Assembly: GCA_965249135.1 (NCBI GenBank)
Contig: OZ252220.1
Location: 1,184,001 to 1,248,000, forward strand
Source: Alphaproteobacteria bacterium
Lineage (GTDB): Bacteria; Pseudomonadota; Alphaproteobacteria; GCA-2746255
Length of the DNA: 64,000 nucleotides
Direction: 5' to 3'
The stretch's first letter is position 1. Each line of letters begins with the position of its first letter. A model generated the notes under the pieces. It was not told the origin of the DNA. It searched no databases and was given only the letters and a program-made list of their open reading frames with translations. Below, one piece after another: positions 1 to 64,000 of this stretch. A program made the translations under genes and the position numbers.

Positions 1-1371
1 GCGATCCAGGAGGTCATCGATCACCTGGAAGGCAGCAACATGGTGTTCATCACGGCTGGCCTCGGCGGCGGCACGGGAACCGGCGGTGCGCCGGTCATCG
101 CGCGGGCCGCACGCGAGAAAGGCATCCTTACCGTCGGCGTCGTGACGAAACCCTTCGCCTTCGAAGGCACGCAACGGATGCGGATCGCCGAGATGGGGAT
201 GAATGAGCTGCAGCAATATGTCGATACCCTGATCGTCATCCCGAACCAGAACCTTTTCCGGGTGGCGAACGAGACGACGACGTTTGCCGACGCGTTCAAG
301 ATGGCGGACGACGTCCTGCAATCCGGCGTGCGTGGGGTCACCGATCTCATGATCATGCCGGGCCTGATCAACCTCGACTTCGCCGACATCCGGACCGTCA
401 TGAGCGAGATGGGCAAGGCGATGATGGGCACCGGCGAAGCGGAAGGCGACCAGCGTGGCCTGAAAGCCGCCGAAGCCGCCATCGCGAACCCGCTGCTCGA
501 CGACGTGACGATGAAGGGCGCCCGCGGGGTGCTGATCAACATCACCGGCGGAATGGACATGACGCTTTTCGAGGTCGACGAAGCGGCGAACCGAATCCGC
601 GAGGAGGTCGATCCAGAGGCAAACATCATCTTCGGCTCCACCTTCGAGGAGTCGCTGGAAGGGCGCATGCGGGTCTCCGTCGTCGCCACGGGCATCGATC
701 TGGATGCGAAAGTTGCACCGAAGCCGACACGGATCAGCCTGGTCGCCGAACACGGTCAGCCGATCCCGGTAGGCAGTGCGTCTGGCCCTGCCGCAAGCAT
801 CGAGACGATCCAGCCGACGCTCAATGCGCGGACGGAAATGGGCATCCAACGCCAGGGCGGTGAGGCGACCGCCGCGGCTACGCCTGAGCCGGTGACGGCA
901 CCATTCGATCCGCCGTTCATCGCACCGGAGCCGGTAGCACCGGCGGCACCGAGGCATGCCGAGCCGGATCCGTTTGCCGCCGCCGCCATGGCGAATGGCA
1001 GCCAGCGGCCGGGGGCAGAGTCGCGTCCGAGCCTGTTCGAGCGGATGACGGGCACCGGACGGGCGGCCCGCCCACAGGAGACGGCGGCGATCCCGGCGGC
1101 GATCCCGGCGGCGATCCCGGCGGCGATCCCGGCGGAGACGCAGCCGACGATCCCACCCATCCTGGAGGAACCGGCGGCGCAAAGGGCGGCCCCGCCGATG
1201 GCGGAAAGCCGGCCAGCAACCCCGCCGATGGCGGAAAGCCGGCCGATTCCCCCGGCCCAGCCGCGCTTTGAGGAGGGCACGGCCGCCGAGCCTGAGACGC
1301 CGGAGGAGGCGGAGAGCCAGGAGGAGGATCTCCTCGAGATCCCGGCTTTCTTGAGGCGGCAGGCGAACTGA
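1..1371 (+). CDS. ftsZ: Cell division protein FtsZ (5' truncated by window edge)
   Basis: Tubulin signature GGGTGTG, NLDFAD, C-terminal [12 protein letters not shown]; frame open from base 1; long Pro/Ala linker typical of alphaproteobacteria. Confidence 0.98.
1084..1131 (+). repeat. 4 x 12-bp tandem repeat GCGGCGATCCCG (AAIP x4) in the FtsZ linker
   Basis: Read directly; a second duplication with 30-bp period (PPMAESRP x2) lies at 1191-1244. Confidence 0.95.
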
Positions 1372-1505
1372 ACGCCGGGAAGGAGCGCGCGGATTGCCCG
1401 TAACATTTTGTAACAAAACGTGATTTGAATGCCCGGGGGGAGATTTGATACACCCCCCGGAGCATTCGAATCTTGGTTAATCCGTTAAGAGAAGTATATT
1501 TCCAA

Positions 1506-2438
1506 GTGAAGTCGGTTTTCCAAAAAACCCTGCGTAGCGAAATTTCCTGCACCGGAACGGGGCTGCACACCGGCGCACACGTCACCATGACGATGCGTCC
1601 CGCCAAACCGGACACCGGGATCGTGTTCCGGCGCACGGACATCGCCGGCGAAGGCGCCGAACTCGCGGCGCGTTGGAACCACGTCGTCGACACGGTCATG
1701 GGTACGACGATCGGAAATGCCAACGACATTCGCGTTGCCACCGTCGAGCATCTGATGGCCGCCCTTTACGGTTGCGAAATCGACAACGCAATCATCGACA
1801 TCTCGGGCCCCGAAGTACCCGTGATGGACGGCAGCGCCGCTCCATTCGTCTTTCTCATTGAATGCGCCGGCATCCAGGAACAGGACGCGCAGCGGATGGC
1901 GATTAAAATTCTGAAACCGATCGTCGTTCAGGATGGCAATCGCAGCGCCTCGCTTTCACCGGCCCCGGTCTTTTCCATCGAATGCGAAATTTATTTCGAG
2001 AGCCCGGCCATCTCTCGGCAGAGCTGCCACTTCCACCTCTCGAACGGCACCTTCAAGTCGGATATCTGCCGGGCCCGGACCTTCGGTTTTGAAGAAGAGG
2101 TGAGCAAGCTTCGCGCGGCAGGCCTGGCGCGCGGCGGTTCGCTGAAAAACGCCGTCGTCGTCAGCCGCGATGGCGAAAAGGTGCTGAACGAGGAAGGCTT
2201 GCGCTATGAAGACGAATTCGTCCGGCACAAGGCCCTCGACTGCATCGGCGACCTCTACCTGGCCGGCACGTCGATTCGCGGTCTGTACCGCGGCCTTTAT
2301 TCCGGGCATACGCTGAACAACCAGCTTCTACACAAGCTCTTCGAAGAGAAGGACGCGTTCCGCCGCGTGCCCGCGGAAGAAACCACCCATGCAAACGAAA
2401 CATGGGAACCCCCTCATTTAAACGCGATGGAAGCCTGA
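1506..2438 (+). CDS. lpxC: UDP-3-O-acyl-GlcNAc deacetylase LpxC (start uncertain, 1473 or 1506)
   Basis: [30 protein letters not shown] zinc motifs; follows ftsZ. Confidence 0.96.
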
Positions 2439-2479
2439 CCAAGGCCTGCGTTTTTTAAGTTCGCGTAACTCCGCACTTT

Positions 2480-2506
2480 CGCCGCCGGTTCCGGCGGTGT
2501 TTTTTT
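2480..2506 (+). terminator. Probable intrinsic terminator after lpxC
   Basis: CGCCGCCG-GTTC-CGGCGGTG stem-loop followed by T7. Confidence 0.6.
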
Positions 2507-2624
2507 ATCCACGCCTTGGCCATGCCTTGACTTGCGCCGCCGAAACCCCCTGGGAATCGGCCTTCGGCGTGGTATATTCAAAGGCCAAGGGGGTGGCCGG
2601 TCCCGCGCATATCCCAGGAGTTCG

Positions 2625-3482
2625 ATGACACCCTCGATGAAGCCCAACCGATGCGAAGCCTTCCGGTGGTTGTTTGCGGCGTCCGTCGCAATCTGCCTGC
2701 TCGGCGCCTGCTCTTCCGACGACGACGCGGATTCCGGCACGTTTATCGACGATGAGGCCATTTTCATCGAACGGCCGGCCTCCGAGCTCTACAACCATGC
2801 CATGGACGTGCTGATCGAGGGGGATATCAAGAACGCCATCACCGCCTTCGATGAAGTCGAACGCCAGCACCCCTATTCGGTGTGGGCGACGAAGGCCCAG
2901 TTGATGGCCGCCTACAGCTTTTATCTGCGCAACGACTACGACGAGGCGATCACCGCGCTTGATCGTTTTATCCAGCTCCACCCGGGCAATCCGGACACCC
3001 CTTACGCCTATTACCTGAAGGCGCTCAGCTACTACGAGCAGATCTCGGATGTGAGCCGCGACCAAAAAATGACGAAGGAGGCCGCCGCGGCGCTGCAGAC
3101 GCTGATCCGTCGTTTTCCGAACAGCAAATACTCCCGCGCCGGACGCCTTAAGCTCGAATTCACCCATAACCATCTGGCCGGGAAAGAGATGGAAATCGGT
3201 CGTTACTATCTGAAACGCAACAACCACCTTGCGGCGATCAAACGGTTCCGGTCGGTCGTCGAAAACTACCAAAACACGCAACAGGTCGCCGAGGCCCTGC
3301 ACCGGTTGACGGAGTCCTATATCGCCCTTGGCCTCATCGACGAGGCGCGCAAGACGGCCGCCGTACTCGGCTATAATTTCCCAGGCAGTCCGTGGTACCA
3401 GGACAGCTACGATCTCTTCACGAAGAGAAAATTGCAGCCGCTGGTGGCGGCCACGCCCGCACCCGCCAAATCCAACCCGTAA
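2625..3482 (+). CDS. bamD: Outer membrane assembly lipoprotein BamD
   Basis: Lipobox LGAC, TPR-like helices, ERQHPYSVWATKAQLM, LAGKEMEIGRYY; AGGAG RBS before 2625; lpxC-bamD-recN synteny. Confidence 0.93.
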   Translation: MTPSMKPNRCEAFRWLFAASVAICLLGACSSDDDADSGTFIDDEAIFIERPASELYNHAMDVLIEGDIKNAITAFDEVERQHPYSVWATKAQLMAAYSFYLRNDYDEAITALDRFIQLHPGNPDTPYAYYLKALSYYEQISDVSRDQKMTKEAAAALQTLIRRFPNSKYSRAGRLKLEFTHNHLAGKEMEIGRYYLKRNNHLAAIKRFRSVVENYQNTQQVAEALHRLTESYIALGLIDEARKTAAVLGYNFPGSPWYQDSYDLFTKRKLQPLVAATPAPAKSNP

Positions 3483-3497
3483 GGCCCTTCAACGCCC

Positions 3498-9291
<5,794 letters not shown>

Positions 9292-9299
<8 letters not shown>

Positions 9300-11598
9300 T
9301 CCCCTCTTTTGAACCAGCCTCGGTCACGAAGTTTGCCATGACCTTCTTCCGCCCGGCCTTGTCGAAGGAAACCTCGAGTCGGTCACCCTCGGAGCTAAGC
9401 ACGAGGCCGTAGCCGAACTTCTGATGAAAGACGCGGGAGCCTGCGACGAGGACCATCGGTTCATTGGCAATGACGCTCGCTTTTCCTTCCAGCGTGCGGC
9501 CTTCCAGCGCCCGGCCTTTCAGCGTACGTGTGCGGCGCGTGTGAGAACCGTCCGCGGCCTCCCACTGAAAGGCGCTTGCGGTCTCGCGCAGGCCGGGCGT
9601 GCCGCCATAGGCTCCGCCGTAAAGGCCCGTCTCCGTGTCCACCTCGACGTGATCGGCCGGCAATTCGTCGAGGAAGCGCGAGGGAATATTGCTTTGCCAT
9701 TGATTGTAAATCCGCCGGTTCGCGGCGAAGGAAAGGTAGACGCGCTTGCGCGCCCGGGTCAGTCCGACATAGGCCAGCCGCCGTTCCTCTTCGAGGCCGG
9801 CATTGCCCTCTTCGTCCAGCGTGCGCTGATGGGGGAACACGCCTTCCTCCCATCCCGGCAGGAAGACGGCGTCGAATTCGAGTCCCTTGGCGCTGTGCAG
9901 CGTCATCAGGCTGACCATGTCGCTGGTCTCACCGCCCGCAGCCTCGTTCTCCATGATCAGGCTCACATGTTCGAGGAAGCCGCCCAAGGTCTCGAATTCC
10001 TCTAACGCGGCGACCAGCTCTTTCAGGTTCTCCAGACGCCCAGGTGCTGCCGGCGATTTATCCTTCTGCCACATTTCCGTGTAGCCGGATTCCTCGAGCA
10101 CAAGGGCGGCAAGGGCGGCGTGGGGCGTGTTGTCGAGCAGGCTTCGCCAGCGAGCGAAGTCCTCGATGAGGCCGGAAAGGGCGCGCCTGGCGCGGGGTTT
10201 CAGTTCGTCCGTCGTCACGAGCCGGGCGGCGGACGCGTTAAGCGATATCGTTTTCGCGCGGGCCAAGCGATGGACGGTCTGAAGCGTCGCCTCGCCCAGC
10301 CCACGCTTTGGCGTATTCACGATGCGCTCGAAGGCGAGGTCGTCGCCGGGGTGAACGAGGACCCGCAAATAGGCGATCGCATCCCGGATTTCCTGACGCT
10401 CGTAGAAGCGGAGGCTGCCGACGATGCGATAGGGCACGCCAAGGGTGACGAAGCGTTCCTCGAACTCGCGGGTCTGGAACCCGGCGCGGACCAGAATGGC
10501 AATCTCGTTCAAGGCATGGCCTTTGCGATGGAGGTTCTCGACCTCCTCGCCGACCAGGCGGGCCTCTTCCTCGCCATCCCACACGCCGCGTAAGAGAAGC
10601 TTTTCCCCTTCCTCGTGCTCCGTCCACAGCCGCTTGCCAAGCCGGCCCGCGTTCTTCGCGATGAGGTCGGAGGCGGCACCCAGGATATGGTGGGTCGAAC
10701 GGTAGTTGCGTTCGAGCCGGATGACCTTGGCGCCCGGAAAGTCCTTTTCGAAACGTAAGATGTTGCCGACCTCCGCCCCCCGCCAGCCATAGATCGACTG
10801 ATCGTCGTCGCCGACGACGCAAAGATTCCGGCTTCCTTTCGCCAGAAGACGAAGCCAGAGATACTGCGCGACGTTCGAATCCTGGTACTCGTCGACGAGC
10901 AGGTAGCGAAAGCGCCGCTGCCAATTCTGCAACACGTCTTCGTGTTCCGTGAAAAGGGTCAGGCAATGCAAGATGAGATCGCCGAAATCGACGGCGTTGA
11001 GCGCCTTCAACCGTTCCTGATAAAGGGCGTAAAGCTTGGGCCCCTTGCCGCCGGCAAACTCGGAGGCTTGTGCGGCCGATACCTTACCGGGCGTGAGCCC
11101 GCGGTCCTTCCAGCGTTGGATCAGGTTCGAAAGCACGCGCGCCGGCCAGCGTTTCTCGTCCAGATTCGCCGCTGAGAGCACCTGCTTGAGCAAGCGCAGC
11201 TGGTCGTCCATGTCGAGGATCGTGAAGGAGGATTGAAGGCCCAGAAGTTCCGCATGGCGCCTTAGGATCTGGGCACAGACGGAATGGAAGGTGCCGATCA
11301 TAAGGCCTTCGACGGCGCGGCCGATGAGGGCGCCGACGCGTTCCTTCATCTCGCGGGATGCCTTGTTCGTGAAGGTGACGGCCAGGATCTGCCCCGGGAT
11401 GGCGTGGCCGGTGAGCAGGATGTGGGCAATGCGCGTCGTCAGCACCCGCGTCTTGCCGGTGCCGGCACCGGCCAGCACGAGCAGCGGGCCATCAAGGGTT
11501 TCCACCGCCTGGCGCTGTTCCGGGTTGAGACCATCGAGGTAGGCCCGGCGGGCGGGCACCGGTACGCGGGCCTGATTTTCGACATCAAGGTTCGTCAT
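9292..11598 (-). CDS. uvrD: UvrD/PcrA family SF1 DNA helicase
   Basis: AGAGTGKT, TFTNKA, DEYQD, VGDDDQSIYGWRG, LERNYRS, TLHSAKGLEF, EERRLAYVGLTRA, C-terminal tudor-like HQKFGYG. Confidence 0.96.
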
Positions 11599-11617
11599 GC
11601 ATTCTTATACCCAATTT
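11555..11617 (-). repeat. Direct repeat copy 1: -10-like TATAAG plus the uvrD start in use (MTNLDVENQARVPVP)
   Basis: Ungapped alignment to 14401-14463. Confidence 0.9.
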
Positions 11618-11657
11618 TTCCTGCTTGGTGCTGACGCGGCGGTTCTTGCCGGCGAGT

Positions 11658-12746
11658 TCACTGTTGAACAAGAGACTGCCAAAGCGACACTCCCGCCGGC
11701 GATGCCTCAACGGTTATGAAGCGCTGATGAATGAATCCTACAGCCAAGCTGGCGGCAGCGGGTTTGGGCATTTCGCTCCAAAAAAGGGCCTGGTCCACAA
11801 AGTCGTCCCATCCGTGGAATAGGGTGAGGCCAATGCCGAATCCATTGGCCCATTGCGTAAGTGCGGCAGCATCCAGAGGTTTCTGGCGGTCGGAAACCAT
11901 GACTAAGGCAACCTCTTGTACGGCCATATCGATGCACTTCTTGGCGAAGATATGCACGTCGGAGACGGAAACCGGCTTGTCGCGCACCTCGATGGCTTTT
12001 TCGATGATAGCGGGATCAGCGGCGGAGCGGACACATACATCGCCGGGATATTTGCGGCTGGGATCATTGACGCGGCCACTATCAACCCGGTCGGTCCCAG
12101 CAAAGACATCCATCAGACCGGCAACGACAGCCTGAGCGCGGCGTCCGCCTTCTGAATTCTCCTGGACGACCTGCCGAATGACGGCGGTTAGGCGGTCCAC
12201 AGTGATTTCGACTTCATCCGCGTGATGCGTATAACGGAGCTGATAGCGGCGGCGCACGGCGATGAAAGCCCGCAGCGCCGCGCGCGCCGGGGCTTCGTCG
12301 GGCATGTCCTGAAGTTCCCGGACTAGTCCAACCATGTAGTCGAAGGCAGTCCGGCTCCCGCGACGGACCGGCGTGCCATCGTCAAGGCGGGTCATGCGGA
12401 AGTACGGCTGGTTGTTGAGGGGCTGCCTGCCGGTAACGCCGAGGCTGACGCCGAATTCGGCAGCGAGGGGAACAAGCACGTTCTCAGCGAGTATGCGCGC
12501 CGAAAAGGCGTTGGGATTGTCGGGTGCGTGCTCCGGCTTGATCGCAAAGAGGTCGGCCCTGTGGTCCACGGCCTTTGCGAGCATGACTGTGCCGAGAAAT
12601 GCGATATGGGTTCTCGAGCCTCCTTTCTCGCAGAGCAAAGATAATTTCTCGACCTTTTCGAGCCACTCCTGATCGACAGGTCCGGAAGCGATCTCGGATG
12701 CTTCATCTCGGAAAACAGCCGCGGCGCAGTCGTCTTTAATCTTCAT
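11658..12746 (-). CDS. Putative type II restriction endonuclease, SacI family
   Basis: SARILAENVLVP..LGVTGRQPLNNQPYFR and PD-(D/E)xK-like PGDV...IEVRDK; overlaps the controller gene by 11 nt; divergent C5-MTase. Family recognised by eye. Confidence 0.72.
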   Translation of the reverse strand: MKIKDDCAAAVFRDEASEIASGPVDQEWLEKVEKLSLLCEKGGSRTHIAFLGTVMLAKAVDHRADLFAIKPEHAPDNPNAFSARILAENVLVPLAAEFGVSLGVTGRQPLNNQPYFRMTRLDDGTPVRRGSRTAFDYMVGLVRELQDMPDEAPARAALRAFIAVRRRYQLRYTHHADEVEITVDRLTAVIRQVVQENSEGGRRAQAVVAGLMDVFAGTDRVDSGRVNDPSRKYPGDVCVRSAADPAIIEKAIEVRDKPVSVSDVHIFAKKCIDMAVQEVALVMVSDRQKPLDAAALTQWANGFGIGLTLFHGWDDFVDQALFWSEMPKPAAASLAVGFIHQRFITVEASPAGVSLWQSLVQQ

Positions 12747-12981
12747 GGGGACCGCCTTCCTCGTTGGCCGCCAGCTCGAGAAGGTCACCAGGTTTGCAGC
12801 CTAGGGCGATGCAGAGCTTTTCGATTGTGCTCAGGCGGGTATTATACATCGGCCGGGTGGCGAGGGATTCGAGCGTGGCGCGTGACAGGCCGGTGCGCTT
12901 TGCCAACAGCTCGTAGGTCATCCGCTCACCCGTCCGGCGGCGATGTTCTTCCATGACTTCCCGGAGCTTGACCCGTAGCAA
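12736..12981 (-). CDS. Small Xre/Cro-C1 HTH regulator, probable R-M controller (C) protein
   Basis: TYELLAKRTGLSRATLESL...TIEKLCIALGCKPGDLL; TTG start with GAGGG RBS; directly upstream of the REase. Confidence 0.85.
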   Translation of the reverse strand: MLRVKLREVMEEHRRRTGERMTYELLAKRTGLSRATLESLATRPMYNTRLSTIEKLCIALGCKPGDLLELAANEEGGPHED

Positions 12982-12995
12982 GTGTCCCTCAAAAC

Positions 12996-13010
12996 TGTAT
13001 TGACAATACA
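12996..13010. promoter_or_regulatory. Perfect palindrome TGTATTG-A-CAATACA, candidate controller operator
   Basis: 7-1-7 inverted repeat in the 100-bp divergent intergenic region; contains TTGACA (+, 13000-13005) and TATTGT (-). Confidence 0.6.
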
Positions 13011-13081
13011 AGCTCTTTCCCTGTAACTCTAAATTTGGAACATATTAAGCTGACCCGCTCGAGAAGTTGTAGGAGGAACGT

Positions 13082-14365
13082 GTGACGGCACGCAAATTGA
13101 CGGCCATCAGCCTTTATACCGGCGTCGGCGGACTCGATTTCGGGTTTGAGGCGGCCGGCTTCGAGACAGTAGCGGCGGTCGAAATAGATCCCGTAGCATG
13201 CCGGACAATGCGCCTCAACCGGCCCGAATGGCGGTTGCTGGAAGGTGACATTCACGAGATTAGCTCGCAGACAATTCTTGAAACTGCTGGGCTAAAGCTT
13301 GGCGAAGCGGATGTACTAATTGGCGGGCCGCCGTGTCAGCCTTTTTCCAAATCCTCCTATTGGGTGAACGGAGACGCGTCGCGCCTTGATGATCCGCGCG
13401 CCGATACGCTGACGGGCTATCTCCGGGTTCTGAGGGACACACGCCCCAAGGCGTTCCTTTTGGAGAATGTCTATGGGCTTGTCTACAAGGACAAGGATGA
13501 GGGATTGCGGCATCTGCTGGAAGGGATTGATCAGATCAACCATGAAACGGGAACCCAATACGCTGTTAGCTGGAAAATGCTGAACGCAGCTCATTACGGT
13601 GTGCCGCAAATTCGGGAGCGCGTTTTCCTGATCGGTAGCCGGGATGGCACCGTTTTTCAGTTTCTGGCACCAACGCACGGGGAGGCGGGTGAGAACGGGC
13701 TGCTTGAATGCCGAGAATCCTATCGAACCGCCTGGGATGCGATAGGCGATCTGCTGCGTATGCCGAACGAGCCGTCCCTCGCGGTTGGCGGAAAATGGGC
13801 TGATCTGCTTCCGACGATTCCCGAGAGACAGAACTATCTATGGCATACGAACCGTGGCGGTGGTTCGTCGCTGTTCGGGTGGCGCACACGGTACTGGAGC
13901 TTCCTACTGAAGCTGGCCAAGAACCAGCCGTCATGGACGATTCAGGCGCAGCCCGGATCGGCGATTGGTCCCTTCCACTGGTGTAATCGCAAGCTTTCCA
14001 TCCAGGAAATGTGCAGGTTGCAAACCTTCCCTGATGGGCTGATCTTCGATTGCGGAAGGACCAACGTGCAAAAGATGCTCGGCAATGCCGTGCCTTCACT
14101 TTTGACCGAAGTGCTGGCCCGTGAAATTCGGCAGCAGCTACTCAAAGACAAAGCCGATCCGGGGCCGCTGGGACTAATGCCGCCGGTTCGGACGCCTGTG
14201 CCGACGCCAGAGCCGGTGGCTTCATTGCCGCGCAAGTACCTTCCACTGATCGGTGATCACCCCGATCATCCGGGAGAGGGAAAGCTTCAAGCAAAGAGAA
14301 AGCAGAAAAAAGAAGAAAAGGCTGACGCGTTGCCGCTGCTCGCGCAAACGGGCGCCGGCAACTGA
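13082..14365 (+). CDS. DNA (cytosine-5) methyltransferase
   Basis: Motif I SLYTGVGG, IV GGPPCQPFS, VI ENV, VIII PQIRERVF, IX RLQTFPD, X GNAVP. Confidence 0.96.
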   Translation: MTARKLTAISLYTGVGGLDFGFEAAGFETVAAVEIDPVACRTMRLNRPEWRLLEGDIHEISSQTILETAGLKLGEADVLIGGPPCQPFSKSSYWVNGDASRLDDPRADTLTGYLRVLRDTRPKAFLLENVYGLVYKDKDEGLRHLLEGIDQINHETGTQYAVSWKMLNAAHYGVPQIRERVFLIGSRDGTVFQFLAPTHGEAGENGLLECRESYRTAWDAIGDLLRMPNEPSLAVGGKWADLLPTIPERQNYLWHTNRGGGSSLFGWRTRYWSFLLKLAKNQPSWTIQAQPGSAIGPFHWCNRKLSIQEMCRLQTFPDGLIFDCGRTNVQKMLGNAVPSLLTEVLAREIRQQLLKDKADPGPLGLMPPVRTPVPTPEPVASLPRKYLPLIGDHPDHPGEGKLQAKRKQKKEEKADALPLLAQTGAGN

Positions 14366-14400
14366 ATTCATTTCGTTTGAAGAAAAAGCGTAATGATTTC

Positions 14401-14463
14401 GGCACCGGCGCGCTCGCCTGATTTTCGACACCGAGATTCGTCATGCGGACTTATACCCCATTT
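14401..14463 (-). repeat. Direct repeat copy 2: orphan uvrD start (MTNLGVENQASAPVP) plus TATAAG
   Basis: Second copy of the uvrD 5' end, 4 nt past the clc stop; similarity to UvrD ends after codon 15. Confidence 0.9.
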
Positions 14464-14467
14464 GGGC

Positions 14468-16246
14468 TCAACCCTCTCCATGCTCCTCGGCGCGAGCGTG
14501 CAGCAGGGCCTGATTGTAGGCGCGGATCGCATCTTGCTCATAGAGGACGCCGATCAGACGCATCGTGTCGGTGTCATCGACGACCGGCAGGCTGTGTTCG
14601 TCCGAGCCCTCGAGGAGCTTGATCCCCTTCTCCAGATCGTCGCCCGCCTCCAGCACCATCGGATGGCGGTGCAGCAGATCGACGGCGTTCAAAAGCGCGT
14701 CGATCGAGGGGTCGAAGGCGCTTTCGCCGAGGTCGTTCAGCGCGATGGCGCCGAGGAAGCGGCCCGAGGAGCCGACGACGTAAACCTCGCCGCCCATGGT
14801 TTCCTTCAGCTTCTCGCGGATCTCGGCGACAGGGGCGACGGCACCGACGAAAGGATAGTCCGTTTGCATTACCTGGCGGATCGGAATGCCCCGAAGCAGG
14901 CCCTCGAGGCGGCCCACGTCCAGCTTCAGGCCTTCCCTCTCGAGCTGGCGCAAGAAGAAGGATTTGACCCCGGCCTCCCGCGTGATCACGGTGGCGATGA
15001 CCGTCGCCACCATCACGGCCATCGTAATCTCGTAGCTTCCCGTCAACTCGAAGACGATGAGGATCGTCGAAATGGGCGCGCCCAACACGGCCGCTGCCAC
15101 CGCGCTCATGCCAACAATCGTATAGGCGCCGTGGGTCGAGCCATATTCCGGAAAGACGCTGGCGGCGATGATGCCGAAGGCACCGCCAAGCATGGCGCCC
15201 AGGAAAAGGGACGGGCTGAACACGCCGCCGCCAAAGCCGCTGCCCAAGCAGAGCACCGTCGCCGCCGTCTTCGCGACGAGAAGGGCGATGAGAAGGGTCA
15301 AGCCCAGCGACTCGTTGAGCGCCGCGTTCGTCGCCCCGTAACCGACGCCAAGCACTTGCGGAAAGATGAGCGCGATGGCGCCGAGCGCAAGGCCGCCGAG
15401 CACCGGCCGCGCCCAGGCGGGCAAAGGGATCCGTTTCCACGTCCCATCGACGAGGAAGATCCCATGGATGAAGAGCAGGGCCACCAGCGCGCTGAGTGCG
15501 CCGAGAATCGCGAAGGCCGGAAATTCGAGGAAGGAAACGATCATGTAGTCCGGCACGACGAAGGCCGGGAAATCGCCGAAATGGATGCGGGAGATGATCG
15601 TGCCGGTGACGGACGCAATGACGATGGGCGCAAAGGCCCGAAGCGCGTAGTGGCCGAGGATGACCTCGAGCGCGAAGAAGACGCCGGCGATCGGCGCGTT
15701 GAACGAGGCGGCAACCGCCGAGGCCACCCCGCAAGCCAACAGCGTGAGCAGCAGCGACCGGCTCAAATGCAGGCGCTCCACCGTGTAGGCGGCAAGGGTA
15801 GCACCCAGATGGACGACCGGCCCTTCCCGTCCGACGGACCCGCCGACGCCGATCGAGGCGGCCGACGTAAACGCCGCCCCCAGGCCGGCCAGGAACGGCA
15901 TGCGCCCGCCGTGATAGGCGGTCGCCTCGATGACCTGGGCGACGCCCAAGGGCTTTCTCCCCGGCAGGACGTAGCGGACGAAGAGCCCGATGGCCAAACC
16001 GCCCAGCGTCGGCACCAGGAGCACCTGCCACCAGTGAAGGCCGGCGGCGGCGGCACTTAAGCTGTCCGGTCCGGCCCCGAAGAAGACACGATGAAAGAAG
16101 TGGATGAGTTCCCGAAAGCCGATGGCACCGACCGCCGTCACCGCCCCGATGACGACGGCAAGGATGGAAAGCACGACTTGATCGTTGCGGGTAAGCCGAC
16201 TGAGCCTTACGAGGGAGGTGCGGAAGCTGTCCTGGAGCCCGGCCAT
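14468..16246 (-). CDS. ClC family chloride channel/antiporter with CBS pair
   Basis: GREGP, FNAPIAG, GGVFSP motifs, many TM helices, C-terminal CBS domains. Confidence 0.93.
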   Translation of the reverse strand: MAGLQDSFRTSLVRLSRLTRNDQVVLSILAVVIGAVTAVGAIGFRELIHFFHRVFFGAGPDSLSAAAAGLHWWQVLLVPTLGGLAIGLFVRYVLPGRKPLGVAQVIEATAYHGGRMPFLAGLGAAFTSAASIGVGGSVGREGPVVHLGATLAAYTVERLHLSRSLLLTLLACGVASAVAASFNAPIAGVFFALEVILGHYALRAFAPIVIASVTGTIISRIHFGDFPAFVVPDYMIVSFLEFPAFAILGALSALVALLFIHGIFLVDGTWKRIPLPAWARPVLGGLALGAIALIFPQVLGVGYGATNAALNESLGLTLLIALLVAKTAATVLCLGSGFGGGVFSPSLFLGAMLGGAFGIIAASVFPEYGSTHGAYTIVGMSAVAAAVLGAPISTILIVFELTGSYEITMAVMVATVIATVITREAGVKSFFLRQLEREGLKLDVGRLEGLLRGIPIRQVMQTDYPFVGAVAPVAEIREKLKETMGGEVYVVGSSGRFLGAIALNDLGESAFDPSIDALLNAVDLLHRHPMVLEAGDDLEKGIKLLEGSDEHSLPVVDDTDTMRLIGVLYEQDAIRAYNQALLHARAEEHGEG

Positions 16247-16255
16247 TCTCAACGC

Positions 16256-16765
16256 CTATCCGGACGTGCGCGCATGCTTGCCTTTCAGCGCAATGTGCCG
16301 GCCCGCCTGTTCCGGAATGGGCAGCGTCGAATGGGCCTTCCGGATGTCTTCCAATCGCGCGAGCACGTCATCCGGGAACGGCATCGCGGCACGTTCCGCC
16401 ATGTCGACATGGATGGCCATCAGTTCCTGGGTCGCCGATAGATAATTTTTCTTGGATTGGTGGAGTTCGAAGAAAAGGTGGATGCGTTTCGGATCAAAGC
16501 CGAGCAGCCGGGTCGTGACGTGCAGGGGATCGCCGACACGAAGTTCGCGCTTGTAGACGACGTGGGATTCGACCGCGAAGACGGAACGGCCATGGGCCTT
16601 CACGTATTTCGGCCCGACGCCGATGAAGGCCCACCAGAGCTCCGTCGCATCGTCGAAGGCCCGCGTGTAGTAGGTGACGTTCATGTGGCCGTTGAAGTCG
16701 AGCCAGTTTTCCTCGACTTGGCTGCGAAACTCGCAAAACGGCGTCGGGGTGACGGCGGCGTCCAT
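16256..16765 (-). CDS. Thioesterase (4HBT/hotdog family)
   Basis: WLDFNGHMNVTYY motif; AAGGAG RBS. Confidence 0.88.
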   Translation of the reverse strand: MDAAVTPTPFCEFRSQVEENWLDFNGHMNVTYYTRAFDDATELWWAFIGVGPKYVKAHGRSVFAVESHVVYKRELRVGDPLHVTTRLLGFDPKRIHLFFELHQSKKNYLSATQELMAIHVDMAERAAMPFPDDVLARLEDIRKAHSTLPIPEQAGRHIALKGKHARTSG

Positions 16766-16911
16766 GGGCTCTCCTTTTCGCGTGCCCGCCGACTATAGCG
16801 AATATTGGAACACGTTGAAAACGTAGATGATATAACCGTGGTCCAAGCTATTAGCACGTGCAGAGCGCTGAACTCGCCATAAAATGAGTTTTCGGGTCTG
16901 GAGAAGGAACG

Positions 16912-17616
16912 ATGGATGTTAAGGCAGATGCTTTGACCGTGGCTTCTCAAACACTCCTTCAGAAACTTTGGCAGTGGGTTTTAGAAATTCCAGGAGAGAC
17001 TATCGCAATTGTAATTGCGGCTCTCGCTTTATGGGTGAGTGTGCAGTCCGTACGAATGGCCCGTAAGTCTTCAGAAACGAATATTTTACTGCCGTTTCAA
17101 CAACAATATGGAAGCTCCGAATTCGAAAGTGCAATGCGCCTTCTTGACCGCTTTGAGCGCGAACCGAATCAATCATTAAATCCCGATCCACTCCCCTCGC
17201 TACAAAGAATGGCCGCTCATCGTGAAAATCCAGAAGGGGAAGAATTCGCGGCGGCTGAAAAATATATGAGATGGGTCCGAGTAAATGGCCAAGTAGCAGT
17301 CCCAGTACATGATGCCCGCCGCTTAATTAACAACTTCTATCGACGCGCCTACCAATTGTATGAAGCGGGATATTTGGGAGAGAAGGCTTATGCAATAATT
17401 GCCGACATGGAAAGGATACGATTGCTTTTTCGGGTCTGTGAGCCTCTTACACTCGCTACACAGTTCGTGAGAATTGACAATTCAGACGAAAATGCATTTC
17501 GGCAAGAAAGTGGGAGGGCGTTCGAATGGTATGATGAGTTCTGGTGCTTTTGTCTTCGCTATCGAAACCGCCCTATGCCTACCGACTTGCCACGGGCAAA
17601 TCGTCTTTGTCAGTGA
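16912..17616 (+). CDS. Hypothetical protein with N-terminal TM helix (DUF4760-like architecture)
   Basis: 234-aa ORF in AT-rich DNA, AAGGAA RBS, TM IAIVIAALALWVSV followed by a helical domain; family is a guess. Confidence 0.7.
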   Translation: MDVKADALTVASQTLLQKLWQWVLEIPGETIAIVIAALALWVSVQSVRMARKSSETNILLPFQQQYGSSEFESAMRLLDRFEREPNQSLNPDPLPSLQRMAAHRENPEGEEFAAAEKYMRWVRVNGQVAVPVHDARRLINNFYRRAYQLYEAGYLGEKAYAIIADMERIRLLFRVCEPLTLATQFVRIDNSDENAFRQESGRAFEWYDEFWCFCLRYRNRPMPTDLPRANRLCQ

Positions 17617-17680
17617 AGGATCGGGTTGCCATTCCTGCAAGAGAAAATCAGAAGTGCTCACAGGTGATTTGGTCTGACCT

Positions 17681-18229
17681 ATGAAACGCTTTTTTGATTG
17701 GGTACTAACATCTCAACTGCTCAGCGCCCTAATAGGTGCCGCGGTTGGTGCCATAACGGCATTTTTAGGTACATATTACTTGGAGATTAAAGATCGGGAC
17801 TAGACTAGGGTCAGTTTGGCAGCGGCCTTTGTGGGAGAAATTTCGGCGATCATAGAATTTCAGAACACGGAATACCTCAAAAGTCTTCTAAGCGATTTAG
17901 ATAAGAAGGCCTGGAAACCAATCGACGAACCCCCTGAACGACTTTTCAATGTATACGAAGCCGCTGCTCCTAACTTGGGACTTTTGGAAGCAAAAATTGT
18001 GGAGAAGATTACCAAGTTTTACTGGTTAAAAAACGAGGAGAGAGGAAAGGAGCGAACTCTGGGAAAGCATCCCCAAGGCTACATGGAATTTGAGTCTCCG
18101 GATAAGAAAATCTTCCTCAAAGCATACATAAAATTGAATGAACGACTGCAACGAGACGGACAGGAAATCATCAACATATTGCGTTCTCGATATGACCTAG
18201 AAAACGAACAAGCCGGAGATGGCCAATAA
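17681..18229 (+). pseudogene. Single-TM hypothetical protein interrupted by in-frame TAG at 17801-17803
   Basis: MKRFFDW..LIGAAVGAITAFLG..KDRD*TRVSLAAAFVGEISAII continues in frame into ORF 17816-18229, ending TAA. Confidence 0.7.
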
Positions 18230-18234
18230 GTAGC

Positions 18235-18687
18235 TCATGTATTGTTTAAGTCCTCGTCATGCGTTCTAGCATATCGTTTCTTCGCGGCTCGAGTATCTAG
18301 ATAACCAACAAGACCAAACAACGCGAACACCGCAGCAAATATAAGCGGTACTACGGCGAGCGAGATAGGCACGGTAAATGCAAGATAGATGGAGCTACCA
18401 ATCAGTAATGCAACGAACCCCTAGTACATTCGACCGCGCCATTGTTGATACGCAACCCTAACTGGTTGGGAAATCTATTCCAGAAATCTATCGAGTGGTC
18501 GGAAAACCCATCCCAGAAGCCAGACGAGTCCTTCTCCGACCTTGCCTAAGGCTTGGCCAAGCCCTACCGGCGCCCACAAAACAAGCCACAAACCGAATAG
18601 GGCAGCTAAAAACCAAAGTACTGGGACTAAGAATCCAAACCCCGTCAGTAAAACGAACAAAATGATGACAAGCAGAAGGTTTGTCAT
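18235..18687 (-). pseudogene. Multi-TM hypothetical protein interrupted by two in-frame TAGs (18475-18477, 18421-18423)
   Basis: Hydrophobic frame continues ..FLE*ISQP..RMY*GFVALLIGSSIYLAF..LFGLVGYLDTRAAKKRY.. to TGA at 18235-18237. Confidence 0.68.
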
Positions 18688-18861
18688 TTCTCGGTCGCCA
18701 CAAATACCTATGCTCTATTCGACCCGAATCACGGTCAGTACCCGTGAAGTGGAACCCTCAATCCATTGCATTCAATGAGAGGGACAGTTCCTTACGAAGA
18801 GTTTCTTATCTTTCTAACCCAAGTCAATATTCTCGCACTCTCTTTCGACTATAGCGAATAA

Positions 18862-22553
<3,692 letters not shown>

Positions 22554-22557
<4 letters not shown>

Positions 22558-23486
22558 TCGCCCTTTCCTTCTTCCGGCGCTTCCGACGTCGGGCGCGCGC
22601 CAAGGACGTGGCTGATCGCGTAAGTGAGATCCGCCCGGTTGAGCGTATAGAAATGAAATTCATCGATGCCCCGGGCCTGCAGGAGCCGACACTGTTCGGC
22701 GGCGACCGCCGCGCCGACGAGTTTCCGCGTCTCCGGGTCGTCACCGAGTCCCTCGAAGAGGTCGTAGAGCCAGGCCGGAACCGTCGTGCCGCACATCGCA
22801 CTGAAGCGCACGATCTGGGCGAAGTTCGAGACCGGCATGATGCCGGGCACGACCGGCACGGTGATCCCGGCGGCGCGCACGCGGTCCAGAAAACGGAAAT
22901 AGACGTCGACGTCGAAGAAGTACTGGGTGATCGCACGCGCCGCGCCCGCATCCACTTTACGTTTCAGATTCTCGAGATCAGCGTCAGCATTGGGCGCTTC
23001 CGGGTGGGTCTCCGGATAGGCGGCGACGGAAATTTCGAAATCGGCGACCCGTTTCAAGCCTTCGACGAGGTCGACCGCGTAAGGGTAGCCGCCCGGGTGC
23101 GGGGCGTAGCGCTCGACTTCTTCCGGCGGATCGCCGCGCAGCGCCACGACATGCCGGATCCCGGATTCCCAATAGCTGCGGGCAACGTGATCGACCTCGT
23201 CGCGGGTGGCGGCGATGCAGGTGAGGTGGGCGGCGGGTTCCAGGTCCGTCTCGTGGCGGATGCGGGTCACCGTCTGGTGGGTGCGCTCGCGGGTGCTACC
23301 GCCAGCCCCGTAGGTCACCGAGACGAAGCGCGGATGAAGCGGCGCCAGGCGCAGGACGGCGGCCCAGAGCTTGGCCGCCATTTCTTCCGTCTTCGGCGGG
23401 AAGAACTCGAAGGAAAGCTTCGGCGCCGGCGCATTGGTGAGCGCGAATGGGAGCGGCGGCGTTTGCATGACCGACGGTCGCGTCAT
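22554..23486 (-). CDS. metF: 5,10-methylenetetrahydrofolate reductase
   Basis: [38 protein letters not shown]. Confidence 0.97.
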
Positions 23487-24460
23487 GCCGCCCTCCCCTC
23501 ACTTGCGCCTGCCCCGGCGCGCGAGGCGGCGCGCCAAAGGGCTACCGTGAGCGGCTTGCCCGGCAGGGTTTTCTGAAGGCCGGGCTTGAGCCCCGCGGCC
23601 TTGAGCCAGGCCTGGATCTCGTCGTTCCGAAAGCCCAGGCGGCGATGGGCGTGCACTTTTCGCAACGCTTCGTGATCATGGGGCGCGAAATCGACGATGA
23701 CGAGCCGGCCCTCGGGTCTCAGCACGCGGGCCGCCTCACGGATCGCGTCCGCCGGGCGGTCCGCATAATGGAGGACCTGGTGAATCGTCACCAGATCGAA
23801 GGCGCGATCCGGCAGGGGAAGCTGGTACATGTCCGCCTGACGCACCTGGCAATGGTCGAGATGCGTCTTTTCGAGCCGCGCCCGGGCGATCGCCAGCATC
23901 TCGCGCGAGAGGTCGATGCCAAGCGCGCGTTCGAAGTGCGGTGCAAAGACCTCGAGGATGCGGCCGGTGCCGGTGCCGATGTCGAGCAGGTTTCGCCGAC
24001 GCGTCTTCGCAAGCCCCTTGAGGCCAAGCATCAGCATCGCTTCCTCGACTTGCGTCTCCGCCACATGGAGGGAGCGGAGCGTTTCCCACTCGGCGGCGTT
24101 CTGCCGGAAGTAATTGGCCGCCGCCTTCGCGCGGCCGTGTTTCACATGGGCGAAGCGGTCGCGGTCACGGCGAAGCTCGGCATCGGCGTTGAGAAGGGAG
24201 ACCAGGTGCCGCGCAAGTTCCGCCCCCTCGCCATCGGAGGCCAGCCGGTAGAAGGTCCAGCTTCCTTCTGGTGAGCGCTCGAGCAGGCCGGCATCGGTCA
24301 AAAGTTTCAGGTGGCGCGAGACCCGGGGCTGGCTTTGGCCGAGGATCTGGGTGAGCTCGCTGACCGTAAGCTCGCCGGCCGCACAAAGGGCGAGCAGACG
24401 AAGCCGGGTCGGTTCCGCCGCCGAGCGCAGCCCCGCCAGCAATTGCGCACGCTTTACCAT
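23483..24460 (-). CDS. sahR: ArsR-HTH plus SAM-methyltransferase fusion regulator (SahR type)
   Basis: ArsR HTH (SQPRVSRHLKLL) fused to LDIGTGTG SAM-binding domain; heads the metF-metH operon. Confidence 0.85.
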   Translation of the reverse strand: MVKRAQLLAGLRSAAEPTRLRLLALCAAGELTVSELTQILGQSQPRVSRHLKLLTDAGLLERSPEGSWTFYRLASDGEGAELARHLVSLLNADAELRRDRDRFAHVKHGRAKAAANYFRQNAAEWETLRSLHVAETQVEEAMLMLGLKGLAKTRRRNLLDIGTGTGRILEVFAPHFERALGIDLSREMLAIARARLEKTHLDHCQVRQADMYQLPLPDRAFDLVTIHQVLHYADRPADAIREAARVLRPEGRLVIVDFAPHDHEALRKVHAHRRLGFRNDEIQAWLKAAGLKPGLQKTLPGKPLTVALWRAASRAGAGASEGRAA

Positions 24461-24513
24461 CTCGCCCCCTTAAAGGCGTTTCGTCGGGCTGGAATCAGCC
24501 ATTGGCCATATAT

Positions 24514-24529
24514 ATAAATATATCTTTAT
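24514..24529. promoter_or_regulatory. Candidate SahR operator ATAAATATATCTTTAT
   Basis: Near-palindrome, one change from ATAAAGATATCTTTAT, 54 bp upstream of sahR; extra half-site TCTTTAT at 24531-24537. Confidence 0.65.
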
Positions 24530-24754
24530 GTCTTTATCAAGTAGAACTTGCCAGGCGCCTGAGAGGCGCGCAGCGCTTTAAGCAAACGGCAAGTTTTAGG
24601 GGATAGATGTAGGGAAGCCGTGGTTTTGAAGGCAGTTGATTTCTCTGCGGTGCTGCGTAATCTATACGGTCCGACCGAGGCGGTCGGGCCTTGCGAGCCG
24701 GGAGGCATTGAGGGAGTCCCACTACCAGGAGGAAGCGCGAAGGTCGCGCCAGGA

Positions 24755-25402
24755 ATGATGCCGTTGAGTCGTCTTTTTCGTTCTTGTCTGTTTTTGTTTT
24801 TGGTCATCGTTCTCGCGCTTGCGGGAAGGCCGGTGGCGGCCGTCGATGCCGAAAAGGCATCGAGTTTCGTCGATGGTCTTGGAGCGACGGCCATCAACAC
24901 CCTGACCGAACCGGAGCTCGAAGATTCAGTCCGCCAGGCACGGTTCCGCAAACTCTTCCGTGAAAACTTCGACCTGCCGACCATCACCCGCTTCGTGCTT
25001 GGGCGTTACTGGCCCCAGGCGACGGAGGCACAACGGCAGGAATTCCAAGCCCTCTTGGAGGACTACATCGTGCTGGCCAACGCCAACCGCTTCAAGGGCT
25101 ACGAAGGCGAAATCTTCGAGGTAAACGAGGTGCGACTGCATGGCGATAAAGACGCGATCGTCTACACCCGGATTGTTCGAGACTCAGCGGCGCCCGTGCG
25201 CGTCGACTGGCGGGTGCACCGGCCAAATGATGGCTTCAAGGTCATCGACGTCGCCGTCGAAGGCTTGAGCATGGTGCTGACCCACCGAAACGAGTTTTCC
25301 ACCGTCATCCAGCGCTCGGCGAACGGCATCGACGGGCTGCTCGAGACGCTGCGTCAGAAGACGGAAGGGATGAACCGGGAGAACCTGGCCGCGTCGGGTT
25401 AA
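24755..25402 (+). CDS. MlaC/Ttg2D family phospholipid-binding periplasmic protein
   Basis: Signal peptide, FDLPTITRFVLGRYW, KVIDVAVEGLSM..RNEF. Confidence 0.88.
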   Translation: MMPLSRLFRSCLFLFLVIVLALAGRPVAAVDAEKASSFVDGLGATAINTLTEPELEDSVRQARFRKLFRENFDLPTITRFVLGRYWPQATEAQRQEFQALLEDYIVLANANRFKGYEGEIFEVNEVRLHGDKDAIVYTRIVRDSAAPVRVDWRVHRPNDGFKVIDVAVEGLSMVLTHRNEFSTVIQRSANGIDGLLETLRQKTEGMNRENLAASG

Positions 25403-25596
25403 GAGGGGCGGCCTGGCCGCGCTGGATCCTTAAGCCCGCCGAAGATCCCCCCAAAGGATTAACCCGCCTGCACACGCAGGCACTGAATTTCCGCCGAACC
25501 TCCTAGAACATAAAGATTAACGCCTTCCGGTTACGGTCAGAAATTTACGAATCTCTAATCATGTTCTCGTAGAAATTCGTCCATCTCCCGCCGCCA

Positions 25597-27739
25597 TTGG
25601 CCACGCCGGCCAAGGATGGTTTCGTGAAGCCCACGCACGCACAACTTTTGACATCCGTCCTGGCGCCCGTTTACCGCGGCCTGCCACTGATGGCGCTCAT
25701 GAACGCCGTCGTCGCGGCGCTCGTCGTGGGCTTTCTATACACCGAGATCGTACCGGCGACGCTGGCCACTTGGCTTGGCGGCATCCTCCTCGTTTCGGCG
25801 GCGCGTCTCATGCTTTGGCAACGGCAGCGGCGGACGCCGATGACGCCGTCGAACGCGCGGCTATGGGCCAACCTTCTCGTGCTCAGCGCCGGCGCCTCGG
25901 GCATCGTGTGGGGGGCCGCCGGCGTCGTCTTTTTCCTCCCGGACAGTCCCTTCCTTCAAGTCTTCATCATTCTCGTTCTCGGCGGCATGGCGGCCGGTGC
26001 GGCTGGCCACCTCCAGCCAGTACGCGCCGACTTTCTATGCCTTTGTGCTGACCGCCGCTTTGCCGTTGGAGTTTCGTGTCGCCATGGTCGGCGATCCGTT
26101 CTACCTGACGATGGGGGTGTTGATCGGGCTCTACCTCGCCGTCATGCTGGTCTTGAGCCATCGCATCGGAAAATCCTTCGCCGACGTCATTGCGCTTGAA
26201 CTGGGGCGCGACGCAGCCGCGATTCAATTTCAGGATTTCGCCGAGGTGAGTTCCGACTGGTTCTGGGAGATGGATGTCGAGCTTCGGCTTTCCTATATCT
26301 CCCGGCAGATGACAAAAACGGGTGGCCTCAACCCTGCCGTTCTACTCGGCAAGCAACCGAATGAAATTCTGCAATACCGGTCCGATCCGAAAGACTGGAA
26401 ACAACTGCAGGATGACCTTGCCCATCGGCGCCCTTTCCGAAACTTCGTCTGCCATTATCCGACACCGACGGGCGGGAACCACTATTTCCAGATGAGTGGC
26501 AAGCCGTTGTTCGAAGACGGCGATCGCTTCATCGGCTATCGCGGCGTGGCCACGGACATCACCGCGGAGCGGCTGGCGGAGGATGCGGCTCGCGAAGAGC
26601 AGGAACGGCTGCAGGAGACGATCGACAACGTCTTTGACGGCATCGTCACCATTGACGAGGACGGTCGCATCCAGTCCGTCAACTCGGCCGTCACCCAGAT
26701 GTTTGGCTACACGGAAGAAGAATGCATCGGCTTGCCCTTCTTCGAGGCCTTCGTTCCGATGAGCTGCGAAACCAGCGGTCCCTCCGGAGGTGGTCTCACC
26801 GCCAGCCTGCAAAATCTGAACGCGGCCAGCTCGATCCGCGAGAACGTCGCACTTCGCAAGGATGGTTCGATCTTTTATGTCGACCTCGTCATGAGCCGAA
26901 TGATGTATAGCGGAGAAGAGGTGCGAATCGCGGTCGTGCGCGACATCACCCAGCAGAAGGAGCTTCATGTCCAACTGCTCCAGGCATCGAAGCTCGGCAT
27001 CCTCGGTGAAATGGCGGCAGGCGTCACCCACGAACTGAGCCAGCCGCTGAACGTCATCCGGATGGCGGCGGAAAATGTCCTGTTGCGCCTAGAGGTCGGG
27101 AACGTGGACCCAGAATTCGCCTACGGCAAATTCCGGGTGATCGCCGAGCAGTCCGAAAGAATGGGGGAAACGATCAACCACCTGCGCGTGTTCAGCCGAG
27201 AGGACAGCGATCGGACGGAACGCTTCTATGTGAGCTGGATTGTCGAACGGGCCGTGCAGCTTATCGAAAACCCATTCGCCTTGGAAAATATCCGGATCGC
27301 GACTGAAATTCCCAACAAGCCCGTATCGGTGAAGGGAAGCGTGAGCCGGCTCGAGCAGGTGCTGCTTAGCCTGCTCTACAACGCGAGGGATTCGATTCTG
27401 GAACGGTGGCGCGAGGAGCAAGGCGTGCCGCAAAAGGGCGAAATCACGATTCGGGTGCGCACCAGCCAGGACAAACAAACGGTACGGATCGTGATCCAAG
27501 ACGATGGCCTCGGCATTCTCCCTGAGAATCTGGACCGGGTCTTCGACCCTTCCTTCACGACGAAGGAAGGCGGCAAGGTTTCGGGCCTTGGGTTGTTCAT
27601 CGTCCATGGCATCGTGACGGCCATGAGCGGCGAAATCACCGTCGCGAACGGGCCGATCGGCACGCGATTCGAGATCACACTCCCGCGCGCCATCGGCGCG
27701 GACGCCCAGCCCATGGGCGCCCGGCTCTTGGGCGGCTAA
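25597..27739 (+). pseudogene. Membrane PAS-PAS sensor histidine kinase with +1 frameshift near 26002
   Basis: ORFs 25597-26199 and 25997-27739 join at GGT GCG g CTG GCC by comparison with the adjacent paralog; H-box HELSQPL; HATPase motifs partly degenerate. Confidence 0.8.
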
Positions 27740-27832
27740 GCTTCGCTTTCATCCCGTCCGTTTTGGGGTAAACTCAAGGTCGGTTCGCCTTGAGAATGCA
27801 GTAAGCCTTGCCGAGCCATCACGCGCGAAGTC

Positions 27833-29518
27833 ATGCCCCATCCCCGTTCTTCCGACCAACTCCTCACCACGCTGATCCCTCTCGCCTACCGGGGGGTTCC
27901 CCTTGCGGTGTTGACGAACTTCATCGTTTCCACCCTCGTCGTCTTCGTGCTTTGGGGCACATCGCAAACCAGACCCTTGCCTATTGGCTGATCGGCGTCT
28001 TCATCGTTTCCAGTTCACGCCTCGGGCTTTGGATGCGTTTCCAAACGACGGCGATCGAGGTTGCGAATGTGCGGCGATGGGCAAATGGGTTGACGTTTAT
28101 CTCGGGTGCGAACGGCCTCATGTGGGGCCTTGCTGGTTTTTTTCTTTTCGTCCCCGACAATCCGTATCTGCAGACCTTTCTTCTCTTCGTCATCGGAGGC
28201 ATGGCGACCAGGGCGCTGGCCGTTTCCGGCCAATACATGCCGGCCTTTCAGGCGTTCTTCCTGCTGAGCCTGCCGGTGATCGGGATCCGGCTTTTCCTCA
28301 CCGGCGAGCCGGTAGAGCAGACGATGGCGGCGATGGTCGCCGTCTATAGCGTCGTCATCTTCTTCGCGGGCCTGCGCGTCGGCGAAAGTTTCATCAACGT
28401 CCTCACCTTGCAACAGCGCATCCGCGCGATCATGGACAACGTGTTCGATGGCATCGTCACCATCGACGCCCAAGGCCGCATCAAGTCGGCGAATCCGGTC
28501 ATCGAAAACATGTTCGGCTACACGGCGAAGGAAACGATCGGGAAGTCCTTCTTCGGTGATTGCATCCCGGCCGAGTACAACATCGACGCCTCGTCCCAAC
28601 TGCCGGTTTCCGGCGATTCGTGGAAATGGGGAACGGCGACTTCCGCCCGCGAACTCGTCGCCAAGCGAAAGGACGGCTCGACGTTTCTGGCGGATGTCGC
28701 GACAAGCAACGTGACCTATGGAGGCGAGGAGATCCACATCGCGACCGTCCGCGACATCACCGAGCAAAAGGCCATCCAGATCCAGCTGTTACAGACGTCC
28801 AAGCTGGCCACCCTCGGCCAGATGGCGGCCGGCATCGCCCATGAGCTGAACCAGCCCCTGAACGTCATCCGGATGGCCGCGGAAAACGCGCTGATCCGCC
28901 GGAAGGAGCGCACGCTGGATCCGGACTTCACGGAAGAAAAATTGGAGCGCATCGCGCAGCAATCCGAAAAGATGGGCGACATCATCAACCACCTTCGAAT
29001 GTTCAGCCATATCGACAAGGAGCGGGTGGAACTCTTCGATCTGGAGGCCGCCGTCAACCAATCCATCGAGCTGGTTCGGGACCAGTTCGACATCGACAAC
29101 ATTCAAATGCGCACCCAACTGCCCGACGGCCCTTTGATGGTGAAGGGTCACCCAAACCAGCTGGAGCATGTGTTGCTGAACCTCTTGAACAATGCGAGGG
29201 ACGCCATCAAGGAGCGGCGAAAGCACGATCCAAAGGCGCCTCGAACGGGGGAGGTGGACGTCGAGGTCCGCACGAACGGCTCGGAAGCGCCGATCACGGT
29301 CCGTGTTTCCGACAATGGTATGGGCATCGCATCGAAGGACCTGGATCAGATTTTTGATCCGTTCTTCACCACGAAGGTGGTCGGCGAAGGAACCGGCTTG
29401 GGGTTATCCATCGCTCAAGGTATTATCGGCGCCATGGGCGGGCAGCTTTCCGCCATGAACATCGCCAACGGCGCCTGTTTCGAGATTAAACTGCCCCAGG
29501 CACCGGGTAGTGAAAGCA
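27833..29518 (+). pseudogene. Paralogous membrane PAS histidine kinase with -1 frameshift in G4 run 27954-27957; 3' end hit by group II intron
   Basis: MPHPRSSDQLLTTLIPLAYRGVP.. frame switches to HIANQTLAYW..; HELNQPL, NLLNNA, DNGMG, FDPFFTTK, GTGLGL; currently reads into the intron to a stop at 29931. Confidence 0.8.
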
Positions 29519-31442
29519 GTAGAGTCGAGGAAGGGCGCGGTGGTTTGTACCGCATTGGCATCACTCCGTTTCCCTTCCCCGCTCATCAAGCCGGACGTGC
29601 GAATTTCCCGCATCCGGCTTTCCGACTGGCTTCATCCCGGGGCACACGGCGGGGGGCCAAGATGAACCCGGCGCAGCCGAAGCACGCCGAGATCCCCGAA
29701 CACGGTCCCAGCAGAGAACCGCGTGGTGCCGCGCGACGGCACCTTGTGACGCCTGACCAGAGAATGCCGCACGCGCTCATAGACGTAATTGTCGACCGCT
29801 CGATAGGCCGGCAGGCGCGTCCCGTAGCCGAAGTAGTGCGGCCAGCCGCGCAGCACGCTGTTCAGCTGGTCGCGCCTCGGGCCAGGGTGCCTGGTTGCCG
29901 GGCCGCAGGAGCCCTCGGACCTTCAGCTTGAGCCGAGCCACGCTCTTCCTGGACGGGCTCGCCCCCAGATACCAGTGGCCATCCTTGCGAAAGCGCTGCG
30001 GGCCGAAGCTATAGCCCAGGAAGTCGAAGCTCTCCTTGCGGCCATCGCGGACGCTGGTCTTGGCCTCGTTCAGGGTCAGTCCCAGCCGGGTCATCACCTG
30101 CCGCGTCCAGACCAAGGCCTCCCTCGCGTGTCCGCGACTGAGGATGACAAGGTCATCGGCATAGTTCACCACCTCGGCGCGGAACCTTGTGCCCTGCCCG
30201 GTGATCCGCCAGTACTTCAGAAAGCGGTTCATGTAGAGCGCGGCGAGCAGCGGCGAAACAATCCCGCCTTGCGGGGTTCCCCGTGTGCTCCCCCGGCCGC
30301 CCGTCATGCGCCGCTTGCCATCCCCGTCGGTCTCCTCGACCGGTGTCTTGAGCCACAATTTGATCAGGCGCAGGACGTTGCGATCGACGATCCGGCGCGC
30401 AACCGATTGCATCAGTTCCGCATGGGGAATCGTATCGAAGTACTTGGACAAATCCGCGTCAACCACGTCCGTGTAGCCGCGACAGAGAAGCTTGTGGACC
30501 GCCTGGACGGCATCGCCCGCAGAGCGTTTCGGTCGGTAGCCATAGGCACTGGGCTCGAGATCGGCCTCGAAGATCGGTTCGATCACGAGCTTGACGGCGC
30601 CTTGCACCACCCGGTCCCGGATCGTCGGGATGCCGAGCGGTCGTTCGCCGCCGCCGGGCTTTGGGACCATCGCCCGCCGCACCGGCTCAGGTCTGTACGT
30701 CTTGGCGCGAAGGTCGTCCCTGATCCCGGACAGCCACCCCTCCAGCCCCATCGCCTCGATCTCCTCGAAGCTCTGTCCATCCACCCCCGGCGCGCCCTTG
30801 TTGGACCGCGCCAGTCGGTAGGCATGGAACAGGATGTCTTCGCGATAGACCTTGTCGTAGAGCAGGTAGAAGCGGAAGTCCGGTTCCGCCTTCGCCTTGA
30901 GATAGAGCTTCCTCTGGAGAGTCCGGATCTTTTCAGGTGTTTGCAGGCGCATCGCCAATCACCCCGCCTCCTCTCCGTCAAAAGCGCACCAGAAGTAAGG
31001 GTGCTTCCCTCCGCCGGCATTACCCGGCATCAACGGTACTATCACCCTTTCCGATTCCCGCCCGCGCCGCCACCCGAGGTGACGTTGAGGCCGCTACCCT
31101 CGCCCGCGACGGGCCTCCCCCGATTACCCGTATCACCTTCCTTGCGTGCCGTGCCCACTACCCCGGCGGACCGGAACGGGTGCATTCGTCGGTTACTCCC
31201 CCGTTCCACGCGGCCTTCCCCTAATCTCAGGAGGGTCGGCGTCCATATCTTCACTTTCGAGGCCTGCTCAGGCTTCACTCGCGTTCGGCCCGCAAGGTCG
31301 CTCAACCGCCCAAGGCGGCCTTTGTCACAGGACTTCGGTCCCGCCGGTTACCCGACAAGACCGCCTGTCAGCTCCCAGATCAAACCGACAACTGTCTGGG
31401 TGGATCCTTCCTCCACTGGTGTTACGCGCCGTCGGGGCGCAC
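29519..31442 (-). mobile_element. Group II intron (1924 bp), antisense to host genes
   Basis: 5' GTGCG at 31442, 3' ..CTCGACTCTAC at 29519, domain V GAAAGCCGGATGCGGGAAATTCGCACGTCCGGCTT with AGC triad, domain VI, internal RT ORF. Confidence 0.93.
29632..30958 (-). pseudogene. ltrA: Intron-encoded reverse transcriptase/maturase (no endonuclease domain), frameshift at ~29875
   Basis: GAPGVDG, RPLGIPTIRDR, SAYGYRP, GTPQGG, YADD, FDFLG; domain X continues in another frame (RDQLNSVLRGWPHYF..) to 29632. Confidence 0.88.
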
Positions 31443-31482
31443 TAAGAATTTTCAGCTATTTGAGGAAACGACGGCTAGCTAC

Positions 31483-31854
31483 ATGGATGACAAGCAAAAA
31501 TCCGTTCTGATCGTCGATGACGATGCGCTTCAGCTGAAGGAGCTGTCGGATTTTCTGGCGACGCTGAACGTCGCATGCCTCCAGGAACAGAATGGCTATG
31601 GAGCGATCAACAGCATCAAGAAGAATCATCCCGACCTCGTCCTGCTGGATATCAAGATGCCGGGCCTGGACGGGATCGAGGTGGCCCGCCTGATCGAGAA
31701 GCTTACGCCTAGGCCGTCCGTCATCCTCATGTCCGGCCACGCCGATTGCGTGAGGGACGCGAACAACGCCGGGCTCGACGTGTTTGGGATCATCGACAAG
31801 CCGATTCCGCTGCGCGCCTTAAAGCGTTTCGTCGAACAGAAACTGACGGATTAG
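31483..31854 (+). CDS. Single-domain response regulator (receiver only)
   Basis: LIVDDD, LLDIKMPGLDG, MSG, KP. Confidence 0.93.
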   Translation: MDDKQKSVLIVDDDALQLKELSDFLATLNVACLQEQNGYGAINSIKKNHPDLVLLDIKMPGLDGIEVARLIEKLTPRPSVILMSGHADCVRDANNAGLDVFGIIDKPIPLRALKRFVEQKLTD

Positions 31855-31869
31855 CTCAAAAGCCCGGAT

Positions 31870-32595
31870 TTAAGCGAACTCGGCTTTCGCTTCCTCGACG
31901 GCCTTCCGGTAGGCGGCATCCGATTCGTAAGGCCCATGGGCGCGGAACTCGGAAAGCCGCGCCTTCACGATCCCGCCCCCGTGGGGCAACACCTTGAAAT
32001 AACCGCCGTCGCGGCCGATCAGGGGAAAGAAGCGCTTCCAGCGTGAAAAAACGCGCCTGGCCGTGGCCGAATGATTCTCGGCGTATTCCTTCTCCTGGGG
32101 GTCCTGCTCGAAAAGGTATTCGTGGGCCACGACGAATTCCTTCACGAATTTCCGATTGACGATCCGAAGATTCGAGATCACCCAACAGCGATCCTCGAAT
32201 TCCCAGAAATAGCCGAGGCCGACGAACTCCCCTTCCCGTGTGATGTAGGGGAAAAAGGGAAAGGCCCGGCAGGCCAGCGTCCGATTGTCCCGCTCGCAGA
32301 AGGCCGCACCTTTGCATTCGATCGCCTTGCAATCGGCGGCCGTCTCCTTGACGATTTGACGCGTGGCGGCATCGATGGGCTTGAAGCGGTGCCACAGATC
32401 CGTCCGCGACTTCAGCAGCTGCCATTCGGAGTTGTGGGCGATGGGCACGGCAGCCTCCGTCGTGCAGCACACCGGCTCGCCACCATTGAGCGGCGCGCAT
32501 TTCTTGCCGCAGTCGTAGCGCGAGATGGACGCCTGGAAGCGGTCATAGACCTGCTGGAAATGCGTGGGTTGAAGCTTCAGTTTCTTCTTTGCCAT
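31870..32595 (-). CDS. Hypothetical Cys-cluster protein (YkgJ/CxxCxxCC-like)
   Basis: DCGKKC..VCC..ECKG..FC..RTLACRAFPF..CW pattern; coding-like codon usage. Confidence 0.7.
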   Translation of the reverse strand: MAKKKLKLQPTHFQQVYDRFQASISRYDCGKKCAPLNGGEPVCCTTEAAVPIAHNSEWQLLKSRTDLWHRFKPIDAATRQIVKETAADCKAIECKGAAFCERDNRTLACRAFPFFPYITREGEFVGLGYFWEFEDRCWVISNLRIVNRKFVKEFVVAHEYLFEQDPQEKEYAENHSATARRVFSRWKRFFPLIGRDGGYFKVLPHGGGIVKARLSEFRAHGPYESDAAYRKAVEEAKAEFA

Positions 32596-32638
32596 GGGCT
32601 GGAACATACCAACCGTCGAAAAGGATTCAAGCGAAGAT

Positions 32639-32679
32639 AAAAAAGAAAAGGGGGCGGCCCGTCTTATAAGAACCGCCCC
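32639..32679 (-). terminator. Intrinsic terminator on the minus strand
   Basis: GGGGCGG/CCGCCCC stem with inner TCTT/AAGA pairing, followed by TTTTCTTTTTT on the minus strand. Confidence 0.72.
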
Positions 32680-32945
32680 AATCGGGAAACCGCAGGAACG
32701 CGGCGATCGGGCAAATTTCTCACCTTACGGAGCGCCCGGCAGCGATCGCCTTGGCGGTTTTCCTTACCCATCGTTTTCGCCGGGCAAAACCTGGCCGGTG
32801 GGAACGCGGGCCGGCCATCCTGCGTTGGCCTGAGAGGAAAGCGCACCGCAGAAACCATGACTTGCCCCGGGGAGCGCGGGCCGGGGGACTTGTTTTCTGC
32901 CCGCAACCCCCCGGGGACAAGGTTGGGCTTAAAGAGGCACCCAAA
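32639..32945 (-). ncRNA. Candidate ~305-nt structured RNA (unassigned sRNA or leader)
   Basis: Chain of about 7 adjacent hairpins bounded by an ECF-like promoter and a terminator; no convincing ORF with RBS; no family recognised. Confidence 0.45.
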
Positions 32946-32950
32946 TATTG

Positions 32951-32977
32951 GATGCCCGCATGCGCATGGAGGTTACA
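32951..32977 (-). promoter_or_regulatory. ECF-type promoter TGTAACC-N16-CATC
   Basis: AAC-containing -35, 16-nt spacer, -10 one change from CGTC; directly divergent from the ECF sigma gene. Confidence 0.55.
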
Positions 32978-32984
32978 GGGCGGC

Positions 32985-33013
32985 TTCAAGGGCGGTGGCG
33001 TCTGCGCTAGATT
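32985..33013 (+). promoter_or_regulatory. Sigma70-like promoter TTCAAG-N17-TAGATT giving a probably leaderless ECF sigma mRNA
   Basis: -10 ends 6 nt before ATG 33020; no SD. Confidence 0.5.
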
Positions 33014-33019
33014 GGCCGC

Positions 33020-33679
33020 ATGAGAGGAAACGCATCGCGGGGCCGCGCGGCGCCACCGCCGGAGGAAGAGCGAGCGCTGATCACGGGCCTGCGCGAGGGG
33101 GACGAAGCGAGTTACGAACGCCTGCTCGAGGCGTATGGCGGGCGGATGCTGGCCGTTGCCCGGCGCATCGTCCGCAACGACGACGATGCGCAGGATTGCG
33201 TGCAGGAGGCCTTCCTGCAGGCTTTTCGCAACGTAGCTCGCTTCGAGGGACGCGCCGCGCTCGGCTCCTGGCTGCATCGGATCGTCGTCAACGCGGCCCT
33301 CATGCGGATCCGCCAGCGGGACTGGCGGCAAGAAACGCCGCTCGAGGACTCGAGCCTGGAGTTCGACGCAAACGGCATGCGCAAGGAGGCCGGCCAGGCC
33401 CTCGTCACCCAGCCGGAGGACCTGCTGGAAAGCCGGGAAACCCAAGCCCTCGTCCGCAGCGCGATCGACGCATTGCCGGCGGATTTCCGTAACGTTCTTC
33501 TGCTTCGCGACATCGAAGAATACGACACCGCCGAGGCGGCGGCCCTGCTTGGGCTCTCCTTAAGCGCGACGAAGACGCGCCTGCACCGGGCGCGGGCGGC
33601 GCTGAAAAAACGGCTCGAAAAACGGCTCGAGCCGGATGGGCCAAACAAGAAAAACATTAACTTTGTAGACCGGACGTAA
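33020..33679 (+). CDS. ECF RNA polymerase sigma factor
   Basis: Region 2 DAQDCVQEAFLQAF..FEGR..SWLHRIVVN; region 4 LGLSLSATKTRLHRAR. Confidence 0.94.
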   Translation: MRGNASRGRAAPPPEEERALITGLREGDEASYERLLEAYGGRMLAVARRIVRNDDDAQDCVQEAFLQAFRNVARFEGRAALGSWLHRIVVNAALMRIRQRDWRQETPLEDSSLEFDANGMRKEAGQALVTQPEDLLESRETQALVRSAIDALPADFRNVLLLRDIEEYDTAEAAALLGLSLSATKTRLHRARAALKKRLEKRLEPDGPNKKNINFVDRT

Positions 33680-33686
33680 GAAACCC

Positions 33687-33929
33687 ATGCCGACTTGCCA
33701 AGAACTGGATGATTTTATCGTCGATTACCTCGAAGGGACGCTGCCGGTCTTTCAACGCCTGGTCTTCCAGCTGCACCTCGGCATGTGCCCGAAATGCCGC
33801 ACCTACCTTCAAGGCTATCGAAGGACGGTGCGTCTAAGCCAGGATGCGTATGCAGAGGAAAGCGACGGCCAAGCGATGCCGCCGGAACTGATCGATGCGA
33901 TCCTGGCCGCCCGCCAAGGCGAGATCTGA
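33687..33929 (+). CDS. Small soluble zinc-binding anti-sigma factor (zf-HC2/ZAS)
   Basis: N-terminal Cys plus HLGMCPKC (HxxxCxxC); 7 nt after the sigma gene. Confidence 0.9.
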   Translation: MPTCQELDDFIVDYLEGTLPVFQRLVFQLHLGMCPKCRTYLQGYRRTVRLSQDAYAEESDGQAMPPELIDAILAARQGEI

Positions 33930-33965
33930 TCCGGATCTTTGCGCTCAAAGCCCAGACGCTTTGCC

Positions 33966-34376
33966 TTACATATCCGGCATCTTCGGAAATTTCGTGAGAT
34001 CGTCGTGGATCGCATCCCAGGGCTGGGCGGACGACGTGTAGATATGCATCCCCGGCTGGTAGAGGCTCGGGTCATCGAGGCTGCCCGCCTTCACGATGAT
34101 CCCATCCGGCGCCATCTCGGCCAGCGTGAGCACCGGGGAGCCGCAATTCGCGCAGAAGCCCCGCTTGATCCATCGTCCGCTGTCCGCCGTCACCTCGTGG
34201 TACGTCGCCTCGCCCTCCTGGCTAAAACCCTCCTTCGGAAACATCAGGACCGAGGCCATCCCCGTGCCGGAAGCGTGCTGGCAGTCGGTACAGTGGCAAT
34301 TGGCCGCAAGCAAGGGCTCGGCCGAGGTCTCGTAACGGATCGCTCCGCATGCGCAACCACCTGCGTAAGTCGTCAT
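33966..34376 (-). CDS. GFA/CENP-V family zinc protein
   Basis: GGCACGAIRY, CHCTDCQ, FCANCGS; GGAGG RBS. Confidence 0.92.
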   Translation of the reverse strand: MTTYAGGCACGAIRYETSAEPLLAANCHCTDCQHASGTGMASVLMFPKEGFSQEGEATYHEVTADSGRWIKRGFCANCGSPVLTLAEMAPDGIIVKAGSLDDPSLYQPGMHIYTSSAQPWDAIHDDLTKFPKMPDM

Positions 34377-34825
34377 GATCGCCTTCCTCCCGTCTTTCAC
34401 TCATCGCTTGATCGGTTGCCCAATCCTTAGCCCTTAAGGAGGGGTGGAGGCAACCGGACACATCGTCAATCGGCAGGCAGGCGCGCCGAATAGGTCAGCA
34501 CGTCTTTACCGATTCCTGTGGATAATATCGCACTGCACGCCGAGAAGACCCCAAATCCCACGGAAAAAGTGGCTTTCTCCTTTCGCACTGCAAAACTTTT
34601 TAACCAGTTGTGACTCGACAGAAGGCTAGGATCGAGGGGATGCTTTTAACCACCAAAGCATCTCGAAGAGCAACTGCAGGATAAAAAACGTGAAGGTAAA
34701 ACTGCCCGGCATCGTTTCGTTTTTCTCCGCAGGGGGGGCCGAAATGCCCCTCAAGATTCTATCGGTTCTCGTGATCGCCCTTCTCATGGCACTGACCGTC
34801 TGGACCGGCGGCTGGTAAGCGCCGA

Positions 34826-35470
34826 TTGCAATCGTCCGCGTCGCACCCCAAGAACAGTGGATCTAAGGTCGCGGACGTCGCTGCCGCCTTTCTTCTTCTT
34901 TGTTGCTTCGCCGATCCGGCTTTAGCCGATTTCGAGGCCGGCGTCGCCGCCTTCGAGCAAGGCAACTACGCCCGCGCAATCCTCGAGTTCCAACGCACGG
35001 CCGAGAAGGGGGACGCGCTCGCCCAGTTCAATCTGGGCCTTCTCTATGAACTGGGCCTCGGCACGGAGGCGAACGCGGGCGAAGCCTTAGCCTGGTACGG
35101 CCTCGCGGCAGAGCAGGGAGTGCCGGCGGCGCAAAACAACCTCGGCGCCATCTTTAAGATGGGCCGCGGCGTAGCTCCCGACGACGCGCAGGCCTTCGCC
35201 TGGTATCGCCGGGCCGCCGAACAGGGTTTCACGGAAGCGCAGTACAACCTGGCCGTCCTTTACGACACCGGCCAGGGGGTGGAACGGAATTTGATCGAGG
35301 CGTACCGCTGGTTCAGCCTCGTCGCCGATGGCAAGCCCGCAAGCGATTACCAGGAACTGGCGCGCATAAACCGCGGGATCGTCGCCAGCCAGTTGAGCCC
35401 AGAGGCGCTTCGGCGCGCCCGAGGGTTGACGGAAGCCTGGCGGGCCAAACCAGAAGCGCCCGCAAAATAG
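34826..35470 (+). CDS. Sel1-repeat exported protein (start uncertain)
   Basis: Three AQxNLGxxYxxGxG repeats after a signal-like segment ending PALA-DF. Confidence 0.88.
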   Translation: MQSSASHPKNSGSKVADVAAAFLLLCCFADPALADFEAGVAAFEQGNYARAILEFQRTAEKGDALAQFNLGLLYELGLGTEANAGEALAWYGLAAEQGVPAAQNNLGAIFKMGRGVAPDDAQAFAWYRRAAEQGFTEAQYNLAVLYDTGQGVERNLIEAYRWFSLVADGKPASDYQELARINRGIVASQLSPEALRRARGLTEAWRAKPEAPAK

Positions 35471-35574
35471 ACCGGCCAGGGCGGCATCCGTTGGTTGCGT
35501 GGACGACTTTGAGACTTTAGGCTTTTCCGTGCGATTCGGCGAAAAGCGTAAGGTTGGCGGAAGGCGGCAAGGTC

Positions 35575-35805
35575 ATGACGGAAAAAACAGATCTCTATAA
35601 GTGGGGCTTGCGACTCTTCATCGGGGGAATGTTCGGCCTCGGGTTTCTTTGGACCGCCCACATGGTTGGCTGGCTCTATTCGCTTTTCATGCTGCCGGTC
35701 CGGAGCGTCGGCTGGGTGGAGTGGATGGTGGTCGGCGCCTTCTTCACCGGCGTTTTCTGCCAGTTGATGGGATTCATCCGCTTTTCCCTTGGCGAAAAGA
35801 GCTAG
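35575..35805 (+). CDS. Small hypothetical membrane protein
   Basis: 76 aa, two hydrophobic helices, GC3-rich codons. Confidence 0.6.
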   Translation: MTEKTDLYKWGLRLFIGGMFGLGFLWTAHMVGWLYSLFMLPVRSVGWVEWMVVGAFFTGVFCQLMGFIRFSLGEKS

Positions 35806-35826
35806 GAAGGCGCGAAAGTGGACGCC

Positions 35827-36471
35827 TCAGAGATCGACGGCATTTAAGCCCAGCGCGCGCTCCCACTTCGTCTCCGCATCGTCATCGAAAACGAGCCGCT
35901 CGTCATAGGGAACGACGATCCAATCGCCGCGCTTAAGCTCGTTCTCGAGCTGGCCGGGGCCCCAACCCGCATAGCCAAGCGCGAACAGGCTTCGCCTGGG
36001 TCCCTTCCCTGCGGCGATGTCGCGCAAGGCATCGAGTTCGACATTGACGGCGACATACGCGTTTACCTCCATGTCGCCGTCATAGAGCCGGTCCGTCGAA
36101 TGCAGCACGAAGTCGGCGCCCGGCTCGACGGGACCGCCGAAGTGGATGTGGATGCGGCCTTCCACGCCTTCGCCTTCAAGGCCGAAGCCCTCGAGCAGGG
36201 CCTTGGCGGGGCCGGTGCCAAGGGGCCGGTTGACGACCAGGCCGAAGGCGCCTTGGGCGGTGTGGCGGGCGATATAGATGACGGTCTCGGCGAAGATGGA
36301 CCCCTTCATCTCGGGCATGGCGACCAGGAGAAAGCCGGTGAGATCGCGGCCTTTGGGCGCCGGGGCCTCGGGAAGTTCGGCGCCTTTGTTCGCGGACAAG
36401 GGCGCGGCCAGGCCGAGCGCCGCCAGCAGCAGCCCCACTGCAAGGAACCCGCGGCGTGCGTAAGAGATCAT
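35827..36471 (-). CDS. YqgE/AlgH (DUF179) family protein with signal-like N-terminus
   Basis: LLVAMP, GAFGLVVNRP, FGGPVE, GYAGWGPGQLENE. Confidence 0.92.
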   Translation of the reverse strand: MISYARRGFLAVGLLLAALGLAAPLSANKGAELPEAPAPKGRDLTGFLLVAMPEMKGSIFAETVIYIARHTAQGAFGLVVNRPLGTGPAKALLEGFGLEGEGVEGRIHIHFGGPVEPGADFVLHSTDRLYDGDMEVNAYVAVNVELDALRDIAAGKGPRRSLFALGYAGWGPGQLENELKRGDWIVVPYDERLVFDDDAETKWERALGLNAVDL

Positions 36472-36507
36472 TTTGATGCCTTCCGATGTTCGAAAGCACA
36501 TGGAAGA

Positions 36508-36584
36508 TGGTGGGCCCGGCAGGATTCGAACCTGCGACACGACCGTTATGAGCGGCCAGTTCTGACCAACTGAACTACGGGCCC
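36508..36584 (-). tRNA. tRNA with CAT anticodon, most likely tRNA-Ile2 (lysidine)
   Basis: GGGCCCGTAGTTCAGTTGGTCAGAAC..CTCATAA..GGTTCGAATCC..GGGCCCACCA; 77 nt, encoded CCA, paired G1-C72 so not initiator; downstream of rpoD. Confidence 0.92.
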
Positions 36585-36608
36585 TTAAATTTTAAGGATA
36601 GACCCTGA

Positions 36609-38666
36609 TCACGTGTCGAGGAAGCTGCGCAGCTTGCGCGAGCGCGAAGGGTGCTTCAGTTTGCGAAGCGCCTTCGCTTCGATCTGGCGAATGCGTTCGC
36701 GGGTGACGGCGAATTGCTGGCCGACCTCCTCAAGCGTGTGATCCGTGTTCATGCCTATGCCGAAGCGCATGCGCAGGACCCGCTCTTCCCGGGGCGTCAG
36801 CGAGGCAAGGACGCGGGTCGTCGTCTCCCGCAAATTCCCCTGGATCGCCGCGTCCAGCGGCTGGACGGCGTTCTTGTCCTCGATGAAGTCGCCCAAGTGG
36901 CTGTCTTCTTCGTCCCCGATCGGGGTCTCGAGGCTGATCGGCTCCTTGGCGATCTTCAGCACCTTGCGCACCTTCTCGAGCGGCATGCTGAGCTTCACGG
37001 CCAGCTCCTCCGGGGTCGGCTCGCGGCCGATCTCGTGCAGCATCTGGCGCGAGGTGCGCACGAGTTTGTTGATCGTCTCGATCATGTGGACCGGGATGCG
37101 GATGGTGCGCGCCTGATCGGCGATCGAGCGGGTGATCGCCTGGCGGATCCACCACGTCGCATAGGTCGAGAACTTGTAGCCCCGGCGGTATTCGAACTTG
37201 TCGACCGCCTTCATGAGCCCGATGTTCCCTTCCTGGATGAGGTCGAGGAATTGCAGGCCGCGATTCGTGTACTTCTTGGCGATCGAGATGACGAGACGTA
37301 AATTTGCTTCGATCATCTCCTTCTTCGCCTGATTGGCCTTCTGCTCGCCGTCCTGGACCGTGCGCACGATGCGCCGAAACTCGCTGATGGGCAGTCCCGC
37401 CTCTTTCGAAACGTCGGTAACCTCGACGCGAATTTCCTTGATCTCGGGTCCGTGCTTCTTCGCGTAATCCTTCCAGCCGCGCGCCTTCAGGCGCGCTGCG
37501 CGCCGCAGCCAGTTCGGGTCCAACTCGCGCCCGAGGTAGCGCTCGAGAAAATCCTCGCGCTTCACCTTGCAGGCCACGGCCAGGCGAAGCATGCGGCCTT
37601 CCAACATCACGAGGCGCCGGTTCAGGATTTTCATGTAGTCAACGAGATCTTCGATCCGCGCGTTGTTGAGGTGGACGTCTTCCATCAGCTCGATGAGGTC
37701 CGTCTTCAGCCGTTCGTAGCGCTTCTCCTGGGCGGGACTGGTTTTCTGCGCGCCCTGCAACGCCGTGAAGCGTTTTTCCTGAAGGCGATGGAACTTCTTA
37801 TAGGTCGAGGCAATCTCGTCGAAGATCTCGAGGGTCTCGGGCATCAACTCTTCTTCCATCACCGCCAGCGAGACGGGGGCTTCTTCGTCTTCGTCGTCGT
37901 CGCTTTTTGCCCTTTCTTCCTTTGCCCTTTCTTCCTTTGTCCTTTCTTCCTTTGTCCTTTCTTCCTTTGTCCTTTCTTCCTTTGTCCTTTCTTCCTTTGC
38001 CCTTTCTTCCTTTGCCCTTTCTTCTTCCTTTTCCTCCTCGAAGCCTGCTTCGAATTTGTTCTTGTCCGCCTCTTCTTCGGCCGCCGCATTCGTGCCGCCA
38101 TAGGTCGCATCCAAATTGATGATGTCGCGGAGAAGGATCGGGCCCTCGATCAAACCCTGCCGCCAATCCACGATCGAGCGAATCGTGGTCGGGCTTTCAC
38201 AGATCCCGCCAATCATCTTGTTGCGCCCCAACTCGATCCTTTTTGCAATCGCAATCTCGCCTTCGCGGGAAAGAAGCTCGACGCTGCCCATCTCGCGGAG
38301 ATACATGCGAACCGGATCGTCCGTCCGCCCAAGCTCGGAATCGTTGTAATTACCGGCGGTGTTGCCTTCTTCCTCCTCTTCTTCCGCTTCCTTCTTCGCG
38401 TCCGCGGCGCCGTCTTCGCCTTCCTCGGTTTCGACGAGGTTGATGCCCATCTCCGACATCATTGCCATGATGTCTTCGATCTGTTCGGAGGAGGCCTGTT
38501 CCGACGGCAGGGCCGCGTTCAGTTCGTCATAGGTGACGTAGCCGCGCTCTTTGCCGCGGGTGAGCAGTTTCTTGACCGCCGCGTTCACGGTATCGATGAG
38601 CGGTGGATCGCCCCTCGTTTCGTCTGATTTTCTGGTTTCCGTTGCCGGTGCCGTTTTCGCAGCCAT
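36609..38666 (-). CDS. rpoD: Primary sigma factor RpoD
   Basis: Region 1.1, [50 protein letters not shown]. Confidence 0.98.
37906..38024 (-). repeat. 8 x 15-bp in-frame tandem repeat in rpoD: (EERAK)2(EERTK)4(EERAK)2
   Basis: Plus-strand unit TTTGYCCTTTCTTCC counted 8 times. Confidence 0.97.
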
Positions 38667-38705
38667 GAACTCGCTAGCCCCTCTTAAAACGCGAATGCTT
38701 TTTTT

Positions 38706-40517
38706 TCAATCCGTCGCCGTCGATGCCGCCTCGCCGGCGGCGGCGTCTTCCGACGGTGGTTCGGCCGATCGCTTGTGAACCTTCAGCCGCTGCCACGCCT
38801 CTTCTGTCTCGTCCTCCGCCAACGCGCGTTCGGCCGCCTGCAAATCCGCCTCCCGGGCCGAGCGATGCAGACGATGAAGGGTCTCTTGCCAGCCATCCAA
38901 TGCCCGTTCGGCCGGCGCCTCGGGCCGGACGAAGGCCCCAGTGGCGGCGTAAAAATCGGACGTTCGTAACGGCGCGAGTGCTTCCGAAAAGCCACGCGCT
39001 TCGAGGTGGCTACTTAAGGAATCCGAATCAAGGTCGGGCCGGGTGCCGAAGGCCTCGATGATGGCCTGGCGCAGCCGGTCAAGATCTGGAAGCGGAAAGG
39101 TGAGGCTCCCGAAACGCTCGGCGACCTCGTTATACAGATCGGGATGGTTGAGGACAACCGCAACGAGAATTTGCTGGCACTTCTTCAACGGATCGGGCGG
39201 CGGACCCGCCGCCGGGCTAGCGGCCGATTGATGCGCCTTTTTTCCGCGCGTGCGGTCCCAAAGGCGGGATCGAAAGTCGCTGCGGTAATGGGCCTGGACG
39301 CCGCGATCCCGGATGCGGCGGACGATTTCCTCGAGGCGAAGTTCGAGGGCGGCGCGACGCTCCGGTGTGTCGGCGGGCCGCTCGCTGAGGCTTGCCTCCC
39401 AGAGCATGTCGGCCAAGGGCCGCGCCTGCTCGAGGCGTTGCAATACCGCATCCGCACCGCTGGCTTGAAGCAGGCTCGCCGGATCCTCGCCGGCAGGCAG
39501 CGTCGCGAAGCGAAGGGAACGGCCGGCGCTCAACAGCGGCACCGCGCGTTCCGCGGCACGCAGCGCAGCCCTCGCACCGGCGGCATCGCCGTCGAAGCAG
39601 AGCACCGGCTCCGGCGCAAGCCGCCACAGTTCGCCAATCTGGTTCTCGGTCAGCGCCGTGCCAAGCGGCGCCACCGCGTTCCGCATGCCCGCCCGGTGAA
39701 GCGCAAGGACGTCGATGTAGCCTTCCGTGACGATGACCTCGCGGCGACGGCGCGCCATCTCCTTTGCCGCCGCAAAGCCGTAAAGGACGCTGCCTTTGCT
39801 GAAGAGCCGCGTCTCCGGCGAATTGATGTATTTCGCAATCCTGTCCCCCGCCTCGCCGAAGATGCGACCGCCAAAGGCGATAATACGCCCGCGGCGATCC
39901 GCAATCGGAAAGACGATGCGCTGGCGAAAGCGTTCATAGGGCTTGCTCGGGGGATCCACCGCCACCAGCAAGCCTGCCTCCAGCATTTCCTTTTCCGAGA
40001 AGCCCGCGCCCTCAAGGGCGGCCTTCATCAAGCCCCGGCCTTCGGGTGCGAAGCCCACGCGAAAGGCGCGCAGCGTCGCCTCGTCGAGGCCGCGTTGTTT
40101 CAAATAGTTAAGCGGGCCTGCGCCGCGCGGACCGAAGAGTTCGGTAACGCACCACCGGGCCGCCGCCTCGTGGACCTCGATCAGGCGGTCGGTTTCCCTG
40201 GCACGCGAGGCGGCCTCGGGGTCCGGTTTCGGCATCGCCAGACCGGCGAGACCCGCCAGCCGTTCGACGGCTTCCGGAAAGGGAAGGCCGCCTTGCTGCA
40301 TTTCGAAGGCGATGACGTCGCCATGGGCCCCACAGCCGAAGCAATGGTAGAAGCCCTTGTCCTCGTTCACGGTGAAGGAGGGTGTCTTTTCCTTATGGAA
40401 GGGGCAGAGGCCGACATGCTCGCGGCCGCGGCGCTTCAACGCTACGTGACGGCCAATTACATCGGAAAGCGGCACCCGGTCGCGAATCTCGTCAAGAAAC
40501 TGGGCCGAGAAGTTCAT
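38706..40517 (-). CDS. dnaG: DNA primase
   Basis: CPFH..CFGC zinc ribbon, KYINSPET, EGYID, FDGD Toprim. Confidence 0.97.
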   Translation of the reverse strand: MNFSAQFLDEIRDRVPLSDVIGRHVALKRRGREHVGLCPFHKEKTPSFTVNEDKGFYHCFGCGAHGDVIAFEMQQGGLPFPEAVERLAGLAGLAMPKPDPEAASRARETDRLIEVHEAAARWCVTELFGPRGAGPLNYLKQRGLDEATLRAFRVGFAPEGRGLMKAALEGAGFSEKEMLEAGLLVAVDPPSKPYERFRQRIVFPIADRRGRIIAFGGRIFGEAGDRIAKYINSPETRLFSKGSVLYGFAAAKEMARRRREVIVTEGYIDVLALHRAGMRNAVAPLGTALTENQIGELWRLAPEPVLCFDGDAAGARAALRAAERAVPLLSAGRSLRFATLPAGEDPASLLQASGADAVLQRLEQARPLADMLWEASLSERPADTPERRAALELRLEEIVRRIRDRGVQAHYRSDFRSRLWDRTRGKKAHQSAASPAAGPPPDPLKKCQQILVAVVLNHPDLYNEVAERFGSLTFPLPDLDRLRQAIIEAFGTRPDLDSDSLSSHLEARGFSEALAPLRTSDFYAATGAFVRPEAPAERALDGWQETLHRLHRSAREADLQAAERALAEDETEEAWQRLKVHKRSAEPPSEDAAAGEAASTATD

Positions 40518-40571
40518 CTGGCGTCGATCCGTCCCACCTACTTCAAGGGCCTTCCCCAAAGGGCAAGCACC

Positions 40572-41027
40572 TTAACCTAGCATTTCTTTTACGATGCCGT
40601 TCGCTTGCGCGAAATTCATTTGCCCGGCGTAGCGTTCACGAAGGGCCGCCATCACGCGGCCCATGTCCTTCAGGCTGGAAGCCTCCGCCTCCTCGACGAC
40701 CGCCTCGACCGCCTTGCGGAGCTCGTCCCCGTCCATCTGTTTGGGGAGGAAGGTGTTGATGACCTCAACCTCGGCACGCTCGCGGTCCGCCAAGTCCTGA
40801 CGGCCCCCCTGGACGTAAAGCGTGATCGATTCGTCGCGCTGCTTCACCATCTTCTGCAGCAGCTGCAGGATTTCCTTCTCATCGAGGCCTTCGTCGCCAC
40901 GCTCCGGCCGCACGGCAATGTCCCGATCCTTCAATGCGGCAAGGATCAGGCGAATCGTCGAGAGTGCAACTTTGTCCTGCGATTTGAGCGAGGACCTGAG
41001 CGCCTCATTCAACTGGGTGCGCAGCAT
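40572..41027 (-). CDS. GatB/YqeY domain protein
   Basis: KMVKQRDESI..GGRQDLA..E..FLPKQM, KDMGRVM; usual position before dnaG. Confidence 0.92.
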   Translation of the reverse strand: MLRTQLNEALRSSLKSQDKVALSTIRLILAALKDRDIAVRPERGDEGLDEKEILQLLQKMVKQRDESITLYVQGGRQDLADRERAEVEVINTFLPKQMDGDELRKAVEAVVEEAEASSLKDMGRVMAALRERYAGQMNFAQANGIVKEMLG

Positions 41028-41328
41028 GCAGTCGAAAGCCGAAAATGTACGGACATGATTGCGGAAACCTCCGACGTTACAGGAATTGGATCGGCTTGGC
41101 AACCGTCGGAAATTTGATAAGCGATTGATATGAAAATGCTTTTTAGGGCGGTGGCCTCTTGACGACGGCACGGCTTTTGCTTAAGTAACGCCGGGTCCCC
41201 TGAAAAACCCGCCCGATCCAAGGCGCCGGCACGTCCGAAACTGCGCTCCTTTGAGCCGGATCGGCTGCGCCTCTCCGAACGGGCCCTTGAGACGGACGAC
41301 GCATGGCTTACGGAACGATCCGGTAACG

Positions 41329-42508
41329 ATGACGCTTGCCCAGCCGAAGCGGAGCTTGCGTGCAGACGGGAGTCCACCTCCCGGGGCGAGCGCCGTATTG
41401 GTGCTGGAGGACGGCCACGTGCTGTGGGGAAGCGGCATGGGGGCCACCGGCTGGGCGGTCGGCGAGGTCTGTTTCAACACGGCGATCACCGGCTATCAGG
41501 AAATCCTCACGGATCCCTCCTATGCCGGCCAGATCATCACCTTCACCTTTCCCCATATCGGCAATGTCGGCACGAATGCGCAAGACCGGGAGCGCGCGCA
41601 CCCCTTTGCGCGCGGCTTCGTGCTGCGCGGGGAGATCCCGGAGCCCTCGAGCTTCCGGAGCGAGGCCCATCTGGATAGCTGGGCGAAGGCGGAAGGCCTG
41701 ATCGGGATTGCAAACGTGGATACCCGCCGCCTCACCCGCCGCATCCGGGACGTGGGCGCGCCCAGGGCTGCGATCGGCTTTCCGGCGGACGGCCGGTTCG
41801 ACCTTGAGGCCCTTGGCGAGGCGGCCCGGGCGTGGCCGGGCCTGGAGGGCATGGACCTGGCGCGCGAAGTGACGGCGGGTGAGCCTTACGACTGGGACGA
41901 GACCTGCTGGCGGTTAGGCCGCGGCCATGGCCGGCAGCAGGCGCCCAGCCACCATATCGTCGCCATCGATTACGGGGCGAAGTGGAACATCCTGCGCTCG
42001 CTCGCCAATGCAGGTGCCCGCATCACCGTGCTGCCGGCAACAGTGGATGCGACTGAGATCCTAAGCCACAAGCCGGACGGCATCTTCCTTTCGAACGGAC
42101 CCGGCGATCCGGCGGCGACCGGGGCGTACGCCGTGCCGGTGTTGCAGGACCTGATCGCCTCGGGCGTGCCGATCTTCGGCATCTGCCTTGGCCATCAGTT
42201 GCTGGCGCTCAGCCTGGGTGCTGCGACGGAGAAGATGTTCCTCGGCCACCGGGGTGCGAACCATCCGGTGAAGGATCTGGAAACCGGGCGGATCGAGATC
42301 ACCAGCCAGAACCACGGCTTCGTCGTGGTGAAGGAAAGCCTGCCGAAGGGGGTCGCGATGTCCCACGCCTCGCTCTTCGACGCCTCGCTCGAGGGGCTTA
42401 ACGTCAAGGGCAAGCCGATCTTCTCGGTCCAGTACCACCCGGAGGCCTCGCCCGGCCCCCACGACAGCCACCATCTGTTCGAGCGGTTCCTGGAACGGAT
42501 CAAACGCC

Positions 42509-42516
<8 letters not shown>
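41329..42516 (+). CDS. carA: Carbamoyl-phosphate synthase small subunit (start approximate)
   Basis: [31 protein letters not shown]. Confidence 0.97.
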
Positions 42517-45766
<3,250 letters not shown>

Positions 45767-45849
45767 GGCCTGCCGGAGAACCCGGAAAGTTCAAAGCCCC
45801 TTGCCAATGGCAGTTTCCATGAGCGGGGGGCAGGAGCCGCTTTTTCGCA

Positions 45850-46323
45850 ATGGACAAGATTCCCATGACTGGATCGGGGCTGGAGCGCCTTCAGGGGGAA
45901 CTGAAGCAGCTCAAGTCCGTCGATCGACCGGAGGTGATCCAGCAGATCGCCGAGGCGCGCGACCATGGCGATCTTTCCGAAAACGCCGAATACCACGCGG
46001 CCCGCGAACGGCAAGCCTTCGTCGAAGGCCGCATCGCCGAGATCGAGGAGATCACCAGCCGGGCCGAGGTCATCGACGTCAGCAAGCTTTCCGGGAAGTC
46101 GATCAAGTTCGGCGCGACGGTGAAACTTGTCGATGAGGACACCGACGAGAAGGTGACCTACCAGATCGTCGGCGCCGACGAATCGGACATCAAGGATGGG
46201 TTGCTCTCCGTCTCTTCGCCTTTAGCCCGCGCGTTGATCGGCAAAGAGAAGGGCAATTTCGTCGAGGTTACGACGCCCGCCGGTTCGAAATCCTACGAAA
46301 TTCTTTCGGTGAAATTCCGCTAA
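45850..46323 (+). CDS. greA: Transcription elongation factor GreA
   Basis: [24 protein letters not shown]. Confidence 0.97.
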
Positions 46324-46353
46324 GGTCCAGCGGCGAAAAAGCGTTGCGTGGCT

Positions 46354-46899
46354 TTATGCGCTTTTTTTCTTGGCGGCGAGGCTTGCGTGCGCGGGCGGGG
46401 CGCTTCCCCGTTTCGGCGGCCCCGCATCCACGTCGATCGGAACGCCCGGCAGGCATTTCGAGGAGCGGATGGCGAGCGCCGATTTCACGTGGCTGACATT
46501 CGGCGCCGGCGTGAGCTGGGTGGTGAGAAAGCGCTGATAGCTGTCCCAGTCCTCGGCGAAGATCTTGAGCAGGAAATCCGTCTCGCCGGCCAGCATGTGG
46601 CACTCGCTGACTTCCGACCAGCCACCGACCAGGGCCTCGAAGGCTTCGAGATCCGATTCGGCCTGGCTCGACAACCCCACCTGGGCAAAGACGATGACGC
46701 CGAAGCCAAGCGCGTCGGCATCGACATCGGCGTGGTAGCCGCGGATGTAGCCCGCCTTCTCCAGCGCCCGGACCCGGCGAAGGCAAGGCGGCGGTGAAAT
46801 GCCGACGCGTTTGGCGAGATCGACGTTCGTCATGCGGCCCTTCGCTTGCAGATCGCGAAGAATCTGGCGGTCGATCCGGTCAAGTTTCACTCGCGCCAC
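46354..46899 (-). CDS. Lrp/AsnC family regulator
   Basis: LDRIDRQIL..LAKRVGISPPPCLRRVRALE HTH plus RAM domain. Confidence 0.94.
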   Translation of the reverse strand: MARVKLDRIDRQILRDLQAKGRMTNVDLAKRVGISPPPCLRRVRALEKAGYIRGYHADVDADALGFGVIVFAQVGLSSQAESDLEAFEALVGGWSEVSECHMLAGETDFLLKIFAEDWDSYQRFLTTQLTPAPNVSHVKSALAIRSSKCLPGVPIDVDAGPPKRGSAPPAHASLAAKKKSA

Positions 46900-47064
46900 G
46901 GTTCGAAGGCTCCCTATTTTCGGAAAAAATTGAAATTATATTACTCGATCTTACCCGATGATTGCGGGAAGGCAAGCGGGCAATTAGGCTTTGCGTTTCC
47001 AAAAGCAAGGTGGCTTCGCCCCTACCTATCCGCGAGCCTGCCGCTGTATGCTGCGGGCAGGGCG

Positions 47065-48018
47065 ATGACCAAAAAAAGCTGCTGGATCCTCACGGAAGGC
47101 ATGGCGGGCACCGAGAATCAGTGTCTCGGCTTGGCCGAGGCCTTGGGGCTTGAGCCGGAAGTAAAACGCATCGCGCTTCGAGCTCCCTGGCGCTGGCTTC
47201 CCGTCGCATCCCTCCCCTGGCCACTCGCCGCCCAAGGCAAGGGCGCCGACCCGTTGCGGCCGCCCTGGCCGGACCTGTTGATCAGCGCCGGCAGGAAAAG
47301 CGTCGCACCCGCGCTTGCCATCAAGGCAAAAGCTAAGGGCCGGACCTTCGCCGTCCATCTCCTCAACCCCTACGGACGGAGGCTACGCTTCGACCTCGTC
47401 GCCGTGCCGCGCCACGACCGCATACACGGCAAAAACGTCGTGGTGACGGAAGGCGCGCTCAACCGGATAACGCCCGAGCAGCTTCGATCCGCGTTTGAGA
47501 GCCATGGCGAGCGCCTGGGGAGGATGCAAAAACCCCTGCTTGCCGTTCTTCTGGGAGGGGCGAGCAAACGCTTCCGATTCACGGAGCGGGCGGCCGAGGA
47601 ACTCGGCGTCCTGCTGCGCGCCGTCGCCGCCGAGACCGGCGGGTCGCTCCTGATTACGCCGTCGCGGCGAACGGAAGCGTGGATCATGGTTAAGTTGCGC
47701 GCCGAGCTCGAAGGGCTACCTGCGGAAATCTGGGACGGCACGGGCGACAATCCCTATTTCGCTTATCTCGCGGCGGCAGACGGGATCGTGGTGACGAACG
47801 ATTCCGTCTCGATGGCCTCGGAGGCGGCCACCACCGGCAAGCCGGTCTTTGTCTTTGCCCTCGAAGGGAGGACACGGAAGTTCCGGGATTTCCACGAAAA
47901 TTTGCGGGCCAAAGGCATCACCCGGCCCTTCGATGGCACGTTTGCAAGCTGGGTCTATGAACCGCTCGACGACACGGCGCGAGTGGCGGCAGCGGTGCGC
48001 GCCCGGTGGTCCTCTTAA
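47065..48018 (+). CDS. ELM1/DUF1022 family protein
   Basis: GTENQCLGLAEALG, WPDLLISAGR, PRHD, TPSRRT, DNPY, DSVSMASEA. Confidence 0.85.
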   Translation: MTKKSCWILTEGMAGTENQCLGLAEALGLEPEVKRIALRAPWRWLPVASLPWPLAAQGKGADPLRPPWPDLLISAGRKSVAPALAIKAKAKGRTFAVHLLNPYGRRLRFDLVAVPRHDRIHGKNVVVTEGALNRITPEQLRSAFESHGERLGRMQKPLLAVLLGGASKRFRFTERAAEELGVLLRAVAAETGGSLLITPSRRTEAWIMVKLRAELEGLPAEIWDGTGDNPYFAYLAAADGIVVTNDSVSMASEAATTGKPVFVFALEGRTRKFRDFHENLRAKGITRPFDGTFASWVYEPLDDTARVAAAVRARWSS

Positions 48019-48095
48019 AGCCGGTTTAAAGGCCGGCCCTTCCTTGTCAGGGTTGGTTGAGAAACTTATGTTAGGTGCCGGAGGCAAGGAGGGGC

Positions 48096-49082
48096 ATGGA
48101 AAGTTTTTCGACGAAGACCCTGATCATCGGCTCCGGTGCCGCCGGTTACACGGCGGCGATCTACGCGACCCGGGCCGGGCTCGAGCCGGTCCTCGTCCAA
48201 GGCATCCAGCCGGGCGGCCAGCTGACCATCACGACGGACGTCGAGAACTATCCGGGCTTTGCCGACGTCGTCCAGGGCCCCTGGCTGATGGAGCAGATGG
48301 AAGCCCAGGCCAAGCATGTCGGCACGAAGATCCTCTCGGACACCATCGTCGAGGTGGACCTTGCAAAACGCCCCTTTGCCTGCACGGGCGATTCCGGCAA
48401 CGCCTATGTGGGTGAGACGCTGATCATCGCGACCGGGGCTCAGGCCCGCTGGCTCGGCCTTGAAAGCGAGAAGAAGTTTCAAGGCTTCGGCGTCTCGGCT
48501 TGCGCGACCTGTGACGGTTTCTTCTTCCGGGACAAGGTGGTCTGCGTCGTCGGCGGCGGCAACACGGCGGTCGAGGAGGCGATGTACCTCACGAACCAGG
48601 CCGGCCAGGTCTTTCTCATTCATCGCCGCGATAAGCTTCGGGCCGACAAGATCCTCCAGGAGCGTCTTTTCCGGAATGCGAAGATCAAGCCCATCTGGAG
48701 TCACGTCGTCGAGGAAATCATCGGCACGGACGGGCCGCCGCCAGGCGTGACGGGCGTGCGCATGCGCGACGTGAAATCGGACGAAAGCCAAGCGCTATCC
48801 GTGGATGGCGTGTTCATCGCCATCGGCCATACGCCGACGACGGGGCTTTTCGAAGGCCAGATCGCGATGGACGGGGAAGGCTACGTTCTTACCGCAGCCG
48901 GCAGCACCCAGACCAGCGTTCCAGGCGTGTTCGCCGCCGGCGACGTGCAGGACAAGATCTACCGCCAGGCGGTCACCGCGGCGGGAACCGGTTGCATGGC
49001 GGCACTGGAGGCGGAAAAGTTTCTTGCCGAAGAGAAAGCGGAAACCGCCGCCGCCAAGACGGTCACCCAGGCGACGGCGTAA
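48096..49082 (+). CDS. trxB: Thioredoxin reductase
   Basis: GSGAAG, CATCDG, GGGNTA, FAAGDV. Confidence 0.97.
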   Translation: MESFSTKTLIIGSGAAGYTAAIYATRAGLEPVLVQGIQPGGQLTITTDVENYPGFADVVQGPWLMEQMEAQAKHVGTKILSDTIVEVDLAKRPFACTGDSGNAYVGETLIIATGAQARWLGLESEKKFQGFGVSACATCDGFFFRDKVVCVVGGGNTAVEEAMYLTNQAGQVFLIHRRDKLRADKILQERLFRNAKIKPIWSHVVEEIIGTDGPPPGVTGVRMRDVKSDESQALSVDGVFIAIGHTPTTGLFEGQIAMDGEGYVLTAAGSTQTSVPGVFAAGDVQDKIYRQAVTAAGTGCMAALEAEKFLAEEKAETAAAKTVTQATA

Positions 49083-49103
49083 AGGCGAAACACCGTTTTT
49101 GGT

Positions 49104-50267
49104 CTAGTCGCCTTTCGGCTTGGCTATGCGGTTTTGCAACGCAAGCGTCTTTGCGCGGCGCTCCAGCCACCAGCCATAGGGTTTCGGCCACAGCGCAAAA
49201 TCGGGATCGACACCCAGCTCAGCTGCGGCGTGCAACGGCCAGTTCGGATCGAAGAGAAGCTCGCGGGCAAGGGCAACGAAATCCGCCTGGCCTTCGCTTA
49301 CGATCGCCTCGGCCTGGCGCGCTTCGCAGATGAGGCCGACGGCGACGGTGGCGATCCCACTTTCCTTTCGCACGCGTTCCGCGAAGGGTACTTGGTAACC
49401 CGGGCCTTGGGGGATGGTCATGAGCGAGACCGGCCCGGTCATGCCGCCCGACGAGCAGACGAGCGCATCGACGCCACGCGTCTTCAATGCGCGGGCGAGT
49501 TCGACCGTATCGTCGAGCGTCCAGCCGCCCTCGGCCCAGTCCGTCGCCGAACAGCGGAAGAAAAGCGGCCGGTCGTCCGGCCACGCCTCGCGAACGCCTT
49601 CCGTGACCTCCAACGCAAACCGCATCCGATTGGCAAGGCCGCCCCCATACGCATCCTCCCGCCGGTTCGAAAGCGGCGAGAGGAACTGGTGGATGAGGAA
49701 ACCGTGGCCGCCGTATATCTCGGCAATATCGAAGCCGGCCTCGGCCGCGCGGTGGGTTGCGGCACGAAAGGCGTCCTTGACGCGCGCGATCCCTTCTTGA
49801 TCGAGGGCTTCGGGCACGACCCAGCCTTCACTGACCGGGATCGCGGAAGGGGCAACGAGCGGCCACGGCCCTTCGCTGCGCGCGGCGTCCGCTTCGCCGA
49901 GTGGGCCTTTGCCCTCCCAGACGCGTTGCTCAGCCCCCTTGCGACCGCAATGGTTGAGTTGGATGCCGGCGAGCGCGCCGTGCGACTGCACGAAATTCGC
50001 GATTCGTTTAAGCGGCGGGACGTGGTCGTCCGTCCAGATGCCAAGATCGCCGTGGGTGCGCCTGACGCGCGCATCAACGGCGGCGGCTTCCGTGAAAACG
50101 ATTCCGGCGCCGCCCAGCGCGAACTTTCCCAGATGAACGAAATGCCAGTCGTTCGCCAAGCCTTCCTTGGCGGAGTACTGGCTCATCGGAGAAACGACGA
50201 CGCGGTTTCGCGCCGTCCTGCCCCGTAGGCGGCAAGGCTCGAAAAGGGCGCACACGGGTTCGTTCAT
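49104..50267 (-). CDS. NADH:flavin oxidoreductase (Old Yellow Enzyme, NamA/YqjM-like)
   Basis: NRVVVSPMSQYS, HGFLIHQFLSPLSNRREDAYGG. Confidence 0.9.
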   Translation of the reverse strand: MNEPVCALFEPCRLRGRTARNRVVVSPMSQYSAKEGLANDWHFVHLGKFALGGAGIVFTEAAAVDARVRRTHGDLGIWTDDHVPPLKRIANFVQSHGALAGIQLNHCGRKGAEQRVWEGKGPLGEADAARSEGPWPLVAPSAIPVSEGWVVPEALDQEGIARVKDAFRAATHRAAEAGFDIAEIYGGHGFLIHQFLSPLSNRREDAYGGGLANRMRFALEVTEGVREAWPDDRPLFFRCSATDWAEGGWTLDDTVELARALKTRGVDALVCSSGGMTGPVSLMTIPQGPGYQVPFAERVRKESGIATVAVGLICEARQAEAIVSEGQADFVALARELLFDPNWPLHAAAELGVDPDFALWPKPYGWWLERRAKTLALQNRIAKPKGD

Positions 50268-50303
50268 CCGTTTTAAAGTGCGATCTAACCGGGGGACCCC
50301 GGT

Positions 50304-51293
50304 TTACATGAAGAGCGGCTCGTCCTCCAGGCCTTTGTACAGGTCGGCGACGAATTCGCCGTAGCCGTTGTAAGGCTGGGTCGGGGTTACGTCCAACGTT
50401 CCCAGCACGCGCTCCTGGGCCTGGGACCAGCGCGGATGCGGCACTTCCGGATTGACGTTCGCCCAGAACCCGTATTCGCGAGGCGCCACCTTTTCCCAAA
50501 ACGTGCCTACGCGTTCGGCTGCGAAGGTGAAGCGAACGATCGACTTGATGGATTTGAAGCCGTACTTCCAGGGAACCGCGAGCCGCAAAGGCGCGCCGTT
50601 CTGCGGCAGCACCGGTTTTCCGTAAGCCCCGGTGACGAGGAAGCTAAGCTCGTTGCGCGCCTCTTCCATGGTCAGCGCCTCGACATAGGGCCAGGGATAC
50701 CAGTGCTGCTTCTGACCGGCGGCAATTTCCGGATCGAGGAAGGTTTCCATAAGCACGTATTTCGCCTTCGCCGAGGGACGCGCGAAATCGATCAACGCGC
50801 GCATCGCAAAACCGCTCCACGGGACGACCATCGACCAGGCCTCGACGCAGCGGTGCCGGTAGACGCGTTCTTCCAGCGGCATCCTTTCTAAGAGATCGTC
50901 GATGCCGATCCGAATCGGCTTTTCGACGAGCCCATCGAGGACGACCGTCCAGGGGCGTGTTTTGAGCGCCTGGGCCGCCGCGTGGATGTTTTTGTGGGAG
51001 CCGAATTCGTAGAAATTGTTGTAGGCGGTGACGAATTTCTCAGCCGTCAGCGCGCGGGTGTGCGTGTAGCGGGGGTTGCGCTCGAAGGGATAGAGATGGG
51101 CGCTTGGATCCGGCTTCGGCATCGCCAGGCCGGCCAGGGCGAGCCTGTTCAAGGGCGCAAGCAGCGGCGAGGCGGCGGCCAGGATCGAGCCGGCGGCAAG
51201 GTTGCGCATCAATGCGCGCCGGGTGCGGAAGATGGACTCCGGGGTTGCCTCCCGGTCGGGCAGTTCCCAGCCACGTTTTACGTGCAGGTTCAT
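50304..51293 (-). CDS. msrP: Methionine sulfoxide reductase catalytic subunit MsrP (YedY)
   Basis: Tat RR motif, YNNFYEFG, RHRCVEAWS, NGAPLRL, PWKYGFKSIK, EYGFWANVNP. Confidence 0.95.
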   Translation of the reverse strand: MNLHVKRGWELPDREATPESIFRTRRALMRNLAAGSILAAASPLLAPLNRLALAGLAMPKPDPSAHLYPFERNPRYTHTRALTAEKFVTAYNNFYEFGSHKNIHAAAQALKTRPWTVVLDGLVEKPIRIGIDDLLERMPLEERVYRHRCVEAWSMVVPWSGFAMRALIDFARPSAKAKYVLMETFLDPEIAAGQKQHWYPWPYVEALTMEEARNELSFLVTGAYGKPVLPQNGAPLRLAVPWKYGFKSIKSIVRFTFAAERVGTFWEKVAPREYGFWANVNPEVPHPRWSQAQERVLGTLDVTPTQPYNGYGEFVADLYKGLEDEPLFM

Positions 51294-51374
51294 CCTTCTA
51301 TTCTTCGCCTCCTGCCAAGAGACTTAAGGGCGTGGCCGCGGCGTCTCAACTCAACTTCCCGTGAGAGGTTCACT

Positions 51375-52580
<1,206 letters not shown>

Positions 52581-52645
52581 TCACTTATCTCCTGTTCAAC
52601 TGCCGGCTCTTTGAAGGTAACCGGGCCGAGGGTAAGGGGCCAAGG

Positions 52646-53452
52646 TTAACGCCCTTTGAAGGGACCGGGTTTGCGCTTCTCGAGAAAGGCGGTGACCGCC
52701 TCGCGATGGTCTTCCGTTTTGTGGCAAATGGATTGCAGAACGGACGCGGCATCGAGCATCTCATCGAGGCCGGCCGAGTGAGACTGGCGCATCAGGATTT
52801 TCAGGAAGCGGACCGCCACCTGGGGCCGCGAGGCGATGTGGCGCGCCAGCTCAAAAGCCCGCGGCAGGAGTTCATCCGGCTCCAAGCATTCCAGGACAAG
52901 GCCGATTTCCTGGGCCTCCCTGCCGCCTACCGTGCGCCCCGTCAGCATAAGCTCGGCTGCCCGCTGGACGCCTACGATGCGCGGCAGCACCCAGGCGCCG
53001 CCATCGCCCGGTATGAGGCCGAGATTGACGAAGGCCGCCGAAAACTGCGCCTCCGTCGAGGCCAGGGTGAGATCGCAGAAAAGGGCAAAGTCGCAACCGG
53101 CACCGATGGCCGGCCCCTGCACGGCGGCGATCGTCGGCACGTTCAACAAGTAAAGCGCCTTCGGCAGCCGTTGAATGCCATGGACGTATTTCTTCTGGAT
53201 CTCCGGCGACGTGCCGCCATAGGGGCCTTGGGGGTCGAGAATCTCATGCAGATTGCCGCCGGCGGAGAACGCCTTGCCTTCGGCGGAAATCACCAGCACG
53301 CGGGCTTGCGTGCCGGTTTCCACGCGGTCCAGCACGTCGAGGATCTCTTCGACGAGGCCGCCGACGGCAAGCGCGTTTCGGGTGTCGTCGCGGGCCAGCA
53401 CCAGATGGCCAACGCCGTCTTGAGCGGAAAATTTCACATGCTCGTAAGCCAT
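52646..53452 (-). CDS. Enoyl-CoA hydratase/isomerase family protein
   Basis: AFSAGGNL, AIGAG, GLIPGDGG. Confidence 0.92.
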   Translation of the reverse strand: MAYEHVKFSAQDGVGHLVLARDDTRNALAVGGLVEEILDVLDRVETGTQARVLVISAEGKAFSAGGNLHEILDPQGPYGGTSPEIQKKYVHGIQRLPKALYLLNVPTIAAVQGPAIGAGCDFALFCDLTLASTEAQFSAAFVNLGLIPGDGGAWVLPRIVGVQRAAELMLTGRTVGGREAQEIGLVLECLEPDELLPRAFELARHIASRPQVAVRFLKILMRQSHSAGLDEMLDAASVLQSICHKTEDHREAVTAFLEKRKPGPFKGR

Positions 53453-53584
53453 GGCCGATAGCGCCCCGGAAAAGGGCCCGGAAAAGGATAGTGAAGGACG
53501 GCGCCAGTTTAGCGGGCCTTTCCCGCCCTTACCACCGGCCGCGCCGGGGTGGCCAGGGACGCCGGGTAGCGCCTAAAGTGGCCC

Positions 53585-55722
<2,138 letters not shown>

Positions 55723-55726
<4 letters not shown>

Positions 55727-57465
55727 GGCGCGGGCGTTTCCTTACGTTTTCCCCGCGCGCTAGCGAGCGGCTGGATCTTATCTGCGAAGGAGGCGTAGTT
55801 GTCGCGCCGCGCGTCTTCCATCAGCGTGTGAATATTCTCTTCCGAGGTGCCGACGGAGCGCAGCACGGTGCCGGCCAGCTGCAGGCTCGCCTCCAGCGTC
55901 TCCGACACGGCGGCCGTCGCGCCGGCCGCTTCGAGGGCGCGGCCATGGTTGTAGTCATGGGCCCGCACGATGATCCGAAGATCCGGGAAGTTTCGCCGAA
56001 GGAAGGCCAGCGTGCGTTCCGTCGCCTGCGTGCCGTTGATCGCAATCAGCGCCGCCAAGGCGCGCGACGCGCCGGCAGCTTGGAGGACGTCCAGACGGCT
56101 TGCATCCCCGAAATAGACCGGCAATTTCTGCGCCCGCCAGAGCGCCACGTTGTGCGCATCCATATCGACGGCGACGTAGGGGACACCCTGTTCCGTCAAG
56201 AGCCGGGCGACGGTCTGCCCCTGGCGGCCGAAACCGGCGATGATGACATGGCCACGCAGGCGTTCCGTCTCTTCCGCGATCTCCTCGATCTCGGGCTCCG
56301 GCGCCGCGACCATCGCCTTCGAAAGCCGGGCGCCGAGAAAGGCGAGCAGGGGCGTGAGCGCCATGGTCAGCGCGACGGCCGCCAGCAGGAGCTGGGCCGT
56401 CGCCTCCGGCAGCACGCCGAGCTGCATGCCGACACCGAACAGGATGAAGGAAAATTCCCCACCCTGGGCCAGCAACAGGCCGATGCGAAGGCTCCGGAAC
56501 CACGGATAGCCAAACCCACGGCAAAGCACGGTGATGAGGGACGCCTTGACCAACAGAATCACAGCCACCAGCATACCGACGATGGCGACGTTTTCGAGAA
56601 TGAACGGCAGGTCGATCAGCATGCCGACGGTCATGAAGAAGAGACCGAGGAAGATGGCGCGAAGGGGCTGGATATCGGCGGCGACGTGGTGGCGGTATTC
56701 CGTCTCGGCCAGCATCATGCCGGCAAGAAGGGCGCCGAGCGCCATGGAGATGCCGATCTGCTCCGTCGCCCAGCCGATGCCGAGCACGATCAGGAGCGTC
56801 ATGGCGGACAGGATCTCGGGGTTCGCCGTCGAGGCGATCGCCCGATAGACGGGGCGCAGCAGCAGGCGGCCGATGATAAAAATCGCAGCCAGCGCGAAGA
56901 CCGCCTTCGCCGCGGTGAGCCCCAAGATCATCGGGATGGACGCCGCCTCCTTCCCCAGCATGCCGACGAGGAGCAGGAGCGGCCCCACCGCCAGATCCTG
57001 GAACAGCAGAACGCCAAGGGAGGTGCGCCCGACCCGGTTCGCAAGCTCGCCCCGTTCGACCAGGATCTGCAGGACGAGCGCCGTCGACGAAAGTGCGAGC
57101 CCCGCCCCGATCAGGACCGCCACCGGCGTCGTTTCCCCCCACCAGACCGCGAGTGCGCCGAAGGCCACGGCGCAGACGACGACCTGGGTCGAGCCAAGCC
57201 CAAACACGAGGCGCGCCATGACGCGCAGCCGTTCGACGGAAAGCTCGAGCCCGATCATGAAGAGAAGGAAGACGACGCCGAACTTGGCCAGCGTCTCGAT
57301 TCCTTCGACATCGGCCAGCACGGCAAGGCCGTAGGGCCCGATCAGGGCGCCGGCGGCCAAATAGCCAAGGATGGGGGAGAGGCGCAGGCGTTGGGTGACA
57401 GGGACGATGAGGACGGCGGCAACGAGCAGGAAGAGAATGTCGAGAAGAAAATTCGATTCTGGCAT
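55723..57465 (-). CDS. CPA2/Kef-type K+/H+ antiporter with TrkA-N domain
   Basis: [34 protein letters not shown]. Confidence 0.92.
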
Positions 57466-57585
57466 CCTCAGCAGCCCCCTGCCCTGCCCATGCAGGACCT
57501 TCGCTTTTAAATGTAGCGAGCGTGGCCGGGAAGTCCAAGGGACCCTTCGCACACGCCCCAACGCGTAAGCCAAAGGCCCTTTGCT

Positions 57586-57620
57586 TTTGCCCGCGCCTTT
57601 GCCCGCGCCTTTGCCCGCGC
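57586..57620 (+). repeat. 3 x 12-bp intergenic tandem repeat TTTGCCCGCGCC
   Basis: Read directly, between the divergent antiporter genes. Confidence 0.9.
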
Positions 57621-57674
57621 TTGGGCGCGTGCTAAAGAGGGGCGGTTCTGCCGCCACGAAAATGGCGAGAATTC

Positions 57675-58679
57675 ATGATCTGGCTTGAAACGGCGCTCGG
57701 TTTCGTCCTTCTTTTCGCAGGCGGCGAGTTCCTGGTGCGAAGCGCCGTCGCCTTTGCCCGCCATTTTCGGGTTACGCCTGCGCTGATCGGGCTTACCGTC
57801 GTGGCCTTCGGCACGTCGCTTCCGGAAGTCTTCGTGAGCCTGAAGGCGGCGCTGATCGGCGCGCCTGCCATTGCCATCGGCAACGTGGTGGGAAGCAACG
57901 TTGCGAATGTGCTGCTGGTGGCCGGGTTGGGCGGTGTGCTGGCCACGATCACCTTCCAGCGCGGGTTGCTAAAACGGGACGGCATCGCCGTCATCGTCGC
58001 CACGCTGGTCTTCCTCGTCGTCGCCTCGACGGGGCGGATTGCGCCGCTGGTGGCGGGCGTGTTTTTGCTGAGCCTCGCGGCCTACGTCGTCTCCAACTAT
58101 CGCAGGGAACGAAGGGACAAGCGGATCGCCGATCTGCATGCGCGCGAGGCGGCCGGGTTTCCGGATAAGCGCCCGCTTTGGCAGAACCTCTTGATGCTTG
58201 CCTTCGGTTTCGGCGGCGTCCTTCTCGGCGCCGAACTCCTGATCGGGGGGGCCGTCGAGATCGCGCGGGTGGCCGGTATCTCGGAGGCGGTGATTGGCCT
58301 CACCCTGGTCGCGATCGGCACCTCGCTGCCGGAGGTGGCCACCTCCGTCGTCGCCGCCTGGCGCGGCCACGGGGACGTGGCGATGGCCAATATTTTAGGA
58401 AGCTGCCTGTTCAATCTGCTCGGCATTCTCGGCGTGGTGGGTCTCGTGGCACCGCTGCCGGTGCCGGACGAAATCGTCCATTTCGACAACTGGATCCTGC
58501 TTGGCGTCACCCTTTCCTTCGTCTGGCTGACGGCGCGCGGCACGCGCCTGCCCAGATCGCTGGGCGGGCTTTTCCTGCTTGCCTATGGCGTCTACCTCGC
58601 CTCGCAGTTCATCGGGTTTTCCGGCGGGTTTTCCGGCGGGCTTCCCGGCGGGCTTTCCGGCATGCAGGGCGCCGGCTAG
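57675..58679 (+). CDS. Ca2+/Na+ antiporter (YrbG family)
   Basis: Two GTSLPE alpha repeats, GSNVAN; C-terminal 4 x 12-bp repeat at 58614-58661. Confidence 0.93.
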   Translation: MIWLETALGFVLLFAGGEFLVRSAVAFARHFRVTPALIGLTVVAFGTSLPEVFVSLKAALIGAPAIAIGNVVGSNVANVLLVAGLGGVLATITFQRGLLKRDGIAVIVATLVFLVVASTGRIAPLVAGVFLLSLAAYVVSNYRRERRDKRIADLHAREAAGFPDKRPLWQNLLMLAFGFGGVLLGAELLIGGAVEIARVAGISEAVIGLTLVAIGTSLPEVATSVVAAWRGHGDVAMANILGSCLFNLLGILGVVGLVAPLPVPDEIVHFDNWILLGVTLSFVWLTARGTRLPRSLGGLFLLAYGVYLASQFIGFSGGFSGGLPGGLSGMQGAG

Positions 58680-58722
58680 GGGCTGGCTTGCCTAACCGTC
58701 TTTGCTCGCGCATCCTCAAGCG

Positions 58723-59493
58723 ATGACGGATTCGACTCACAGGACCGCGCTGGTCACCGGGGCCGCCCAACGGATCGGCCGGGCGATCGCGCTGGATCTG
58801 GCCCGCCACGGCTGGCGGATCGGCGTCCACTACTACCAATCCCCCGACGCCGCGCACGACTTGGCCGAGGCGATTGCGCAAGCCGGCGGGGACGCCGTCC
58901 TTTTGGAGGCGGACCTCGCCAAGGAGTCGGAAACGGCCGGCCTCGTGGCGAAGGCGACCGAGACGCTGGGTCCGCTCGGCCTGCTCGTCAACAACGCCTC
59001 GCTCTTCGAGCTCGACACGATGGAGAGCGCGACGCGTCAATCCTGGGACGATCATCTGGAGGTCAATCTGCGCGCGCCCTTCGTCCTTTCCCAGGCCTTC
59101 GCGAAAAGCCTGCCAGCGGACGCGCGTGGCAACATCGTCAATCTGCTCGACCAGCGGGTATGGAACCTGACCCCGCACTTTATTTCCTACACGCTCAGCA
59201 AGGCCGGGCTTTGGACCTTGACGCAGACGATGGCGTTGGCCCTTGCCCCGCGCATCCGGGTGAATGCCATCGGCCCCGGACCGACGCTGCCCTCGCCACG
59301 GCAAAGCGAGGGGCAGTTCTCCAGGCAGGCCGCACGGATGCCGCTTGGCCGCGGCACGACGCCGGAAGAGATTTGTGACGCTCTTCGTTTTCTGCTTGCC
59401 GCACCGGCCGTGACCGGGCAAATGATTGCACTCGATGGCGGGCAACATCTCGGTTGGGCAGCGACGGCCACCGACGGCTCATCGCCGGAATAA
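58723..59493 (+). CDS. SDR oxidoreductase (pteridine reductase/FolM-like)
   Basis: TGAAQRIG, NNAS, YTLSK; directly upstream of folB. Confidence 0.88.
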   Translation: MTDSTHRTALVTGAAQRIGRAIALDLARHGWRIGVHYYQSPDAAHDLAEAIAQAGGDAVLLEADLAKESETAGLVAKATETLGPLGLLVNNASLFELDTMESATRQSWDDHLEVNLRAPFVLSQAFAKSLPADARGNIVNLLDQRVWNLTPHFISYTLSKAGLWTLTQTMALALAPRIRVNAIGPGPTLPSPRQSEGQFSRQAARMPLGRGTTPEEICDALRFLLAAPAVTGQMIALDGGQHLGWAATATDGSSPE

Positions 59494-59508
59494 GGAACAG
59501 CGCGTAAG

Positions 59509-59943
59509 ATGGCACAACTCACCCTCGTCCACCCAAAGCTTAAGGCCGAACCGGCAAAGCCGCTTCGCCATGTGTTTGTTCGCGACTTCGTGCTTGCTTG
59601 CCGGATCGGCGTCCATCGTCACGAGCACGGGCGTGAGCAGCGCGTCCGCATCAACGTCGACCTTGCCGTCCAGGAGAACGGCGCAGGCCTCGAGGACCGG
59701 CTCGAGCACGCCGTCTGCTACGAGAAGATCGTCGCAGGAATCCGGACGATTGCGGCGGCCGGCCACCTCAACCTGGTGGAGACCTTCGCCGAGCGGATCG
59801 CCGGCCTTAGCCTCGAGGACCCACGGGTCGAGGAGGCCCGCGTCCGGGTCGAGAAGCTGGACGCCTTCCCGGACGTGGCCGGCGTCGGCGTCGAAATCCT
59901 GCGCGCTCGGGCGACCTCAAGGGTTCGTCAATCCAACAATTAA
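59509..59943 (+). CDS. folB: Dihydroneopterin aldolase
   Basis: IGVHRHE..QRVRINVDL, VCYE, LVETFAERIA, VRVEK, VGVEI. Confidence 0.9.
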   Translation: MAQLTLVHPKLKAEPAKPLRHVFVRDFVLACRIGVHRHEHGREQRVRINVDLAVQENGAGLEDRLEHAVCYEKIVAGIRTIAAAGHLNLVETFAERIAGLSLEDPRVEEARVRVEKLDAFPDVAGVGVEILRARATSRVRQSNN

Positions 59944-60037
59944 ACCAACGCGTTACTGTGGCAAGCTGAGGCCGGAGTTGTACACAGGGGCGCGGCAGAC
60001 GGGCGATCGGGCGCAAATGTGCAGCCGTCACAGACGC

Positions 60038-60053
60038 TTAATGGAATGTTAAC
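60038..60053 (+). promoter_or_regulatory. CtrA box TTAA-TGGAATG-TTAAC
   Basis: Exact TTAA-N7-TTAAC consensus at the edge of an AT-rich tract. Confidence 0.7.
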
Positions 60054-60154
60054 CATTTTTCTATTTAAAATAAGTTAGTTAACGTGACGTCCCCGCGGCA
60101 GGATCGGTGGCTGCCCGCGACCGCGACGGCGGAGCGGCCAGGTTTTCGGGCGTG

Positions 60155-60189
60155 TCATCCTCAAGCTTATCCACAGCTTTGGTGGATAA
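60155..60189. promoter_or_regulatory. DnaA box cluster
   Basis: TTATCCACA 60167-60175 (perfect), inverted TTATCCACC 60181-60189, TCATCCTCA 60155-60163. Confidence 0.68.
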
Positions 60190-60241
60190 TTCCCCATTCC
60201 CATATCTTATACTTCTTCTAAGAAAACCCGGATCACTTCGT

Positions 60242-62158
60242 ATGGAAAAGAAACCACCCCTAGAGAAGGACGGCGAGGCCGCCTACGAGGAAGGCGCGCA
60301 GGCCGTGGCGGCGGGGCCTCAAGTGATCGCGGGCGCCCTTGCCAGCCTGCCCGAGACGCCCGGCGTTTATCGGATGGTCGGGCGGAGCGGCAACGTCCTT
60401 TATGTCGGCAAGGCGAAGAGCCTGCAGAAGCGCGTCGCCAGCTACCGGAATCTCGCGCGGCTTAGCACGCGGGTCGCCCGGATGGTGGCGGAAACGGCTT
60501 CGATGGAATTCATCACGACCCATACGGAGGCCGAGGCGCTGCTGCTCGAGGCGAATCTGATCAAGAAGTTGAAGCCCCACTACAACATCTTGCTTCGGGA
60601 CGACAAATCCTTTCCCTACATTCTTATTACCGGCGATCACGCCTGGCCGCAGATCATGAAGTACCGGGGCACCCGCAACCGGGAAGGCGAATATTTCGGC
60701 CCCTTCGCCTCGGCCGGCGCGGTGAACAAGACGCTGGCTGCGCTCGAGCGTGCCTTCCCGCTTCGCTCGTGCTCGGACAACATCTTCTCGAGCCGCACGC
60801 GCCCCTGCCTGCAGTATCAAATCAAGCGGTGTTCGGGCCCTTGCGTCGGGCGCATCAACCGCGAGGATTACGAGGCGATCGTCCAGGAAACCCGCGACTT
60901 TCTCGCAGGCCGCTCGCGCAAGGTCCAGGAAAGCCTGGACGAAAAGATGCGCAATGCCAGCGAGGGCCTCAAATATGAGAAGGCTGCCGTCTACCGCGAT
61001 CGCATCCAGGCCATGACCCAGATCCAGGCCCGTCAGGACATCGCCGTCGCGGGCCTGGACGAGGCCGACGTCATCGCCATCCATCAGGCGGGCAATGCGA
61101 GCTCTATTCAGGTCTTCTTCTTTCGTGCCGGGCAGAATTTGGGCAACCGTTCCTATTTTCCGTCCCAGGCGAAGGACGCGGACGCGAGCCAAGTGCTGGC
61201 CGCCTTCCTCGGTCAGTTCTACGACAACAAACCGCCACCCAAGCGCCTTCTCCTGTCCCACCGGATCGCGAACATGCCGCTGATGGCCGAAGCACTTTCG
61301 CTGAAGGCGGGCCACAAGGTCACGCTCTCAAGGCCCGAGCGGGGCGCGAAGCGCAAGCTGCTGGACCAGGCGCTGGTCAACGCGCGGGAGGCGCTCGGCC
61401 GCCGGCTTTCGGAAAGTGCGAGCATGCGCAAGTTGCTGGAAGGGGTCGCCGGGATCTTCGGTCTCGAAGCGACGCCGGAACGGATCGAGGTTTACGACAA
61501 CAGCCACATCTCCGGCACGAACGCGGTCGGCGCCATGATCGTGGCCGGAGCGGGCGGGTTCGTGAAGAACGCCTACCGAAAATTCACCATCCGCACGACG
61601 GCCTCCGGCGAGATCGCGCCGGGCGACGATTACGGGATGATGCGGGAGGTCTTAAACCGGCGCTTCGCCCGGGCGCTTAAGGAAGACCCCGAACGGGCAA
61701 GCCCGAGCTGGCCGGACCTGTTGTTGATCGACGGCGGGGCCGGGCATCTGAACGCCGCGCTGGAGACGCTGGCGGATCTGGGCCTGAGCGACCTTCCCGT
61801 CGTCGCCATCGCCAAGGGGGCGAGGCGGAACGCCGGAGCTGAGCGTTTCTTCCAGGCAACCAAGGCCCCCCTTACCCTTGAGCCGCGCGATCCCGTTCTT
61901 TACTTCCTCGAACGCTTACGGGACGAGGCGCACCGCTTTGCGATCGGTGCGCACCGTTCGAAACGCGCAAAATCGATCGGTCAATCCACGCTGGATGCGG
62001 TTCCAGGCGTCGGCGGCAAGCGCAAGCGAGCGCTTTTGCATCACTTTGGATCCGCCCGCAGCGTCGCCGGCGCGGGTCTTGAGGATTTGGAGAAAGTCGA
62101 AGGGATCAGCCGAACGGTCGCGAAAAAAATCTATGATCATTTCCATGGTGGCGGCTAG
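60242..62158 (+). CDS. uvrC: Excinuclease ABC subunit C
   Basis: GIY-YIG (PGVYRM..YVGKAK), Cys cluster, IEVYDNSH, LIDGG, RDEAHRFA, HhH. Confidence 0.97.
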   Translation: MEKKPPLEKDGEAAYEEGAQAVAAGPQVIAGALASLPETPGVYRMVGRSGNVLYVGKAKSLQKRVASYRNLARLSTRVARMVAETASMEFITTHTEAEALLLEANLIKKLKPHYNILLRDDKSFPYILITGDHAWPQIMKYRGTRNREGEYFGPFASAGAVNKTLAALERAFPLRSCSDNIFSSRTRPCLQYQIKRCSGPCVGRINREDYEAIVQETRDFLAGRSRKVQESLDEKMRNASEGLKYEKAAVYRDRIQAMTQIQARQDIAVAGLDEADVIAIHQAGNASSIQVFFFRAGQNLGNRSYFPSQAKDADASQVLAAFLGQFYDNKPPPKRLLLSHRIANMPLMAEALSLKAGHKVTLSRPERGAKRKLLDQALVNAREALGRRLSESASMRKLLEGVAGIFGLEATPERIEVYDNSHISGTNAVGAMIVAGAGGFVKNAYRKFTIRTTASGEIAPGDDYGMMREVLNRRFARALKEDPERASPSWPDLLLIDGGAGHLNAALETLADLGLSDLPVVAIAKGARRNAGAERFFQATKAPLTLEPRDPVLYFLERLRDEAHRFAIGAHRSKRAKSIGQSTLDAVPGVGGKRKRALLHHFGSARSVAGAGLEDLEKVEGISRTVAKKIYDHFHGGG

Positions 62159-62216
62159 AATATCTTCGCAAACGAATCGAGCGGCTTAAGCCGCGCGATC
62201 GCCCGGACTTAAAACC

Positions 62217-62849
62217 ATGATCACGAACCTGCCGAATCTGCTGACGATTTCGCGAATCGTCTTTCTTCCCCTGTTCATCGGCGCCTTCTATCTGGAAGGG
62301 GCGATGGCCAACTGGATCACGTTCGCGATCTTCGTGCTTGCAGGGCTCACGGATTTCCTCGACGGCTATTTCGCCCGTGCCTGGAAGCAGCAATCGGACT
62401 TCGGCCGCTTCCTCGACCCGATCGCCGACAAGCTGCTGATCGCAGGCGCAATCGTCATGCTGGTGGCGTTCGACCGCATTCATGGTCTCACCGTGTTGGC
62501 GGCACTCGTCATCCTGTGCCGGGAGATCCTCGTCTCGGGCCTTCGGGAATTCCTGGCCCAAGTCCGGGTAAGCGTGCCCGTCAACCGTCTGGCGAAATGG
62601 AAGACGGCGATCCAGATCGTGGCCATCGGCTGTCTCTTGCTGGGCAATGCCGTGCCGGCGCTGCCGTTCGGCGAATTGGGCGTGGCGGGCATCTGGGCGG
62701 CGGCGGTGCTGACGCTGATCACCGGCTACGATTACTTTCGGTCCGGGCTTCGCCATCTTCTGGAAACGCCGGCGCAAACGGACGCTGGCCCGGAGCAAGC
62801 AAAGAAGGCCGATCCGGCGGCGTCACCGAAACCGACCCCAGAGGTTTGA
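62217..62849 (+). CDS. pgsA: CDP-diacylglycerol--glycerol-3-phosphate 3-phosphatidyltransferase
   Basis: NLPNLLT, TDFLDGYFAR..GRFLDPIADK; uvrC-pgsA synteny. Confidence 0.95.
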   Translation: MITNLPNLLTISRIVFLPLFIGAFYLEGAMANWITFAIFVLAGLTDFLDGYFARAWKQQSDFGRFLDPIADKLLIAGAIVMLVAFDRIHGLTVLAALVILCREILVSGLREFLAQVRVSVPVNRLAKWKTAIQIVAIGCLLLGNAVPALPFGELGVAGIWAAAVLTLITGYDYFRSGLRHLLETPAQTDAGPEQAKKADPAASPKPTPEV

Positions 62850-62895
62850 AGCCCCTTCAGAAATAGACGACTTTGCGGACGCGAGGGAGCAGCAG

Positions 62896-63411
62896 TTGGA
62901 ACGGCGCAGCGAGAACATTTTTGGCATCACCGGCTCAAGCGGCAGCGGCAAGACGACGCTCATCACGAAGCTTTTGCCGGAACTCAAGCGGCGCGGCATT
63001 TCCGTCTCGACGATGAAGCTTTCCCATCACGACATCGACGTGGATGAGCCCGGCAAGGACAGCCACGCCCATAGAATGGCCGGGGCGAAAGAGGTCATGC
63101 TTGCCGCGAAGAACCGCTGGGCGTTGTTTCATGAATATGCGGGCGACGAAGGGGTGGATATCCGAGCGCTGTCCGCACGGATGGCGTCGGTCGATCTCAT
63201 CCTCGTCGAGGGACGGCACAGTTGCCCCCTTGGCAAGCTGGAAGTCCACCGCCCGGAGATGAGCCGCGAACTCTTTTGCAAGAAGGACGCAGAGATCGTC
63301 GCCATCGCAAGCGATCGTTCGATTTCCGGACTCGACATCCCGGTTTTCGATCTCGACGACATCGCCGCCATCGTCGATTTCGTCCTTAAACGCGTGGAGC
63401 TTACCCAATGA
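62896..63411 (+). CDS. mobB: Molybdopterin-guanine dinucleotide biosynthesis protein B
   Basis: GSSGSGKTT, DEPGKDS..HRMAGA, DLILVEG. Confidence 0.92.
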   Translation: MERRSENIFGITGSSGSGKTTLITKLLPELKRRGISVSTMKLSHHDIDVDEPGKDSHAHRMAGAKEVMLAAKNRWALFHEYAGDEGVDIRALSARMASVDLILVEGRHSCPLGKLEVHRPEMSRELFCKKDAEIVAIASDRSISGLDIPVFDLDDIAAIVDFVLKRVELTQ

Positions 63412-64000
63412 CCGAGCTTCGCAACGATTGCTTCGCGGCGGACGCACGCCGGATGCCGCTGGCGGAAGCGCTTGCACTACTGAAGGCGCGTCTTGCGGTC
63501 GTCGTGGCAAGGGAGGCGGTAGGTTTAAGCCAGGCCTCGGGGCGGATCCTGGCGGAAGCGATCGTCTCGCCGCGCGACGTGCCGCCCCACGACAACGCGG
63601 CCGTCGACGGCTATGCCGTCTTCTTCGACGACCTCTCAAGCGAAGGCGAAACGAAGCTTCCCGTCACGGGCCGGATCGCCGCCGGCCATCCGCTCGACCG
63701 CCCGGCCCGGCGCGGCGAGGCGATTCGCATCTTCACCGGCGCTGCCGTGCCGGAAGGCCCGGACACGATCTTCATGCAGGAGGACTGTGCGGCGATGAGC
63801 GACGCCGTCCGGCTTCCGGCGGGCATCGGCAAGGGCGCCAACCTTCGAAAGCGGGGCGAAGACGTCCGTAGGGGCGATCGCGTGCTCGACGAAGGACGCC
63901 GGCTCAAGGCGCAGGACATCGGGCTTGCCGCCTCGGTTGGCTGCGTCCGCCTCCCGGTTTTCAAGCCCCTTCGGGTGGCCGCCTTCTCGACCGGCGACGA
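63408..64000 (+). CDS. moeA: Molybdopterin molybdotransferase MoeA (3' truncated by window edge)
   Basis: ATG overlaps the mobB stop; GRILAE, PPHDNAAVDGYAV, RIFTGA, MQED, FSTGD; absent from the ORF track because it has no stop in the window. Confidence 0.93.
   Translation, partial: MTELRNDCFAADARRMPLAEALALLKARLAVVVAREAVGLSQASGRILAEAIVSPRDVPPHDNAAVDGYAVFFDDLSSEGETKLPVTGRIAAGHPLDRPARRGEAIRIFTGAAVPEGPDTIFMQEDCAAMSDAVRLPAGIGKGANLRKRGEDVRRGDRVLDEGRRLKAQDIGLAASVGCVRLPVFKPLRVAAFSTGD

Follow-up and report, generated by a model that had tools for sequence, protein, structure and literature searches.

The locus analysed here raises the question of whether an ECF sigma factor, encoded together with a zinc-binding anti-sigma, switches on a non-coding RNA gene diverging from it, and how such an RNA would work. 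The earlier note on this DNA had described a stress module of this kind. The window, i.e. the whole stretch of 64,000 nt that was analysed (G000:C1:1184001-1248000), lies in a closed genome of 2.12 Mb with 60% G+C content (G000). Relatives were searched in five genomes of the same genus (G001 to G005), the other 55 genomes being kin at class level only; the assembly of G004 was 96% complete and consisted of ~300 contigs. The features considered were the following, by position in the window:

33020 to 33679, plus strand: ECF sigma factor of 219 aa, with Pfam PF04542 and PF08281 over the cut-off
33687 to 33929, plus strand: soluble ZAS-type zinc-binding anti-sigma of 80 aa, with PF13490 (zf-HC2) over the cut-off
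32985 to 33013, plus strand: TTCAAN-N17-TAGATT, probably a sigma70-type promoter for the sigma gene, with its end 6 nt upstream of the ATG
32951 to 32977, minus strand: predicted ECF target promoter, with the -35 box TGTAAC (32977-32972), 16 nt, and the -10 box GCATC (32955-32951)
32923 to 32944, minus strand: hairpin 1 of the RNA core, a short stem with a CU-rich loop (CCUCU in four of five genomes)
32861 to 32921, minus strand: hairpin 2 of the RNA core, a 21-bp stem with a 17-nt loop containing CCCCC (32887-32883)
32680 to 32860, minus strand: 3′ extension, with hairpins at 32818-32853 (UUCCUC loop), 32792-32817 and 32763-32788, and a closing stem at 32685-32763
32639 to 32679, minus strand: intrinsic-terminator-like hairpin and U-run, the predicted 3′ end
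31870 to 32608, minus strand: hypothetical Cys-rich gene downstream (start codon ATG at 32595), preceded by a conserved extended -10-like box of its own, TG-TATGTT (32608-32603)

To begin with, the ECF sigma/zinc anti-sigma pair claimed in the earlier note was borne out by the Pfam matches listed above and by the motif C-x25-H-x3-C-x2-C of the 80-aa zf-HC2 protein, which was present in 10 of the 11 loci checked. A total of three open frames of G000 (698, 316 and 222 aa) matched PF04542, the last being the sigma at 33020-33679, the sole match of ECF size. Its top NCBIfam match was PRK11922, with 179 bits, below the cut-off of 204, and no paralog was found in G000 with tblastn at E<=1. Neither search detected a prophage ORF near 719 kb that is putatively sigma-like. 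The sigma was found in four of the five relatives, while the PF04542 search gave no ECF match in the 96% complete assembly of G004. Moreover, the sigmas of the genus formed one clade (support 100/99), inside which those of G000, G003 and G005 grouped at 91/91. The nearest proteins outside the genus showed ~62-64% identity, and no match at E<=1e-38 was found among 400 other genomes drawn from the phylum. As for the anti-sigma, no long hydrophobic stretch was seen on inspection by eye, and both features of ZAS class I were present, namely the Hx3Cx2C motif and the location of the gene directly behind the ECF gene, although the ZAS motif may be purely structural and not sensory, as stated in passages of PMC7406223. 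Furthermore, the TTCAAN and TAGATT blocks appeared with equal spacing in G000, G003, L024 (nearly identical to G003) and G005, and were not evident in G001 or G002. The promoter ends 6 nt before the ATG, so that in G000, G003 and G005 the sigma gene is apparently transcribed from a sigma70-type promoter into a leaderless mRNA. No site TGTAAC-N16-GCATC was directed at the sigma gene.

The promoter on the opposite strand, previously read as TGTAACC-N16-CATC at 32977-32951, proved to be beyond chance, and conservation refined it to TGTAAC-N16-GCATC, with a predicted transcript start near 32945 on the minus strand. It diverged from the sigma gene in all five genomes of the genus having the sigma, with both blocks and the 16-nt spacing invariant while the sequence of the spacer diverged. 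In G000, two perfect copies were found at spacing 16 and none at 14 other spacings (10-24), the expected number being 0.34 per spacing. Outside the genus, the motif was searched in 10 loci each having a sigma and an anti-sigma match (L018, L026 and L045-L052; 34 kb), excluding L019, which had no anti-sigma match, and the more distant L020-L023 and L027-L043. A total of six perfect copies appeared in five of these loci, compared to a chance expectation of 0.005, and none at eight other spacings (12-15 and 17-20). In several cases the motif preceded protein genes, e.g. that of a CDGSH/Rieske protein, and it was found with one mismatch upstream of the gene of a DUF3179 protein. None of the eight GTAAC passages in the available part of the supplement of PMC7826278 includes TGTAAC-N16-GCATC. 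The motif is linked to the sigma by their co-occurrence, from which we infer the binding itself, and the adjacent RNA gene is very probably switched on by the sigma.

The second perfect site of G000 (C1:685654, minus strand) was found before the gene of a 92-aa NPCAAK-repeat protein, which is Cys-rich and has a signal-peptide-like start. The same pairing of promoter and NPCAAK gene was present in G003, G004 and G005 (four genomes with G000), and in G002 a near-match promoter preceded the NPCAAK gene, which was located two genes behind the anti-sigma. In addition, the motif stood before a Sel1-repeat gene, without mismatch in G005 and with one mismatch in G000; this gene probably belongs to the regulon of the sigma. 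To judge from these sites, the output of the sigma would include, beyond the RNA, the NPCAAK peptide gene and probably the Sel1 gene. Thus, of the proposed stress module with an undescribed RNA as output, the conserved structured non-coding element held up, and the RNA as the only output did not. The module was supported since promoter and element co-occurred with the sigma in five of five genomes, decayed without it, and contained no conserved protein. No Pfam or NCBIfam family matched the NPCAAK peptide, and its Atlas leads were all unnamed and below 0.9. A bufferin was considered and rejected by the core definition given in the available part of PMC12452194, as no MNIO/DUF692 gene (PF05114) was found in G000 (98.75% complete), the control being positive in Caulobacter. 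A ZAS switch controlling an exported Cys-rich peptide would point to metal or thiol stress.

The conserved unit on the minus strand is a ~90-nt 5′ core, consisting of the CU-loop hairpin and the long stem with the CCCCC loop. Promoter and core adjoined the sigma in five of the five genomes of the genus having it, and the core alignment comprised five independent rows, given the near identity of L024 and G003. The stem of hairpin 2 varied from 17 to 25 bp in the relatives, and CCCCC was invariant in six of six sequences while the sequence of this stem varied; the 6-mers of its loop were unpaired (P>0.5) in five of five genomes. The identity of the core to that of G000 was 77, 75, 66 and 62%, against 47% for shuffles (maximum 59%), and the four-fold degenerate sites of nearby genes showed 48, 55, 56 and 63% identity to G000. 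In particular, the margin of the G002 core over neutral sites was nil overall and 10 points when compared to its own sigma gene alone. A model of the core gave a single match per training genome (five genomes) and no match in G004, in 148 genomes of the class outside the genus or in 12 sigma loci outside the genus. Moreover, the core folded with z-scores from -2.1 to -5.8 in six of six sequences; for G000 (z = -3.3) only one of 200 shuffles was as good, and 4 of 369 GC-matched intergenic windows of this genome folded as well. In the core alignment, 93.8% of the cells paired, a proportion reached by 4 of 500 shuffles. The covariation score of this alignment was matched by 8 of 500 shuffles, but both partners had changed in no more than 2 of 19 pairs among five independent sequences, and relatedness alone can beat shuffles in such a comparison. 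Finally, a U-rich run was found directly 3′ of the core in G001.

The full 312 nt of G000 gave a fold within the range of chance (z = -1.43; 6 of 100 shuffles were as good), so that the chain of hairpins of ~305 nt proposed earlier stood for its ~90-nt core and not for its whole length. Among its arms, 32923-27/32940-44, 32861-72/32909-21 with the inner arm, 32820-24/32847-51 and 32792-98/32811-17 were complementary, with ensemble probabilities of 0.59-0.99. The arm 32773-77/32786-90 did not reach P>0.05 in the ensemble, and the hairpin conserved there is 32781-88/32763-70. The stem 32685-93/32754-63 appeared in the cross-species consensus but had a probability of ~0.07 in G000, and its inner arm 32702-09/32743-50 was not conserved. 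The extension (~215 nt, including the stretch up to the terminator) was found only in G000, G003 and G005, i.e. in three of five genomes, which belong to one sigma clade, and as a decayed relic in G004. Its identity to G000 was 68 and 64% in G003 and G005, respectively, and at the level of shuffles in G001 and G002. The consensus of the extension comprised four further stems plus the terminator. In it, 94.0% of the cells paired, a value that 14 of 500 shuffles attained, and among three independent sequences both partners had changed in 5 of 54 pairs. The conserved CGUAA was also considered as a GNRA hairpin, which was rejected since the closing pair fails in G005.

Seven strain differences were found in the element, of which three kept or improved a pair, one was unpaired, one moved the pairing register to a bulged U, which is also the situation in G005, and two, both from a single low-depth contig, broke pairs. 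Since a pair would survive 56% of transitions by chance, these variants were weak evidence in either direction. In G004, where the sigma pair was absent, a relic of 17.7 bits (vs. 183-248 for the training sequences) stood before the same downstream gene as in G000, with deletions, broken pairs and no CCCCC. This genome retained the NPCAAK promoter, which argues that the loss of the sigma is recent or that the sigma was not assembled.

The claimed absence of any known RNA signature was upheld by an Rfam search of the window and of the loci of four relatives, in which no family reached its gathering score and only sub-threshold matches appeared. As one copy each of 6S, RNase P, SRP and tmRNA was found over the cut-off elsewhere in G000, a housekeeping RNA moved to this place is excluded; the tmRNA is of the alpha type and points to an alphaproteobacterium. 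The suhB/MmgR family (RF00519) scored 17.8 bits over the terminator, with a gathering score of 41, and was rejected; the true suhB copy of G000 is located at C1:547614 (56.6 bits). The element was not found in phages and plasmids, barring one 31-nt match at E 0.3, nor in viral contigs by pattern search. Furthermore, literal word matching in a limited literature collection found no description of the RNA, the promoter or the NPCAA repeat.

The reading that we favour, and regard as fairly probable, is that of a base-pairing small RNA that acts in trans through its C-loop, similar to GsrN in its working without being a GsrN. Drawing on knowledge of the family for the release step, the ZAS anti-sigma, whose zinc-binding motif is present, would hold the ECF sigma until thiol oxidation or a competing metal disturbs the zinc-thiolate site. 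The freed sigma would then read TGTAAC-N16-GCATC and would transcribe two or three units, namely the RNA, the secreted NPCAAK peptide and probably the Sel1-repeat protein. The predicted RNA would measure ~305 nt in G000 and ~90-95 nt in G001, its working part being the 5′ core, in which the long stem of hairpin 2 would present the single-stranded CCCCC loop. This loop, with the CU-rich loops and probably with Hfq, the hfq gene being present in G000, would pair with G-rich leaders or ribosome-binding regions of mRNAs. Here conservation and structure are observed, and from them we infer transcription, Hfq binding and targets. The RNA would thus be the post-transcriptional arm of the sigma, as GsrN is for sigmaT.

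Candidate targets were ranked by duplex and accessibility with an approximate energy model, on our own gene calls (2077 ORFs), comparing the full-length RNA to 1860 genes and the core loop to all 2077. Three of the best C-loop candidates of G000, a Sel1 gene, fumC and queD (among ranks 1, 5 and 35), were at background in the four relatives bearing the RNA, and the starts of the NPCAAK, Sel1 and anti-sigma genes ranked at background as well. On the other hand, in G000 the loop of hairpin 3 formed a predicted duplex of ~19 nt with the leaderless sigma mRNA at its start (-18.6 kcal/mol). None of 70 other gene starts and one of 50 shuffles did as well, and among the 1860 genes of the genome-wide ranking the sigma stood at position 40. 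This pairing was not retained in G003, where 51 of 70 starts were as good, and in G005 (8 of 70, at another site). An apparent target match in G003 was dropped, its site being upstream of the presumed transcription start. It is therefore highly doubtful that the RNA feeds back directly on the sigma beside it through hairpin 3, forming a sigma/anti-sigma/RNA timer. If it did, this alphaproteobacterial genus with its small genomes would have the timer as its sole stress-ECF circuit, coupled to the secreted NPCAAK peptide, which would be a metal-binding peptide so far undescribed. In such a loop, the C-loop core would act on the remaining response.

An RNA transcribed by the ECF sigma might alternatively act by binding protein, as a decoy or scaffold for an RNA-binding protein, RNA polymerase or the sigma/anti-sigma pair, which we consider unlikely. 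A conserved mRNA target was not found in the ranking, and the long stem with a multi-hairpin extension is more structure than a seed requires, both of which fit such a role. However, CsrA sponges carry the GGA motif in their loops, whereas the loops here have UCC. There is also no 6S-like central bubble, and the true 6S is located elsewhere. Moreover, the invariant part is a single-stranded C-run, typical of the seed of pairing small RNAs according to the sections of PMC5869019 available, which agrees better with the C-loop pairing RNA.

It is quite improbable that the element is an ECF-driven 5′ leader or attenuator controlling read-through into the Cys-rich gene at 31870-32595. This gene is co-directional in G000, G003 and G005, and CAAGG and AUUGGG are invariant in regions predicted to be unpaired, both of which speak for an attenuator. 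The terminator claimed at 32679-32639 does exist as a hairpin with a U-run, but it was not listed by the terminator scan, its 9-nt loop exceeding the limit of 8, and in the equilibrium fold of the full-length RNA it had a probability of only ~0.1 in G000, where an alternative fold sequesters its 5′ arm. In G003 and G005, by contrast, this probability was ~1, and no shared antiterminator was found in truncated folds. A near-identical terminator was also found in G002, directly 3′ of the GFA gene. In G001 and G002, furthermore, the core faces a convergent gene (with a weak MauE match), so there the element is not a leader. The TG-TATGTT box of the downstream gene is kept in genomes without the RNA upstream, and this gene, which had no Pfam or NCBIfam family and an Atlas lead to CxxCxxCC at 0.85, probably lies outside the module.

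That the transcript is a leaderless or dual-function mRNA encoding a small peptide (as Pos19) from +6/+7 appears very improbable. An NTG codon did occur 5-6 nt after GCATC in four of five genomes (TTG, ATG, ATG and GTG), opening frames of 74, 71, 32 and 74 codons. Yet G001 has no start, the lengths differ (32-74 aa), and the TG belongs to the conserved base of hairpin 1, so that a start arises for three of the four possible preceding letters. Besides, the frame shifts in G002 and, further downstream, in G003, and the changes were mostly non-synonymous by eye. The earlier statement that the element holds no credible RBS-led ORF agreed with the absence of a conserved small ORF across the genomes; the ORFs of 80 and 64 codons without RBS were negative on the dicodon model, as was the real NPCAAK gene. 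Finally, that no functional RNA exists at all, the stem being a terminator or insulator for transcription of the neighbours and the promoter the leftover of a lost protein gene, is most improbable. In its favour are the chance-level fold of the entire region in G000, the protein genes found behind the promoter at several loci outside the genus, and the convergent gene that ends beside the stem in G001 and G002. Against it, the stem persists in G000, G003 and G005 without a convergent gene to require it, the spacer diverges whereas no change was seen in the promoter blocks, in their 16-nt distance or in the C-run of the loop, and the element decays in the genome lacking the sigma (G004).

If transcribed, the C-loop pairing RNA would represent a new small RNA family outside Rfam, and TGTAAC-N16-GCATC would be a precisely defined ECF promoter for which no prior description was found in the texts examined. 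Moreover, the design of GsrN, in which an ECF sigma is joined to an adjacent C-loop small RNA, would be extended to a zinc anti-sigma switch, and the tiny regulon (the RNA, the NPCAAK peptide and the Sel1 protein) would make the circuit rebuildable in a laboratory host. The element is restricted to the genus, and an ECF-driven small RNA beside its own sigma is a known design, that of GsrN; given this precedent and the narrow range (one uncultured genus), the surprise is limited.

The systems compared below are taken as described in the available parts of the papers cited. Regarding the promoter, the sigmas of group ECF16 (SigF/NrsF, RpoE7 and EcfF) recognize tGTAACc-N16-CGAA and control DUF692/bufferin operons (PMC3420878, PMC6180224, PMC12452194). 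Common to both are the GTAAC -35 box, the spacer of 16 nt and a target gene that encodes a secreted Cys-rich peptide, whereas here the -10 box is GCATC rather than CGAA/CGTA and the anti-sigma is a soluble ZAS instead of the six-helix membrane protein DUF1109 (NrsF). Among the RNAs, the Cuckoo RNAs (RSs0680/CcsR, alpha-r14) resemble the element in their adjacent hairpins with pyrimidine-rich, anti-Shine-Dalgarno-like loops (PMC4615179). They differ in that the hairpins here are unequal, with one copy per genome and no Rfam match. An assignment to this group was rejected, the loops being without CCUCCUCCC and carrying CCUCU, CCCCC, UUCCUC and UUCCC. Pos19 of Rhodobacter sphaeroides, an RNA of 219 nt of the RpoE/ChrR regulon with a translated sORF, is likewise a long small RNA under an ECF sigma with a soluble zinc anti-sigma and a link to oxidative stress (PMC5036791). 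However, the element has no conserved ORF, its anti-sigma of 80 aa has no cupin domain and its promoter differs. The last comparison is with GsrN of Caulobacter crescentus, an ECF-driven RNA with six loop cytosines that pairs with the katG mRNA and whose homologs are typically located beside the sigma (PMC5869019). Both are alphaproteobacterial, ECF-driven (as predicted here) and adjoin the sigma locus, with a conserved 5′ part bearing a C-rich loop; this exposed 5′ loop is also the most conserved feature of the element, with five cytosines rather than six. In contrast, the sigma class and the promoter differ: instead of a sigmaT/EcfG promoter at an ecfG-nepR-phyR location, the neighbour here is the zf-HC2 pair, and the partner is a ZAS, not NepR/PhyR. 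The element was thus set apart from GsrN by sigma and promoter and not by sequence comparison, Rfam giving no match, and it combines its five loop cytosines with a stem of 17-25 bp, to which one clade adds ~215 nt.

The first codons of the ECF sigma gene (window 33020-33038) resemble the template of the third hairpin of the predicted RNA (32827-32846), the two stretches forming a near direct repeat in the DNA, and therefore a strong pairing of this hairpin with the sigma start was predicted, found only in the source genome (G000). The 3′ arm of the terminator (32639-32679) was almost identical to the terminator immediately after the GFA gene in the relative G002 (locus L010). Moreover, identity to G002 at four-fold sites was 77% for the flanking gene vs. 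52% for sigma; as the flanking gene is thus the closer of the two, the history of the cassette differs from that of its flanks. Further features noted were:

Window 31870-32595, minus strand: conserved Cys-rich hypothetical protein, 241 aa
L059:2249-2390 (G004): degenerate remnant of this RNA
G000:C1:1086645-1087300 (L093; also L068): ECF promoter copy at a Sel1-repeat gene
G000:C1:685272-685654 (L069): secreted low-complexity Cys-rich peptide gene with the same ECF promoter upstream

The only genome of the genus lacking sigma, G004, carries the decayed RNA copy, which is a natural control for loss of function. The promoter at the Sel1-repeat gene had one mismatch in G000 and was perfect in G005, and this gene is likely a third member of the ECF regulon.

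Regarding the neighbouring genes, the 241-aa protein matched no Pfam or NCBIfam family and gave a weak Atlas lead to CxxCxxCC; the start of its gene is apparently leaderless, with an 11-nt gap close to it in the G002 copy. Elsewhere in the window, a reverse transcriptase ORF of 393 aa (29777-30958, minus strand; PF00078), which by eye resembles those of group II introns, overlaps the end of a histidine-kinase ORF, and an RpoD-like sigma (36609-38666, minus strand) carries a tandem low-complexity insert (10 protein letters, not shown).

The promoter with a Cys-rich peptide gene recurred at L061, L063, L065 and L016. These peptides contain NPCAAK/GCNPC repeats (76-97 aa, longer in G002), without any Pfam or NCBIfam family matched. 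A further NPCAAK-repeat stretch (G000:C1:1993588-1994067), split across more than one reading frame, may represent a disrupted relative of the longer gene seen in G002. The MNIO gene of bufferin systems was not found in G000, which carries the peptide, and the latter may be an unmodified, metallothionein-like periplasmic protein. Finally, a convergent MauE/DoxX-like membrane protein gene terminates immediately behind the RNA core in G001 (L015) and G002 (L016), and bufferin clusters are accompanied by DoxX genes (PMC12452194).
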